Assembly: GCF_001194135.2 (NCBI RefSeq)
Contig: NC_068984.1
Coordinates: forward strand, 104,436,343-104,500,342
Direction of reading: 5' to 3'
DNA from: Octopus bimaculoides
Lineage: Eukaryota
DNA length: 64,000 bases
Positions 1 through 64,000 of this stretch are shown here, in pieces. Within the stretch, counting starts at the first letter, position 1; each line of letters opens with the position of its first letter. A model generated the notes under the pieces. The model was given only the letters and a program-made list of their open reading frames with translations, made no database searches and was not told where the DNA came from. The translations under genes were made by a program, and so were the position numbers.

Positions 1-390
1 GTGGCCATGCTGGAGCACCACCTTGAAGGGTTTTAGTTGAACAAATTAGCCCTAGGACTTATTTTTTAAACCTAGTGTTTATTCTATCAGTCTCTTTTGC
101 GAACTGCTAAATTACAGGGATGTAAACACATCAACACCGTTTGTCAAGCAGTGATGGGNNNNNNNNNNNNNNNNNNNNNNNNNNNNNGGGGGGGGGGGGA
201 CAAACAGGCACAAAGACACACACACATAAATACAGACAAATATATATCTATGACAAACTTCTTTCAGTTTTTGTCTACCATATCCACTCAAAGCTTTGGT
301 TGACCCGAGGCTATAGTAGAAGACATGCAGTGGGATAGAGTCTGGAACCATGTGGTTGGGAAGCAAGCTTCTTACCACACAGCCACACTT
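1..390 (-). mobile_element. tRNA-derived SINE, family A (runs off window start)
   Basis: Reverse complement of the head gtggctgtgtggtaagaagcttgcttcccaaccacatgg and of the body and tail seen in the 27358-27760 copy. Confidence 0.8.
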
Positions 391-974
391 GTGCTTATAT
401 TCAAATTTTTACCTACTAATTGCTTGGATATTCTCACTTGATTAACAATTTCCAATTTATGTAACATACATGAAACCCTAACATATTTATAAAGTGGAAT
501 GCTTAGTGGGTATGTAACCATATTCTTCATAAATTCTATAGTCTTTCACTATTTTAGTTAAATACACAGGCTGTAAACATCTGCATACAAGTTGGCCAGC
601 ATCAACCAAATATAAATTTTTTACATGATCAAGTTTATTTCAATGTAAATATCGGAACTTGACTTTAGAAATGGTTAAATTATATACAAAAGCCATGACT
701 CTTAACACTTGTAGAGATCCCTATTGCCATTGCCCCTTCTCTTTATTCAACCTCCAACATCGTGTAACAGCTGTTTTACCCTACCAACATAAGTTCCACA
801 TATTTACTTGGCAATGTCCATTCATAGATATTTACTGCCATTCCATGTGTGTATGCGTAGCAATATATAAAACAAAAGCCCATATATTTTATTGAAATGT
901 ATAAGACGTTTTATAAACAAAGATATGGAAAAATAAAAGCAAAACAAGAACCAGTGAAAGAATATAATTCTGTT

Positions 975-1330
975 ATTCTTTCACTTCTTTCAGTCATTTG
1001 ACTGCGGTCATGCGGGAGCACTGCTTTAAAAGGTTTTAGTCAAAGAAATTGACCCTAGGACTTATTCTGTCAATCTCTTTTGCTGAATTGCTAAGTTACA
1101 GGGGCCTAAACACACCAGCATCAGTTGTGAGGTACAAAGACAGATGTACTCACACAAATATATACATATATATATGATGGGTTTCTTTCAGTTTCTGCCT
1201 ACCAAATCCACTCACAAGGCTTTGGTCAGCTTGTGGCTATAGTAAAAGACACTTGCTCAAGATGCCATGCAGTGGGACTGAACCCAGGACCATGTGGTTG
1301 GGAAGCAAGCTTCTTACCACACAGTCATGC
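975..1330 (-). mobile_element. SINE family A
   Basis: Near-complete reverse-complement copy, head at ~1325, A-rich tail at ~975. Confidence 0.8.
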
Positions 1331-2151
1331 CTATTGGTGAATAAATAGGAGGAAGTTCATTGTACCAAGAGAAACTAGTTACAATAACTGATTTGCTATG
1401 TTTGAGAATTTAGTTTTCCATGAAAAATTCATAATGAAAGAAATTAGGAATCTGAAATAGGGCTATACAGTAATAAATTGTCTGTAAATTCAAGAGGTAA
1501 TTTCTTTACTAAAGTTAAAAAGAAAGAAAGAATGGAAGAAAAGAAGAAAGAAAGGACTAGTGTATTTATAATTTAGAATTTCAGGCACATTTTGAAGTTT
1601 AATGGATCATAAAAATGGCTTTGAGTTAAAGATATATTTTAAGGAAAAACTGGGGCATTTTCAGAACATTGCCATTATGATGAGGAATATATAATGTGAC
1701 ATGTGTTACCAAATTTCAAGTCCTCACAGAAACATTAAAAATGGTGCAGAATTACATTTTTGTAGCTTTTTATTTATTTATTCATTTATTTATTTTATAG
1801 AATGTAATTATTAGACTTATCAACTAACACGATGACATGGTGTTTATTTTCAGAAACATTACAAGAGCTGTAGTGCTAATGGCAGAAATGACACTACTGA
1901 TTATGAATAATATAGTTGTTATTTTGACATCATTTTTATTTTCATATAGAAACATGGCATTTATTTTCTTGGAAACATCCTGAAACATATTCACATAAAT
2001 CTAATTATAATGAACTTTGGTGATAATTATGCACAGACATCACTTGATTCATTTTAAAAAGAATATCTTTCCATCTATTAAAAAAATGAGTAAATGGAAA
2101 TAAACTGACAGAAACAGAATATCTATCAATATATGTGCTTTACTTAGGTGC

Positions 2152-2185
<34 letters not shown>

Positions 2186-2208
2186 ATATATATCTGCATG
2201 TGTATATC

Positions 2209-2254
2209 AAAACTGTCTGATGAACGGGAATGTGAAACTCAGAGTAACGGTTTT
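2209..2254 (+). ncRNA. Minimal type I hammerhead ribozyme (Penelope-associated type)
   Basis: Helix I AAAACUGU(2209-16)/ACGGUUUU(2247-54); core CUGAUGA 2217-23; helix II ACG-GGAA-UGU; GAAA 2234-37; helix III ACUC-A-GAGU palindrome; GUA cleavage triplet ending at 2246. Confidence 0.65.
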
Positions 2255-2371
2255 TTTGTTATATTTCTGCTGCTTTTAAATAAAGCATATTACTCTACCT
2301 CTGGTATTTGAGTACTCTTTTTTCCACCTTGTTGCACATTTCATGTGCTTACTCCGGTATATATATATATG

Positions 2372-2407
<36 letters not shown>

Positions 2408-2444
2408 TAGAAAGGAAGGGTAAGAAGTGTGTGTGTGTGTGTAT

Positions 2445-2596
2445 AGGCATGTATGGCTGTGTAGTAAGAAGTTTGCTTCCCAACCACATGGTTCTGAGTT
2501 TAGTCCCACTTTGAGCAAGTGTTTTCTACTATGGCCTTGTGCCGACAAAAGCCTTGTGAGTGGATTTGGTAGATGGAAACTGAAATAAGCCTGTCA
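2445..2596 (+). mobile_element. SINE family A, 5' half
   Basis: tggctgtgtagtaag...ggttctgagtttagtccc head and body ending in (TA)n. Confidence 0.7.
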
Positions 2597-2619
2597 TATA
2601 TATATATATATATATATAT

Positions 2620-3150
2620 TAGGTAATAAACCATACGGTATATACCTGGTAGCTTACTGGTAAAGCACATTCACTTCCACAGTGTTTGTTGTGTAATTGG
2701 TTAAGGAGGAATTTCAACCATGTTTCGTGGTCTGCTACCACAACAGCTCCTTTATAGGATCCAGTTAGCTCAAGACATCATCAGGAGGAACCACGTCCGG
2801 TTTCGGCCCCTACTCCTCTACCGTTTTGACGTGGCGGGGCCCCTCCTTTCGGAGGTGTCTTCAGCTCTGGTGTTGGGTGCATGTCTTCTTTCTTTTATTC
2901 CCTGGCCTCTTCAATGCAGCATCAATGAGTGTCAGCGTCCGACTGATCGTCATGTCAAGTACCCCTTTTTATATCTGCTGCTAGGCTCCAGCAGGCAGCC
3001 CCAGCTAGTTGTCACGTGACATGGTCTAAACTTCCCGCTGCTAGGCTCCAGCAAGTAGCCCCAGCAAGTTGTCACATGACACTGTCTGAACTTTAACTGA
3101 CAATGGAGGGCGCGAAGCCACTTCAGTGTCAGCCTGTCTCACCTGTTAAT
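2620..3150. mobile_element. Unclassified CpG-rich insertion with 60-bp tandem duplication
   Basis: GC/CpG content above flanks; 60-bp unit repeated at 2977-3036 and 3037-3093; minus-strand TATAAA and AATAAA; no ORF homology recognised. Confidence 0.35.
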
Positions 3151-3512
3151 AGACTGCAGCCATGCAGAGGCACCACTTTGAAGAATTTTTAGTTGAATGA
3201 ACTGACCCCAGTCATTATTCCTTTTCAAGCCTGGTACTTATTCTATTGGTAACTTTTGCCAAATAGCTAAGTTACAGGGACATAAACACACCAAAAGCAG
3301 TTGTCAAGCAGTGGTGGGGGACAAACACACACACACACACACACACGTACACACACATATGTATGTACACAACAGGCTTCTTTCAGTTTCCATCTATCAA
3401 ATACACTCACAAGGCTTTGTTTGACTTGAGGTTATAGTAGAAGACACTTGCCCAAGCTGCCATGCAGCAGGACTAAACCTGAAACCACGTGGCTGGAAAG
3501 CAGGCTTCTTAC

Positions 3513-3515
<3 letters not shown>
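3150..3515 (-). mobile_element. SINE family A
   Basis: Reverse-complement body and head similar to 27358-27760. Confidence 0.75.
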
Positions 3516-3545
<30 letters not shown>

Positions 3546-3559
3546 CAGGCATGGCTATA

Positions 3560-3950
3560 AGCACAGGCATGGTTGTGTGCTAAGAAGTTTGCTTCTCAAC
3601 CATATGGTTCTGGGTTCAGTCCTGCTGCATGGCACGTTGAGCAAGTGTCTTCTTCTATAGTCTCAGGCCAACTAATGCCTTGTGTGGATTTAGCAAGCAG
3701 AAACTGAAAGAAGCTCATTGCGTGTGTGTGTGTGTGTGTTTGTCTTTGTGATTGCTTCCTACCAATGCTTGACAACTGCTGTTGGTGTGTTTGCATCCCT
3801 GTGACTCAGTAGCTTGGCAAAAGAGACGATTGAATAAGTACCAACAAAATATAAGTACTGGGATTGATTCATTCGACTAAAATTCCTCAAGGCAGTGCCC
3901 CAGCATGGCCACAGTGTAATGACTGAAACAAGTAAAGGATAAAAGATATG
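3560..3950 (+). mobile_element. SINE family A
   Basis: Head with B-box-like ggttcagtcc, central (GT)n, tail gactgaaacaagtaaa. Confidence 0.75.
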
Positions 3951-5294
3951 TATAGTGTATATGTCAGTGCGTGCGTGTGAGAGAGAGAGAGAGGGAAATG
4001 AAATACATACAGAGATTAGAGATGTGTGTATATACATATATAATAGAGAGAGAGAGAGAGAAGGAAGGGGTGAATGAAATAGATACATAGAGAGAAATAG
4101 ATACCCAGATAGAGTAGATTTATGTGTACCTATACACATGTAAAGCAACATGGATCTCTGTATTGGTTTATGGTTACTTTGATAAGGAAAGTGCAATCTT
4201 AAACCCCAATGTACCTTGAAATATGTATAACACACACACACAAACACACACACACATTACTATTTTACATCATTTTACACTGTTAACAAGAGTGGGGTGA
4301 TCATTTTGTTAGCACAATTGTTTTTTTTTTTAGTACACCATCCTTTCTAGAAATAGTCGCTAAATGATTAAGGAGGAGTCGGACATCCTTTTTTATCAGT
4401 CAAGTTGGAGGACACAAAAGAGTTATGTGCCTTATTTGGAGCATGGCCCTACTCAGTAGCTGGAGTAAGATTTGAAAGTATGACTATGTTGTCAGTTTAG
4501 TTAAGTGTGGACTAATGCATTAAGTTTAATGAACCCCAATTTTTTTTTTCAGTGAAATTCCATTTATAATAAAGAAAAAGAAACATGAGTAGAGTTAATG
4601 GCAACTTTTGTCTGAAAGAACAGGGGAGATAAACTCTGAAAATGAACTTGATTGAAAATGAAATGGAGAATGAGAGATAGAGGCAATGAGGAATGAGTGT
4701 GATGTTTGGTAGTCAAAGAGATAACTTCAGACATGCTTCAGCATTATTAGACCTTCTCAGTGAAACTGCTTCAACAATAACTTTTTAGATTGACTTTTAG
4801 TGACTTTGAGCAAATATAGTTGAATTTGTGTGAAAATTAGTCAATGTAAAAGCAATTTAAAATAATGACATTGGAAAATTTCCTTGGGATGCCTTCTGCA
4901 TATAGAATATATAGTTAAGTGTGGTCTAAAATGCTAAATAGGATGTTAAAGGGATGATGATGATGGCGATGGTGACAACAACAATGACGATGATGATCTG
5001 TAATTCACTTTCATTGTTTTTTGTAGAAAATAAATTTCCAATGAGAGTTGCTGGACTTTCACTCAACACTCTTGGGTTTCACTATTCCACCTCACCATCT
5101 CTTTTTCTCTCTGTCTCTTTCTCATCTGTGAATTCCAACTTGGTTGGGCAACCAATATTTGATATTTACTAGATCAAGTTGTAAAGATGCTAGTAAGTAA
5201 GCAAATGAGATGGGAGAAATATTGATGCATTCACTTTTATCTTTCCAAAAGACAGTAAACTTTGAATTCTGGAATGAGCATTTGGTAGTAAAGA

Positions 5295-5405
5295 ACTATA
5301 AGAATTACATCAATAAATAATCCTGGAATCCACTATAAGAGTTACATCAATAAATAATCCTAGAATCCACTATAAGAGTTACATCAATAAATAATCCTAG
5401 AATCC
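5295..5405. repeat. 37-bp minisatellite x3
   Basis: actataagagttacatcaataaataatcctagaatcc repeated three times with 1-2 mismatches. Confidence 0.9.
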
Positions 5406-5860
5406 ATGGGAGATATTGGCTGTTTCTGAGATACACTGGCCAAACAATGGCAAATCTGAAATATCAGATAATGTAATAATTCTAAAGAATGGAAGAGGGA
5501 ATACTATCTGTTATAGAGGTTTTGGAGTCATATATTGCTCTCAGATTTTATTTAACATATGAGAATTGGTTTTGCATCTTAAAGGTTGTAGTAAATAAAT
5601 TGAGGTCATCAAAGATTATGAACCTATAGATGAATAAGAAATATTTAAGAAGGGTTTCATATTTCTGAGGGCTCATCCAAATATATTGAACAGCACTGAT
5701 TACATGACAAGGCAATGGTAATTAAGGATTTCAATTGTAAAGATGATAATGACAAAGACAAAGTGTTGTTATGGTATATGTAGAGCTCTAAGAATTGTAA
5801 AGAATAAGAGCAATAGAATGATTGAGTTTGTACCAAAGGACACCATGTTTAGATTGTGAG
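5405..5860 (+). mobile_element. Very decayed LINE apurinic endonuclease fragment (RTE-like)
   Basis: WEILAVSEIHWPNNG... resembles the APE motif W.IL.lSE.rW; remainder frameshifted. Confidence 0.35.
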
Positions 5861-6883
5861 TGTTTTATCCTATATAAGATCTATTTCATGGATATTTCTT
5901 GTATTTGTTTTAATTGTTAGAACACTACTTGCATCACATGTAAATCACATGACAGTTATCAACAATGCAGTTTCTTTTTGAGAACGACAATTATTATTAT
6001 TGTTCTTTTTCTTAAACTTGAAATAATCTAATTTGAGACTGTCAAAAAAAACAGCAACACATTCATAAATGACTTTTTAACTATGCTATGTATGCTTAAG
6101 AGAATATTTGTAAATATTTGTTAATGTTTCAAAGAAGCAGTTTAAACGTCCAAGTAAATTATAAACAAATGTTTTCTGCAGTCAAAACTAATAACCTTAA
6201 AAATGTTAAAATTAGAAATAGGCCAAAGGATGAACTACATTGCTAACAATTGGTTCATATACAAAAACTGCTTGGAAAGTGGCTTTCAAGTGACATAACC
6301 AAACTATATATATATTTGCTTTTGTGTGTGTGTGTGTGTATTTAAACAAAGTCAGGAGGTTTGAGAGTTGAATATTTATTTATTTAACCAAGTGATTTCT
6401 ATAGGATTATGGTAATTTTGCAACTTTCTTTATATATTATTAATTTCAGTATGCAAGAAGTTATGCATACATTTTTGCATTAATATGTATGTTCGTCATA
6501 ATATATTACAATTGTATATTCACAAATTAATGCAAATAAAGAAAGCTAGATCACTGGAACATCATGGTTACATCAGCAGTTCATCTCTAAATATACACAC
6601 AAAATTCACTCTACATATACAATATATGAAAGGCTGGAACCAGGCAAAATTACATTGATTTGGTCAGTAAAAGGTAAGCATCTTAGTCACATATAAAATT
6701 TTCTTTATATATAAGCACCCTCGTATCAAACAAATAAAAGTGCTGATAGAAGTGGTTATTCTTTATTCTTAGTGGTTGGCTACATGTATGAGTGCATATG
6801 TTATATGTATGTACATGTATATGTGTGTGCATGTCTGTATTTATACATATGTGTATATATATATATGTATGTGCATATGTGTG

Positions 6884-7911
6884 TCATCATCATCATCATC
6901 ATCGTTTAACGTCCGCTTTCCATGCTAGCATGGGTTGGACGATTTGACTGAGGACTGGTGAAACCGGATGGCAACACCAGGCTCCAGTCTGATTTGGCAG
7001 AGTTTCTACAGCTGGATGCCCTTCCTAACGCCAACCACTCAGAGAGTGTAGTGGGTGCTTTTACGTGTCACCCGCACGAAAACGGCCACGCTCGAAATGG
7101 TGTCTTTTATGTGCCACCCGCACAAGCCAGTCCAGGGGCACTGGCAACGATCTCGCTCGAAAATCCTACAGGAGCCAGTCAGGCGGTACTGGCAACGGCC
7201 ACGCTCAAAATGGTGCATCTCATGTGCCACCCACACAAGAACCAGTCCNNNNNNNNNNNNNNNNNNNNNNNNNNNNNNNNNNNNNNNNNNNNNNNNNNNN
7301 NNNNNNNNNNNNNNNNNNNNNNNNNNNNNNNNNNNNNNNNNNNNNNNNNNNNNNNNNNNNNNNNNNNNNNNNNNNNNNNNNNNNNNNNNNNNNNNNNNNN
7401 NNNNNNNNNNNNNNNNNNNNNNNNNNNNNNNNNNNNNNNNNNNNNNNNNNNNNNNNNNNNNNNNNNNNNNNNNNNNNNNNNNNNNNNNNNNNNNNNNNNN
7501 NNNNNNNNNNNNNNNNNNNNNNNNNNNNNNNNNNNNNNNNNNNNNNNNNNNACTGATGCTTCTAATGTTCAGCTTTTCTCTCAAGATACTTACACTCTGA
7601 CGGGTATTCACATTGACATTACACATCCAACGGAGCATACTGGCTTCATTCCTTGCGAGCTTACGTATGTCCTCAGCAGTTACAGCCCATGTTTCACTGC
7701 CATGTAGCATGGTTGTTCGTACGCATGCGTCATACAGTCTGCCTTTTACTCTGAGTGAGAGTCCCTTTGTTGCCAGCAGGGGTAAGAGCTCTCTAAACTT
7801 TGCCCAGGCTATTCTTATTCTAGCAGCTACACTTTCAGCGCACCCACCCCCACTACTAACTTGGTCGCCCAGATAGCGGAAGCTATCGACTACCTCTAGT
7901 TTTTCATGCAT
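6884..7911 (-). mobile_element. 5'-truncated RTE LINE with 3' UTR and (GAT)n tail
   Basis: EKLEVVDSFRYLGDQ...RIRIAWAKFRELLPLL...MLHGSETWAVT RT C-terminal motifs; 3' UTR ends gttaaacgatgatgatg; N gap 7249-7551. Confidence 0.85.
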
Positions 7912-7989
7912 ATATATATATAATCACATACATACATATATACATATATATATATTGTAGTGTATGCAGGTTGAAGGCTATTGTACGTT

Positions 7990-10870
7990 TATGAGTTCTG
8001 CCAAATGCGAACTTTCTTTTCAGGTACATGACACTGCTGTCCCCCATCCCAGGGTCTCACGGGCCGACACCTACCACACCCTCAGAGCTGGCACACTGAA
8101 ACATAGGTCTAGTGAGATTGTTGAGATGCTTGAATGGAGACGTGTAGATTTGTGCTCCATCCAAGAAATAAGGTAGAAAGGAAGTTCTGCTAGGTTCCTC
8201 ACAGGCAAAGAACATAGGTATAAGATTTTCTGGGCATGGAACACTGACGGGGGGTCGGGGTGTCAGTATACTTCTTGTGGAGAAATGGGTTGATAAGGTA
8301 ATCGAGGTAGTCACAGTCTGTTATAGAATACTTAAGATTAGATTAGTGCTGCATCATGGGTTGGCAACCATTATCTTGGCTTATACCCCTCAGCCAGGGC
8401 TACCTGATGAATAGAAAGACTTATTTTATGACACCCTCTTGCAGACTACCTCATCAACGAATGACAGAGACCTCTTTGTGGCTGGCAACTTCAATGGGCA
8501 TGTTGGACAACATGCATGGGGCTTCCATGGCATACATAGAAGCTATGGTTTTAGTTCCTGCAATGAGGGGAGAACCAGGCTGCTAGAGTTCTGTGATGCA
8601 AATGATCTTATGAGTTGTAACACTAACTTCAGGAAACCTGCCAGTCAATTATTTACCTACTGATCTGGTGGACACACTAGTAAAATTGATTACATCCTCG
8701 CCAGGAAACAGGAAAGATGGCTACTTATAAATGCTAAAACCTTCCCAGGTGAAGAATGCACCCCACAACATAGATTAGTAGTTAGCGATTTCAGGATCAG
8801 GGCTAAATGGATGCCCAGAAGACGACCAGTATGGAGAAAAATGATCTGGAAGCTTAAGGATCCTGCAAATGGACAGAGATTTAGAGACGTATTACCTGAA
8901 GCTTTTGACGAAATAGAGGGGGATATAGCATTACATGATGTGGAAGACAATTGTAGGTTCCTATGGGACAACCTATTAAGGATTACTGACCAGATCTGTG
9001 GATGGTGCAAAGTCCCCTCTTAACCCAATGTAACGTAGTGGTGGAACAATGTAGTTGACAGGGCCATTAAGGAAAAGAAACAGACTTGGAAGGACTGGAA
9101 GAAGGGTGGTAACAGGGAATTGCATCAGATTGCCAGAAGGGAAGCTAGGAGACAGGTTTATTTAGCTTGAGGGGAAGCAGATAAGAAAACATTTACCAAA
9201 GACTTGAAGTGTTTCATGCTGCAAGACAGTGTGTGAGAGAGAATTGTGACGTCATAGGAGAGAAATGTGTCCATATGGATGATGGCTCACTTGCATTTAA
9301 TGAGGCTGCAAAGAGACAGACTTGGAGACGCCACTATGAAAGGTTGCTAAATGAAGAGAATGAATGGGAGAAAAAGAGTCTGCTGAATGTTGACCCAACA
9401 GAAGGACCAGCTATCTGAATTGACAGTACCTTGGTAGATAAAGCAATTAAGGGTATGAAGACAGGGAAAGCCCCCAGCCCATCAGGAATCACTGCAGAGA
9501 TGCTTAAAATATCTGGCGGTGTCGGCTATAGTCTAGTCACCCGTATAGTTAATCAGGTGATACATGGAGTCATACTCAATGACTGGTGTAGCAGCACCAT
9601 AATCAATTGCTACAAAGGTAAAGGTGATGCATTAGATATGAGTAATTACAGAGGTATCAAGTTGTTGGATCAGGTAATGAAAGTCACGGAGAGGGTCATA
9701 GCCCAACTAATTAGGGAGAGAGTCAATTTAGATGAGATGCAGTTTGGATTTGTGCAAGGGAAAGCACCACTGATGCTATATTTCTGGTAAGACAGCCGCA
9801 GGAGAAATACCTAGCCAAAGAAAAACCTCTGTACCCGGCTTTCGTAGACATGGAGAAAGCCTTTGACAAGGTCCCCTGATCCCTTATCTGGTGGTCAATG
9901 CAGAAACTAGGGATAGATGAGTGGGTAGCGAGAGCTGTACAAGCCATGTACAGGGATGCTGTCAGTAAGGTGAGGGTTGGCAATGAGTATACTGAAGAAT
10001 TCCGGGTAGGGGTAGGGGTTCACCAAGGATCAGTCCTCAGACCCCTCTTATTCATCATAGTCCTCCAGGCAATAACAAAGGAATTTAAGACATGATGCCC
10101 CTGGGAGCTTCTCTATGCTGATGACTTTGCTCTAATAGCTGAGTCACTATAAGAACTAGAGGAGAAGTTTCAGGTGTGGAAGCAAGGTCTAGAATCGAAG
10201 AGCAGACAATTTACAAATCCCTTCAAGTAGATGGCCTTGCTTGATCTATAGAAAAGGCGTAGGAAGAAACTCCATAAGATGTACCCGGTGTATGGACACA
10301 TAAGAAGTGCAGCAATATCAAAGGAAGGCTAACTGGGAGGATAGTTTTTGTGTGTGGCAAATAAACACTGAAAATATGCAGAAAACAGCTTGTCAGGAGG
10401 AAAAACTAGAAGTAGTTGATAGCTTCCATTACCTAGGTGACCAAGTCATTAGTGGAGGTGGATGCTCTGAGAGTATAGCTGCTAGAATAAGAAATAGTCT
10501 GGACAATTTTCAGAAAGCTCCTACCTCTGCTGGTGACAAAGGGCCTCTCAGTCAGAGTAAAAGGTTGACTATATGATGCATGTGTGCGAACAGCCATGCT
10601 ACATGGCAGTGAAACATGGGCTGTGATTGCTGAGGACATGCATAAGCTTGCAAGGAATGAAGCTAGTATGCTCTGCTGGATGTGTAATGTCAGTGTGCGT
10701 ACACGACAGAGGGTAAGCACCCTGAGAGAAAAGTTAGACCTAAGAAGCATCAGATGTGGTGTGCAAGAGTGATGACTGCGCTGGTATGGTCATGTGTTGT
10801 GTATGGATGAGGACAGCTGTGTGCAAAAGTGTCACACTCTAGGAGTAGAGAGAACCCGTGGAAGAGATAG
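7990..10870 (+). mobile_element. Degenerate RTE LINE (APE + RT), stops and frameshifts
   Basis: VDLCSIQEIR; GKAPSPSGITAEMLK; NYRGIKLLDQVMKV; FVDMEKAFDKVP; GVHQGSVLRPLLF; LYADD; MLHGSETWAV. Confidence 0.9.
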
Positions 10871-10879
10871 ACCCAGGAA

Positions 10880-11540
10880 GATCTAGGATGAGGTGATAAA
10901 TGGATATATAAGCAAACAGATAGATAAACAGATAGATAGGTATATAGTTAATATAGACAACCATACACACATACATACACAAATGAAGACTGAAACACAT
11001 GAGAATATACACACATGCACACTTCACACACAAGGACACATGGAGACACACATCCATACATAACAGACATGTACATAGTCACACAAACCCATACACATAG
11101 ACACACTCTAGCATGCACATACAAGGAGACAGAGATACACACACAAATGCATACACACACACAAACAAACACACATGCACACAAACACAAAGGTGAACGT
11201 ACAAACACATGAATATGCAGAATACATATATACATACATACAAACATACACACATATACATACATATGTGTATACACATGCACACAAACAAACAAACAAA
11301 AAGAACACAGCTCTGATAATGGACTGAGTCAATGACTATTGAAAGAATTGCAAGATGCAACGAAAATTTTATAAAAATAAATATGTAAATGAGTGGAAAT
11401 CAGTGTGTTAAATGAGAGTGTTAAATAATAAGGCACTAAAAGAGAATGATTCTCCCCAGACACAATAAAATATGCTTCAACACGAATTCACAGAAAAAAT
11501 CTTGCAAACCAAATATTAAAACAAAATACACACACATACA
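10880..11540 (+). repeat. Dispersed microsatellite-rich repeat (copy 1)
   Basis: Colinear with the reverse complement of 47400-48125, including unique anchors aatgaagactgaaacacatga, gtcacacaaacccatacacatagacac and caataaaatatgcttcaac. Confidence 0.75.
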
Positions 11541-11589
11541 CATATACAAACACACACACATACATATATGCATACATATATATATATGC

Positions 11590-11930
11590 TGGGCCATCGC
11601 TGAGAGTTTTAGTTTATTTTTTAAAACCTAGTACTTATTCTATTGGTCTCTTTCACTGAGCTGCTAAGTTATAGAGATATAAACAAACCAACAAGCAGTA
11701 GTGGGGGGATAAACACAGACACAAACACATATAAATGTATATACACATATAAATACATATACACACATAATACATGCACACACATACATACACATGATGG
11801 CTTTTTTTCAGTTTCTGTCCACTGCATCCACTTACAAGGCTTTGGTTGGTTCAGGGCTATAGTTCGAGACACCTACCTAAGTTATGAAGCAGTGGTTGAG
11901 AAGAAAACTTCTTACCATATATCCATGCCT
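11590..11930 (-). mobile_element. SINE family A
   Basis: Reverse-complement body similar to other copies. Confidence 0.7.
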
Positions 11931-11989
11931 GCATCTATCCTCAATTCCATACCTACATCTATATACAATTTCAAACATGAGTCAATTTT

Positions 11990-12420
11990 ACAAAATAATA
12001 TTTTAAATTGTAACTGTAAAATGACTTCTACTTGCTCACTTAGGGACAATTGTTTAGTGTGCAATGTTATCTACAAGTGTAACATGATTACAGAAAAAGA
12101 CACACATTATTACATAGGATCTGTTTCTAATTCCTTTAAATATCATTACAACTTAGAGTTTTACAAAAAAAAAAAAATTGTAAATCAACAAGATTAGCTA
12201 AATACATCTTTAATATTGACCAAATAACTACAAAACATGATTTATACAGGAACATCATAACAAGAGCCCCTTCTTACATGGATATAAGAAAGAATAAAGA
12301 TTATGTTCTACTGAAGCACTACATATTTTATTTAGTAACAAAAAAGTACTTAATCTAAATCAGCAATGCTTTTTTTCTTGCAAGCACAAAATCCTAAAAT
12401 CATCTAAATTCTATAAATGC
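11990..12420 (+). mobile_element. Penelope-like element, GIY-YIG endonuclease remnant
   Basis: CNCKMTSTCSLRDNCLVCNVIYKCNMITEKDTHYYIGSVSNSFKYHYN. Confidence 0.75.
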
Positions 12421-14192
12421 AGTCCTATGCAGGTAAAATACTATAATAGTCAAGTTCATTTTTTCAGTAAACTCCAAACAATTTTTTCATATAAACAGAA
12501 ACTTTTCAAAAAACAGTGGTATAAAATTACTATATTCTCACAACATGAAGCACATCTGCATATTCCATTTCTCCAAAGTTTACTTGTAGATGTTATCTAT
12601 ATATATAAAACTGAGAATGTGTGTATGTGTGTGTGAGTGTGTGTGTCTGTATATGTGAATCCCTAAAACTCAAGAACTACCCAACTGATTTCATTCAAAT
12701 TTTACACATGCATTATGTAAGGTCCATGGAGTGTCATGGGCCAAAAGAATTTTCAGCTTCTTGCCTAATGCGGGCCTGGAGTATTCTTTTAGACTGGTCC
12801 AGTATTATGTGTCAAAAGTGAATATTGTTTCACTTTTATTCTTTCACTTTTAATTCTAATGTGGTAACACTAAGTCCAAGGTATATAAAAGTACACATTT
12901 ATTGTTCAATTACCAGTTAATAATTATTACAGCAGGTGCAAGGTTGCAAGGTATTTACAGTTACATATTAACCCTTAAATTAACATTTAATACATGTGCT
13001 TTATATATATATATATTAAGAAATTTACCTATAATAATTATTGTAGCATTTACCATTAAATTAGCAGTTCATACATGTGCTTCTATTTGGTTAGTTTATC
13101 TATATAAAATTCTTTGTTGAAATCTATCTATAGAAAATTCTTTGTCTGTCTGTCTGTCTGTTCCCAATGCATTCTCAAATGGCTCCACCAAATCAAATCA
13201 AATTTTACAAGGTAATAAGTATCACACTCCACGAGTGTCAACATGTCATTTTTCTTTTCATTTCGATTAAAACAATATATCATTTTACAGAGATAATCTT
13301 TCTATAGTCAAATGTAGTACAGGACATTTTATACTACGATGATAACGTCACATTTTGTATATGAGTGTCTATGTGTTTGTGAGTGTATGTGTGTGAGTGT
13401 ATGAATGTGTATGTGTCTGAGTGAGTGTGTGTGTGTTTCTGTGTTAGAGACGTTATTCAACACATAGACACACATCCACAAATACATATACATATATGAC
13501 ATCTGACACGTGTGAATGTATGTTTGCGTGTGTGTCTCTTACTATATAATATTACACCTCATGACTGTCAATATGTAATTTTTTTCATTTCCATTAAAAC
13601 AATATAACATTTCATAGGCATAATCTTTCTATAGTCAACTATAGTACAGGACATTTTATGAGTGTGTATGTGTCTGTAGTGTGTGTTTGCACGTTCGATA
13701 TGTATGAGATAGTAAAGGACATTTTATACGACGATGGCGCCACATTTTATATATGAGTGTGTATGTGTCTGTGAGTGTATGCTTGTGGGTGAAATACCAA
13801 TAAAAGCAAGGAGGATTGGAGAAAGGCAAGAGTCTCAAAAGACAAGAGACATGAGACTTTTGCATGATCAGCAAAGGCATGCTGCAGCACATCAAATAGA
13901 GTCTCAAGAGAGAAGGGAGATGAGTGTGTATGTTTCTGTGACTGTGTGTGTCTTTCTGTATTAGGTACATTATTAAACATACACACACATCTACACATCA
14001 CATATGTGATGACTGACATGCACAAATGTATGTCTGTATGAGTCTCTCTTACTATATGTATGTGACTGTATGTGACAGTGTATGTGAGTGTATTGTCACA
14101 TTTTATATATGAATGTATATGTGTCTGAGTGTATGGGTGTTTGCACATTCGTTATGTTCATTATTAAACACACACACACACACATCTACACA

Positions 14193-14420
14193 TGTAATGA
14201 GCTGGCAGAAACGTTAGCATGTCGGGTGAAGTGCTTAGTGGTATTTCGTCTGCTGCTATATTCTGAGTTCAAATTCCACCAAGGTCAACTTTGCCTTTCA
14301 TCCTTTTGGGATCGATTAAATAAGTACCAGTTACGCACTGGGGTCGATATAATCGACTTAATCTGTTTGTCTGTCCTTGTTTGTCCCCTCTGTGTGTAGC
14401 CCCATGTGGGTAGTAAAGAA
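14193..14420 (+). mobile_element. tRNA-derived SINE, family B
   Basis: gagctggcagaaacgttagc...gagttcaaattcc...ggtcaactttgcctttcatccttt...aagtaccagt; nested in the Helitron region. Confidence 0.7.
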
Positions 14421-15097
14421 ATAACATGCGACGAGAACAGCTGGAGGTGAAACTCTTGACAAAAAACAATTAGGTGGCATACCCAAGGTTTATAAAAATA
14501 CACATCTACCATTCAATTACCAGTTCATAATTATCGCAGCAGTTGCAAGGTTGCAAAGTATTTACAATTTGCCTATATTTGGTTAATTTACACTGCATAC
14601 AAAATAACAGATATACTATGTACACTGCTTACAAAAAGAGATTAATGTGTATTTTTTTCTATGTTCATAATTTTTTGTTTACAATATCGAAAAAAAATAT
14701 GCCACCAAAGAAAAAAACATTATCTCTCCAGAAACATTTATCAAGCAAGGAGGATTACAGAAAACCAAAGGTGAGAGATAAGGGTCATGAGACATTCTCA
14801 AGATCTGCAAAGGCATGCTGCAGCACATCAGATGGAGTCTCAAAAGAGAAGGGAGATGAAACTTTCCCACAATCAGCAAAAGCATGCTGCAGCATGTTGG
14901 ATGGAGTCTCAAGAGAGAAGGGAGATGAGACTTTCCCAAGATCAGCAAAAGCATACTGCAGCGCTTAATGCTGAATCATTAAAACAACATTTAGCATGCC
15001 AGATTACACAGAGGTCCGATAGAATAACTCTCAAAAACAGAGCACGTACAAATTCGTTCTTCACAACTCCTGGAACTGCTTTCAGATATGAGCCATC

Positions 15098-15585
15098 CCA
15101 TCATCATCATTTAGCGTCCGTTTTTCATGCTGGCATGGGTCGGACAGTTTGACTGAGGTCTGGAAAGCCAGTGGCTGCACCAGGCCTCAATCTGATCTGG
15201 CAATGTTTTTACAACTGGATGCCCTTCCTAACACCGGCCACTCTGAGAGTGTAGTGGCATGTCAGTCAGTCAGGTGGCCCTGGCATCAATCATGATTGAA
15301 TAGTGCTTTTTACGTGCCACTGGCATGGGAGCCAGTCATGGGGCACTGGCATTGGCCACATTCAGATGGTGCTTTTTATGTGCCACCGGCATGGGAGCCA
15401 GTCAGGGGGCACTGGCATTGGCCATGTTTGGATGGAGCTTTTTATGTGCCACCAACACAGGAGCCTGTCAGGCGAACCTGGCATCAACCACGTTCGGATG
15501 GTGCTATTTATGTGCCACCAGCATGGGAGCCAGTCAGGGGGCACTAGCATTGATCACGTTCAGATCGACCATGTTCAGATTGATC
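15098..15585 (-). mobile_element. RTE 3'-end fragment with 66-bp tandem repeat x~4
   Basis: Same 3' UTR as 6884-7250; unit starts at 15303, 15369, 15435, 15501; interrupts the Helitron reading frame. Confidence 0.8.
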
Positions 15586-15746
15586 CATTCTTATAAAAAT
15601 GGCAATTCTGTCCATATTGGTGTGCTAAACTCAAATTGTCGTTTCTGCAAAGCTTTAAAATTTACTCCACAAATGTTTTGTTGTCAACGCTGCACTTTCC
15701 TGTATCACCTATTTCAACATAACTGTAATATATATATATATATATA

Positions 15747-17029
15747 CAATTAAACCTTGGGAGAGGCATTATGCCGGTAATAAACACACGCACTGGTTCA
15801 GTCCTTTATTAATTTATATAGTTTTTTGTTAAATTATTTCATTGCACTCTTGCAATCTCTTCAGTAACTTGTCTCTCCACTTCCATTTATTTTGAATATA
15901 TGATCTGGCGTTGTTTTGGCGTTGTTTCGAAACTGTTTGGTATGAGCATGTGAGTGTGTGCAAGCTCGTATGTGTGCACGCTCATATGTGTGCACGCACT
16001 TATGTGTTCGTGCTTATATATAAGTATGTGCGTCCATATGTGTGTTTGTAACAATTTCGTTTATATCAGATCNNNNNNNNNNNNNNNNNNNNNNNNNNNN
16101 NNNNNNNNNNNNNNNNNNNNNNNNNNNNNNNNNNNNNNNNNNNNNNNNNNNNNNNNNNNNNNNNNNNNNNNNNNNNNNNNNNNNNNNNNNNNNNNNNNNN
16201 NNNNNNNNNNNNNNNNNNNNNNNNNNNNNNNNNNNNNNNNNNNNNNNNNNNNNNNNNNNNNNNNNNNNNNNNNNNNNNNNNNNNNNNNNNNNNNNNNNNN
16301 NNNNNNNNNNNNNNNNNNNNNNNNNNNNNNNNNNNNNNNNNNNNNNNNNNNNNNNNNNNNNNNNNNNNNNNNNNNNNNNNNNNNNNNNNNNNNNNNNNNN
16401 NNNNNNNNNNNNNNNNNNNNNNNNNNNNNNNNNNNNNNNNNNNNNNNNNNNNNNNNNNNNNNNNNNNNNNNNNNNNNNNNNNNNNNNNNNNNNNNNNNNN
16501 NNNNNNNNNNNNNNNNNNNNNNNNNNNNNNNNNNNNNNNNNNNNNNNNNNNNNNNNNNNNNNNNNNNNNNNNNNNNNNNNNNNNNNNNNNNNNNNNNNNN
16601 NNNNNNNNNNNNNNNNNNNNNNNNNNNNNNNNNNNNNNNNNNNNNNNNNNNNNNNNNNNNNNNNNNNNNNNNNNNNNNNNNNNNNNNNNNNNNNNNNNNN
16701 NNNNNNNNNNNNNNNNNNNNNNNNNNNNNNNNNNNNNNNNNNNNNNNNNNNNNNNNNNNNNNNNNNNNNNNNNNATAAGCACGAACACATAAGTGCGTGC
16801 ACACATACGAGCTTGCACACACTCACATGCTCATACCAAACAGTTTCGAAACAACGCCAAAACAACGCCAGATCATATATTCAAAATAAATGGAAGTGGA
16901 GAGACAAGTTACTGAAGAGATTGCAAGAGTGCAATGAAATAATTTAACAAAAAACTATATAAATTAATAAAGGACTGAACCAGTGCGTGTGTTTATTACC
17001 GGCATAATGCCTCTCCCAAGGTTTAATTG
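15747..17029. mobile_element. Foldback/long-TIR DNA transposon (TA target; Tc1/mariner/pogo-like)
   Basis: TA|CAATTAAACC...GGTTTAATTG|TA; arms 15747-~16020 and 16774-17029 are reverse complements except a 16-bp duplication in the left arm; centre is an N gap. Confidence 0.65.
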
Positions 17030-17312
17030 TATTTCTTTCAACAAACGTATCCACATCAAGAATCTTGCACACGAAATACACATACGAAATATATATATAT
17101 ATATATACATACATACATACATACATACAAACCATGCTTTTTAATCCTGAGCAATGCCAGGTATCTCTGCTAGCATATTATATGAGAGTTGAAAAACTGT
17201 AAAATACTTTCTGCAGAGTAATTAGATATGAAAACAGAAGCCTGGAAACAATGGAGAATAAGAAGTACCAAATGTTGTCCAATTTTGTTTACACACACAC
17301 ACACACATGCAC

Positions 17313-17360
<48 letters not shown>

Positions 17361-17439
17361 ACATATTTATATACATTTATACATATGCATATATACATAC
17401 ATACACATACATATACATATATGTATATATGTTCCTTTC

Positions 17440-17775
17440 AAGTGTTGGGCCTTCCATTTGAGTGTTGGGCCTCATGGAGGCAATGACCGAGACCTTTGGC
17501 ATTATGTTGTGCTTGAGAAGAAGATCCATCAAGCTAAGGAAAATCATAGTCATGGCAGATACTGGTGTCATGCAAATGGCACCCATGCCGGTGGCACGTA
17601 AAAGCAACCTTTACATTCTCAGAGTGGCTGGCATTAGGAAGGGCATCCAGCCATAGAAAACCATGCCAAATCAGACTGGAGTCTGGTGCAGCCTTCCAGC
17701 TTGCCATCCCTGGTCAAACCATCCAACCCATGCCAGCATGGACAACAAACATTAAATGATGATGTGATGATGATG
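17440..17775 (+). mobile_element. RTE 3'-end fragment
   Basis: ggcacgtaaaagca...gaagggcatccagc...ccatgccagcatgg...(GAT)n tail. Confidence 0.75.
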
Positions 17776-17781
17776 TATATA

Positions 17782-19477
17782 TTGGGTTGGCAACTAAGTT
17801 TCCGCGGTTTTTAAAAATTTTGGAATTAATTGTATCTTTAAATTTTGGAATCTATTTTTTTTGAGAATTCTATTTTTGAATCATTTTGGAAGCTATTTTT
17901 TTTTTTTCTAGTTAATTTTAGTTAATTTTTGTTTATTTTTAGATCATTAACATGGAATGTCAAGTTAAGAAAAACGAGCATTTTCGACACCTCCTTCTTT
18001 TTGCTTTTAATCAAGGTTCTAAGGCCGCAAAAGCTACTCACGACATTTGTGATGTGTATGGGGAGGGTGCCATAGCTGAAAGAACCGCTCGTGATTGGTA
18101 TGCCAAGTTCAAAAATGAAAATTTTTACCTTAAAGACTCACCTCGTTCTGATCGTCCAGTTGAGTTCGATGAAGAGGAATTAAACCAACTTTTGTACGAA
18201 AATTCTTGTCAAACAACAAGAGAAAATAGAATGCTCCCACACTGATATGGAGAAGCATCTTCACTTGATGGGAAAGGTTCAGAAGTATGGAGCATGGGTT
18301 CCGCATGCTTTAAGTGACAACAACAAAAATCAACAATTCACAATCTTCGCTGGTTTGCTTGCTTGTCACCACTCAACTCATGGACACAAGCAACAATTTC
18401 TTTACCGAATCATTACTGGCGATGAAAAATGGTGCCTATACATCAAAATGAAGCAGCATAAGGAATGGTTTAACCCCGGTAAACAAGCAACACCGCGCAT
18501 GAAATAAGATCTTCATCCATGTAAAACGATGTTGTGTGTATGGTGGGACTGGGAAGGGATTATCCATTACGAATTGCTTGAACAGAACCAAACGGTCAAT
18601 GCGGAACTCTATGTGCAACAGATGGAACGACTCAACATGGCTATTCAAGAGAAAAGATCTAATCATCAGCACAGAGTTCTTCTGCTGCATGACAACGCCC
18701 GCCCTCATATCACCAATATGACCAAGGGAGGCATTCAAACGCATGGCTGGGAAGTACTGCCACACCCACCGTACTCTCCTGATTTGGCACCAACGAATTT
18801 TCCACCTCTTTTGATCTCTTTCAAATGCTATGCGTGGAGTTTCGTTTATAGGAAAGTTGGTTATACATCATTAGATGTGTACCTGACTTTCCTATATAAA
18901 ATAAATGAATATAACGGAACGCTGAACTCCAGACTATCAACTTATACAACATTTATTCAGGTGGTAAATATATACATCTTTAGCTCTTGTTGTTACAACT
19001 TCTGTGTGTGTGAGCATAGTTGTTGGGACGTTGTTACGTAGATGTAAGCGAGCTGTCGAGCGTAAGTTCGAAAGATGAAGAGAGACAGCTAAACACGTAA
19101 AGAGACTGTCTCCAGAGTTGGAATGTTGGAGACACTGCTTGACACGTCCATGCTCATGGCCGGCCGACCGAGAAAGAGATAGAATAGAAGCGGGAACGTT
19201 TGCTTGTTTTATTCCATGCATGCATGAGACTACGCATGCGCACGGCGTTACTACACGTTCAATACTGATGCAAAATTGAGAGCTTGGTTGGATCAATTTT
19301 TCTAGTCGAAATCGGGTGATTTCTACCAACGAGGTATTGAAAATCTTGTTGAACATTGGAAAGAAGTTGTAAACAACAAGGGTGAATACATTATTGATTA
19401 ATTAGTTGTTATTTTTTATTAAACCTTTAAAAAAATTTTAATTTAAAAAAACGACAGGAATTTAGTTGCCAACCCAA
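17782..19477 (+). mobile_element. Mariner DNA transposon, near full length, pseudogenised transposase
   Basis: TIRs TTGGGTTGGCAACTAA at both ends with TA TSD; HFRHLLLF, WYAKF, WVPHAL, RIITGDEKWCLY, LHDNARPH, HPPYSPDLAP; C-terminus resumes after 19260 (...NNKGEYIID*). Confidence 0.95.
18847..19255 (-). mobile_element. Probable solo LTR inserted in the mariner transposase
   Basis: 409-bp insert flanked by 4-bp direct repeat CGTT (18843-46, 19256-59); minus-strand termini TGTAG...CTATA (one mismatch from TG...CA inverted ends); internal AATAAA; removing it restores the transposase frame. Confidence 0.7.
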
Positions 19478-19499
19478 TATATTTGTATATATAGGTATA

Positions 19500-19535
<36 letters not shown>

Positions 19536-20261
19536 CAGATACATACACACACATATACATATGCACATGTGCATATACATACATACATACACACACACAT
19601 ACATACATGTACATATATGTATATAATATTAAATATGTTATAGAAAGTATGGGCTATTTACGGAGTGCTCATAGAGAGCCAATGTGAAAAAATACAGAGT
19701 AGAGGAAATTGAAAATGCAAATCATAGGCAGTCAAACAGATTCCAGAATGCATAAATGAAGATATCCAATCAAAGGAATTGAATCATATATATTTATATA
19801 CATCAACATAAATCATGCAAATACAGGCGTAAAGATTCTCTAAGGGTATAAAGAATAAAACCAAACATACATAACAATATAGAAGAAATATAAAAACATA
19901 CAAATGCATATAAAATTGCATATAAATAAAGATTACATGTAAAGAGTTATGTGTAATAAATATAGGAGGTACAAAACGAATGAGAGGTTGATAAATATAG
20001 GAATAAAAATGTCAACCGTTAAAATGGCAAACTGCCTAAATCGTCTAAAAATTCCTTATACATCTAGGATATAAGATAGAAAAGATATCAAGGTTAAGAA
20101 AAATAAATAAAATAGGATCTGAAAATAGGATGGTGTTCCATCTGCAGCCGTTTTATACATATATGCACACACACACACACAAATATACACACATATATGT
20201 ACATGTATATATATAGATATATATATATATATATATATACACATACACACANNNNNNNNNN

Positions 20262-20300
<39 letters not shown>

Positions 20301-20430
20301 AAAATAAAATATAAGGATAACATCTATAAAAGATTTATCAAGTAGCCAGTGTGGAAAACCAATGGAGGAAAAAAATTAATACAAAGTATATAGTTTTTTT
20401 CCTTAGATATAGAATACATTATTATATTAA

Positions 20431-20643
20431 GGGCTATTACTATAAGTAATGCCTCCAATCATCGATGATTGGAGAGTATATAATACATGCTGACCATAAA
20501 ATCATTAATGATATACAACTAAACCTTTTTTTAAAGGAACTTCTATGTTTATTCCCACAATTTCAGTGCCTGTGTATATGTATTGAAGTAGTTTGACTTT
20601 AGGGTCCTATTACAGTGTGACGTGTTACTTATAGTAATAGCCC
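20431..20643. mobile_element. MITE with TTAA-type target and RR termini (Kolobok-like)
   Basis: TTAA|GGGCTATTACTATAAGTAA...TTACTTATAGTAATAGCCC|TTGA, perfect 19-bp TIR; internal perfect palindrome 20453-20474. Confidence 0.6.
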
Positions 20644-21535
20644 TTGATATAATAATAAAAATTATATATATATATATAAATATATATATACACATATATA
20701 TATATGTATGCATATATACATATAAATATATAACATATNNNNNNNNNNNNNNNNNNNNNNNNNNNNNNNNNNNNNNNNNNNNNNNNNNNNNNNNNNNNNN
20801 NNNNNNNNNNNNNNNNNNNNNNNNNNNNNNNNNNNNNNNNNNNNNNNNNNNNNNNNNNNNNNNNNNNNNNNNNNNNNNNNNNNNNNNNNNNNNNNNNNNN
20901 NNNNNNNNNNNNNNNNNNNNNNNNNNNNNNNNNNNNNNNNNNNNNNNNNNNNNNNNNNNNNNNNNNNNNNNNNNNNNNNNNNNNNNNNNNNNNNNNNNNN
21001 NNNNNNNNNNNNNNNNNNNNNNNNNNNNNNNNNNNNNNNNNNNNNNNNNNNNNNNNNNNNNNNNNNNNNNNNNNNNNNNNNNNNNNNNNNNNNNNNNNNN
21101 NNNNNNNNNNNNNNNNNNNNNNNNNNNNNNNNNNNNNNNNNNNNNNNNNNNNNNNNNNNNNNNNNNNNNNNNNNNNNNNNNNNNNNNNNNNNNNNNNNNN
21201 NNNNNNNNNNNNNNNNNNNNNNNNNNNNNNNNNNNNNNNNNNNNNNNNNNNNNNNNNNNNNNNNNNNNNNNNNNNNNNNNNNNNNNNNNNNNNNNNNNNN
21301 NNNNNNNNNNNNNNNNNNNNNNNNNNNNNNNNNNNNNNNNNNNNNNNNNNNNNNNNNNNNNNNNNNNNNNNNNNNNNNNNNNNNNNNNNNNNNNNNNNNN
21401 NNNNNNNNNNNNNNNNNNNNNNNNNNNNNNNNNNNNNNNNNNNNNNNNNNNNNNNNNNNNNNNNNNNNNNNNNNNNNNNNNNNNNNNNNNNNNNNNNNNN
21501 NNNNNNNNNNNNNNNNNNNNNNNNNNNNNNNNNNN

Positions 21536-21592
<57 letters not shown>

Positions 21593-21809
21593 ATATGTAC
21601 ATATATACAGATGTATCTCCCACACAATACCGATCAACAAACACATTCACATGTATACACAAATGCACATACATTTATCTACTCATATTAATGCACATAG
21701 TTATATCGTTGGACAGTCCATCATAAATACACACACCTCTATACAGATGTGGAGACAGGAAAGGATGGGTTTAATGAAATAAAATAATAATTATAATTTT
21801 TATACACTG

Positions 21810-22310
21810 CTCCATCTGGAAAATACATATTTAGTGTGGTGGTTACACCTAGCAATTTTCTCATCATGCTTGTTCACCAGATTTTCATTATTCAACAGTA
21901 TACTCAATACTTCCTCAAGGCAAAGGTCACATTTGTTGGACAGCGAAATATATGGGTGTGCATCTTTTATTTTTGACCATTCCATTTGGTATTTAATTTA
22001 TGATTCTTTCAGTCCCCATTAGAGGTCTGCCAATGAGGTCACATGTTGTCTATTTACTTTTTGGAATGATGAGATGTGGTTTCAATAAAAGACTTTGAAT
22101 TGGTTTTCTGTAGCACCTATGTACACATATTTAATGTTGGAATGTGGAGATTACGCATTTATATACTATGTCTTCTTGGATACATTGGTTCAAGAGTGGA
22201 CAGGCAGATTTTCTACGGCATGTGCAGTTACTTGTATTCTTATAATTTTATGCTTATCGGGTGGCCTTTTGATTCTGTTTTCATGATGTTCCGTCTGATT
22301 GCTAGTACCT
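21810..22310 (-). mobile_element. Penelope-like element, GIY-YIG remnant
   Basis: CTCRRKSACPLLNQCIQEDIVYKC...YVYIGATENQFK...EWSKIKDAHPY...KCDLCLEE...NLVNKHDEKIARCNH. Confidence 0.8.
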
Positions 22311-22454
22311 GAATACATGCATATTACCAATTAAAGTGATATATGACTGAGCATATACACCAATTCAGAATATATAAATTAATGAACAAATTTTAAAATT
22401 TCATTTTGAATGAGATCAATGTCTCAGATGTGGCTAGTGATTATGTATGTATCA

Positions 22455-22651
22455 CCATCATCATCATCATCATCTAACGTCTGCTTTTCATGTTGGCATG
22501 GATTGGATGGTTTGACAGGAGCTGACAAGGCTGGGGGGGGGGGTTATACCAGACTCCATTATCTGTTCTGGCATGGTTTCTATAGCTGGATGCCCTTCCT
22601 AATGCCAACCACTTCTCAGAGTGTAATGGGTAATTTTTATGTGCCACCATC
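22455..22651 (-). mobile_element. RTE 3'-end fragment
   Basis: (CAT)n then ctaacgtctgcttttcatgttggcatgg...ggatgcccttcctaatgccaacc. Confidence 0.75.
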
Positions 22652-23131
22652 AGTGCTTTTTATGTGGTACCAGCACCAGTGCTTTTTATGTGGTACCAGC
22701 ACCAGTGCTGTTAATGTGGTACCAGCACCAGTGCTTTTAATGTGGTACCAGCACCAGTGCTTTTAATGTGGTACCACCATCAGTGCTTTTTATGTGGTAC
22801 CAGCACCAGTGCTTGTTATGTGGTACCAGCACCAGTGCTTTTTATGTGGTACCAGCACCAGTGCTGTTAATGTGGTACCAGCACCAGTGCTTTTAATGTG
22901 GTACCAGCACCAGTGCTTTTAATGTGGTACCAGCACCAGTNNNNNNNNNNAGTGCTTTTTATGTGGTACCAGCACCAGTGCTTTTTATGTGGTACCAGCA
23001 CCAGTGCTTTTTATGTGGTACCAGCACCAGTGCTTTTTATGTGGTACCAGCACCAGTGCTTTTTATGTGGTACCACCATCAGTGGTTGTTATGTGGTACC
23101 AGTACCAGTGCTTTTTATGTGGTACCAGCAC
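22652..23131. repeat. 26-bp minisatellite x~18 grown from the RTE 3' UTR
   Basis: agtgctttttatgtggtaccagcacc units; 10-N gap at 22941-50. Confidence 0.9.
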
Positions 23132-23399
23132 TAGTATAAATTCTATTGTGGTGGATGTGTCTTCTTGAATACAGCAAGATGTCAGGTGTCTCAGTCCTTT
23201 ATCATCTCCTTCATAAGGTTCAGTGTCTTGAAATTGGCCTTCAGTACTTCATCCCATGTCTTTTTGGGTCTCCCTCTTCCATGAGTTCCATCTACTTTAA
23301 GCAATCAGCACTTCTGTATGCAACTGTCTACATCCATACATATAACATGACTGAACCAGTGCAGTCTTCTCTCTTGCACACAGCATGTAATTCCTCTTA

Positions 23400-24190
23400 T
23401 ACCTAACTTTTCTCTCAATACACTAGCACTCCATCACACTTGTACACTGACATAGCACATCCAGTGGAGCATACTAGCTTCATTCCTCATTAGTTTTCGC
23501 ATGTCCTTTGTATTCAGTGTTCAGATCTGACTACCTTGTAGCATTATTGTTTGTATGCATGCATCATACAATCTTCACTACATTTGGAGAGAGAAAGACC
23601 TTTGGTTGCCAACAGAGGTAAAAGCTCTCTGAATTTCCTCCATCCTATTCTTATTCTAGTGATTACACTTTCTGCAGATCCTCTTGCTCTGCTAATTAGG
23701 TCCCCTAGGTAGCAGAAATTATCCATTACCTCTAAAAAGCTTCTGGGGCATTTGAAAAAATCAATTTCCCAAGTATCTGTAGTTTTTATGGCTCCTGTGC
23801 ATCTTCCATATAAAAACACTACCTTTTTTGATAACCTTCCTATTATTCCACTGCACATCTTGTGTGTCCATAGCTTGCACTGGGTACACTATATGGAATT
23901 TCTACCTACACTTTTCCTACATATCAAGCAGGGTCATTTACCTGATGGGGGAAGTGTCCTGTCCATTTTCTTGCTTACTAGAACCTTAGTGTTTGTTAAG
24001 TTAACCTTAAGTCCCTTTAATTTCAGGTTTTGTTTTCACACCAGGAACTCCTTTTCTAGTTCTGTTAGAGAATATGCTATGACAGCAAGGTCATCAGCAC
24101 ATAGCAGGGGCAGCCGGTCTTGAATTCCTCTGTTATGACCTGGAGGATGATGATGAATAGGAGGGGACTGAGAACTGTACTCTCATGTAT
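23400..24190 (-). mobile_element. Decayed RTE LINE RT fragment
   Basis: LEVMDNFCYLGDLIS...RIRIGWRKFRELLPLLATKGLSL; YADD-like region near 24095-24115. Confidence 0.75.
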
Positions 24191-25188
24191 GCCTTCCTGT
24201 ACATTATATACATATACACATATATATATATTTACATCTCCATCTGTCTGTTTGTCTGTTTATCTATCTTCCTATCAATCTATCTATCTATACAAATGTT
24301 TTCTTTCAGCTTCCATTTCCAAAATCCTAATATATGTTAATTTATGTGAAAGAAACAGGAAATATATTCCTAACTGTGGTTCCATTTGGCTTGTTGACCT
24401 GATGTGTCAGCAAGTTTAAACCTGCCGATGTGTATGGTTAGTCAACCAAACATAAAGTACAAAAAGTACTTTTTCTCTAGCTTCCTTGAGTCAAGTAAAC
24501 CAATATGCCTTATTTGGAGGCCAATAGGCAATGTCTACACTAATGAATATTTGGGATAGAAAGTCAATCCCTTAACCATTATTATGGCAAAATTTAGTAT
24601 TTTATGATGTAAATTTAATTTTTTCTATAGAATAGCAATTTTAAATAGAAATAAACATGAAGAAGAAAAGCTTGCAAAATTAACAATTCTATTATTAAAG
24701 AGAATTTTTTTTACTTATTGAGTCTGGAGGGGGACCAGAGCCCATAATAATCCTCACATGCCCTCTGAGACAAGTTGATGCCATTAGTGTTTTGTTTAAA
24801 CTGTTACAGGTCAATACTTGCAGGAAAGGCATGAGTGGGGAGGAGATCCCAAAGAGACAATGTTTTGGGGAAGAAGGATTGAGAATAGTAGTTGGTCTAA
24901 GAAAAAGGGGTTATATGTATAATTAAAACATAAAATTTAACATCTCATATGTAACAAACAAGATGGATTATAGCTTGTATTTTTCTCTTTTGTTAGATTG
25001 CTGGTAAAGCAACAATTAATCTTGTTTTACTTTCTCCAGTTTCCTCTCTTTGTTGGTTTATTAAGTGTCCAGACTCTAATGTAGAGTTTAAGACAATCCA
25101 AATAAAAGAATATTCTAGATTAGACATTTTTGGTTCAGACATTAATAATATGTTATCATTTTTTTGTTTGTCTTCACTAACATGGTCT

Positions 25189-25253
25189 TCATGCCCTATC
25201 ACCATTAATATTCCTGTTATCTCTAGCACTCTTTCTGATTACCATGGGAACAT
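25189..25253 (-). CDS. Weak candidate terminal exon of the tyrosine-motif gene
   Basis: ctaatcctccttacag| acceptor; in phase 1 it would extend the big exon as ...EYEYI-N-VPMVIRKSARDNRNINGDRA*; short pyrimidine tract, no homology support. Confidence 0.15.
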
Positions 25254-26325
25254 CTGTAAGGAGGATTAGATGGCTAAAATATATTTTTATGCAATTTTGA
25301 CCTTTGTTATCTTGTTGGTAAAATTCAAATTTTTCTGGTTTGATCTCTCTCAACAGAAGCCATTTTGTTTTTTCCTTTAACTTTATCTATCATCTCAAGG
25401 AGCTTTAAGCCAGCATAAAATCCACTTAAATTACTTGTCCCAATCATTATCATCATGTCATCATCAACATCATCGTCATCGTCATCATCATCATCACCAT
25501 CACCATCATCTCATTCTTAGATTCATTGGTTGCATGAAATGCCTGATATCAAGTCACTTTTACACTCACTTGTATTTGACTTATCGCTCCAGTTTATGTT
25601 GTACATCCAAAACAAGACAGATTATAATTTGTTTTTTTTTTCTTTTGTTAGATTGCTGGTAAAACAACAATTAGTCTCATTTTATTTTCTCCATTATTCT
25701 TCTATTTCAACATAAAAGACAGTTCAGTGTCTTTTATGTATTTATTATTGTCATTCTCTGTCAATGCTTGAATAACAAATTATCATGTTTACCTGTTCAT
25801 GTCCATCTTTCTGATGGCCATATTAGCAGTAATCAAATGATTACTTCTATGCCAATCTCAAAACATATAACCTTTGTAAATTACTGGACCTGTGTAGGTC
25901 AAACAAGTTTCACTGTCTGCACTCACTGTAAACAGCCAATATTTCTGTCCTCCTCTCTTTCACACTTTCTCTTATTCCTTCTCTCTCTTATTCCTTCTAT
26001 CTCTTATTCTACCTCTCACTCTCTCTCCTATTCTGTCCCCAACTCTTTCTTTTTTTCACCCAACCATCCATCTCTATAATGTGTATCTGCTAAAGTCGTA
26101 TTTCATTGTTCTATGTATTTCCTCAACCTTCAACTTGTTGCAGTTTCCCTTTCACATCCTGTTTCTCATTTTCCTATGACTTTATTTACTATAAACAATA
26201 AGTTGTGTTTCTGCAATTCTTGGTGAAAACAGCTCAGTTTACAATTAAACTGATGCAAACCACAGAGCGCCTAAGGCAACACCTTGTCTTAGTGTCATGA
26301 TTAATAAACCGGATCATCTTTCTGC

Positions 26326-26677
26326 GGGGTTAATACAAGTTCCCAGCTGCAATACTGAGGCCAACACAGGCCTCCAGGTGCAATAAAAAGACTTTCATCT
26401 GCAATACTAACACAAGTCTCTGTCTGCAAGACTGGGATTGATACAGACTTCCTGTTACAATGCTGGTGTTAACACAGGTCTCCAGTTGCAATACTGGGGT
26501 TAACATGAGCTGCCATCTACTAGGGCTAGTACATGCCTCAAGTTGCAATAGTAGTGCTAATACAAGTCCTCAGCTGCAATACTGGGGCTAATATAGACCC
26601 TCAGCTGCTATATAAGGGCTAGCACAGGCCTCCATCAGCAATACTAAGGTTAATACAGACATCAAGCTGCAATCCTC
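26326..26677. repeat. Old 31-bp minisatellite, ~11 diverged units
   Basis: Consensus ggggctaatacaggcctccagctgcaatact; non-triplet period. Confidence 0.8.
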
Positions 26678-27357
26678 CCAGATTTTTCTACTCATTTATT
26701 CTGAGTTGTCATTAGACTACGGCCATATTGGGGCTCTATCTTCAAGAGTTTTCGTCAATTATTCTGACTTCAGTATTTTGTTAGGTGCTTATTTTATTGC
26801 TCTTGAAAACATAAAAGGTAGAACTGACCTGGGTAGGATTTAAATTCAGTGCATAAAGGTATGTGGTTAAATGTCTCTGATATTTTAGCAATAAAGAAAT
26901 AATTTTATCACAATACCTGGATGGTCTCTTTCTGTTCATTATTTCCTGGTGTTAAAGTCAAATCATTTCTTGACAATTCTTTTTCATTTTTTATAGTTTT
27001 ATGTGTAACTGAAAGGAAAAAGAAACAATAATGAAGGAGGAGTTGTATTTTGGTATGAAGTTAAAAATGGTTGATGTAATAAATGTGTAAGCTAAGATAT
27101 CTAAAAGACTAGAATAATAAAAGTTTAAAACTAAGGTGACTATGGTTAAGCCCAGGGATCAACAAATTTCTTATATCATAGATCCCTTCATGAAATCATT
27201 GATAAGTTATTGACCTGCATCAAGTAAATTAAAAAAATAAAATTAATAAATATAATTAATAAAATGTTCTTGATTTATAAGGCAATAATTTCTTCATTCT
27301 TTTGTGTCATTACTGCTTTTTAATAAGGAATATTTAAAAAATTTAATGATAATACTT

Positions 27358-27760
27358 AGGAGTGGCTGTGTGGTAAGTAGCTTGCTTATGAACCACATGG
27401 TTCCGGGTTCAGTCCCACTGCGTGGCACCTTGGGCAAGTGTCTTCTACTATAGCCTCGGGCTGACCAAAGCCTTGTGAGTGGATTTGGTAGACGGAAACT
27501 GAAAGAAGCCCGTCGTATATATGTATATATATATGTATGTGTGTATATGTTGTGTATCTGTGTTTCTCCCCGCCAACATCGCTTAACAACCGATGCTGGT
27601 GTGTTTACGTCCCCGTAACTTAGAGGTTCGGCAAAAGAGACCGATAGAATAAGTGCTAGGCTTCCAAAGAATAAGTCCTGGGGTCAATTTGCTCGACTAA
27701 AGGCGGTGCTCAAGCATGGCCGCAGTCAAATGACTGAAACAAGTAAAAGAGTAAAAGAGA
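27358..27760 (+). mobile_element. SINE family A, best-preserved copy
   Basis: A-box-like TGGCTGTGTGG 27363-73, B-box-like GGTTCAGTCC 27406-15, then ccttgggcaagtg (resembles the CORE-SINE motif), internal (TA/TG)n, A-rich tail. Confidence 0.85.
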
Positions 27761-28359
27761 ATATTGATAAAGAACAATAAAAATTCAGTCATATTAAATG
27801 AGAAATATGTATCTGGTGAATACTAGTTATTGTATTGATATATGGTTGGAAATTAGCAAATCTTAGCTTTAAACCACTATGCTCTTCAAGATTCAGTTTG
27901 TTAATAATTCAGTACCCTTAATGCCCAGAATTGTTTCCGGTGTTTATCAATCCCTTGAATAGCCACATAGATCCAAGGAGTCAATATTACCACTCTGTTG
28001 ATCACTAGTTTGAGCCTTATGAAATGTAAAATTTATACTTTTCCAAATGCAAACATTACAAAAGCCTGTTTGTATACCTATTTATTTTTTTTCCCACTAG
28101 TTTCAGCTTGAGAGCAGCAACCATGCAGGGGTACCACTGTTATATGTGTGTGCTTGGTTTTGTAAAACTTTCAACCTTTTATGTTAAAAATCAATTTAGC
28201 CATCCAATAGAGATTGGTAAAATGACTATTAGACTGAAATAAGTTTCTTTAGAGTGGTTCCCCAGCACAGTTGCAAGCCAATGACTGGAACCAGTAAAAG
28301 AATGAAAGAATGAAATGAAATTCAAATGTGATGTAAGATAGCCTGTGGTAGGTTTTAAT

Positions 28360-28406
<47 letters not shown>

Positions 28407-28942
28407 NNNNNNNNNNNNNNNNNNNNNNNNNNNNNNNNNNNNNNNNNNNNNNNNNNNNNNNNNNNNNNNNNNNNNNNNNNNNNNNNNNNNNNNNNNNNNN
28501 NNNNNNNNNNNNNNNNNNNNNNNNNNNNNNNNNNNNNNNNNNNNNNNNNNNNNNNNNNNNNNNNNNNNNNNNNNNNNNNNNNNNNNNNNNNNNNNNNNNN
28601 NNNNNNNNNNNNNNNNNNNNNNNNNNNNNNNNNNNNNNNNNNNNNNNNNNNNNNNNNNNNNNNNNNNNNNNNNNNNNNNNNNNNNNNNNNNNNNNNNNNN
28701 NNNNNNNNNNNNNNNNNNNNNNNNNNNNNNNNNNNNNNNNNNNNNNNNNNNNNNNNNNNNNNNNNNNNNNNNNNNNNNNNNNNNNNNNNNNNNNNNNNNN
28801 NNNNNNNNNNNNNNNNNNNNNNNNNNNNNNNNNNNNNNNNNNNNNNNNNNNNNNNNNNNNNNNNNNNNNNNNNNNNNNNNNNNNNNNNNNNNNNNNNNNN
28901 NNNNNNNNNNNNNNNNNNNNNNNNNNNNNNNNNNNNNNNNNN

Positions 28943-28973
<31 letters not shown>

Positions 28974-29315
28974 TAAATATAGGATAGTGGTACAACAATG
29001 CACCAATATTTACTGGAATTAGCAGTCGATAATATATGACGCTATAGTAAAGCTTCACTGTATATATATACTGGCATATATCTGTGTGTGTATGTGTGTG
29101 TCTTTGAGTCAGTTTTTTTCCCTAAATCATTGCTTGACAATCAGTGTCAGTATGTTTATGTCCCCATAACTTAGCAGTTCAGCAAAAGAAACTGATAGAA
29201 TGAGTACAAGCTTTAAAAAAGTCTGGCGGTCGATTTCTTTGACTAAAACCCTTCAAGGTGGTGCTCCTGCACGGCTGCAGTCAAATGACTGAAACAAGTA
29301 AAAGAATAAAAGAAA

Positions 29316-29351
<36 letters not shown>

Positions 29352-29707
29352 TATATACATTTATAAAACAAATTTTACAAAATATATAGTATCTGTTAAC
29401 AGTCTTAGCAAAAAGCTCACAGTTGAGTTTTTGTATATATATATGTATACATGTCTCTTAAAGGATAGAGCTCAAAATCAATGCATTGAAGATACTTTAT
29501 TGCAGCAACAATTACAATAACAGAAACAACCACAAAAGCCAAACCTATGCACATTTCAATAGGGTATCCCGGATAAATAAACCACATCATAAGATGTCTC
29601 GTAAAATATTGTAACAAATTACAACATATTACAAATTTCTGGATACTCCATCTCTTCAGGGTCGCATTATTGCCACCACCAATACTATTATTAGCAAAAC
29701 ACACAAA

Positions 29708-29790
29708 ATAAATAAAGAAATGGAGTCAAATGCAGGTTTTATTCAAATCATTTGAATAACACCTGCGTTTGACTCCATTTCTTTATTTAT
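29708..29790. repeat. 83-nt near-perfect palindrome
   Basis: 41-bp arms with 2 mismatches around a single C at 29749. Confidence 0.9.
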
Positions 29791-30259
29791 CCATGTTATA
29801 CAAAAACATTTCACTTAACCCAGGAATTTCTACTGTTATAAGTAGGCTGTAATATCCTTGGCACTTATGTGAATTTTTGCTACCCTGGTAACTATTTATT
29901 TATTTATTTTTTCTTTGTTATTTGTATACATTGAAAAACACACGTACATTTATATATATATAAATATATATACATATATAAAAGTACACACACAGTTGTG
30001 TGTGTGTGTGTGTGTGTGTGTGTATTCTATTGTTCTATCATCAGTTTCAGCCAGTGGCTATGGTTGTGCTAGGGCATCACCACTATTCAATTTTTATTTT
30101 TTTCCCTTGTTGGTGACAGTTGTGTTAAAGACATTCTTACAAGAAATAGAGAATAAGACTACAGATTGCTTGCAGACTGTTACAGAAAATAAATTGGAGA
30201 GAGAAAAGAAGAGAGAAAGAAGTATTGAAGAAAAACTATTAGTTCCTATGGTGATCAGT

Positions 30260-30606
30260 CTATTTTTTGGTGTGTTCATCATAACCCTTCTTCTATCAGC
30301 ATTTCATCTCACTAGGGAATTTCTCAAAACATGTCTTGCAGACAGGCTTCATGTCAAATTCAGAGAATTTGGTTTTCTGGCTCATCTTCCTGTCATAGAC
30401 AGATCAAGCAAAATGTCTGACACAACAGTCTTTGTTAAAGGCAGTAAAGGCATCTCCAGCTACAATATTGTTACAAAGCAAATATTTCCAAAAAGCTGGT
30501 GATAATGTGTCTCACAGTAAGCTATATTCTTCTCATAATATCTGGTGCTCAGAAATGGTTTCTCACATTTGGCACAGACAAAGTACTCAACATGCCAGTA
30601 TTTTTT
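30260..30606 (-). pseudogene. LIMS1: PINCH/LIMS1 processed pseudogene fragment (LIM4-LIM5 and C-terminus)
   Basis: [110 protein letters not shown]; matches recalled [27 protein letters not shown]...KFVEFDMKPVCKKCYEKFP; frameshift near 30475, stops at 30404-06 and 30293-98. Confidence 0.9.
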
Positions 30607-30609
30607 ATG

Positions 30610-31570
30610 TTTTATCTTTTACTTGTTTCAGTCATTAGATTGTGGCCATGCTGGAGCACCACATTGAAGAGTTTTTAGTTAAATGAATTGACCCAAGTAC
30701 TTCTTTTAAAGCCTGGTACTTAAAACTATCAGTATGTTCCAAACCACTCTTGGTGTGTTTACATCCTTATACCTTAGTGGTTTGGCAAAAGAGACCAATA
30801 GGATAACTACTAGGCTTAAAAAACAATAAATACTGCGGTCAATTCATTTGGCTGAAAACTCTTCAAGGTGGTGCCCCAGCATGGCTCAGTCTAATGACTG
30901 AAACAAGTAAAAGCTAAAAGATATTCTTTTATTCTTTTACATGTTTTCCTCATTTGACTGTGGCCATGCTGGAGTATCACCTTAAAAAGCTTTAGTTGAA
31001 GAAATTGACCCTAGGACTTATTCTTTGTAAGCCTTGTACTTATTCTATCAGTCTCTTTTTACTGAAACACTAACTTATCAGTTGTCAAGTGATGGTGAGG
31101 GGGACAAATAAAGACACACACATAAATATACATATATATATATATGGCTGTGTGGTAAGTAGCTGGGCGCAGGAGTGGCTGTGTGATAAGTAGCTTGCTT
31201 ACCAACCACATGAATCTGGGTTCATTCCCACTGCGTGGCACCTTGGGCAAGTGTCTTCTACTATAGCCTTGGGCCGACCAATGCCTTGTGAGTGGATTTG
31301 GTCGATGTAAACTGAAGGAAGTCCGTCGGATATATGTATATATATATATGTGTGTGTATATGTTTGTATGTCTGTGTTTGTCCCCCCCCCCCCNNNNNNN
31401 NNNCATCGCTTGACAACTGATGGTGGTGTGTTTACATCCCCGTAACCTAGCAGTTCGGCAAAAGAGACTGATAGAATAGCATACAAAGAATAAATCCTGA
31501 GGTCGATTTGCTCGACTAAAGGCGGTGCTCCAGCATGGCTGCAGTCAAATGACTGAAACAAGTAAAAGAG
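30610..31570. mobile_element. Cluster of four nested SINE family A pieces in both orientations
   Basis: - 30610-30720, + 30740-30920, - 30925-31130, + 31145-31570 (duplicated head). Confidence 0.75.
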
Positions 31571-31639
31571 TATATATATATATATATATATATAGTTTTA
31601 TATATATATATATATTTATATATATATGTTTTATCCCTA

Positions 31640-31834
31640 GTACTGCCTGACTGGCCTTCGTGTGGGTGACATGTAAAAGCACCCACTACACTCTCTGAGT
31701 GGTTGGCGTTAGGAAGGGCATCCAGCTGTAGAAACTCTGCCAGATCAGATTGGAGCCTGGTGTTGCCATCCGGTTTCACCAGTCCTCAGTCAAATTGTCC
31801 AACCCATGCTAGCATGGAAAGTGGATGTTAAACA

Positions 31835-31866
<32 letters not shown>
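31640..31866 (+). mobile_element. RTE 3'-end fragment
   Basis: Same 3' UTR as 6884-7070, ending in (GAT)n. Confidence 0.8.
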
Positions 31867-31869
31867 ATA

Positions 31870-33650
31870 TATAGTTGAAATTTACAGAAAAACAAAAGAC
31901 GAAGACAGGTGTATTAGTTTGATGCTTGGGATGGTGAGAAATTTTTATACATTTCAAGCCTACACTCTTCAAGAGAAAGGAACATGAGGAAATAAACAGA
32001 GAGAGAATAAAAAAAAAAATTGTGGATTTAGCAGGCAATCATGGTGATTGGTTAGAAAAGGTAGTTAGATAGGAAAGCTAGGAAGAAGGGGTGATAATAA
32101 AGTACTGGTGATCTCAAAACGAAGGTGTGCATGTGTGTGTGGATGGGGGCTGGTGACTTTAACGTGTGGATGAGTGTGTGTGGAAGTGCGTGCGTCAGTA
32201 ATGTGTGGGTGTGTGGATGATGGTGCGAGTACTGGTAAGTGGTTAGTGCTAGAGTGCGGAGTAGTATGGGGTGGTGTGATGTGGTGTGGCAGTGTGGGGA
32301 TGCGGGTTTGGCGTGAGGATGTGGGGGTGAGGATGTGGAGGTGTGGGGGTATGGGTGGATTATGTGGGAGTGTGTGGATAGGGGTATCAATGAAGGGAGA
32401 AAGTGGGTAGGAGTGAAGAGAGGAAGTAAATGTCAGGGCACGAGAGGAGAGGTGGGTAGGAGTGAAAAGAGGAAGTAGGTGTCAGATGAAGAGAAGAGAG
32501 GAGGGGAGTCAGATGAAAAGGAGAGGAGAGTCGAGCCCATGTGGCGCAAAGGAGCGAAAAGAGAAGATTAATTCCTGTTCATGACAAAGGTGGGAGTCTG
32601 GATAGCTCCTGAGCAAAGACAATCCAAACACAGACAGGTGTTGTAATGAATGACCAGTAGAGCGGAAATGGCATGAAACTGGGGCGTCATTGCCAAGTCT
32701 AACGTCTCGGAGGTGCTCTGCGAACCAGTCAGCCAAGTGGCACCCCGTTTGACCGATGTACAGAAAAGGGCAGAAAGAGCAGGAGATGCAGTAAATGACG
32801 TTGCTATAAGTGCAGGTAAAGGAGTCAATGATATGACAGGGATGATGACAGGTGTCTGTGAGAATAGTGGTGTTGGAGAGGTAGGGGCAAGTGCAGCAGT
32901 ATGGGTGGGAGCAGGGTAACGAGCCAGGTTTGGAGGTGGGGTAGGGAAGAAACAGTGGACCAGGAGGTCATGTAGGTTGTGGGCTCATTTGAAGGAGGGA
33001 AGGGGTAGGTTGAGGAAGATGTGCAAAGTGGAGGAGTCGGATTGGAGTCACCGGAAGGCTCAGGGAATGGTGTCTTGGAGGGGCAGGGTGAAGGAGTGGT
33101 AGGTGAGGGGAAACGGGAGATGGGCAACAGCGGAACAGGTGTGAGGAGAGAGAGCAGAGGCATGGTCCATGGAATGTGCTCTGGCATATCCACGAAGGAT
33201 GAAGTAGCAAACCATGAGTTCAGACTGAGTCTCAAAGTCATGGAGAGCTTGGTGTGGGTAGGGTGGGAGGAGGAGAAGTTGAGGTATGAGTGTGAGTTGG
33301 AGTGTTTATAGTGGATGGAGGTAGTGAGATCAGAGTTGTGTATGTTGACCGATATGTCGAGAAAGGTGATGGAAGTGTTGGAAATGGTGCAGGAGAATTC
33401 GAGGGCAGGATGAAAGGATTGGACAAAAGAGAGGAAGGAGTCTAGTTGTTTGTGAGAGACCAAGGTAGCACGAATACAGTCATCAATATAACAACCGTAT
33501 AGTGAGAATTTACAAAAAAAAAAAAAAAAGACGAAGATGGGTGTGTAAACAACAAACAGATATATTAGTTTAACGCTCGGGAAGTGAGAAAGTCTTTTAC
33601 ATTTCAAGCTTATGCTCTTCGAAGGAAAGGAACATGGGACTAGTGAATCT
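31870..33650 (-). mobile_element. Penelope-like element (RT C-terminus + GIY-YIG) bracketed by direct terminal repeats
   Basis: YIDDCI...FVQSFHPALEFS...ITFLDISV...HYKHSNSHSYLNFSSSHP; NVIYCISC..LYIGQTG..LADWFAEH; ~140-bp direct repeats 31870-32010 and 33510-33650. Confidence 0.85.
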
Positions 33651-34180
33651 TGAAAATATTTGGGCCTCAACATAGCCAATGAACAGGTTCACATAGTTGG
33701 AGCCCATTCTCATTACCATGGCCACTTCCGAGNNNNNNNNNNNNNNNNNNNNNNNNNNNNNNNNNNNNNNNNNNNNNNNNNNNNNNNNNNNNNNNNNNNN
33801 NNNNNNNNNNNNNNNNNNNNNNNNNNNNNNNNNNNNNNNNNNNNNNNNNNNNNNNNNNNNNNNNNNNNNNNNNNNNNNNNNNNNNNNNNNNNNNNNNNNN
33901 NNNNNNNNNNNNNNNNNNNNNNNNNNNNNNNNNNNNNNNNNNNNNNNNNNNNNNNNNNNNNNNNNNNNNNNNNNNNNNNNNNNNNNNNNNNNNNNNNNNN
34001 NNNNNNNNNNNNNNNNNNNNNNNNNNNNNNNNNNNNNNNNNNNNNNNNNNNNNNNNNNNNNNNNNNNNNNNNNNNNNNNNNNNNNNNNNNNNNNNNNNNN
34101 NNNNNNNNNNNNNNNNNNNNNNNNNNNNNNNNNNNNNNNNNNNNNNNNNNNNNNNNNNNNNNNNNNNNNNNNNNNNNNNN

Positions 34181-34224
<44 letters not shown>

Positions 34225-34414
34225 ATGGGCTATTGTTCAGTCCCACTGCATGGCACTTTGGGAAAGTATCTTCTACTGCAGACCCAGGTTAATGAAAGCC
34301 TTGTTGGTGGATTTGACAGGAGGAAACTGAAAACGAACTTCACTGTATGTGTGTGTCTGTGTGACTACATGTGCACGTGTGTGTGCATGTATATTTATGT
34401 ATACACACACACAC

Positions 34415-34675
34415 ACGGCAAAGGCCTAGTGGTTAGGCTGTTGCACTCATGATTGTTAGATTGTGGGTTCAATTGCTAGAACAGGCAGCACATTGTATTC
34501 TTGAGCAAAACACTTCATTTCAGATTGCTCCAGTCCCCTTTCGATCAAGGGGGAATTTTGGCTTGGTCAATTAACCAGTGGAGTTACCTCATTTGGTGGC
34601 TAAGATGATGCAAAATGCATTGTGACCAGCGATGTGTAACAACGTCTGATAGTCTAGTCGGTCACGTGGTCATAT
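34415..34675 (+). mobile_element. tRNA-derived SINE, family C
   Basis: ggcctagtggttagg...gtgggttcaattgc...cttgagcaaaacacttcattt. Confidence 0.6.
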
Positions 34676-34699
34676 ACATACACACACATACAATATAAT

Positions 34700-34923
34700 T
34701 GATAGGCTCCGATTTCTAGTTCTTGTGTGGGCTTGAATCAGCTATTTTTGCACATGTGGTTTACATAGGTTTTTAGTTATAAGGGTAGGCGTTTTCCCCA
34801 AACTTTCATTTCATATTTCAAAAAATATTCAGACGGTGGATATTTCCAAAGAAAATCAGGTTCAGTTTACCAACTGATGATCAGAAATAAGTAACTGTGA
34901 GTACTGGAAATTGGAGCCTTTCA
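34700..34923. mobile_element. MITE-like element
   Basis: Imperfect 21-bp TIR TGATAGGCTCCGATTTCTAGT / ACTGGAAATTGGAGCCTTTCA; TSD unclear. Confidence 0.5.
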
Positions 34924-35139
34924 GATATAGTGTATTAAAGAATACTCTACATTTATCTTCAGTCTAGTGTGTGTTTTTGCATGTGTGTGTATGTTGTTTT
35001 TCTGAATAGGTAAGCATCTGTATGTATGTGTGCATGTGTGTTCCCACATATGTGTGTGCATATCTATGTGTTCGTTTGTGCGTGCATGTGTGTGTGTGTG
35101 TGTGTGCGTGCGTGCGTATGTTTGCGTGTATGCAAGTGT

Positions 35140-36280
35140 GATTGTGTGTCCTTGAAGAACTACATAGTCAAGTTCAATAAGAAATTATATAGGAACGTCC
35201 AAGAAGCAGTTGTTGGTGCCAGTGTAGCTCGGGATGTGGCTGGCCTTTTCATGACCTGGTGGGACAAAAAAACATAGGCAATCCCTAGATGAATACTCTG
35301 TAGCTGTAATACTATACTGTAGATATGTAGGTAATATTAACATTATTGTTAGGACAATTCCAGGTAGTGATACTAAGGAAGCTGAGAGGAATACAATGGA
35401 AAACGTCCAGTGCATAGCTAACTCCATCCACCAGAGTATCAAGGTAATGATAGACTACCCCTCTAAGGACACTAACAATAGACTCCCTGTCCGTGATACT
35501 GAAGTTTCGTTAGAGACTACAAACTACAAGGTTCAACTCCTCCCCTTATTTATATGAAATCCATAACTTCAAAATATGTTATTCATAAGAACTCAGCTTT
35601 ATCACACAATGATAAGATAAACATACTTATAGCAGATTTAGTTAGGATAATGAATAACTTATGCCCTGTGTGCAAACCTTGTGAAATAAAAGAGACATGC
35701 ACAGGACTTAATGTACCACATTCAGTCCTCTAGCTACAGCCAAAGTGTACAGTGGAGTAGGAAGAAGTTAGATGACATTATAAGAAAGGAAACCAGTGGA
35801 ACGTTGCTTCGATATTGAGGCAAATAATGTAAAAGAATAAAAAGAATTAGTGATAAAGCAAACAGAATAAATACATGGTACAACAAAGATATTTCAAGGG
35901 ATAATGTTTGTAGATGCTATGCTACATGGGGAGTTATCCCTAGGTTTAGGAAGATTATGAAGGAAGTTAAACTCAATATTGAAGTTGTAGAAAAACCAGG
36001 GTGGTCCATCAGATTACAATTATGTAAGATATACTCCTTTGCAAAGAGCACATATCCTGATAGGAACTGCATTGTGTGTATTTTCAGCCCTAGTATTAAC
36101 TGTAAGACCAGGAATGTAGTCTACTGTATAAAATGCATGGAGGATGATGGTATGAACTGGAATAAGGCATATTTTGGGGAGATTTCTAGGAGTTTAGCTG
36201 AGAGGCTAAATGAACACTGGCAGGAGTATAATGACAGGATACTCTACCAACATGTCAAAGATCAACAAACACACACTGAC
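35140..36280 (+). mobile_element. Penelope-like element (decayed RT + GIY-YIG)
   Basis: KNYIVKFNKKLY...VAGLFMTWWDK; CKTRNVVYCIKC...YFGEISRSLAERLNEH. Confidence 0.8.
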
Positions 36281-36740
36281 CATTTTTGCACTCTCTTGCC
36301 TTCAAAAACCACATTCTCTATCTCTCTCTGTCTGCCAGTCAGTTATTTTTTGGCCATATAACAACATATGTGCTTTTCTCTGGACTATTTGCTCCTCTCT
36401 CCTTTACCTCTTCTCTGGACCTTTCCTTTTATCCGGCAAAGTGCCATGCTCGAAATGCCATTTCTACTCTTATTTTTCCATCTAAAACTTTCACTGAGCA
36501 TTTATCTAATATACTCACTGTGTATGTCCAACTGACTTTTGTTATTTTTCCTGTTTTTTTGTTCATGAATTTGCCTACACACACACACAGATATACACAC
36601 ACACCTTAAAGACGTCTAATGAAATATTTATAAGAAAATAACAGGCAATATAAGAACAATTTGAACAAAAGAATTCCATGTTATGGATTGAATATTGTGT
36701 TAACTTTGATATAAAAATAAATAAAACTGAAAATATTTAC

Positions 36741-38717
36741 TGATATATTCATATTCTGTATCATTGACTGTTTCATTATCACCAAAGGATTCTTCTTTTC
36801 TATTTGGAAACCCCTCATTTTTATCTACTTTTATTTCTCTTGATGCTTTCATTCTCTTGATATCCTCATAGTCATCTTCAGTAACATAACTGTATGTTTC
36901 CTCAGGGGCAGTATTTAGTGAATCTAGAGCTGTGTATACTGGTTCTTTATTTTGGACACTTCTTATACTAGCATATAGTGGTTCGCTTCCTATTTTTGTC
37001 CAGTTACTATCATCATGTATTTTTTCATCTTTAATATTTAGAACATCCTCATATACTTCATTCGTATTATCAGGTGGTACTGTAGGCTGAATGCTTAAGA
37101 TATCCTCGTACACTTTATTCATATTATCAGGTGGTACTGTAGGCTGAATGCTTAAGATATCCTCATACACTTTATTCATATCATCAGGTGTTACTGTAGG
37201 CTGAGTGTTTAAGACATCGTCATATACTTCATTCATAATAGCAGGTGTTACTTTAGGTTGATTGTTTAAGATATCGTCATATATTTCATTCATATTAGCA
37301 GGTGTTACTTTAGGCTGAGTGTTTAAGACATCATCATATACTGGTGTTATATCTACATCTGTTGACTTAGTGTTAAAGAATGCCAGTTCAGTATCAGATT
37401 TTTGTGTTAAAATATCATGAGATATTTTAGTGTCAGACTCATTTCTTGTTCCAATGCTGGCATGGGCTACTCCAACATTTGTCTTTCTTATGAAGTTCTC
37501 AGACATTCTGCTATCACTATCAGAGGTTCCAAGGGATATTTTAGTGTCAAACTCATTTCTTGTTCCAATGCTGGAATGGGCTACTCCAACATTTGTCTTT
37601 CTTATGAAGTTCTCAGACATTCTGCTATCACTATCAGAGGTTCCAAGGGATATTTTAGTGTCAGACTCATTTCTTGTTCCAATGCTGGCATGGGCTACTC
37701 CAACATTTGTCTTTGTTATGAAGTTCTCAGACATTCTGTTATCACTATCAGAGGTTCCAAGCNNNNNNNNNNNNNNNNNNNNNNNNNNNNNNNNNNNNNN
37801 NNNNNNNNNNNNNNNNNNNNNNNNNNNNNNNNNNNNNNNNNNNNNNNNNNNNNNNNNNNNNNNNNNNNNNNNNNNNNNNNNNNNNNNNNNNNNNNNNNNN
37901 NNNNNNNNNNNNNNNNNNNNNNNNNNNNNNNNNNNNNNNNNNNNNNNNNNNNNNNNNNNNNNNNNNNNNNNNNNNNNNNNNNNNNNNNNNNNNNNNNNNN
38001 NNNNNNNNNNNNNNNNNNNNNNNNNNNNNNNNNNNNNAGATATTTTAGTGTCAGACTCATTTCTTGTTCCAATGCTGGCATGGGCTACTCCAACATTTGT
38101 CTTTGTTATGAAGTTCTCAGACATTCTGTTATCACTATCAGAGGTTCCAAGCGATATTTTAGTGTCAGACTCATTTCTTGTTCTAATGCTGGAATGGGCT
38201 ACTCCAACATTTGTCTTTCTTATGAAGTTCTCAGACATTCTGCTATCACTATCAGAGGTTCCAAGGGATATTTTAGTGTCAAACTCATTTCTTGTTCCAA
38301 TGCTGGAAGGGGCTACTCCAACATCTGTTTTTGTTATGAAGTTCTCAGACATTCTGCTATCACTATNNNNNNNNNNGTTCCAAGGGATATTTTAGTGTCA
38401 AACTCATTTCTTGTTCCAATGCTGGAAGGGGCTACTCCAACATCTGTTTTTGTTATGAAGTTCTCAGACATTCTGCTATCACTATCATAGGTTCCAAGGG
38501 ATATTTTAGTGTCAGACTCATTTCTTGTTCCAATGCTGGAATGGGCTACTCCAACATCTGTCTTTGTTATGAAGTTCTCAGACATTCTGCTATCTCTGCC
38601 AGAGATTCCAGGACCCTCTCGTTCATCTATAGTAAAATATTCTGCTTCTGTACTGGAAGAGAGGATTTCAACTCCAGGCATCTTTTTTGCTCCATCAACA
38701 GGCATAAAAACTGGATC
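36741..38717 (-). CDS. Large internal exon of an unidentified gene: Ser/Thr-rich 38-aa repeats followed by a multi-tyrosine (SH2-ligand-like) region
   Basis: Acceptor ttttttag|GAT at 38717 (phase 0); donor |GTAAAT after 36741 (phase 1); stop-free on each side of two N gaps; non-repeat part reads as natural protein; opposite-strand ORFs are mirror artefacts. Confidence 0.85.
37040..37345 (-). repeat. Coding 57-bp (19-aa) tandem repeat x6, one Y[DE]D[VI] per unit
   Basis: Tyr codons at 37336, 37279, 37222, 37165, 37108, 37051. Confidence 0.9.
37420..38594 (-). repeat. Coding 114-bp (38-aa) tandem repeat, 8 visible units plus gaps
   Basis: DSRMSENFITKTNVGVAHSSIGTRNESDTKISLGTSDS; N gaps 37763-38037 and 38367-38376. 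Confidence 0.9.
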
Positions 38718-39339
38718 CTAAAAAAATATTAATAAAAAGAGAAACAGTAGAGAGCTATTGAATATTAAATCAATTGGAGTGAAAAAAAATGTGTCAAAAT
38801 ATATGTTAGATAATACTCTTTTCCCAAAATAAAATTTTAAGGAATATAGTTTAGTGATATATAAACAAAAATAATGGATTAATAATATCAAACTTGAGAC
38901 TTCAGGTCGATCAAATTTGGCAGTTTAGGTTGTGAAATTCAAAAATTAGCATATGTTTTAAAGGAGAATTAATCAGAAATGTATATATTTATCTCCACAT
39001 GGTGGGTTCTGGTCTTACATACAGTTACTGAAATTCAAATGTTTAATTCACATGATTGAACCTCATTGAATGTTTAATTCACATGATTGAAAAGTTCAAC
39101 CCAAAGTGACTGTTGAATAGATTTTAGTTAACAAATGTTCTGTATTTGATGACTGAAGAGATTATCAAAACATCCAATTATACAAGGGGTTCACCATTAA
39201 TTCTGCTGATTGTGCTTAAGCTCTTAACAAATGAAATATTTCAAAGATAAAAAGTAGAATGATCCTTGACTGGTTCAGTCATGTTCTATAGCAGTAAGGT
39301 TCTCTTTTTTTGTTCCTGAAACAAAATTCTTTCTTTTAC

Positions 39340-39470
39340 TTGTCTCTAGCCATGTGGTCTTGAGTTTGGTCCCAGTGTATGGCACCTTGGGCAAGTGGTT
39401 TCTAATATAGCTTTGGGTTGACCAGAACTGTGCGAATGGATTTAGTTATGTGGAAACTGAAAGAAGTCCA
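39340..39470 (+). mobile_element. SINE family A fragment
   Basis: ccatgtggtcttgagtttggtccc...ggcaccttgggcaagtg...ggaaactgaaagaag. Confidence 0.65.
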
Positions 39471-39582
39471 TTGTATATATATATATGTATGTATCTCTGT
39501 GTGTAGAATGCGTGTATGCGCACGTGTGTGTGCATATATATATATACATATATATGCACACATACACACATGTATATATATA

Positions 39583-39640
<58 letters not shown>

Positions 39641-40381
39641 CTTGTTTGACACCATGTGGTGTTTGTAAATTAGCCTCACTATCATACAAATAATGTTGTT
39701 TGTTTCCTGCCTTCATGGTGAAATATTATATTGTTTGGAAACAGATGAGATTTGGCAACTGGAAGAGCTTTTAGGTGGAGAAGATCTATTTCAACAAATT
39801 GTGTCTGATCCATGCAAGCATGGATAAGTTGATGATAAGTGATGATAATGATGATGATGATGATGATGAATGTTTCATTCATTATATTGCAGCCATACTG
39901 GGGCATTGCTTGAAAAATAGGTAAGTACTAGCATCAGGAAGTGCATACTGTAAAACAGTGCCTTGATGATATAATCACCTAATCCATGCCAGCATGTAAA
40001 AACGAATGAATGAAAAGAAAGATGAATGAGAAATGAAAACTGGAAATATTTGATGAGTAATTACAAACTACTCAGTATTAATATTCACCACAAGCAGGTG
40101 AGAACATGCAAATCATTATCATCATCATCATTCCATGTTTTTGTGGGTCAGGTGGAGTTCTTTGAACTAGATTTTCTATGGTTGGATGCCTTTCTCTGTC
40201 ACCAACCTTTTATCTGTTTCAAAGTAAGGTCTATATTTCACTATGGCCAGACAAGTTTTTTCATGGAAGATTAAAAATGAACAATACTGCTTGTATGATG
40301 GTGACACTCATTTATAACTCTCATGTTATGCCTAGACAAAGAAGCACAAGTACACACACTCACACCCATGCATAAATACAT

Positions 40382-40399
<18 letters not shown>

Positions 40400-40419
<20 letters not shown>

Positions 40420-40590
40420 AATAGGCTTCTTTTAGTTTCCGTTTACCTAATCCACTCACAAGGCTTTGGTCAGCCTGGAACTGTAGTAGAAGGCACTTAC
40501 TGAAGGTGCTGCACAGTAGGACTAAACCTCAAACTAAGCCACTGGAAGGTGAACTTCTTAACCACACAGCTAACTATACCTGTGCCTGTA
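40400..40590 (-). mobile_element. SINE family A, 5' half
   Basis: Reverse-complement head and body. Confidence 0.65.
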
Positions 40591-41177
40591 GAAACAAAAT
40601 CATGTCTTTTTATAAGAAAGAAGAGAAGCCAGCATCTTCATATTCTTTCTCATTTTGCTTCTTCTTGGACAAAATCCTCATAACTTTTTATGAGACAATG
40701 CTGTTATTGATTTCTGTTCAATAATTTTTCTATTCAGGAAATTATTAATGCATTTACTAGTTTTATGCAACAAACAAAAAAGTCTTTTGTTTAAGGAGTT
40801 ACAGAAAATGACTGTGTGGAAGTTAAATTCTGTGTTTTATAACTTTTGATATTTCATTTACCTAAATAATTAATATTTAAAAGACTAGCAACAATAAAAC
40901 TTTCATTATCCTTTCTTGTGTATTTTCTTGTAGCAAAGATAAAAAATAGAGAAAAATCATGAAATAAACAGCTGCCATAAATGACCTGTGTTTTGCAAGT
41001 AAAGCTGATATTGCAACATTGTTTGAAGTTCAAGAGTTACAAGACAAAAATGGTGACAGTAAGAATAACATGTTCTATGTATTGTGATAGAAAGATATAC
41101 TGAACTGTGTAGTGCAGGGTGGAAGAAATCATTTGAAACTAAATTTGCATTTTGTCTAGAAGATTGTAATAGTTTAA

Positions 41178-41396
41178 CCTTTTGCTATCATATTTCTGGT
41201 GAAATATATTGCCTTTGTTTCAATTAATTCCGAAAATAATGAAGAATTTGTTGAAATTACTGTTGTTGTTAAGCTGGTGTTTGGAACACAAATTAACTTG
41301 AAATTTTGATGGAAACCTTTAATTTAATTAACTTTAAAGCAGGGAATTTGTATCTTAAAACTATGGGTGGTCTCCGATGGGTTGATATCAAAAGGG
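41178..41396. mobile_element. piggyBac-type MITE
   Basis: TTAA|CCTTTTGCTATCA...TGATATCAAAAGGG|TTAA; TTAA TSD and CC/GG termini. Confidence 0.7.
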
Positions 41397-41749
41397 TTAA
41401 AAAAAAATGATTCAAAGATCTGGTAAGGGGACATATTGATAGCATTTAATGTCACTGAACAATTGCTTCCATAGTATTCAATAAAAACTTCTTATGGCTG
41501 GTTTCAGAACCATTTTTGGGAAGAATGATATATGAATATCAATGTATAAGTGATTCTTTATCAATATCAGAGCCGTATGCAAAAATAGAACTCAAGCCTT
41601 TACTGAACTAGATAATAATATTACTTCCAATTCAGTTAAATTTAATACATTTAATAATATTTACTAAACATTACTGATTATAATAGGAATGATGTTACAT
41701 CAATAGTGAGTTAATAGACAGACAAGGGTGTTGGAATATATGCATTATA

Positions 41750-42000
41750 GCATTTAGTTACCACCCTCTACATTCAAAGTTCAAATCCTGAATGAAGCAC
41801 CAGTCCATCACAGGGTTACTCATTTAAAGCTGAGTGTGAAATGAAATATTTTTCTCAAGAACACAACACATGCTGTCTTGGAATTGAAACCACAATTTTG
41901 CAGTTATGAGTGCAACATCCTGATCACAAGTCTGTGTGTATATGTATGATTGTGAGAATGTTCATATTTTGCAATCACATATGTTACAGTCAGTGTTTTC
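41750..42000 (-). mobile_element. SINE family C
   Basis: gtgtgaaatgaaatatttttctcaagaacacaaca...ggaattgaaaccac = reverse complement of 34415-34540. Confidence 0.55.
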
Positions 42001-43414
42001 TGTTGCCACTTTTCTGTCAACAAATCATCTGATCAACCTGTGCTTTGAAAGAAATGTAGATAGACAATTTTTCTTGCTTGGTTAATGACAGAAAGGGCAT
42101 TTGGCCATAAAACAATGATTCAGTAATATGTATTCATCTAATGCATGCAAGCATGGGAAAATGGACAATAAAATGAACAAACAATATGATATCAATGGTA
42201 TATTATCAATATAATATCAGTTTTATATTTTTCATATACTATTATTTTAATACATCTATTTTAGTCATGGAATTATAGGAAAGTATACTTCATCCAGTTG
42301 ACTCAGCATAATATGCTGAGCCAAAGTGCATAATACTTTGGCTTATCATGTGAAATGTGGACTTAGATTTTAGTAGCCATTTTCCCAATATTCCACATGT
42401 TATTCTCCACATCAACAGAATCAGCTTCTGAGATCTTTTTCAGAGATGAAAGGAAACGGAACTTGCTTTTTTCTCTTCTAAAATGTAAATGTCTTACTGA
42501 ACAAATATATCCATGGATTTTTAGTCACATATCTTGGGTTTGCTTTACCAAAAAATAGTTTTCAAGTTGTCATGATATTTCCTTTCAAATAAAAGTCTCA
42601 GCTGTTTCTCCAGTAATAACAACAACAACAAGAATAAAAATAAGTGTAATGATAATAATAATAATAATAATAATAAGTGTAGTAGTAATAATAATGATAA
42701 TATTAATGTAGGGAAATGGCAGATTTATGTGTGAATTAATATTTCCTAATGATTTAAATATGAAAACAGATGAAGAAATAAGAAGTATCAGTTTTGCAAG
42801 AATGTACAAACAATATTAAAAATAACCTAGAATCAGTCAATGTGGGTACATTTGATCAGTTTCATGAATACTCAATTAATGCTTGATATATAAATTAAAA
42901 CATATTACAAAATACTAAAGCCAGGTTTCCTCTCAGCAAGTGTTCTAGATTTTTCTCAATTGAAACAGAGAAACAAAAACAAACAAATAACAACATGAGT
43001 TTTCTGAGTAAGTACTACATAGTATTGAAAACTATGACATGCCTTAAACGAATTAAAGAGATCGTTTCATTTGGTTGCACTGTCAATGATTTAGTGTTTG
43101 ATGTTGATATGATGAAGGTAAAAGTGTGAAAGAAATGTTCAAGCAGTGACTTTCGTTTCACATTACAAATTATAACACCCACCACGAAACCTCACAAGAG
43201 TTAAAGTTCTGATTTCACTGCACTGTTGGCACATTGACTTGTATGGGCACTTAAGTATGCCTGGGAAAAGGATGTTAAATGATGATGACAACACACACAC
43301 ACATACCTATGTGTATATGTATGTACGTATATATGTGTATGAGTGGGATTGGCTATGAGTGCTCTGTCATGCGAGCCCTTCTCATACTTCCTCACCCTGT
43401 CATGAATTTACTCA

Positions 43415-43482
<68 letters not shown>

Positions 43483-43910
43483 CACACATATGTATGTATA
43501 TGCTAATACATACATACATATATATGTACATATATAAGTAAATACATACATATATAAATTTATGTAAATATGTATAAACATAGACATTTCTGTGTGTATG
43601 TATCAAGCACCCTTTGCAAAATACACAAAATATTCAAAAGACCATTGCATGAATGAATTATCTATTTGTGAGTTGATACAGTGTACATTTCCCATGGATG
43701 GGAGGGATAATATTTTGTTGGGTCACTTCTCTGGTTGATTCCATTACCGTAATGCACAATTAGGCGAACAGAGTGAGCATGGTATAGGCATAGTTATATG
43801 GTGAAGGGGTTTATTTTGCAACCACATCCTTCCAGGTCCAGTCTCATTGCAAGGCATTTGACTCATACATTGTGAAGGGAATTCTGTAGACAGAAACTGT
43901 ACAGAAGCTT

Positions 43911-43965
<55 letters not shown>

Positions 43966-44084
43966 CCCAGAGTGATATACAAAGCCTTGTGATTGGTTTT
44001 GTGGATTTGGTAGAGAGAAAATAGAAGGTACCCATCATATATNNNNNNNNNNNNNNNATATATATATATATATATATACATACA

Positions 44085-44420
44085 CACATGTATAAACTAG
44101 CACTATGGCCATGAGAGTTGCAATTGATCCAATCAATGGAACAGCCTGCTTGTAAAATTAATGTGCAAGTGGCAGAGCACTCCACGTACATGCATACCAA
44201 AAATGTAGTGCTTAGGGAGATTCAGCATGACAGAATGTGACAAGAATAGCCCTTTTAATTATAGGTACAATTCATTTTCACCAGCTGAGTAGACTGGAAC
44301 AACATGAAATAAAGTGTTTTACTCAAGTACATAATGAACTGTTGGGAATCAATCTCATGACCTCATGACTGTGAGCCAGATACCCCTAACCACAGAACCA
44401 TGTGCCTTCACACATGTATA
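44085..44420 (-). mobile_element. SINE family C
   Basis: gactggaacaacatgaaataaagtgttttactcaag...ccctaaccac. Confidence 0.55.
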
Positions 44421-44436
44421 TATATATATCATGCAG

Positions 44437-44688
44437 GTGGCACATAAAATACACCATTTTGAGCATGGCCGTTGCCAGTACCGCCTGACTGGCCTTCGTG
44501 CCGGTGGCACATAAAAGCACCCACTACACTCTCAGAGTGGTTGGCATTAGGAAGGGCATCCAGCTGTAGAAACTCTGCCAAATTAGATTGGAGCCTGGCG
44601 TAGCCATCTGGTTCGCCAGTCCTCAGTCAAATCGTCCAACCCATGCCAGCATGGAAAGCGGACGTTAAACGATGATGATGATGATGAT
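44437..44688 (+). mobile_element. RTE 3'-end fragment
   Basis: Slightly more than one unit of the 66-bp repeat, then the 3' UTR and (GAT)n tail. Confidence 0.8.
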
Positions 44689-45192
44689 TCACAATTTAGG
44701 TTAGTTGAAATATGTTTGTCACGTATTTCAGCTGCTAAAGGCAAATACACTGCAGTTACCGAGGAGAAAAAAATCTCTCTTGGGGTAAAAAGGTGTGAAA
44801 ACATCCAATTCGTTCAGGGTCGCCATCTCTCAGAAATCTCAGACATCGATATTTTGAGTTTATTGACTCTTGTTGATGAGATGTACCTAACGAACTAAAT
44901 AAAGCTTATAGCTTTATATATAATTCAGCCAAGACAGTGACTGATTTATGCTAGTAGATCACCCAATTGAGAAATATATCAGAGTAATGACGCAAAGCAG
45001 TGTTAACGTATAATCACTTGAATCCCTAGTGCAAAAGGGATTGGTAAGATTATAATGGATATATAATACTGTACACCTTGGATAATATACCCACTCCATT
45101 GACAGATATACAAGTGCATTTTTTCCCTGACTTATGGACTTTTAGATGACTTACACGCATATAATATAATTTATATTTTATATATATGTATA

Positions 45193-45223
<31 letters not shown>

Positions 45224-45524
45224 TATATGTATATAATATATATTCTGTATATATATATAATATTTGACAGGAAGGACAACAAAAGAAAGAAAGAGACCTC
45301 GATATTATGCAAATAGAGGAATTTATCTGTAAAAATATGTGACACATATTTTTACAGATATATATATTATATATATAATACATATTATATANNNNNNNNN
45401 NNNNNNNNNNNNNNNNNNNNNNNNNNNNNNNNNNNNNNNNNNNNNNNNNNNNNNNNNNNNNNNNNNNNNNNNNNNNNNNNNNNNNNNNNNNNNNNNNNNN
45501 NNNNTATATATATATATATATATC

Positions 45525-45690
45525 CACAATGGGATTCTTTCAGTTTGTGTCTACCAACTTCGCTCACAAGGCTTTGGTTGGACTAAGGCTATAGTAGAAG
45601 ATACCTGTCCAAGGTGTCATGCAATTGTACTGAATCCAGAATCATGTGGTTGAGAATCAAGCTTCGTACCTCACAGCCACACCTGTATGT
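45525..45690 (-). mobile_element. SINE family A, 5' half
   Basis: Reverse-complement head and body. Confidence 0.65.
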
Positions 45691-46399
45691 GTGTATATAT
45701 ATATGTATATATATATATTAATTTATGCATATATTAATATTATTTTGGTTTAAAAAACCTTGACAATGCAAATATGTTAATAGTTACCATGGGTAGCAAA
45801 AATCACACAAAAAAACCAGGATATCACACTCATTTTATAGGTGGAGATACCAAGATAAAGTGATGCATTTTGAGTAGATATGAATAATAATAATAATAAT
45901 AAATGGAGCAAAACGCATATAATGCACCTCTTACTTCTTTGGAGTAGAGTGCACATATATTTTGAAACATATGTAGAATTAAAGGAACTTTTGTTTATAT
46001 GCATTTTGCTCCATTTATTATTATTATTATTATTATTCATATATATATATATATATATTATACATACACACACATATATATGTATGTATCAATATATATT
46101 AGTATACATGCGTGTCTGTGTGTGTATAAGTATATATATGTATAATCCATTGAAGAAGATGAAGCATGAATTTAGCACATTGTTTTTACTAGAGATGTAA
46201 ATGAATTTTCTGCACCAGTGGGCTTTCAATAATCCTCTCTAATTAGAGATTTCAGGTAGTCAAGGGCTTGCATTGCTTGCTGAATTGGAAATACACCAAC
46301 TTTCTACCTTATCAGGACCTACACACACACACACACACATTTATACACATCTTTTATCTCTTACTTGTTTCATATGTATCACAACAAACTCTCCTGTTG

Positions 46400-46700
46400 T
46401 TAAATGACGTATGAGGCTTCATAATTTCTTACCAATCAACCACACACATGATTTGTTTATAGTGATCAAATATTTTTGTACACATAAGCTCACTCCCTCC
46501 ATCAAATCAACATTACCTGTACATGTGCACTATGTGCCACAAGTCTGATGATAAAATGATTGCAGAGCAATATGAAATGAAGTGCTTTGCTCAAGAACAC
46601 AACGCAATGCCAGGTCTGGGAACTGAACCCATGATCTCACAATTGCGAGTACAACACTCTAACCATTAAACCATGCACCTTCACAATACAAGCCATGTGC
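46400..46700 (-). mobile_element. SINE family C
   Basis: gtgaaatgaagtgctttgctcaagaacacaacgc...gggaactgaacccatg. Confidence 0.55.
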
Positions 46701-47035
46701 CTTCATATATGTACATGTATATATAAGTGTACACATGTATATATGTACATCAGTATACACATATGTATGTGTGTGTGTATGCATGTATGTGTGTGTATGC
46801 ATATATATATGTATGCGTATGTGTACGTTTGTATGTATGTATGTATTCTGCATATTCATGTGTTTGTGTGTTTATGCTTGTGTGTTTATGTTTGTGTGTT
46901 TATGTTTGTATGTTTGTATATGTGTGTGTGTGTATGTGTGTGTGTATATCTGTCTCTTTGTGTGTGCAAGTTTGAGTGTGTCTATGTGTATGGGTTTGTG
47001 TTACTATGTACATGCGTCTGTTATGTACACCACAT
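46700..47035 (-). repeat. Dispersed microsatellite-rich repeat, partial copy
   Basis: Matches 47700-47945 and the reverse complement of 11060-11290. Confidence 0.65.
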
Positions 47036-47399
47036 AAACTAGGCCCTTTTATTGTAACGCCAATACCAGTGAAGTCACCAAACAACTTCTAAGACTGCAA
47101 ACCATGAGGGTTAAAAATATGGGAGAAGAGGCCAGAACAGAACAGGTTTCTTGCTGTAGAAGAGCTACATGACTACTAACAAACACTTAGACACACACAT
47201 ACATATGTTCACTGCATGGAAACTTCTGATCACAAAAAAATAAGAAAAAAGAACAACAAACAAAAAATAAAACAAGAACAAATAATCTAGTTTCAAGTGA
47301 ACTATTCCTCATAACATTGGGAAATTTGGCAAAAAGTTTACTAAAGACTGAGAATGCCGAAGAAGTCCAGAATGACTAATAAGAACAAATCATCTGCAT

Positions 47400-48125
47400 A
47401 TATTTGAATTTTGTAAAATAATTGAATAACTTTTTCAGAATATTTCGTTTTTCTATTTGGTTTGTAAGATTCTTCATGTGAATTCGTGAGTTGAAGCATA
47501 TTTTATTGTCTGGGGAAGAGTCATTTTCTTTTAATGCCTTATTTCTTAACACACTCACCGGTTCAATTTCCACTCATTTACTTATTTCTTTTTTCTAAAA
47601 TGTTCATTGCATCTTGCAACTTTTTCAATAGTCGTTGACTCTGTCTGTTATCAGAGTTGCATTCATTTTGCTTGTTTGTTTGTGTGCATGTGTGTGCATT
47701 AGTGTGCATGTGTATACACATATGTATGCATGTGTGTGTTTATGCATGTATGTGTGTGTGTATGCATATATATGTATGCGTGTGTGTATGTTTGTATGTA
47801 TGTATTCTGCATATTAATGTGTATGTGTGTGTATGTGTGTGTGTGTGTGTGTGTATTTGTGTGTACCTCTGTCTTCTTGTGTGTGCATGTTTGAATGTGT
47901 CTATGTGTATGGGTTTGTGTGACTATGTACGTGCGTCTGTTATGTATGGATGTGTGTCTCCATATGTGTCCTTGTGAGTGTGTGTGAAGTGTGCATGTGT
48001 GTATATGGTCATGTGTTTCAGTCTTCATTTGTGTATGTATATGTGTATGTGTTTGTCTGTTCATATTACCTATGTACCTATCTATCTATTTATCTATCTG
48101 TTTACTTACATATCCATTTAACTAC
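47400..48125 (-). repeat. Dispersed microsatellite-rich repeat (copy 2)
   Basis: Reverse complement of 10880-11540. Confidence 0.75.
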
Positions 48126-48199
48126 ACACACATATATATATATATGTCTACATAACAGCCTACTAACAACTTTGCCTGTGTATATATAAACTGTGGGTA

Positions 48200-50000
48200 T
48201 TGGGGTTTGACTACCTTCTATGTACATTTCCTATTTAGTACTGGGGATATTTCATTTATGAGGATGCACTCCTGTATTTGTCTGAGTGTTGGGTCCTCCG
48301 GGTACTTGGATAAAATGCAGATCTCAAGTTGACCCAGTGTGCCTCCATGCTGGTCTTTGGCATGTTGGCAGAGTATGGAGGACTGTTTCTTGTCGTCATA
48401 TTGTCTCAAATGTTCATTTAGTTTCTCCACAATGCTTCTAGATGTCTCCACCCATGTATATTATGTACTCATCTTTACAAGCACCCTCTATGCACCTTAT
48501 GCAGTAGACTACATTTTTACTTCTACAGTTAATGCCAGGGTTAATCTTACATATCATGCAGTTGTCATTGGTGCATATGATATTCTCAAAGGAGTACATC
48601 CTACATAGTTGTGGTCTGATAGAACTACCTGGCTTTTCAACGATCTTAAAGTTGAGTGTGGCCTCCTTCAGATCTTTCTTAAATCTTTGGGTTAGTTCTC
48701 CATAGGGCTGTGGCCTCCACAAACATCATGCCTTGATATTTGTTGGTCTTGTATCACGTGTTCATCCTGTTTGCGTTGTCACAAAATCTCTGTATCATAT
48801 TCCAGTCTTTACTTCTATATCTAGGGCAGGTAAACTTTACCATGTGATTCTTCAAGGTGGTTCTTATGCTAGCCCCTATTGCATGCGCAATCATTTTTTT
48901 CACCTGACTGTTGTTCTCAGGGCCCTGGATGGGTATGGTCCAGCCACTCCAGTGCTCTGTGGTGCTTTTCTTCACTGCCAAGGTGATGGTGGTTGGTCTT
49001 CCCCTCTGTGACCTGGTGGGGCAGAATCTACTAATGTCATGGTTGTCTAGGTAGTTATAGTCATAGCTTAGTTTAAGGAGGTCCAGTTCCCTCATGTTGA
49101 CTTCATGGAACTCTACTTCACTCTCACTGATAATCTCAATGTATTTTTCCACAGTAAAATCTATCTATAGATTGGTAGAGTGAAACTACATCCATACTAC
49201 CCACTAGACAACATGTGAGGTCGTTGGAGTAGTTGCAACTACTGATTCTACTGAGAAGCTCACACAGACATCTGGGGACATTTCAATGAGTGGTTGTAAC
49301 TATAATTGCAGCAGATATTTACTTTATAAACTGACCAGGAGGCTCCATAACAGGGTTTATGTAGGGTTTATGGTCCTTACATAACCCATATAGTGTAAGA
49401 ACATCGTTGTTGAATGCTTGAAAATTTTGTGCAATCCATTTCTTGGGTTGGAGTATATTGTACTACATTCCTATGTGTGCATTGAGGAGTTTTTCCACTC
49501 TTTCATGTTCTTGTGGTGCAACTTCTCTCATGCTACTGATGTGTTGTTGCATGGTCTGGACATAGTTCTGTGGGTTGTTTATCAACAGTTTGCCAGACCT
49601 GTCCATAGGGAGGCACACTAATTCCCTGTTTCAGTTTTTGTAGGCAACAGATGAACTGAGTTGGTGGATCTCGCCCTGATTATAATTTTTAGTGGTTTTG
49701 TTGTACCAGTCTAAGATGTGTCGGAGTGTATTTCTAGCTAAGGAAATCTTTGCCTCTGTCTCACTGTCAATCTGTGGTGGGATATGTACCCTTTTGTTGA
49801 AGGGTAAGTCTGTGGGGTAGATCCTCATCATGTCGTATGATTTGTTGTTGGGGTTATAGAAGACAGAGTGTAGGGTGCTATTGGTGTTACTATTGTTGTG
49901 GTTGTTGTTGTTATGGTTGCTGGCATTGTTGTTGCTGGTGGTAGTGGTAGTGCTTGTGTTGTGTTCATTGTTGATAATATTTTTATTTGATATCCTCAAA
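48200..50000 (-). mobile_element. Penelope-like element with internal RT deletion
   Basis: LPMDRSGKL N-terminal motif; VVSLYQSID RT motif; CRSKNVVYCIRC...ETSRSIVEKLNEH...PTLRQIQE GIY-YIG; same family as 35140-36280. Confidence 0.8.
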
Positions 50001-50445
50001 CACAATCATACGTTTATAATCAACAAATACATTATCTGCCTATATTGATTTCAAAATGTGTTTGTTTCATAGAAAGAGTACAATTTTTAGTAAGCAAATA
50101 ATTTCCTGAAGTAAGACCAGAGTGGCTAAACCCACTCATAATTTTATGACTCTATAAATGAGGAGAATAGCTAAAAAATTAAACTTAAAATATACACAGG
50201 AGACTTAGTTTGTTTTTAATTTACCAAAACATAATTGAATATAACGACTAACTAAAGGATATTTGCTTAGCTACAAATTTACCAGTTCGTGAAATTATAT
50301 CTGGAAACAATCCTCAAAGAATGTTAATACTTTCATCATAAAATCTCTCTCTCCTTAAGATTTCCTTCCGTTCCTGAGTATACTTAGATTTGATTTCATT
50401 TTATTCTTTTTTAAGGATTTAATAGAGAGCTCATTTAATATACAA

Positions 50446-50490
<45 letters not shown>

Positions 50491-50499
50491 CATATATAT

Positions 50500-50940
50500 A
50501 CAGGCATGGCTGTGTAGTAAGTAGTTTGCTTCCCAACTACTTTGTCCCGGGTTCAGTCCCACTGTGTGGCACCTTGGGCATGTGTTTTCTACTATAGCCT
50601 CAGGCCAACCAAAGCCTTGTGAGTGGATTTGGTAGGCGGAAACTGAAAGAAGCCTGTCGTATATATATATATATATANNNNNNNNNNNNNNNNNTGTGTG
50701 TGTGTGTGTGTATATGTATGTGTGTGCTTGTTATTTGTGTCTGTGTTTGTCCCCTCACCGTGGCTTGACAACCAATGTTGGTGTGTTTACGTCCCTGTAA
50801 CTTAGCAGTTCGGTAAAAGAAACCGATAGAATAAGTACTAGGCTTACAAAGAATAAGTCCTGGGGGTGATTTGTTCGATTAAAGGTGGTGCTCCAGCATG
50901 GCTGCAGTCAAATGACTAAAACAAGTAAAAGAATAAATGA
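50500..50940 (+). mobile_element. SINE family A, full length
   Basis: Head, body, central microsatellite with N gap, tail. Confidence 0.85.
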
Positions 50941-51198
50941 ACATGTATGTATGTATGCATACACACACATGCACAGACACACACACACACATGTATTATA
51001 TGTACTCATTGGTTATGGTTGGTCAGAAAGTTACCATTGGTTTCATGTCTATAATTGCACTTAACAATATAGGTGACTCATCAGACCTACTGACCTGAGG
51101 CATCAAAAACATTTTCTAGAGTTGAATGCATTTTATTCAGACTTATGAATAACTAGACAATCATATATATATATATATATATATATATCTATATATAT

Positions 51199-51238
<40 letters not shown>

Positions 51239-51251
51239 ATATATATATATA

Positions 51252-52015
51252 CGGCAAATAAGAAAATGGAGAGGATGCAAAAATGACATACATCAGCCGG
51301 TAGACATTCTAGTATGTCTATTTATTCCAAAGTATTAGAAAGTATTAGAAGAATACATACACATGTAATAACTATGTGTTACATACACATGTACTAATAT
51401 TATAGAATATTACACTAATATTACAGAAAAGAGCAAAAGAGTAAAAGATCAGAGTGTCAGTAGGTTCTAGTTCCTTACGGCTGTTTCTGCCAAGTGGCAA
51501 CAAAATTCTCCATGTCATCTCCATCTCCTCAGTGTTCTGCAGGGATGGGCAGATAAAGTTTGGATGATGCATGTACCTCTAGGCTTCTTCAGAGGGTTTA
51601 AGTGATTGGGAGGGTTAATACATATAAGAAACAGTTAACAATAGGTACAGTGTGTTTGTCTTATATGTTTCTTATATATATTAACCCTCTCAACCACTTA
51701 GACCCTCTGAAGAAGCCTAGAGGCACATTCATGAATCCAAACTTTATCTGCCCACCCCTGCAGAACACTGAGGAGATGGAGATGCCATGGAGAATTTTGT
51801 CGTCACTTGGCAGAAACAGCCGTAAGGAACTAGAACCTACTGACAAACTGATCTTTTACTCTTTTCTGTAATATTAGTATATGTGTAACACATAGTTATT
51901 ACATGTGTACATATTCTTCTAATACTTTCTAATACTTTGGAATAAATAGACATAGTAGAATGTCTACTGGCTGATGTATGTCGTTTTTGCATCCTCTCCA
52001 TTTTCTTATTTGCTG
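51252..52015. mobile_element. 764-bp palindromic MITE/foldback element with TA TSD
   Basis: TA|CGGCAAATAAGAAAATGG...CCATTTTCTTATTTGCTG|TA; arms 51252-51633 and 51666-52015, 32-nt spacer. Confidence 0.85.
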
Positions 52016-53029
52016 TATAAATTAAAGGTAAACCACTTTTTACCCCACCCATATATAACACAGCCTCTCATTTCATTGTAATCCAAAAGTATATTTTTGT
52101 TTTGCAGGCATTTTCCTCTGAATTCTTCAGTAGAATATAGCTGTTGTGGAAGAATTATCAAAAAGGATAAAAACAAAAGAAAAAAGAAACAATAACAATG
52201 AAAACAACATTTAAAGGATTTTAAAGCAAAATTACTTAAATGTGAACTCTGAAAATAAGTTTGGTCTTTGCTGACACGTCAAAACTGACAGCAACTTGAT
52301 ATCTTTTAAAGTGACTGATTAAAAGACTGAAAGCTGTAATAGTTGTCAGTCAGGAATAACATAAAATGCTAATGAGAATGTTGAAGAGAAACTAAAATTG
52401 TTGGAGGATTAATGAGAAAAATAAATAATCTATTTAATGACTTTACATGAAGAAAAAGTGTATTAACTTAATTATTTCCTTCTGTGAGGATGGTTCATCC
52501 ATTCCTCTTTATATTATCTAACTTATAAATGAATTGCTTTACTATAATTGCTAGCAGACAATATTTCATCAATTTTAGAAGCTACTATATGACCTCTTAA
52601 AAGTTAACTTGCATGAAAGCTGTATGAGATTTCAATGCTAAGAATCTGATGTAGCTGCTTGTGAAATTTTTGCAAGATAGTTTAGACAAAAGAAAAAAGA
52701 TCTGTAAATTCTTTAGACACACAGCTGTTTTCCACAAATAAGTAAAAGTGATAAAGAGAATTTAATAATACTGAGAATAAAAATCTAAGCAGCTATAACC
52801 GGATCTTCTGTGTGAAAAGGTTGTTTATTAAAGAGATGCCACAAAAAAAAAACTTTGACAAGAATTATCGAGTGAAATAAAAGTGTTTCTAATGTGCACA
52901 ATGAATAAACGTAGTACTTTTTAAAATAAATTTCAGTAACAAGACTCTATAGCAGTAGAAGTAATAGTAATAATAATGGTTGCAAATTTTGGTACAAGGG
53001 TAGTGGTTTTGAGGATGGGGCTAAGTCAG

Positions 53030-53430
53030 TTACATTGATCCCAGTTTTCAACTGGTACTTATTTTATCGACTGCAAAAGAATTAAAAGCAAAGTTGACCT
53101 TGGTGGAATTTGAACTCAGAATGTAAAGACAGATAAAATGCTGCTAAGCATTTTGCCTGGTGAAGAAACAATTCTGCCAGCTTGCTGCCTTAACAGCAAA
53201 ACAACAATAATAGTTTCTTTTGGCACAAGACCAGCAATTTCAGGGCAGGGAATAAATTGATTACATCGACCCTATTGCTCAAATGGTACTTATTTAATTG
53301 GAACCCCTCCCCCCCACCAAAACAAAAAAAAAAAGGAGGAAAGACAAATTTGACCTCAGCAAAATTTGAACACAGAATGTAAAGATAGATGAAATGCCAC
53401 TAAGCACTTTGCCTAACTTGCTAACAATAG
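53030..53430 (-). mobile_element. Two tandem SINE family B copies
   Basis: Reverse complements of 14193-14360 at ~53030-53185 and ~53240-53430. Confidence 0.65.
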
Positions 53431-56400
53431 ATTCTTTCTTTATTGGCCACAAGGGATGAATAAAAAAAAAAGAAAAGATGATACAAAACAAGGGATAGTA
53501 GGGGTTCACCAAAGACATATGTAAACAATAAAACAGTAACAACAATAAAATTATAAATGATGAAATTTCTCAATGGGTGGAAGTACCACCCAGGGGTGCC
53601 TAAGGAATCCCACAGATCCCTGCTCACTAGATGCACCATGATAAGTACTTCTCTCTCCTCTGTAAATTCCAGCCTACAAGCATATGCTAAGAGTATGGCC
53701 ATTTATTCAGATCCTTCTTACTACAATAACTCTCCTTTTAACAAATTTACCAGAAAATAGCACCTCCCTCTTCACTTTCACTTTCCTTTCCAAGTGAAAC
53801 CTGAAAAAGTTGATGTGGGCATGACCGAAAAGGAAAATGCCTATCTTCAGCCCTTTCAGTCATATCCACCATACAATGTCTTTTGCCATAGTCACCAGAC
53901 AGAGGAAAACTGCCTGCTCTTTCTGGCCAAAGGAAGGCAGTACAGTGATCTTCATGCTGGAGTTGGCTGATAGCTAGATCCATCCTATACACAACAACTG
54001 GTGCCCAACATAACACTGCAAGTCAGCAATGCATGAGCATTGTATGAGTGTATTCAGAACAGTTTTGTCATACTATGAGCATTTTGGACAGGTGAGGCTG
54101 AAGGTACTACCATATCTGTCGAGTTTATCTTGAACCAGCAATGCCCTACCAGTGATATTACCAGCCCAAAGATTTCTGGAACTTAGTTATCTATGAGCCT
54201 TAACTTGAAAGTCCTTCAGTAACAAAAACAAAAATCAGCCTGGTAATTTCTATTGATGCCCAAAGCTTCCTTGAGAATGTTGTGGCTCTTGTCACTAATC
54301 CTATGTTGAATGCCAATGACCACAGTACCCAGCTAGCAAGATCAAGCATTCACAACTAGAGGGCTGTGAACACCTGTGGTACTCAAGGTGCCAGATGCCC
54401 TACTCTGGTCTACATTTGATCCAGGGATGCAGCCCAGTCAAAGAGACAAGCTACAGAAGAGCTCATCTAACAAATGATGGTCACACCTGTTCTTCATCAA
54501 GGAAACACCAGAGAGGTTGCAGCCTCAGTGCACACCTTCACATCATTAGCCACAGCATGCTCAGTTCTCCACTCAGTGAATGTTGTCAGCAAATGAACTG
54601 TCTGACCAACAGAACACTTCCCTACTACAGAAAGCAGAAAAGTAGGCACTCCAATCTGGTCAGCTGTAAAGTGGGACAGGCTACAACAGTGAGGTGATAA
54701 TGGATGCAATGTAAGCATTCACAAACAACTCCACCTGGCATTCAGGAATAGTTTCCTATCAGCCCATTTCTGAGTGGGACTAGCCACCCCGCTCATCACC
54801 TCTTCCCAGTTCTTGTTCACCTGGAGGTCTGGAACAAATTAACCTCCAAGCAATTTAACTGGTCCATTTGTCCAGTACCCCACGATGCTGTTGGACAGCA
54901 TGCACTTGCTTCTCCAGGCATTTACCAAGATTTCATAGTTAATTTTTGCTCCTGTCACTGCTAGCTCAGAGTAATGCCAATCACCTTGATGTGTTTTGTG
55001 TCTGATACTATTACAGTGACTATTATGCATATGCAAACATGGATTTTCTCCATGCTAGTTCTTGTGGCATGCCCTTCAAAACCTCCAACTTCTGCAGTAG
55101 TGGTTTTAGAGTCAGTATGTACAGAAGTGGAGAGAGAGAAAATACTTGATGGTCAAACATGTTACTAAATGGTTTCAACAAGTGGCCATTTACTTTGACC
55201 ACTGAACAAATATCACTCTACATTGCAGAGATCCAGCTTCTGGAGATGGGCCTGAAATCATCTGCTTTGAGGACAGCTGCCAAATATAGATGGCTGTTAT
55301 TGGTTTGTTACAGAGCCCCACATTTCCAACTGAGAGCCATGGCAGGCCATCAGGGTAGGTGGTAAAGTCCAGCTTCCTATCTCCAGTCCATTATCTCCCC
55401 CATACAGCTAGAAAAGTGCCACTGGAAAGCCACACGCATCTGCTTCAAATTGAATAGTATGTGCCCCTCCTGATCTATCAAGGGTCAAATTGTAGCTTTG
55501 TTACCATGCTGCATCTCTGCCACTCATTGAATGGATTTTGTTTTTTTATACCTTAGAACATGCACCCTAGCTCTGACAACTCAACCTTTGTGCTTAGCAT
55601 TGAAGAATCAGTGAAAAACACATCTTTCCACAAGCATGTCAGTAACAATGCCTTTTCTAAGCACCTCTTCTGGGTTACTAATTCACCCACTGCTCTAGAA
55701 TCCTTTATCACTATTTCCTTACTAAACTTTATTGATTCTAATCTAAAAGTCCTCTTCAAGGTTAACCATCACTGGTTGCTGATGATTGCCTCCATCAACT
55801 CCCTCTTAACTAGTTCTCTAATCTGGACTCTGTAAACATGCTCCGAAAAAGATGTGTTCAGTTACCTATAACTGGGTCCCTCCCTATCCAACCTATCTTA
55901 CTCACTTGTACAGATCATGAATTTGTGATCTGTATAGCCAATAACTTTGTATTGTAGATAACCTACCTATGCTACCTCTATCTACTGGCCTACAATCTGG
56001 ATGATGCAATGCTGTTGCCCATTTCCATATTGATACATTTGGGAAACCCAGTCAGCCAGTTGAAAATGACTGAGCAAGTTTGCAAGGCTTTTACATGACC
56101 CTTTCCTGTCAGCTAGTCTCACACAATCCAGACGTGCATCCAAGATGGCACTCCAATCACCCACTAACACTAAAGAGAAGGACATCTGTAGGAAAACTTC
56201 TAAACACTTGAGGAAATCTGACTGCCCCACCTCAATTGGGACATACATAGCAACTAGTCTAAAGACACCACCTTCAGTACTGGTCCAATCCAGGACCACC
56301 AACTTACTGTCTAGGTTCAGGAAGATCAACCATATCTTGAGGTTGAAGGCCTTTCTGGAACAACACCACCATCCCAGATAAAATAAAAGATGCAAAGATC

Positions 56401-58560
56401 TCAAAGTCACCAAAAAGGGCGCCAAAGGTCATGTATCAGAAATTTTGGTCTCACTGATGGTTATCACATCCAAACCTAGCAAAATGAGGTCATTTAGCTG
56501 ACAACCTTGTTTCCAGAGTGACTCTGGGCCACATACATTTATGCTACTCAGGTTATTTACCCATTTGGTGGTCCTGGAGAGATAGTGGCTCAATTTCCGT
56601 GGTATTTTGGGTTTCCTTTAGGAAGTCCTTTAAAGGTCTACTGCTGGTCCTTACATTTAGACTTCCTGTATCATTGGGGAAATCCTACCCTCAATATTTT
56701 ACATATCTTCAAGACCAGTCATATTATTTCAAGTTATGTGGTACTTTGAAAGTGCTGGACCTCAAGACTTCAACCACTGTTTCTATTTTCTCCTTTTTGA
56801 ACATCAGTTTGTTGTTTGTACTTCTTATTAGTATAAAGTTTGGGTAGGTGTGTTTTGCTAATGTTGTTGTGTTTGTGTTTCTGCCTGATGGTGCTGTTCC
56901 TCTGTGTGTTTTCTTTTTCTTGAGTTGGAGTTGTGGTTGTTGTTGTTAGTGATGGTGGTGGAGTTGCTTATGTGTATTTATGTGCTAGGTACGGGTATAG
57001 TTTCAGTGCACTGTTGTGGTTATGTAATGTATTTTTATTATTTTATTTTTTGGTTTTTGGCGTTACTAGGTTTCACCACCTCCTTGTAAGATGATATTTC
57101 CTTGTCAGAAAGATTTGATGCAGATTGGGGTCGAGGGGAAGGTATGTTTGTGTGTGCATGTGTGTGTGTGTGTGTGTGTGTTTGAAAGAGGGTGGGAAGG
57201 TGGGAGAGTAATGGGGAAGGTGTTGGGCTCATATTTTCCTGGTTGTGGCTCCTGACTTTGTTGTGTTGTTGTAGCTGTTGCTATTGTTCTTGGCATTGTT
57301 ACTGTTCTTGGTGTTGTTGCTGCTATTCTCATTCCCATTACTGCTATTGCTGTTGTTGGGACTGTGGAATCACTTGTCTTTTGTTAAGAGCAGAAAACTA
57401 CGAAGTGGCTTTCTACACCACATAAGTGATATTTTGACTTTCTGCCCACAACTGCAACTTGCAGCTCCACTCCATTGGGCAGGTGGATTAGGTCTGGGAT
57501 CTTTTCCACCTCTCGTTTGATCTGGAGGAGGATTCCTGTTGTGGTTCCAGACCAAAACACCCTTTCTGTTCATTTCACTTTGAGAGAGACAAACCAGCCA
57601 CCACCAGATGTTAAACCCAAGTGGAACTCTTTCTATCTTAACATGACAGAGTCTTTTCCTTGAATTGGTTGGGTAGAAGGTGAAATCCCTGTCATGTATG
57701 GAAGCTATGGAGTGTTTCAATGTAAGTGCTTCACTCTTGAAGAAGACATGGTTCCAAACTCTCTTACTTGTGGCACATGATCTACGTCTGTCCGTTTTTC
57801 TTTAAGGGCTCTTTTCACTTCGGCTTGTCTTACTGATTCAGAGTTAAGTTTTTAGCCAACACCCGACAGTAGGAGACCATTTGTTAGACAACTGCCTGTA
57901 AGTTGTCAGCTGGAATGGTAACTTGTGCCTTTCTTCCATTCAACTTCACAAGTTGTTTCATTTCTGACAGATGTCATTCTTTACCACTCAACGAAAGTGC
58001 AAAAACCTGCTTTGATTTTGCTGTTATTCCAGTCGAAGATTGTCTGCTCTTGGATTTGCTTCAATCTCTTTTTGTGGTTTTCACTTTCCATATTGTTATT
58101 GCGATTGTTATTGATGTTGTTGCTGCTGCTGTTGTGATTGTTGTTGTTTTGTTATTGCTACTATTGCAGCTATAGTGGTTACTGTTGTTGTTGCTGCTAC
58201 TATTGCAGCTATAGTGGTTACTGTTGTTGTTGCTGCTACTATTGCTCCTCCTCTTGCTGCTGCTGCTGTCATTGCTGCTTCACCTGCCACCACTGCTACT
58301 GTTGTTGTTACTGCTACACTTGTCATTTACTATTGTAGCAGTTGAACTTTGAATTGTGTTGGAAGGGTTTTCTCCTGCCCTTCCAAGAATAGAATGCTGT
58401 CTTCACCAGCATTGATGTTGTTTATTTTATTGCTATTAATGTTGTTGTTGCTATGGCTGCTATTGTTGCTGTTGTTGTTGAGCCTCTGCTCTCAAATGAA
58501 GCAGGTAGTGGTGTGAGGCCTTCCTGCTACCTCCTCATTTAAACAGCTTGTGGACATTAA
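53430..58560 (-). mobile_element. Near full-length decayed L1/Tx1-clade LINE
   Basis: APE: SKLVVLD...FRLVAMYVP...LVLVGDWSAILDARLDC; RT: DDFRPIS near 55250; T-rich 3' UTR then AATAAA near 53440; low-complexity (CAA/CAG) ORF1-like 5' region. Confidence 0.7.
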
Positions 58561-59129
58561 CACCACCATAATTTCAAACAAAAAATAAAAAGAAACTGAA
58601 CTATAACAATAGTTCTACCCTTTAGGGTACAGTATGACAGTCCTCTCTTTCATAGAGTGAAGCAGGAAGACTTAATTAACTACCAAACAAAAGTTTCCAA
58701 AAATGAACAACTTTTCCAAACAAAATTTAACAAATATCTGGAGCAAAGTAAACATGTCTGAACAAAGTGGTGATGATAACAATAATAATAATGATGGTGA
58801 AAATAATAATAATGATTTCAATGTACAAGTGTTTGAAGGAGAGGATTTAAAGAAAAAAAAAGTGAGAAAAACAAAAAAATGTGCGAAAAACATAAAACAA
58901 CTTCACAAATAAAGGAACAAAGAAAACTGCATCTATTTGCGATGGATTCATGAATGTAATTCGAGCCCAAGTATGGATTTTGCAATGAAGTCATATTGGG
59001 GATACTGATGATTTTGAATTTGCCTGGGATTGGGCAAACGTGTCTGCTGATTGCAGGATATAATTTCTTTTATTGTTCTGTTTCTTCAACTCAAATTGGT
59101 TTGATGCATCATGACACATTTTATGCCAT

Positions 59130-59620
59130 GCAGGTTAATCTAGGCAATAACATTCTGAAGAAATCAAAGGAGGCTGTAGAGACTTTACTGATTACTTCAA
59201 CTCATCCTTATACCTAAGGTCAGGTCTTCCTTTACCATGGTATCCCTCTACTTGTTGGCCATACAAAAGAATTTTTGGAATGCAGTCATTTTTCCTTTTA
59301 ACATGTCCTACCCATCTGCACTGAATTCTCAGTAGCATACTTTTGATAATGGAGATATCACATTTTCCTAAGATTTTGACATGTGATATCTTGCCATTTT
59401 ATGTTACGGATATTGCATAGATAGCACATGTGAAAGCTTTCAAGTTTTTTTTATATACCTGTAGTAGGAAGTCTATGCTTCTGCCCCATACAAAAGTGTG
59501 CTCAAAATACAAAATTTGTATACACTTATTTTAGTTTTCAGAATGACATGTTGATCCCACAAACGATGGGAATGTTTTCCAAAAGCACTAGTAGCCTTAG
59601 ATATTCTGACATTATGTGAA
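59130..59620 (-). mobile_element. RTE/BovB-like LINE 3' fragment
   Basis: RISKATSAFG...LKTKISVYKFCILSTLLYGAE...IKKLESFH...IKWQD. Confidence 0.75.
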
Positions 59621-59649
59621 TCACTGAGTGAAATGCACCTGACCTTAGA

Positions 59650-61810
59650 CATACTGGATGCGGAAGTACATATGTCAGGCTTTGTTCTACTCAGAACTGA
59701 CTACAGAATATGGAAACGAGGAGAAATAGCAATCTTTATCCAAGAAGTCGGCATACCTGCAGCTGCATGTGGCTGAGAAACTGTGGAAATATCAGCTGGT
59801 AAGGTATAAGGAACGGACATACTGACTGACCAGGTTGAGATTCAGGCTGAATTCAGCACCGAAGATTATGGCAACAATTCTCAAAAGCATCCTGGGAAAG
59901 GCTGACAAAGTGAAAAGCGCCACAACTTCCTATATTAACAACATCCTGGTGGATGAGAGCATAGTGTTGGCAAAGGAGTCATAAGCCACTTGAAGAGTTT
60001 TGGGCTAACTGCTAAACCGCTGGAGGCAATGGAAAGAGGAGCTGCACTGGGACTCAAGCTACAGAGAGATAAGGCCAGTGCATTGGTGTTTTGGAAAGGG
60101 AATGAGATCCCAGAACTGGGCTCCAAGACAAGTAGGTGAGAACTGTTTTCTGTGTGTGGGAAGCTGCTGGGACACTACCCGATTGCAGGATGGCTCCGGA
60201 TGGCATGCAGCTTCATTAAGAGGCGAGCTGAAGGAGTGAGGTGGAGTGACAATGTGGGCAAGAAGACAACTGCCATGATGCAAGAAGTCTTGGAGAGAGT
60301 GACTGCGGAGGACCCAGTAAAAGGAAACTGGTATGTGCCCAAACTGAAGAATGGGATCATGTGGTGTGATGCCAGCAGCATAGCAATGGGAATTGTCCTG
60401 GAAATTGGAGGTGTTGTGGTGGAGGATGTGGCCTGGCTCAGGAAGAAGGATGAGTGCAACCACATCAATGTGGTGGAGCTGGATGCCATGTTGAAGGGAC
60501 TGAACCTGGCCCTGAGGTGGGGGCTGTGTACCATCGAGATCCGGACTGATTCAGCCACTGTACTTAGAGGGGTGGGATCAGTGGTCACTGGCGAGCAGAA
60601 GGTGCAAACCAAAGAGGGCGCAAAGATGCTAATAAAACTCCGTTTGGGAATTCTGGGCGAGCTAGCTGCTGAGTTTGACCTGAGGCTGAGTGTGGTTTTT
60701 GTGCTCTCTGAGAGGAATAAAGTGGACGTCCTGACCAGAGTAAAGAAAGCCTGGTTGCAGGTGCCAGAAGATCTGGAGCAAGGAGTGGCTGCAGTGTGTT
60801 GACTGAGTGACTCGGAGCTGAGAAGATTACATACCATGCATCACATGGGGGTGGACAGGACCCTGTTCCTAGCCAGGAAAGTTGACTCTGATATGACCAG
60901 GCAGAGTGTGCAAAGAGTAGTTGGGAGCTGCAACAAGTGCCAGTCCATTGACCCTGCTCCAGGTGTGCATGAGGCAGGAAGCATTCCAGTGGANNNNNNN
61001 NNNGTCCATTGACCCTGCTCCAGGTGTGCATGAGGCAGGAAGCATTCCAGTGGAACACAACTGGAAATGACTGGCAGTGGACATGACGCACTACCGGCAG
61101 GGGACATACCTCTTGATGGTTGACTGCAGACTGGGGTGGTTGGCCATATGGAGGGAGATGAAGACGAGGACCACGGAGGAAATCACAAGAATATTAAATG
61201 AGATATTCCTAGAATGAGGCCTCATGTAGGAGCTACTTGTGGGCAATGGCACTGCATTTCGCTTGAAAGTGCTGGGGGAAATTCTCAGCAAATGGCATGT
61301 TTGCTGTTTCTTTAGGGCAGCATACTGGCCAAGTGGCAATGGGGTTGTGGAGACGCATCATCGCAGGGGACACATCTCACCCGTTTGAGGCTGTTTTTTG
61401 ACCAGGTTGAGACAGGCTGAGGAGTCAGTGCCACACAAGGCAATATTCAAGTATGAGTGGAGACATCCACATACCACATTGCTGTAACCTGCAGAAGAGA
61501 AAGAGCATGCCTTTGTACAGGTTGGGGAAGAAGTCTAGGTTAACCCACCAAATGCATGGTGCACATCACAATGGAGAAAGGGGGACAATAACCTTTGTAA
61601 ATTTGAGGAACAATGTGTCTACAGATGGCATGCCACATCATGTTTTGGATGTGCACAGGATCATCACTGTGATGGAGCATGGAGCTATCAGTAATGGATA
61701 AGAGGATAAAGCCGGCAGCAACATGCCAGGAACTGAGGCCAGTCCTGAAGTCCCACGGTGGTTGCAGATGGAGCAGTGCTCTCCTCACTGGTTGGCTGAT
61801 TATGCGATAA
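59650..61810 (+). mobile_element. Gypsy LTR retrotransposon pol fragment (RT-RNase H-integrase), decayed
   Basis: YLQLHV...LTRLRFRLNSAPKIM...YINNILVDE; WCDASSIAMG...HINVVELDA...IRTDS; HHMGVDRT...CNKC; LAVDMTHY. Confidence 0.85.
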
Positions 61811-61819
61811 GTTAAGGCA

Positions 61820-62213
61820 TGTGGTCAGGGTTGAGGAGAGGGTGTGGGCAGGTTGGTTGAATGATCTTCAGATTAGGGTGTGTGTGGTGTTATGGGCCAG
61901 GCTGTGTTGTAGGGAAGGACCAGAAGTGAGGGAGTATGCATGTCCTGTTGGAAGTGGGGCCTCTGGGTCCCACCAGAAGGGCTGTAGTGGGTATGCAGGG
62001 TCAGCGAGGCACAAGCAGCCAGTTGGCGGTGGACAGTGCATGCGAGCAGATGCGTTAGATGGTGTGGTGGCAGATGGAGCACATGGATGTTGTGAATGAA
62101 CCTTCCAGATCGAGACAGAACATGTGGACTTGGTGAGCGATCCTTTCCATACCGACAGGTAAGATTACAGCAATTCTCTCTTTGCTTCCGTTTTTTTCCT
62201 CCTTCACATCACA
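61820..62213 (+). mobile_element. Putative 3' LTR of the Gypsy element
   Basis: Starts TGTG directly after integrase, ends CACA at 62208 or 62213; GC-rich; no partner LTR in window; PPT weak. Confidence 0.4.
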
Positions 62214-62601
62214 TTAAACAGATTGGTTAATGACAGATAGTAAAGAGCAGAACTAAAACACAGTATTTAGCTTTGTCCCTCTTTCTTCTGACAAAATATC
62301 CTGTCAAGATTAACTTAAAGTTTTCTGTAATTTATAAAATCCTTTTCTTAACAAGTAAGTAAAGCTTTGTCTTAACATACTTTACAAGTTTCTTGAACAT
62401 CTTTTATATGTTTATGTATCAACAGCCTAAACAATAACAAGACCAGCAACACTGCTAACAATGACATCAATATCAATAACATACAAGGTTTTGTAGCAAA
62501 TACAGAAAATATAAGAATCTGAGTTGCTGATGGCAGTAACATTTGAGAGGGTAAATAGGGTTTGCAAGAATTACAAAAAAATAATAAATAAATGCTCTTG
62601 C

Positions 62602-62718
62602 CTGTAAACTGCTGGTGATATCATCCAGTAGATTGCTCCCCTGAGACCCCTCTGAAGAATTTAGTCTTAAAGCTGATGGAGAGTGTGTTGTTGGTGTAAA
62701 ACTCATATAACTTTCATA
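62602..62718 (-). CDS. Probable 117-nt exon (phase 0/0) with GC donor, likely upstream exon of the tyrosine-motif gene
   Basis: ttcatttcacag|TAT acceptor; YESYMSFTPTTHSPSALRLNSSEGSQGSNLLDDITSSLQ; CAG|GCAAGA donor followed by T-rich sequence; phase matches acceptor at 38717. Confidence 0.45.
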
Positions 62719-63279
62719 CTGTGAAATGAACCATGAAATGAGAAAGAATAAACATTAAATGTTAAAATTAGTTAAAAGTTATCTTGTTGAACAAACTGAA
62801 GCTTCAGACTTTCTTATAATAAAGTTTATAAAGTTACAAGAGCAATGGAAACATTAATAGACATATATACACAGAGTTAAGTTTTATAATGATTCATTTG
62901 TACATCTTCAAGTATGTGTACATGTGTATGTGCATATGTATGTGTGGTGAATGTGTGAAATGTATATGGTATTATTTGTCTTAGTCAGAAAAAGATGCTT
63001 AAACTTTTGTTTTAAATATAGTAACATATGTATAGTGATAACAATAAGGAAATGGAAAACAGTTTAAACATCAGGGAAAATATATAAAGCCAGTTTTTAC
63101 ATTAGTCTATAATAGTTTGACAACAAACATATGTAAGCAGAAATTCATTGAGATTATTTAACATTTTATAACAATAAACATATGGATAGGTAGATCCTTT
63201 TATACATAAAAGTAATAACAAAAGAATCCACTTCTTCAATTTTCAATGTTGAAGCACTACTGTTGAAAGTTCATCATAC

Positions 63280-63345
63280 CTGCAGTTGATACATCCAATA
63301 AAATTTGAAAACAAAATATTATTGACTTAATATTTGAGCAGTAAG
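63280..63345 (-). other. Possible 66-nt non-coding or alternative exon
   Basis: Strong tttatttttcag| acceptor and CTGCAG|GTATGA donor; only open frame is phase 1/1, which is incompatible with coding into 62718. Confidence 0.2.
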
Positions 63346-64000
63346 CTGAAAAATAAATACAATATCTTTGAAATGATTTTTAAAATATCCAATATCCTAA
63401 TATACTGGAATATTATAAAATGCACAAAATAGTTTGTCAAGAACAAAAAAAAAAAAAAAAAATTGCTTTGACCTCAGAAAAGGTTAAGTTCTATTAGTAA
63501 GATAACAGCAAGTACATCTTCTTTCTCCAATCCTGCATCAATGATCGTCCAATGAAAACAATACATATTTAACAGAGAACATTGTCCACACGTTACTGAC
63601 TCTTATATGACCTCTAGTATTTTCAGATTTCTATTTTCAGCCAGATGAGATATAGGTTTCTTTCTTAATCTCGATTTCAACTGCCTACAAGTGGTAGCCA
63701 TACTCTCTCTCTCTCTCCCTCTCTCTCTCCAGAGTATTGATTTCTTCCTCATTTCAATATAATTATCTCTTAATTCTGCATAAGGATGTAGTTAACAAAG
63801 TGAAATTTTAAGGTTTTCCCATTTATTTACAAGCTAGAAAGCTTGTTTGCAAGTAATCTAGGAAAAGCAGCCACTTGTAAAGAATTAACCAGTGACTAAG
63901 GAAATTTAATTTTAAGAGAAGATAATATGCCAGATACTCTGGAATAATAAGATCAGGTTCACTTGTAGTTTGAGGCTAAATTTTAACTTTGATTAATACT

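Follow-up and report, generated by a model that had tools for sequence, protein, structure and literature searches.

The 3' third of a ~2-kb coding exon in a single-copy Octopus bimaculoides gene encodes an array of tyrosine motifs for which phosphotyrosine docking appears to be the best reading, with a probability that we put at roughly 0.4. The gene is already annotated, yet uncharacterised, and its product lies inside the cell, with an ankyrin N-terminus, an acidic middle predicted to be disordered, and a C-terminus predicted to be helical. The array would be a plausible lineage-specific variation on a known principle. If its tyrosines are phosphorylated, it would provide a clear natural case of short-motif tandem duplication both creating and tuning signaling valency, over no more than a few million years and in a genus whose genomes are well assembled, and an unstudied cephalopod gene of the ankyrin/coiled-coil type would gain its first function. 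If they are not phosphorylated, the region would simply be a disordered linker of the ordinary kind, evolving fast and carrying unstable in-frame repeats.

Our starting point was a first-pass annotation describing about 200 residues with a list of tyrosine motifs, and the minus strand at 36741-37345 does encode a stop-free segment of 200 aa with the same 11 motifs. The segment has 13 Tyr (6.5%), beginning with six [VI]Y[DE]D[VI]L cores (YDDV, YDDI, YDDV, YEDI, YEDI, and YEDV) whose [VI] codons start at 37341, 37284, 37227, 37170, 37113, and 37056. These starts are 57 nt apart, in agreement with the exact 19-aa spacing originally reported, and the cores are followed by YASI, YTAL, YSYV, YEDI, and YEYI. 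Tandem Repeats Finder (TRF) detected the repeat at 37045-37342 with a 57-bp period, 5.2 copies, 88% matches, and zero indels, while the 19-aa consensus is [VI]-Y-[DE]-D-[VI]-L-[NS]-x-Q-P-x-V-x-P-x-x-x-N-[EK]. With 43 acidic versus 17 basic residues (net -26), 16 Pro, and a mean AlphaFold2 (AF2) pLDDT of 33.5, the segment is as acidic and Pro-containing as first described and is predicted to be disordered; the whole exon scored below a pLDDT of 50, but on an equally shallow alignment. Acidic residues make up 41% of the positions flanking Tyr versus 21% overall, V/I/L occupies the -1 position in 8/13 Tyr, and every motif copy from four species has Tyr at the aromatic position, with Phe and Trp absent. 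By pattern matching only, seven sites match Y[DE][DE][IVL] and three match Y[AST]x[IVLM]. Since the six repeat motifs are copies rather than independent events, we tested the Yxx[ILV] pattern on the non-redundant sequence (linker, one unit, and tail; 143 aa), where I/L/V is found at +3 in 6/8 Tyr (P=2e-4, shuffles); the unique tail alone contains five Yxx[ILV] motifs (P=9e-4). A Pfam scan of the exon returned zero matches and the highest 19-residue Kyte-Doolittle mean in the 200-aa segment is -0.15, thus indicating no transmembrane (TM) helix and upholding the original statement that neither a domain nor a TM segment is present in this exon.

The description of the protein as unrecognised did not survive. 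The exon (38717-36741) is 100% identical to O. bimaculoides RefSeq XP_014790227.1 over the segments 38717-38376, 38364-38038, and 37761-36742, and the gene is represented by the models XP_014790227-30 and XP_052823298. Orthologues are O. sinensis LOC115210688, O. vulgaris CAI9721300 (with a gene span of 218 kb), and one in the L001 species, with the exon already annotated in both O. sinensis and O. vulgaris. Our literature search found no paper mentioning the gene. An exhaustive HMMER search with the exon recovered two 50%-identity clusters only, all from Octopus, so the proposed lineage-specificity holds in the sense that homologues of the exon are detectable in Octopus only. This search and another with the full-length protein showed that identical RefSeq proteins exist, which refuted an unannotated orphan, perhaps a single-exon gene starting from the ATG at 38705. 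We also rejected a transposon ORF, as the orthologous contig is collinear on either side of the exon and one locus per species was found. The automatic names given to the gene in RefSeq and ENA include [quoted passage not shown] (UACA) and "ankyrin repeat domain-containing 24-like", which compete with "dentin sialophosphoprotein-like", "TRIP11-like", and "uncharacterized". Dentin sialophosphoprotein carries a signal peptide and long tracts of Ser-Asp repeats and is secreted, whereas the octopus protein, despite carrying this name in RefSeq isoform X2, has no signal peptide and contains SDSDS just once per 38-aa unit. That name stems from composition rather than kinship, and the case illustrates the unreliability of "dentin sialophosphoprotein-like", "TRIP11-like", and "UACA" as automatic names for this gene.

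Three exons with good splice sites are present inside the 64-kb window, by which we mean the whole stretch of DNA that was analysed, and their features are collected in Table 1. A sensitive tblastn search for more exons in this window found none; the ankyrin exons and a large C-terminal exon are located outside of it. With a slash marking each exon boundary, the upstream exon has the acceptor cacag/TAT and the donor CAG/GCAAGA, and it is separated from the large exon by a GC-AG intron of ~23.9 kb, with the resulting SSLQ/DPVF junction being used in XP_014790227.1. The large exon has a phase 0 acceptor (ttttttttag/GAT) and a phase 1 donor (ATCA/GTAAAT), which makes 36741 its final base. An intron of ~9.7 kb then leads to the downstream exon (acceptor cctttcag/TT, donor CAG/GTATTG), which opens the helical C-terminal half of the protein. 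Inside the large exon, N gaps occupy 38367-38376 and 37763-38037, and the eight copies of the 38-aa repeat that are readable in the window flank these two assembly gaps. Its consensus is LGTSDSDSRMSENFI[TR]KT[ND]VGVAH[SA]SIGTRNE[SF]DTKIS, and TRF reported 3.0 and 5.0 copies of the 114-bp period with 91-97% matches. The long plus-strand ORFs at 37411-38490 are by-products of the stop-free repeat unit. The N-terminal part of the exon also contains an EAEYFTI motif, which is not conserved, as its Tyr is replaced by His in the L001 species, while the linker HDILTQKSDTELAFFNTKSTDVDITP shows no differences among O. bimaculoides, O. sinensis, and O. vulgaris.

Table 1. Coding features of the gene within the 64-kb window.
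Feature	Position	Strand	Basis
Upstream coding exon, YESYMSFTPTTHSPSALRLNSSEGSQGSNLLDDITSSLQ	62587..62718	-	tblastn of O. vulgaris CAI9721300.1
Large coding exon (~2 kb), contains the Tyr array	36741..38717	-	identity to XP_014790227.1, frames, splice sites
Unique N-terminal part of the exon, DPVFMPVDGAKKMPGVEILSSSTEAEYFTIDEREGPGISGRD	38611..38717	-	
In-frame 114-bp (38-aa) tandem repeat	37421..38610	-	TRF
Unique linker, HDILTQKSDTELAFFNTKSTDVDITP	37343..37420	-	
57-bp (19-aa) tandem array, 5 full units and a sixth core	37039..37342	-	TRF, unit table
Unique acidic tail with YASI, YTAL, YSYV, YEDI, and YEYI	36741..37038	-	
EPLYASIRSVQNKEPVYTAL, best conserved block, ITAM-spaced pair	36925..36984	-	alignment, regex
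Downstream coding exon, (I)THKTIKNEKELSRNDLTLTPGNNEQKETIQ	26917..27009	-	tblastn, RefSeq models

The ankyrin repeats are known from the O. sinensis model, as the O. bimaculoides models are shortened at the N-terminus. In O. sinensis XP_036358121.1, Ank_2 (6.1e-40) and Ank (4.3e-33) match at residues ~56-215, and Pfam assigned ankyrin families only to this 1469-aa protein; it returned zero matches for the O. vulgaris protein and its parts. The acidic middle consists largely of two in-frame minisatellites, one of 38 aa in 1-13 copies and the other of 19 aa in 3-6 copies. The ~540 C-terminal residues after the exon are predicted to form long helices of the coiled-coil type, and AF2 modeled the C-terminal half as six helices of 12-91 residues with pLDDT 65-90, connected by disordered linkers (overall mean 53). 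Searching PDB sequences with the last 110 aa produced chance matches only, and an apparent resemblance of the last 40 residues to a GRIP domain was dropped, being unsupported by Pfam and the PDB search. Full-length models from three species contain no signal peptide or TM helix, and hydropathy over 19 residues peaks at 0.51 in the 1319-aa O. vulgaris protein.

Under the docking reading, the [VI]-Y-[DE]-D-[VI]-L units and the five unique Yxx[ILV] motifs would serve as substrates of Src-family-type tyrosine kinases, given their aliphatic -1 position, acidic flanks, and hydrophobic +3 position. The -1 and +3 preferences of Src-family kinases are for I/L/V and a bulky hydrophobic residue, respectively (PMC5889215). 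Once phosphorylated, pY[DE]D[VI] would be expected to bind SH2 domains of the Src-family or Nck type and pY[AST]x[ILV] those of the Csk-like type, while the YASI-x9-YTAL pair could recruit a tandem-SH2 kinase of the Syk/Shark type. The putative coiled coil would probably pair chains, so that one molecule would offer at least 20 docking sites. This number could suffice for multivalent clustering in the style of nephrin-Nck-N-WASP, where clustering requires three pTyr sites and the clustering of SH2/SH3 adaptors is controlled by valency (PMC4238058). The gain and loss of 57-bp units would then shift valency between species. A fuller version of this model, which we regard as tentative, is an Octopus-specific phosphotyrosine hub in which the minisatellite array and the ITAM-spaced pair are inserted into a cytoskeletal ankyrin/coiled-coil scaffold and the 57-bp copy number sets the valency.

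Several known proteins share parts of this arrangement. Like UACA, RAI14 (ankycorbin), and ANKRD24, the octopus protein combines N-terminal ankyrin repeats (in O. sinensis), a disordered linker, and hundreds of helical residues, and these vertebrate namesakes of the ankyrin/coiled-coil type work at the cell cortex and cytoskeleton. The automatic labels UACA and ANKRD24-like are the sole basis for orthology. A PDB search with the ankyrin part returned generic ankyrin and DARPin matches that are uninformative on this point. The difference lies in the octopus insert, which comprises ~660 aa built from repeats, contains the Tyr array, and has relatives detectable in Octopus only. BCAP, BANK1, and Drosophila Dof (Stumps) are cytosolic scaffolds in which many Tyr docking motifs accompany ankyrin repeats and a coiled coil. 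However, they are defined by a DBB domain, whereas the 1469-aa O. sinensis protein has ankyrin families only (Pfam), and their Tyr motifs are mostly YxxM or YxN, neither of which is found in the octopus array. ADAP (FYB1) has identical YDDV and YDDI tetrapeptides in an acidic context with Val at -1, but it has three sites, hSH3 domains, and no tandem duplication, and the two proteins have no sequence homology. YDDV had been cited from the outset as a ligand of the SH2 domain of SLP-76, a vertebrate immune adaptor. This is well founded, as the YDDV/YDDI sites of ADAP are phosphorylated by Fyn and phospho-YDDV/-YDDI ADAP peptides pull down SLP-76 as well as Nck1/2, PLCgamma, p85, Crk, Gads, and RasGAP (PMC2908683). 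Nephrin, LAT, and p130Cas resemble the octopus protein in having several Tyr motifs on a disordered cytosolic chain. The substrate domain of p130Cas also consists of Tyr motifs repeated in series. Of the three, nephrin and LAT are membrane proteins, while p130Cas contains SH3 and Src-binding parts. The octopus array instead is located between ankyrin repeats and a putative coiled coil, is derived from a recent exact 57-bp repeat, and has only putative phosphorylation. Lastly, EPLYASI-x9-YTAL within EPLYASIRSVQNKEPVYTAL fits the ITAM pattern [DE]xxYxx[LI]x6-12Yxx[LI] (P=0.006 in tail shuffles, post hoc). The pair is conserved in all orthologues, with O. vulgaris and the L001 species matching at the same place. 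This match is one of pattern only; ITAMs normally reside on membrane-anchored chains, such as Draper and the Fc receptor gamma chain, while the octopus protein is soluble; its lack of an anchor is a point against docking.

The first-pass annotation had also proposed that valency was built by tandem 57-bp duplication, which is borne out by unit numbers of 3, 4, 4-6, and 6 in the four species. A difference of exactly one 57-bp unit distinguishes the O. sinensis "isoforms" X1-X3, and on this basis docking valency may differ between individuals as well. A freely varying unit number could also mean lax constraint. This touches upon the most serious alternative, which we consider somewhat doubtful, namely that the motifs have no specific function and are a minisatellite by-product in a fast-evolving disordered spacer between ankyrin repeats and putative coiled coil, where length, charge, and an open frame are all that matter. 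Much of the exon does evolve as this explanation would predict. Substitutions relative to the L001 species are spread evenly over the codon positions (35:33:31) and dN/dS is 0.56-0.74 for one species pair, tests that cannot tell weak constraint from neutrality. Amino acid identity to the L001 species is 72%, with 73% expected in the absence of protein-level constraint, and nucleotide identity is ~85-87% in the exon and intron flanks alike. The tail shares 85% identity between O. bimaculoides and O. vulgaris, versus 92% for the C-terminal half, and even close species differ widely in their repeat copies (1-13 and 3-6); the 38-aa repeat has one copy in the L001 species and 10-13 in the O. sinensis and O. 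vulgaris models (regex count 10-11). On the other hand, the tyrosines and the motif core are retained beyond neutral expectation, although every statistical test here is small and some are post hoc. The window retains each of the 12 Tyr found in the L001 orthologue (P=0.017 by neutral simulation), no stop has arisen (P=0.054), and the five variable sites of the 18-nt core exhibit only changes that are synonymous, V/I, or D/E (P ~0.01-0.02). Across 11 distinct units from the four species, Y, D(+2), L(+4), Q(+7), and P(+8) never change, while the spacers vary freely. In the tail, 63/98 residues are invariant across three lineages, as are 6/7 Tyr columns, an excess over other columns that is not significant (P=0.21). 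Also arguing against a by-product are the Yxx[ILV] enrichment in the non-repeated tail, the periods of both repeats, which are multiples of 3, the frame remaining open, and the ITAM-spaced block being the best conserved part of the exon. Overall, the exon appears to be near-neutral, with its Tyr and motif core nevertheless retained.

It is unlikely that the motifs instead function as LIR/AIM motifs, which bind Atg8/GABARAP while unphosphorylated and would make the protein a vesicle tether or a multivalent receptor or adaptor in autophagy. Autophagy receptors commonly combine a long coiled coil with a disordered stretch that carries several LIRs. LIRs have the core [W/F/Y]-x-x-[L/I/V], ahead of which acidic or Thr residues are favoured (PMC7615515), and this core with preceding acidic residues fits nearly all of the octopus motifs, equally well as the kinase and SH2 patterns do. 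The regex [EDST].{0,2}[WFY][^RKPG][^PG][ILMV] likewise matches nearly all motifs in three sequences, failing for the NMNKV-preceded units, and acidic residues are enriched beside Tyr. However, Trp or Phe replaces Tyr in no copy, and the mostly aliphatic -1 position is better suited to Src-type kinases than to the acidic/Ser/Thr residues usual for LIRs (PMC5889215). The invariant L(+4)..Q-P also falls outside of the LIR consensus, and Pfam detected no other autophagy-related domains.

We consider it very unlikely that the motifs are YxxPhi signals for clathrin-adaptor mu subunits, or that their tyrosines act as "stickers" driving phosphorylation-free condensation. YxxPhi signals operate in the cytosolic tails of membrane cargo, whereas the octopus protein has no TM segment, even though 12/12 motifs match Y..[LMVIF]. 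In favour of stickers, Tyr are regularly spaced along the disordered chain, but a net charge of -26 per 200 aa disfavours self-association via a few aromatics. That the motifs fit YxxPhi, and nearly all of them LIR too, does count against docking. The originally suggested receptor tail, or an extracellular stretch with sulfated Tyr, is scarcely credible: beyond a motif likeness to nephrin and the intimin receptor Tir, nothing favors it, and the lack of a signal peptide and TM helix, the cytosolic ankyrin start seen in O. sinensis, and the long helical end all point to an intracellular protein that is not a receptor tail.

The exon carrying the tyrosine-motif array, attributed to an unrecognised protein by the first-pass annotation, is 100% identical to RefSeq XP_014790227.1 over 38717-38376, 38364-38038 and 37761-36742; it therefore already belongs to existing protein models, as it does in O. 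sinensis and O. vulgaris. An initial word-indexed search with the array had a single match, a 251-aa ORF carried by L001, a 1.3-kb Logan genomic contig of a related species. Such searches missed XP_014790227.1 and the O. vulgaris protein CAI9721300.1 despite 100% identity, and an empty result from them does not mean absence. When 1.84 billion representative proteins were searched exhaustively with a profile, the relatives of the exon fell into two clusters, one containing CAI9721300.1 (1319 aa, "hypothetical predicted protein", gene spanning 218 kb), which in turn retrieved O. sinensis LOC115210688 isoforms X1-X3 and O. bimaculoides XP_014790227-30 and XP_052823298. The automatic names of the gene conflict (UACA, dentin sialophosphoprotein-like, TRIP11-like, uncharacterized) and our literature search found no paper on it; it is annotated yet unstudied. 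The exon is present in three independent annotations and is skipped in no model, which indirectly supports its transcription; the O. vulgaris annotation draws upon Iso-Seq, RNA-seq, protein alignments, and ab initio models (PMC10700109). The O. vulgaris gene seems to be split in annotation into an ankyrin part (CAI9721297.1, 122 aa) and the rest (CAI9721300.1), whose first exon (MLADKLRNICSKFLG...) is unlike that of the O. sinensis models. Besides this exon, the 64-kb window holds two other exons of the gene; a search for more found none.

The window is eukaryotic in character: its G+C content is 37%, and N gaps, microsatellites, and remnants of transposons are numerous. Within it, the exon frame is open on the minus strand from acceptor (ttttttttag/GAT) to donor (ATCA/GTAAAT), the latter coinciding with the end first proposed for the array region. 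Translation exactly reproduced the listed motifs and their 19-aa spacing, and the repeat units agree with the proposal that motif number was built via tandem 57-bp duplication. The 200 aa of the array region contain 13 Tyr (6.5%) and 16 Pro with a net charge of -26, while AlphaFold2 returned pLDDT <50 and almost no secondary structure throughout the exon, from an alignment as shallow as that of the C-terminal half. The acidic, Pro-containing, probably disordered context thus stands, as does the lack of a domain or transmembrane helix: a Pfam scan of the exon had no match and the 200 aa contain no hydrophobic stretch. Each 38-aa unit of the upstream minisatellite bears an SDSDS patch, which probably accounts for the dentin sialophosphoprotein-like name. 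Two plus-strand ORFs opposite the minisatellite were rejected, as they exist only because the unit is stop-free in those frames and are absent from the single-copy orthologue.

Features of the gene and other elements in the window
Feature	Position (strand)	Remarks
Neighboring exon	62587-62718 (-)	RefSeq model uses its downstream junction
Donor of following intron	62581-62586 (-)	CAG/GCAAGA; GC-AG intron, about 23.9 kb
Repeat-bearing exon	38717-36741 (-)	
Exon part 1		unique start, about 36 aa
Exon part 2	37421-38610 (-)	114-bp (38-aa) tandem repeat, in-frame minisatellite; interrupted by two N gaps, 8 copies can be read
Exon part 3		26-aa linker
Exon part 4		57-bp (19-aa) tandem repeat, 5 full units and a sixth core
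Exon part 5		unique acidic tail, 98 aa
Neighboring exon	26917-27009 (-)	
Rejected ORFs	37411-38490 (+)	357 and 321 aa
Mariner/Mos1-type transposase remnant	17943-19038 (+)	intronic; HTH_48 E=8e-21, Transposase_1 E=2e-19; split over several frames
Retroelement pol fragment	60140-60799 (+)	DUF7047 E=3e-21, RNase H, RVT_3; more open frames to about 62200; in 23.9-kb intron
Reverse-transcriptase-like open frames	7552-10800	no Pfam match for pieces tested
Related open frames	35828-36358 (+), 48221-48725 (-), 32512-32967 (-)	NVVYCI.C ... Y.GE..R.L..R..EH; no significant Pfam match
Short interspersed repeat	6952-7248 (+), 15092-15292 (+), 17550-17756 (+), 22477-22659 (-), 31519-31785 (-), 44432-44626 (-)	

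Ankyrin repeats (Ank_2 E=6e-40) make up roughly the first 215 aa of the O. sinensis models. A Ser/Thr-rich region comes next, then the exon with both repeats, and finally about 540 C-terminal residues that AlphaFold2 folds into six long helices with disordered linkers. The 122-aa O. vulgaris ankyrin fragment is named "ankyrin repeat domain-containing 24-like", and in architecture the octopus protein resembles the UACA/RAI14/ANKRD24 type, in which ankyrin repeats precede a coiled coil. From the N-terminal ankyrin repeats and a maximum 19-residue hydropathy of 0.51 in the O. vulgaris protein, we conclude that the protein is soluble and cytosolic, not extracellular.

The exon and its flanks are equally diverged from the L001 species (about 85-87% nucleotide identity). 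The 99 exon substitutions are distributed 35:33:31 by codon position, amino-acid identity (72%) matches the neutral expectation (73%), and dN/dS is 0.56-0.74. Overall, the exon is barely constrained, and it evolves faster than the C-terminal half, with 85% vs 92% identity between O. bimaculoides and O. vulgaris and 69-73% vs 88-89% against the L001/L002 species. Both repeats also change copy number quickly: the 19-aa unit occurs 3 times in the L001 species, 4 in O. vulgaris, 4-6 in O. sinensis, and 6 in O. bimaculoides, and the 38-aa unit once in the L001 species, at least 8 readable times in the window, and 10-13 times in O. sinensis and O. vulgaris, its copies being more alike within a species than across species (concerted evolution). 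O. sinensis XP_029635229.1, XP_036358121.1, and XP_036358122.1 carry 6, 5, and 4 units (1488, 1469, and 1450 aa); since these lengths differ by exactly one 19-aa unit, copy-number polymorphism, a mismatch in unit number between transcripts and genome assembly, or alignment slippage is suggested rather than splicing. The substitution pattern and copy-number flux both agree with the array being a neutral by-product, a fast-evolving spacer shaped through minisatellite instability. We consider this somewhat unlikely, as it leaves motif-specific conservation and the motif enrichment in the unique tail unexplained. No stop codons have arisen relative to the L001 species (P=0.054) and 12/12 Tyr of its ORF are retained in the window (P=0.017). 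Among the window units, the five variable sites of the 18-nt core are all synonymous, V/I, or D/E (P about 0.01-0.02), and Y, D(+2), L(+4), Q(+7), and P(+8) stay fixed in all 11 distinct units compared (four species) while spacer positions vary. The best-kept tail block is GS[ED]PLYASIRSVQ[ND]K[EK]P[VA]YTA[LI]DSLNTA.

With the six array motifs counted once as copies of one unit, I/L/V occupies +3 of 6/8 Tyr in the non-redundant sequence (shuffle P=2e-4), and the unique tail alone has five such motifs (P=9e-4). Its YASI, YTAL, and YSYV resemble Csk-type ligands, and in every orthologue YASI-x9-YTAL has the layout of an ITAM (P=0.006, post hoc). Our leading, still tentative reading (roughly 40%) is a phosphorylation-dependent SH2 docking array, in which a Src-family kinase would phosphorylate the [VI]-Y-[DE]-D-[VI]-L units and these would then dock SH2 domains on a probably dimeric scaffold. 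We regard the existence, cytosolic location, and conservation of the motifs as established, whereas the later steps we infer. The putative kinase assignment is based on the aliphatic -1, hydrophobic +3, and acidic flanks (41% acidic residues next to Tyr vs 21% overall); in substrates of Src-family kinases, I/L/V precedes the Tyr and position +3 is bulky and hydrophobic (PMC5889215). YDDV and YDDI are identical to tetrapeptides of ADAP, and in pull-downs the phosphorylated ADAP peptides recover SLP-76, Nck1/2, PLCgamma, p85, Crk, Gads, and RasGAP (PMC2908683), and nephrin/Nck/N-WASP clusters require three pTyr sites (PMC4238058), so site number matters for clustering in such systems. The motifs also match the LIR consensus, a [W/F/Y]xx[L/I/V] core preceded by acidic residues (PMC7615515), but Tyr alone fills the aromatic position and -1 is mostly aliphatic, making LIR function doubtful. 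YxxPhi sorting signals or aromatic stickers are improbable in a soluble, strongly acidic chain. Of the proposed lineage-specific scaffold or receptor tail, the former fits the genus restriction and soluble build, while the latter is excluded by the gene models, leaving it a negligible chance. Multivalent Tyr-motif scaffolds and ankyrin/coiled-coil proteins are known kinds; what is new is a genus-restricted tandem-repeat array of variable number, set between ankyrin and putative coiled-coil parts, with a putative signalling function suggested by sequence patterns.

Among the other elements, the three related open frames resemble a GIY-YIG nuclease of Penelope-like retroelements; just 400 bp separate one of them from the downstream end of the exon. 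The short interspersed repeat has at least six copies in both orientations, and one of its frames translates as '...LQSDLAEFLQLDALPNANHSESVVGAF...'.
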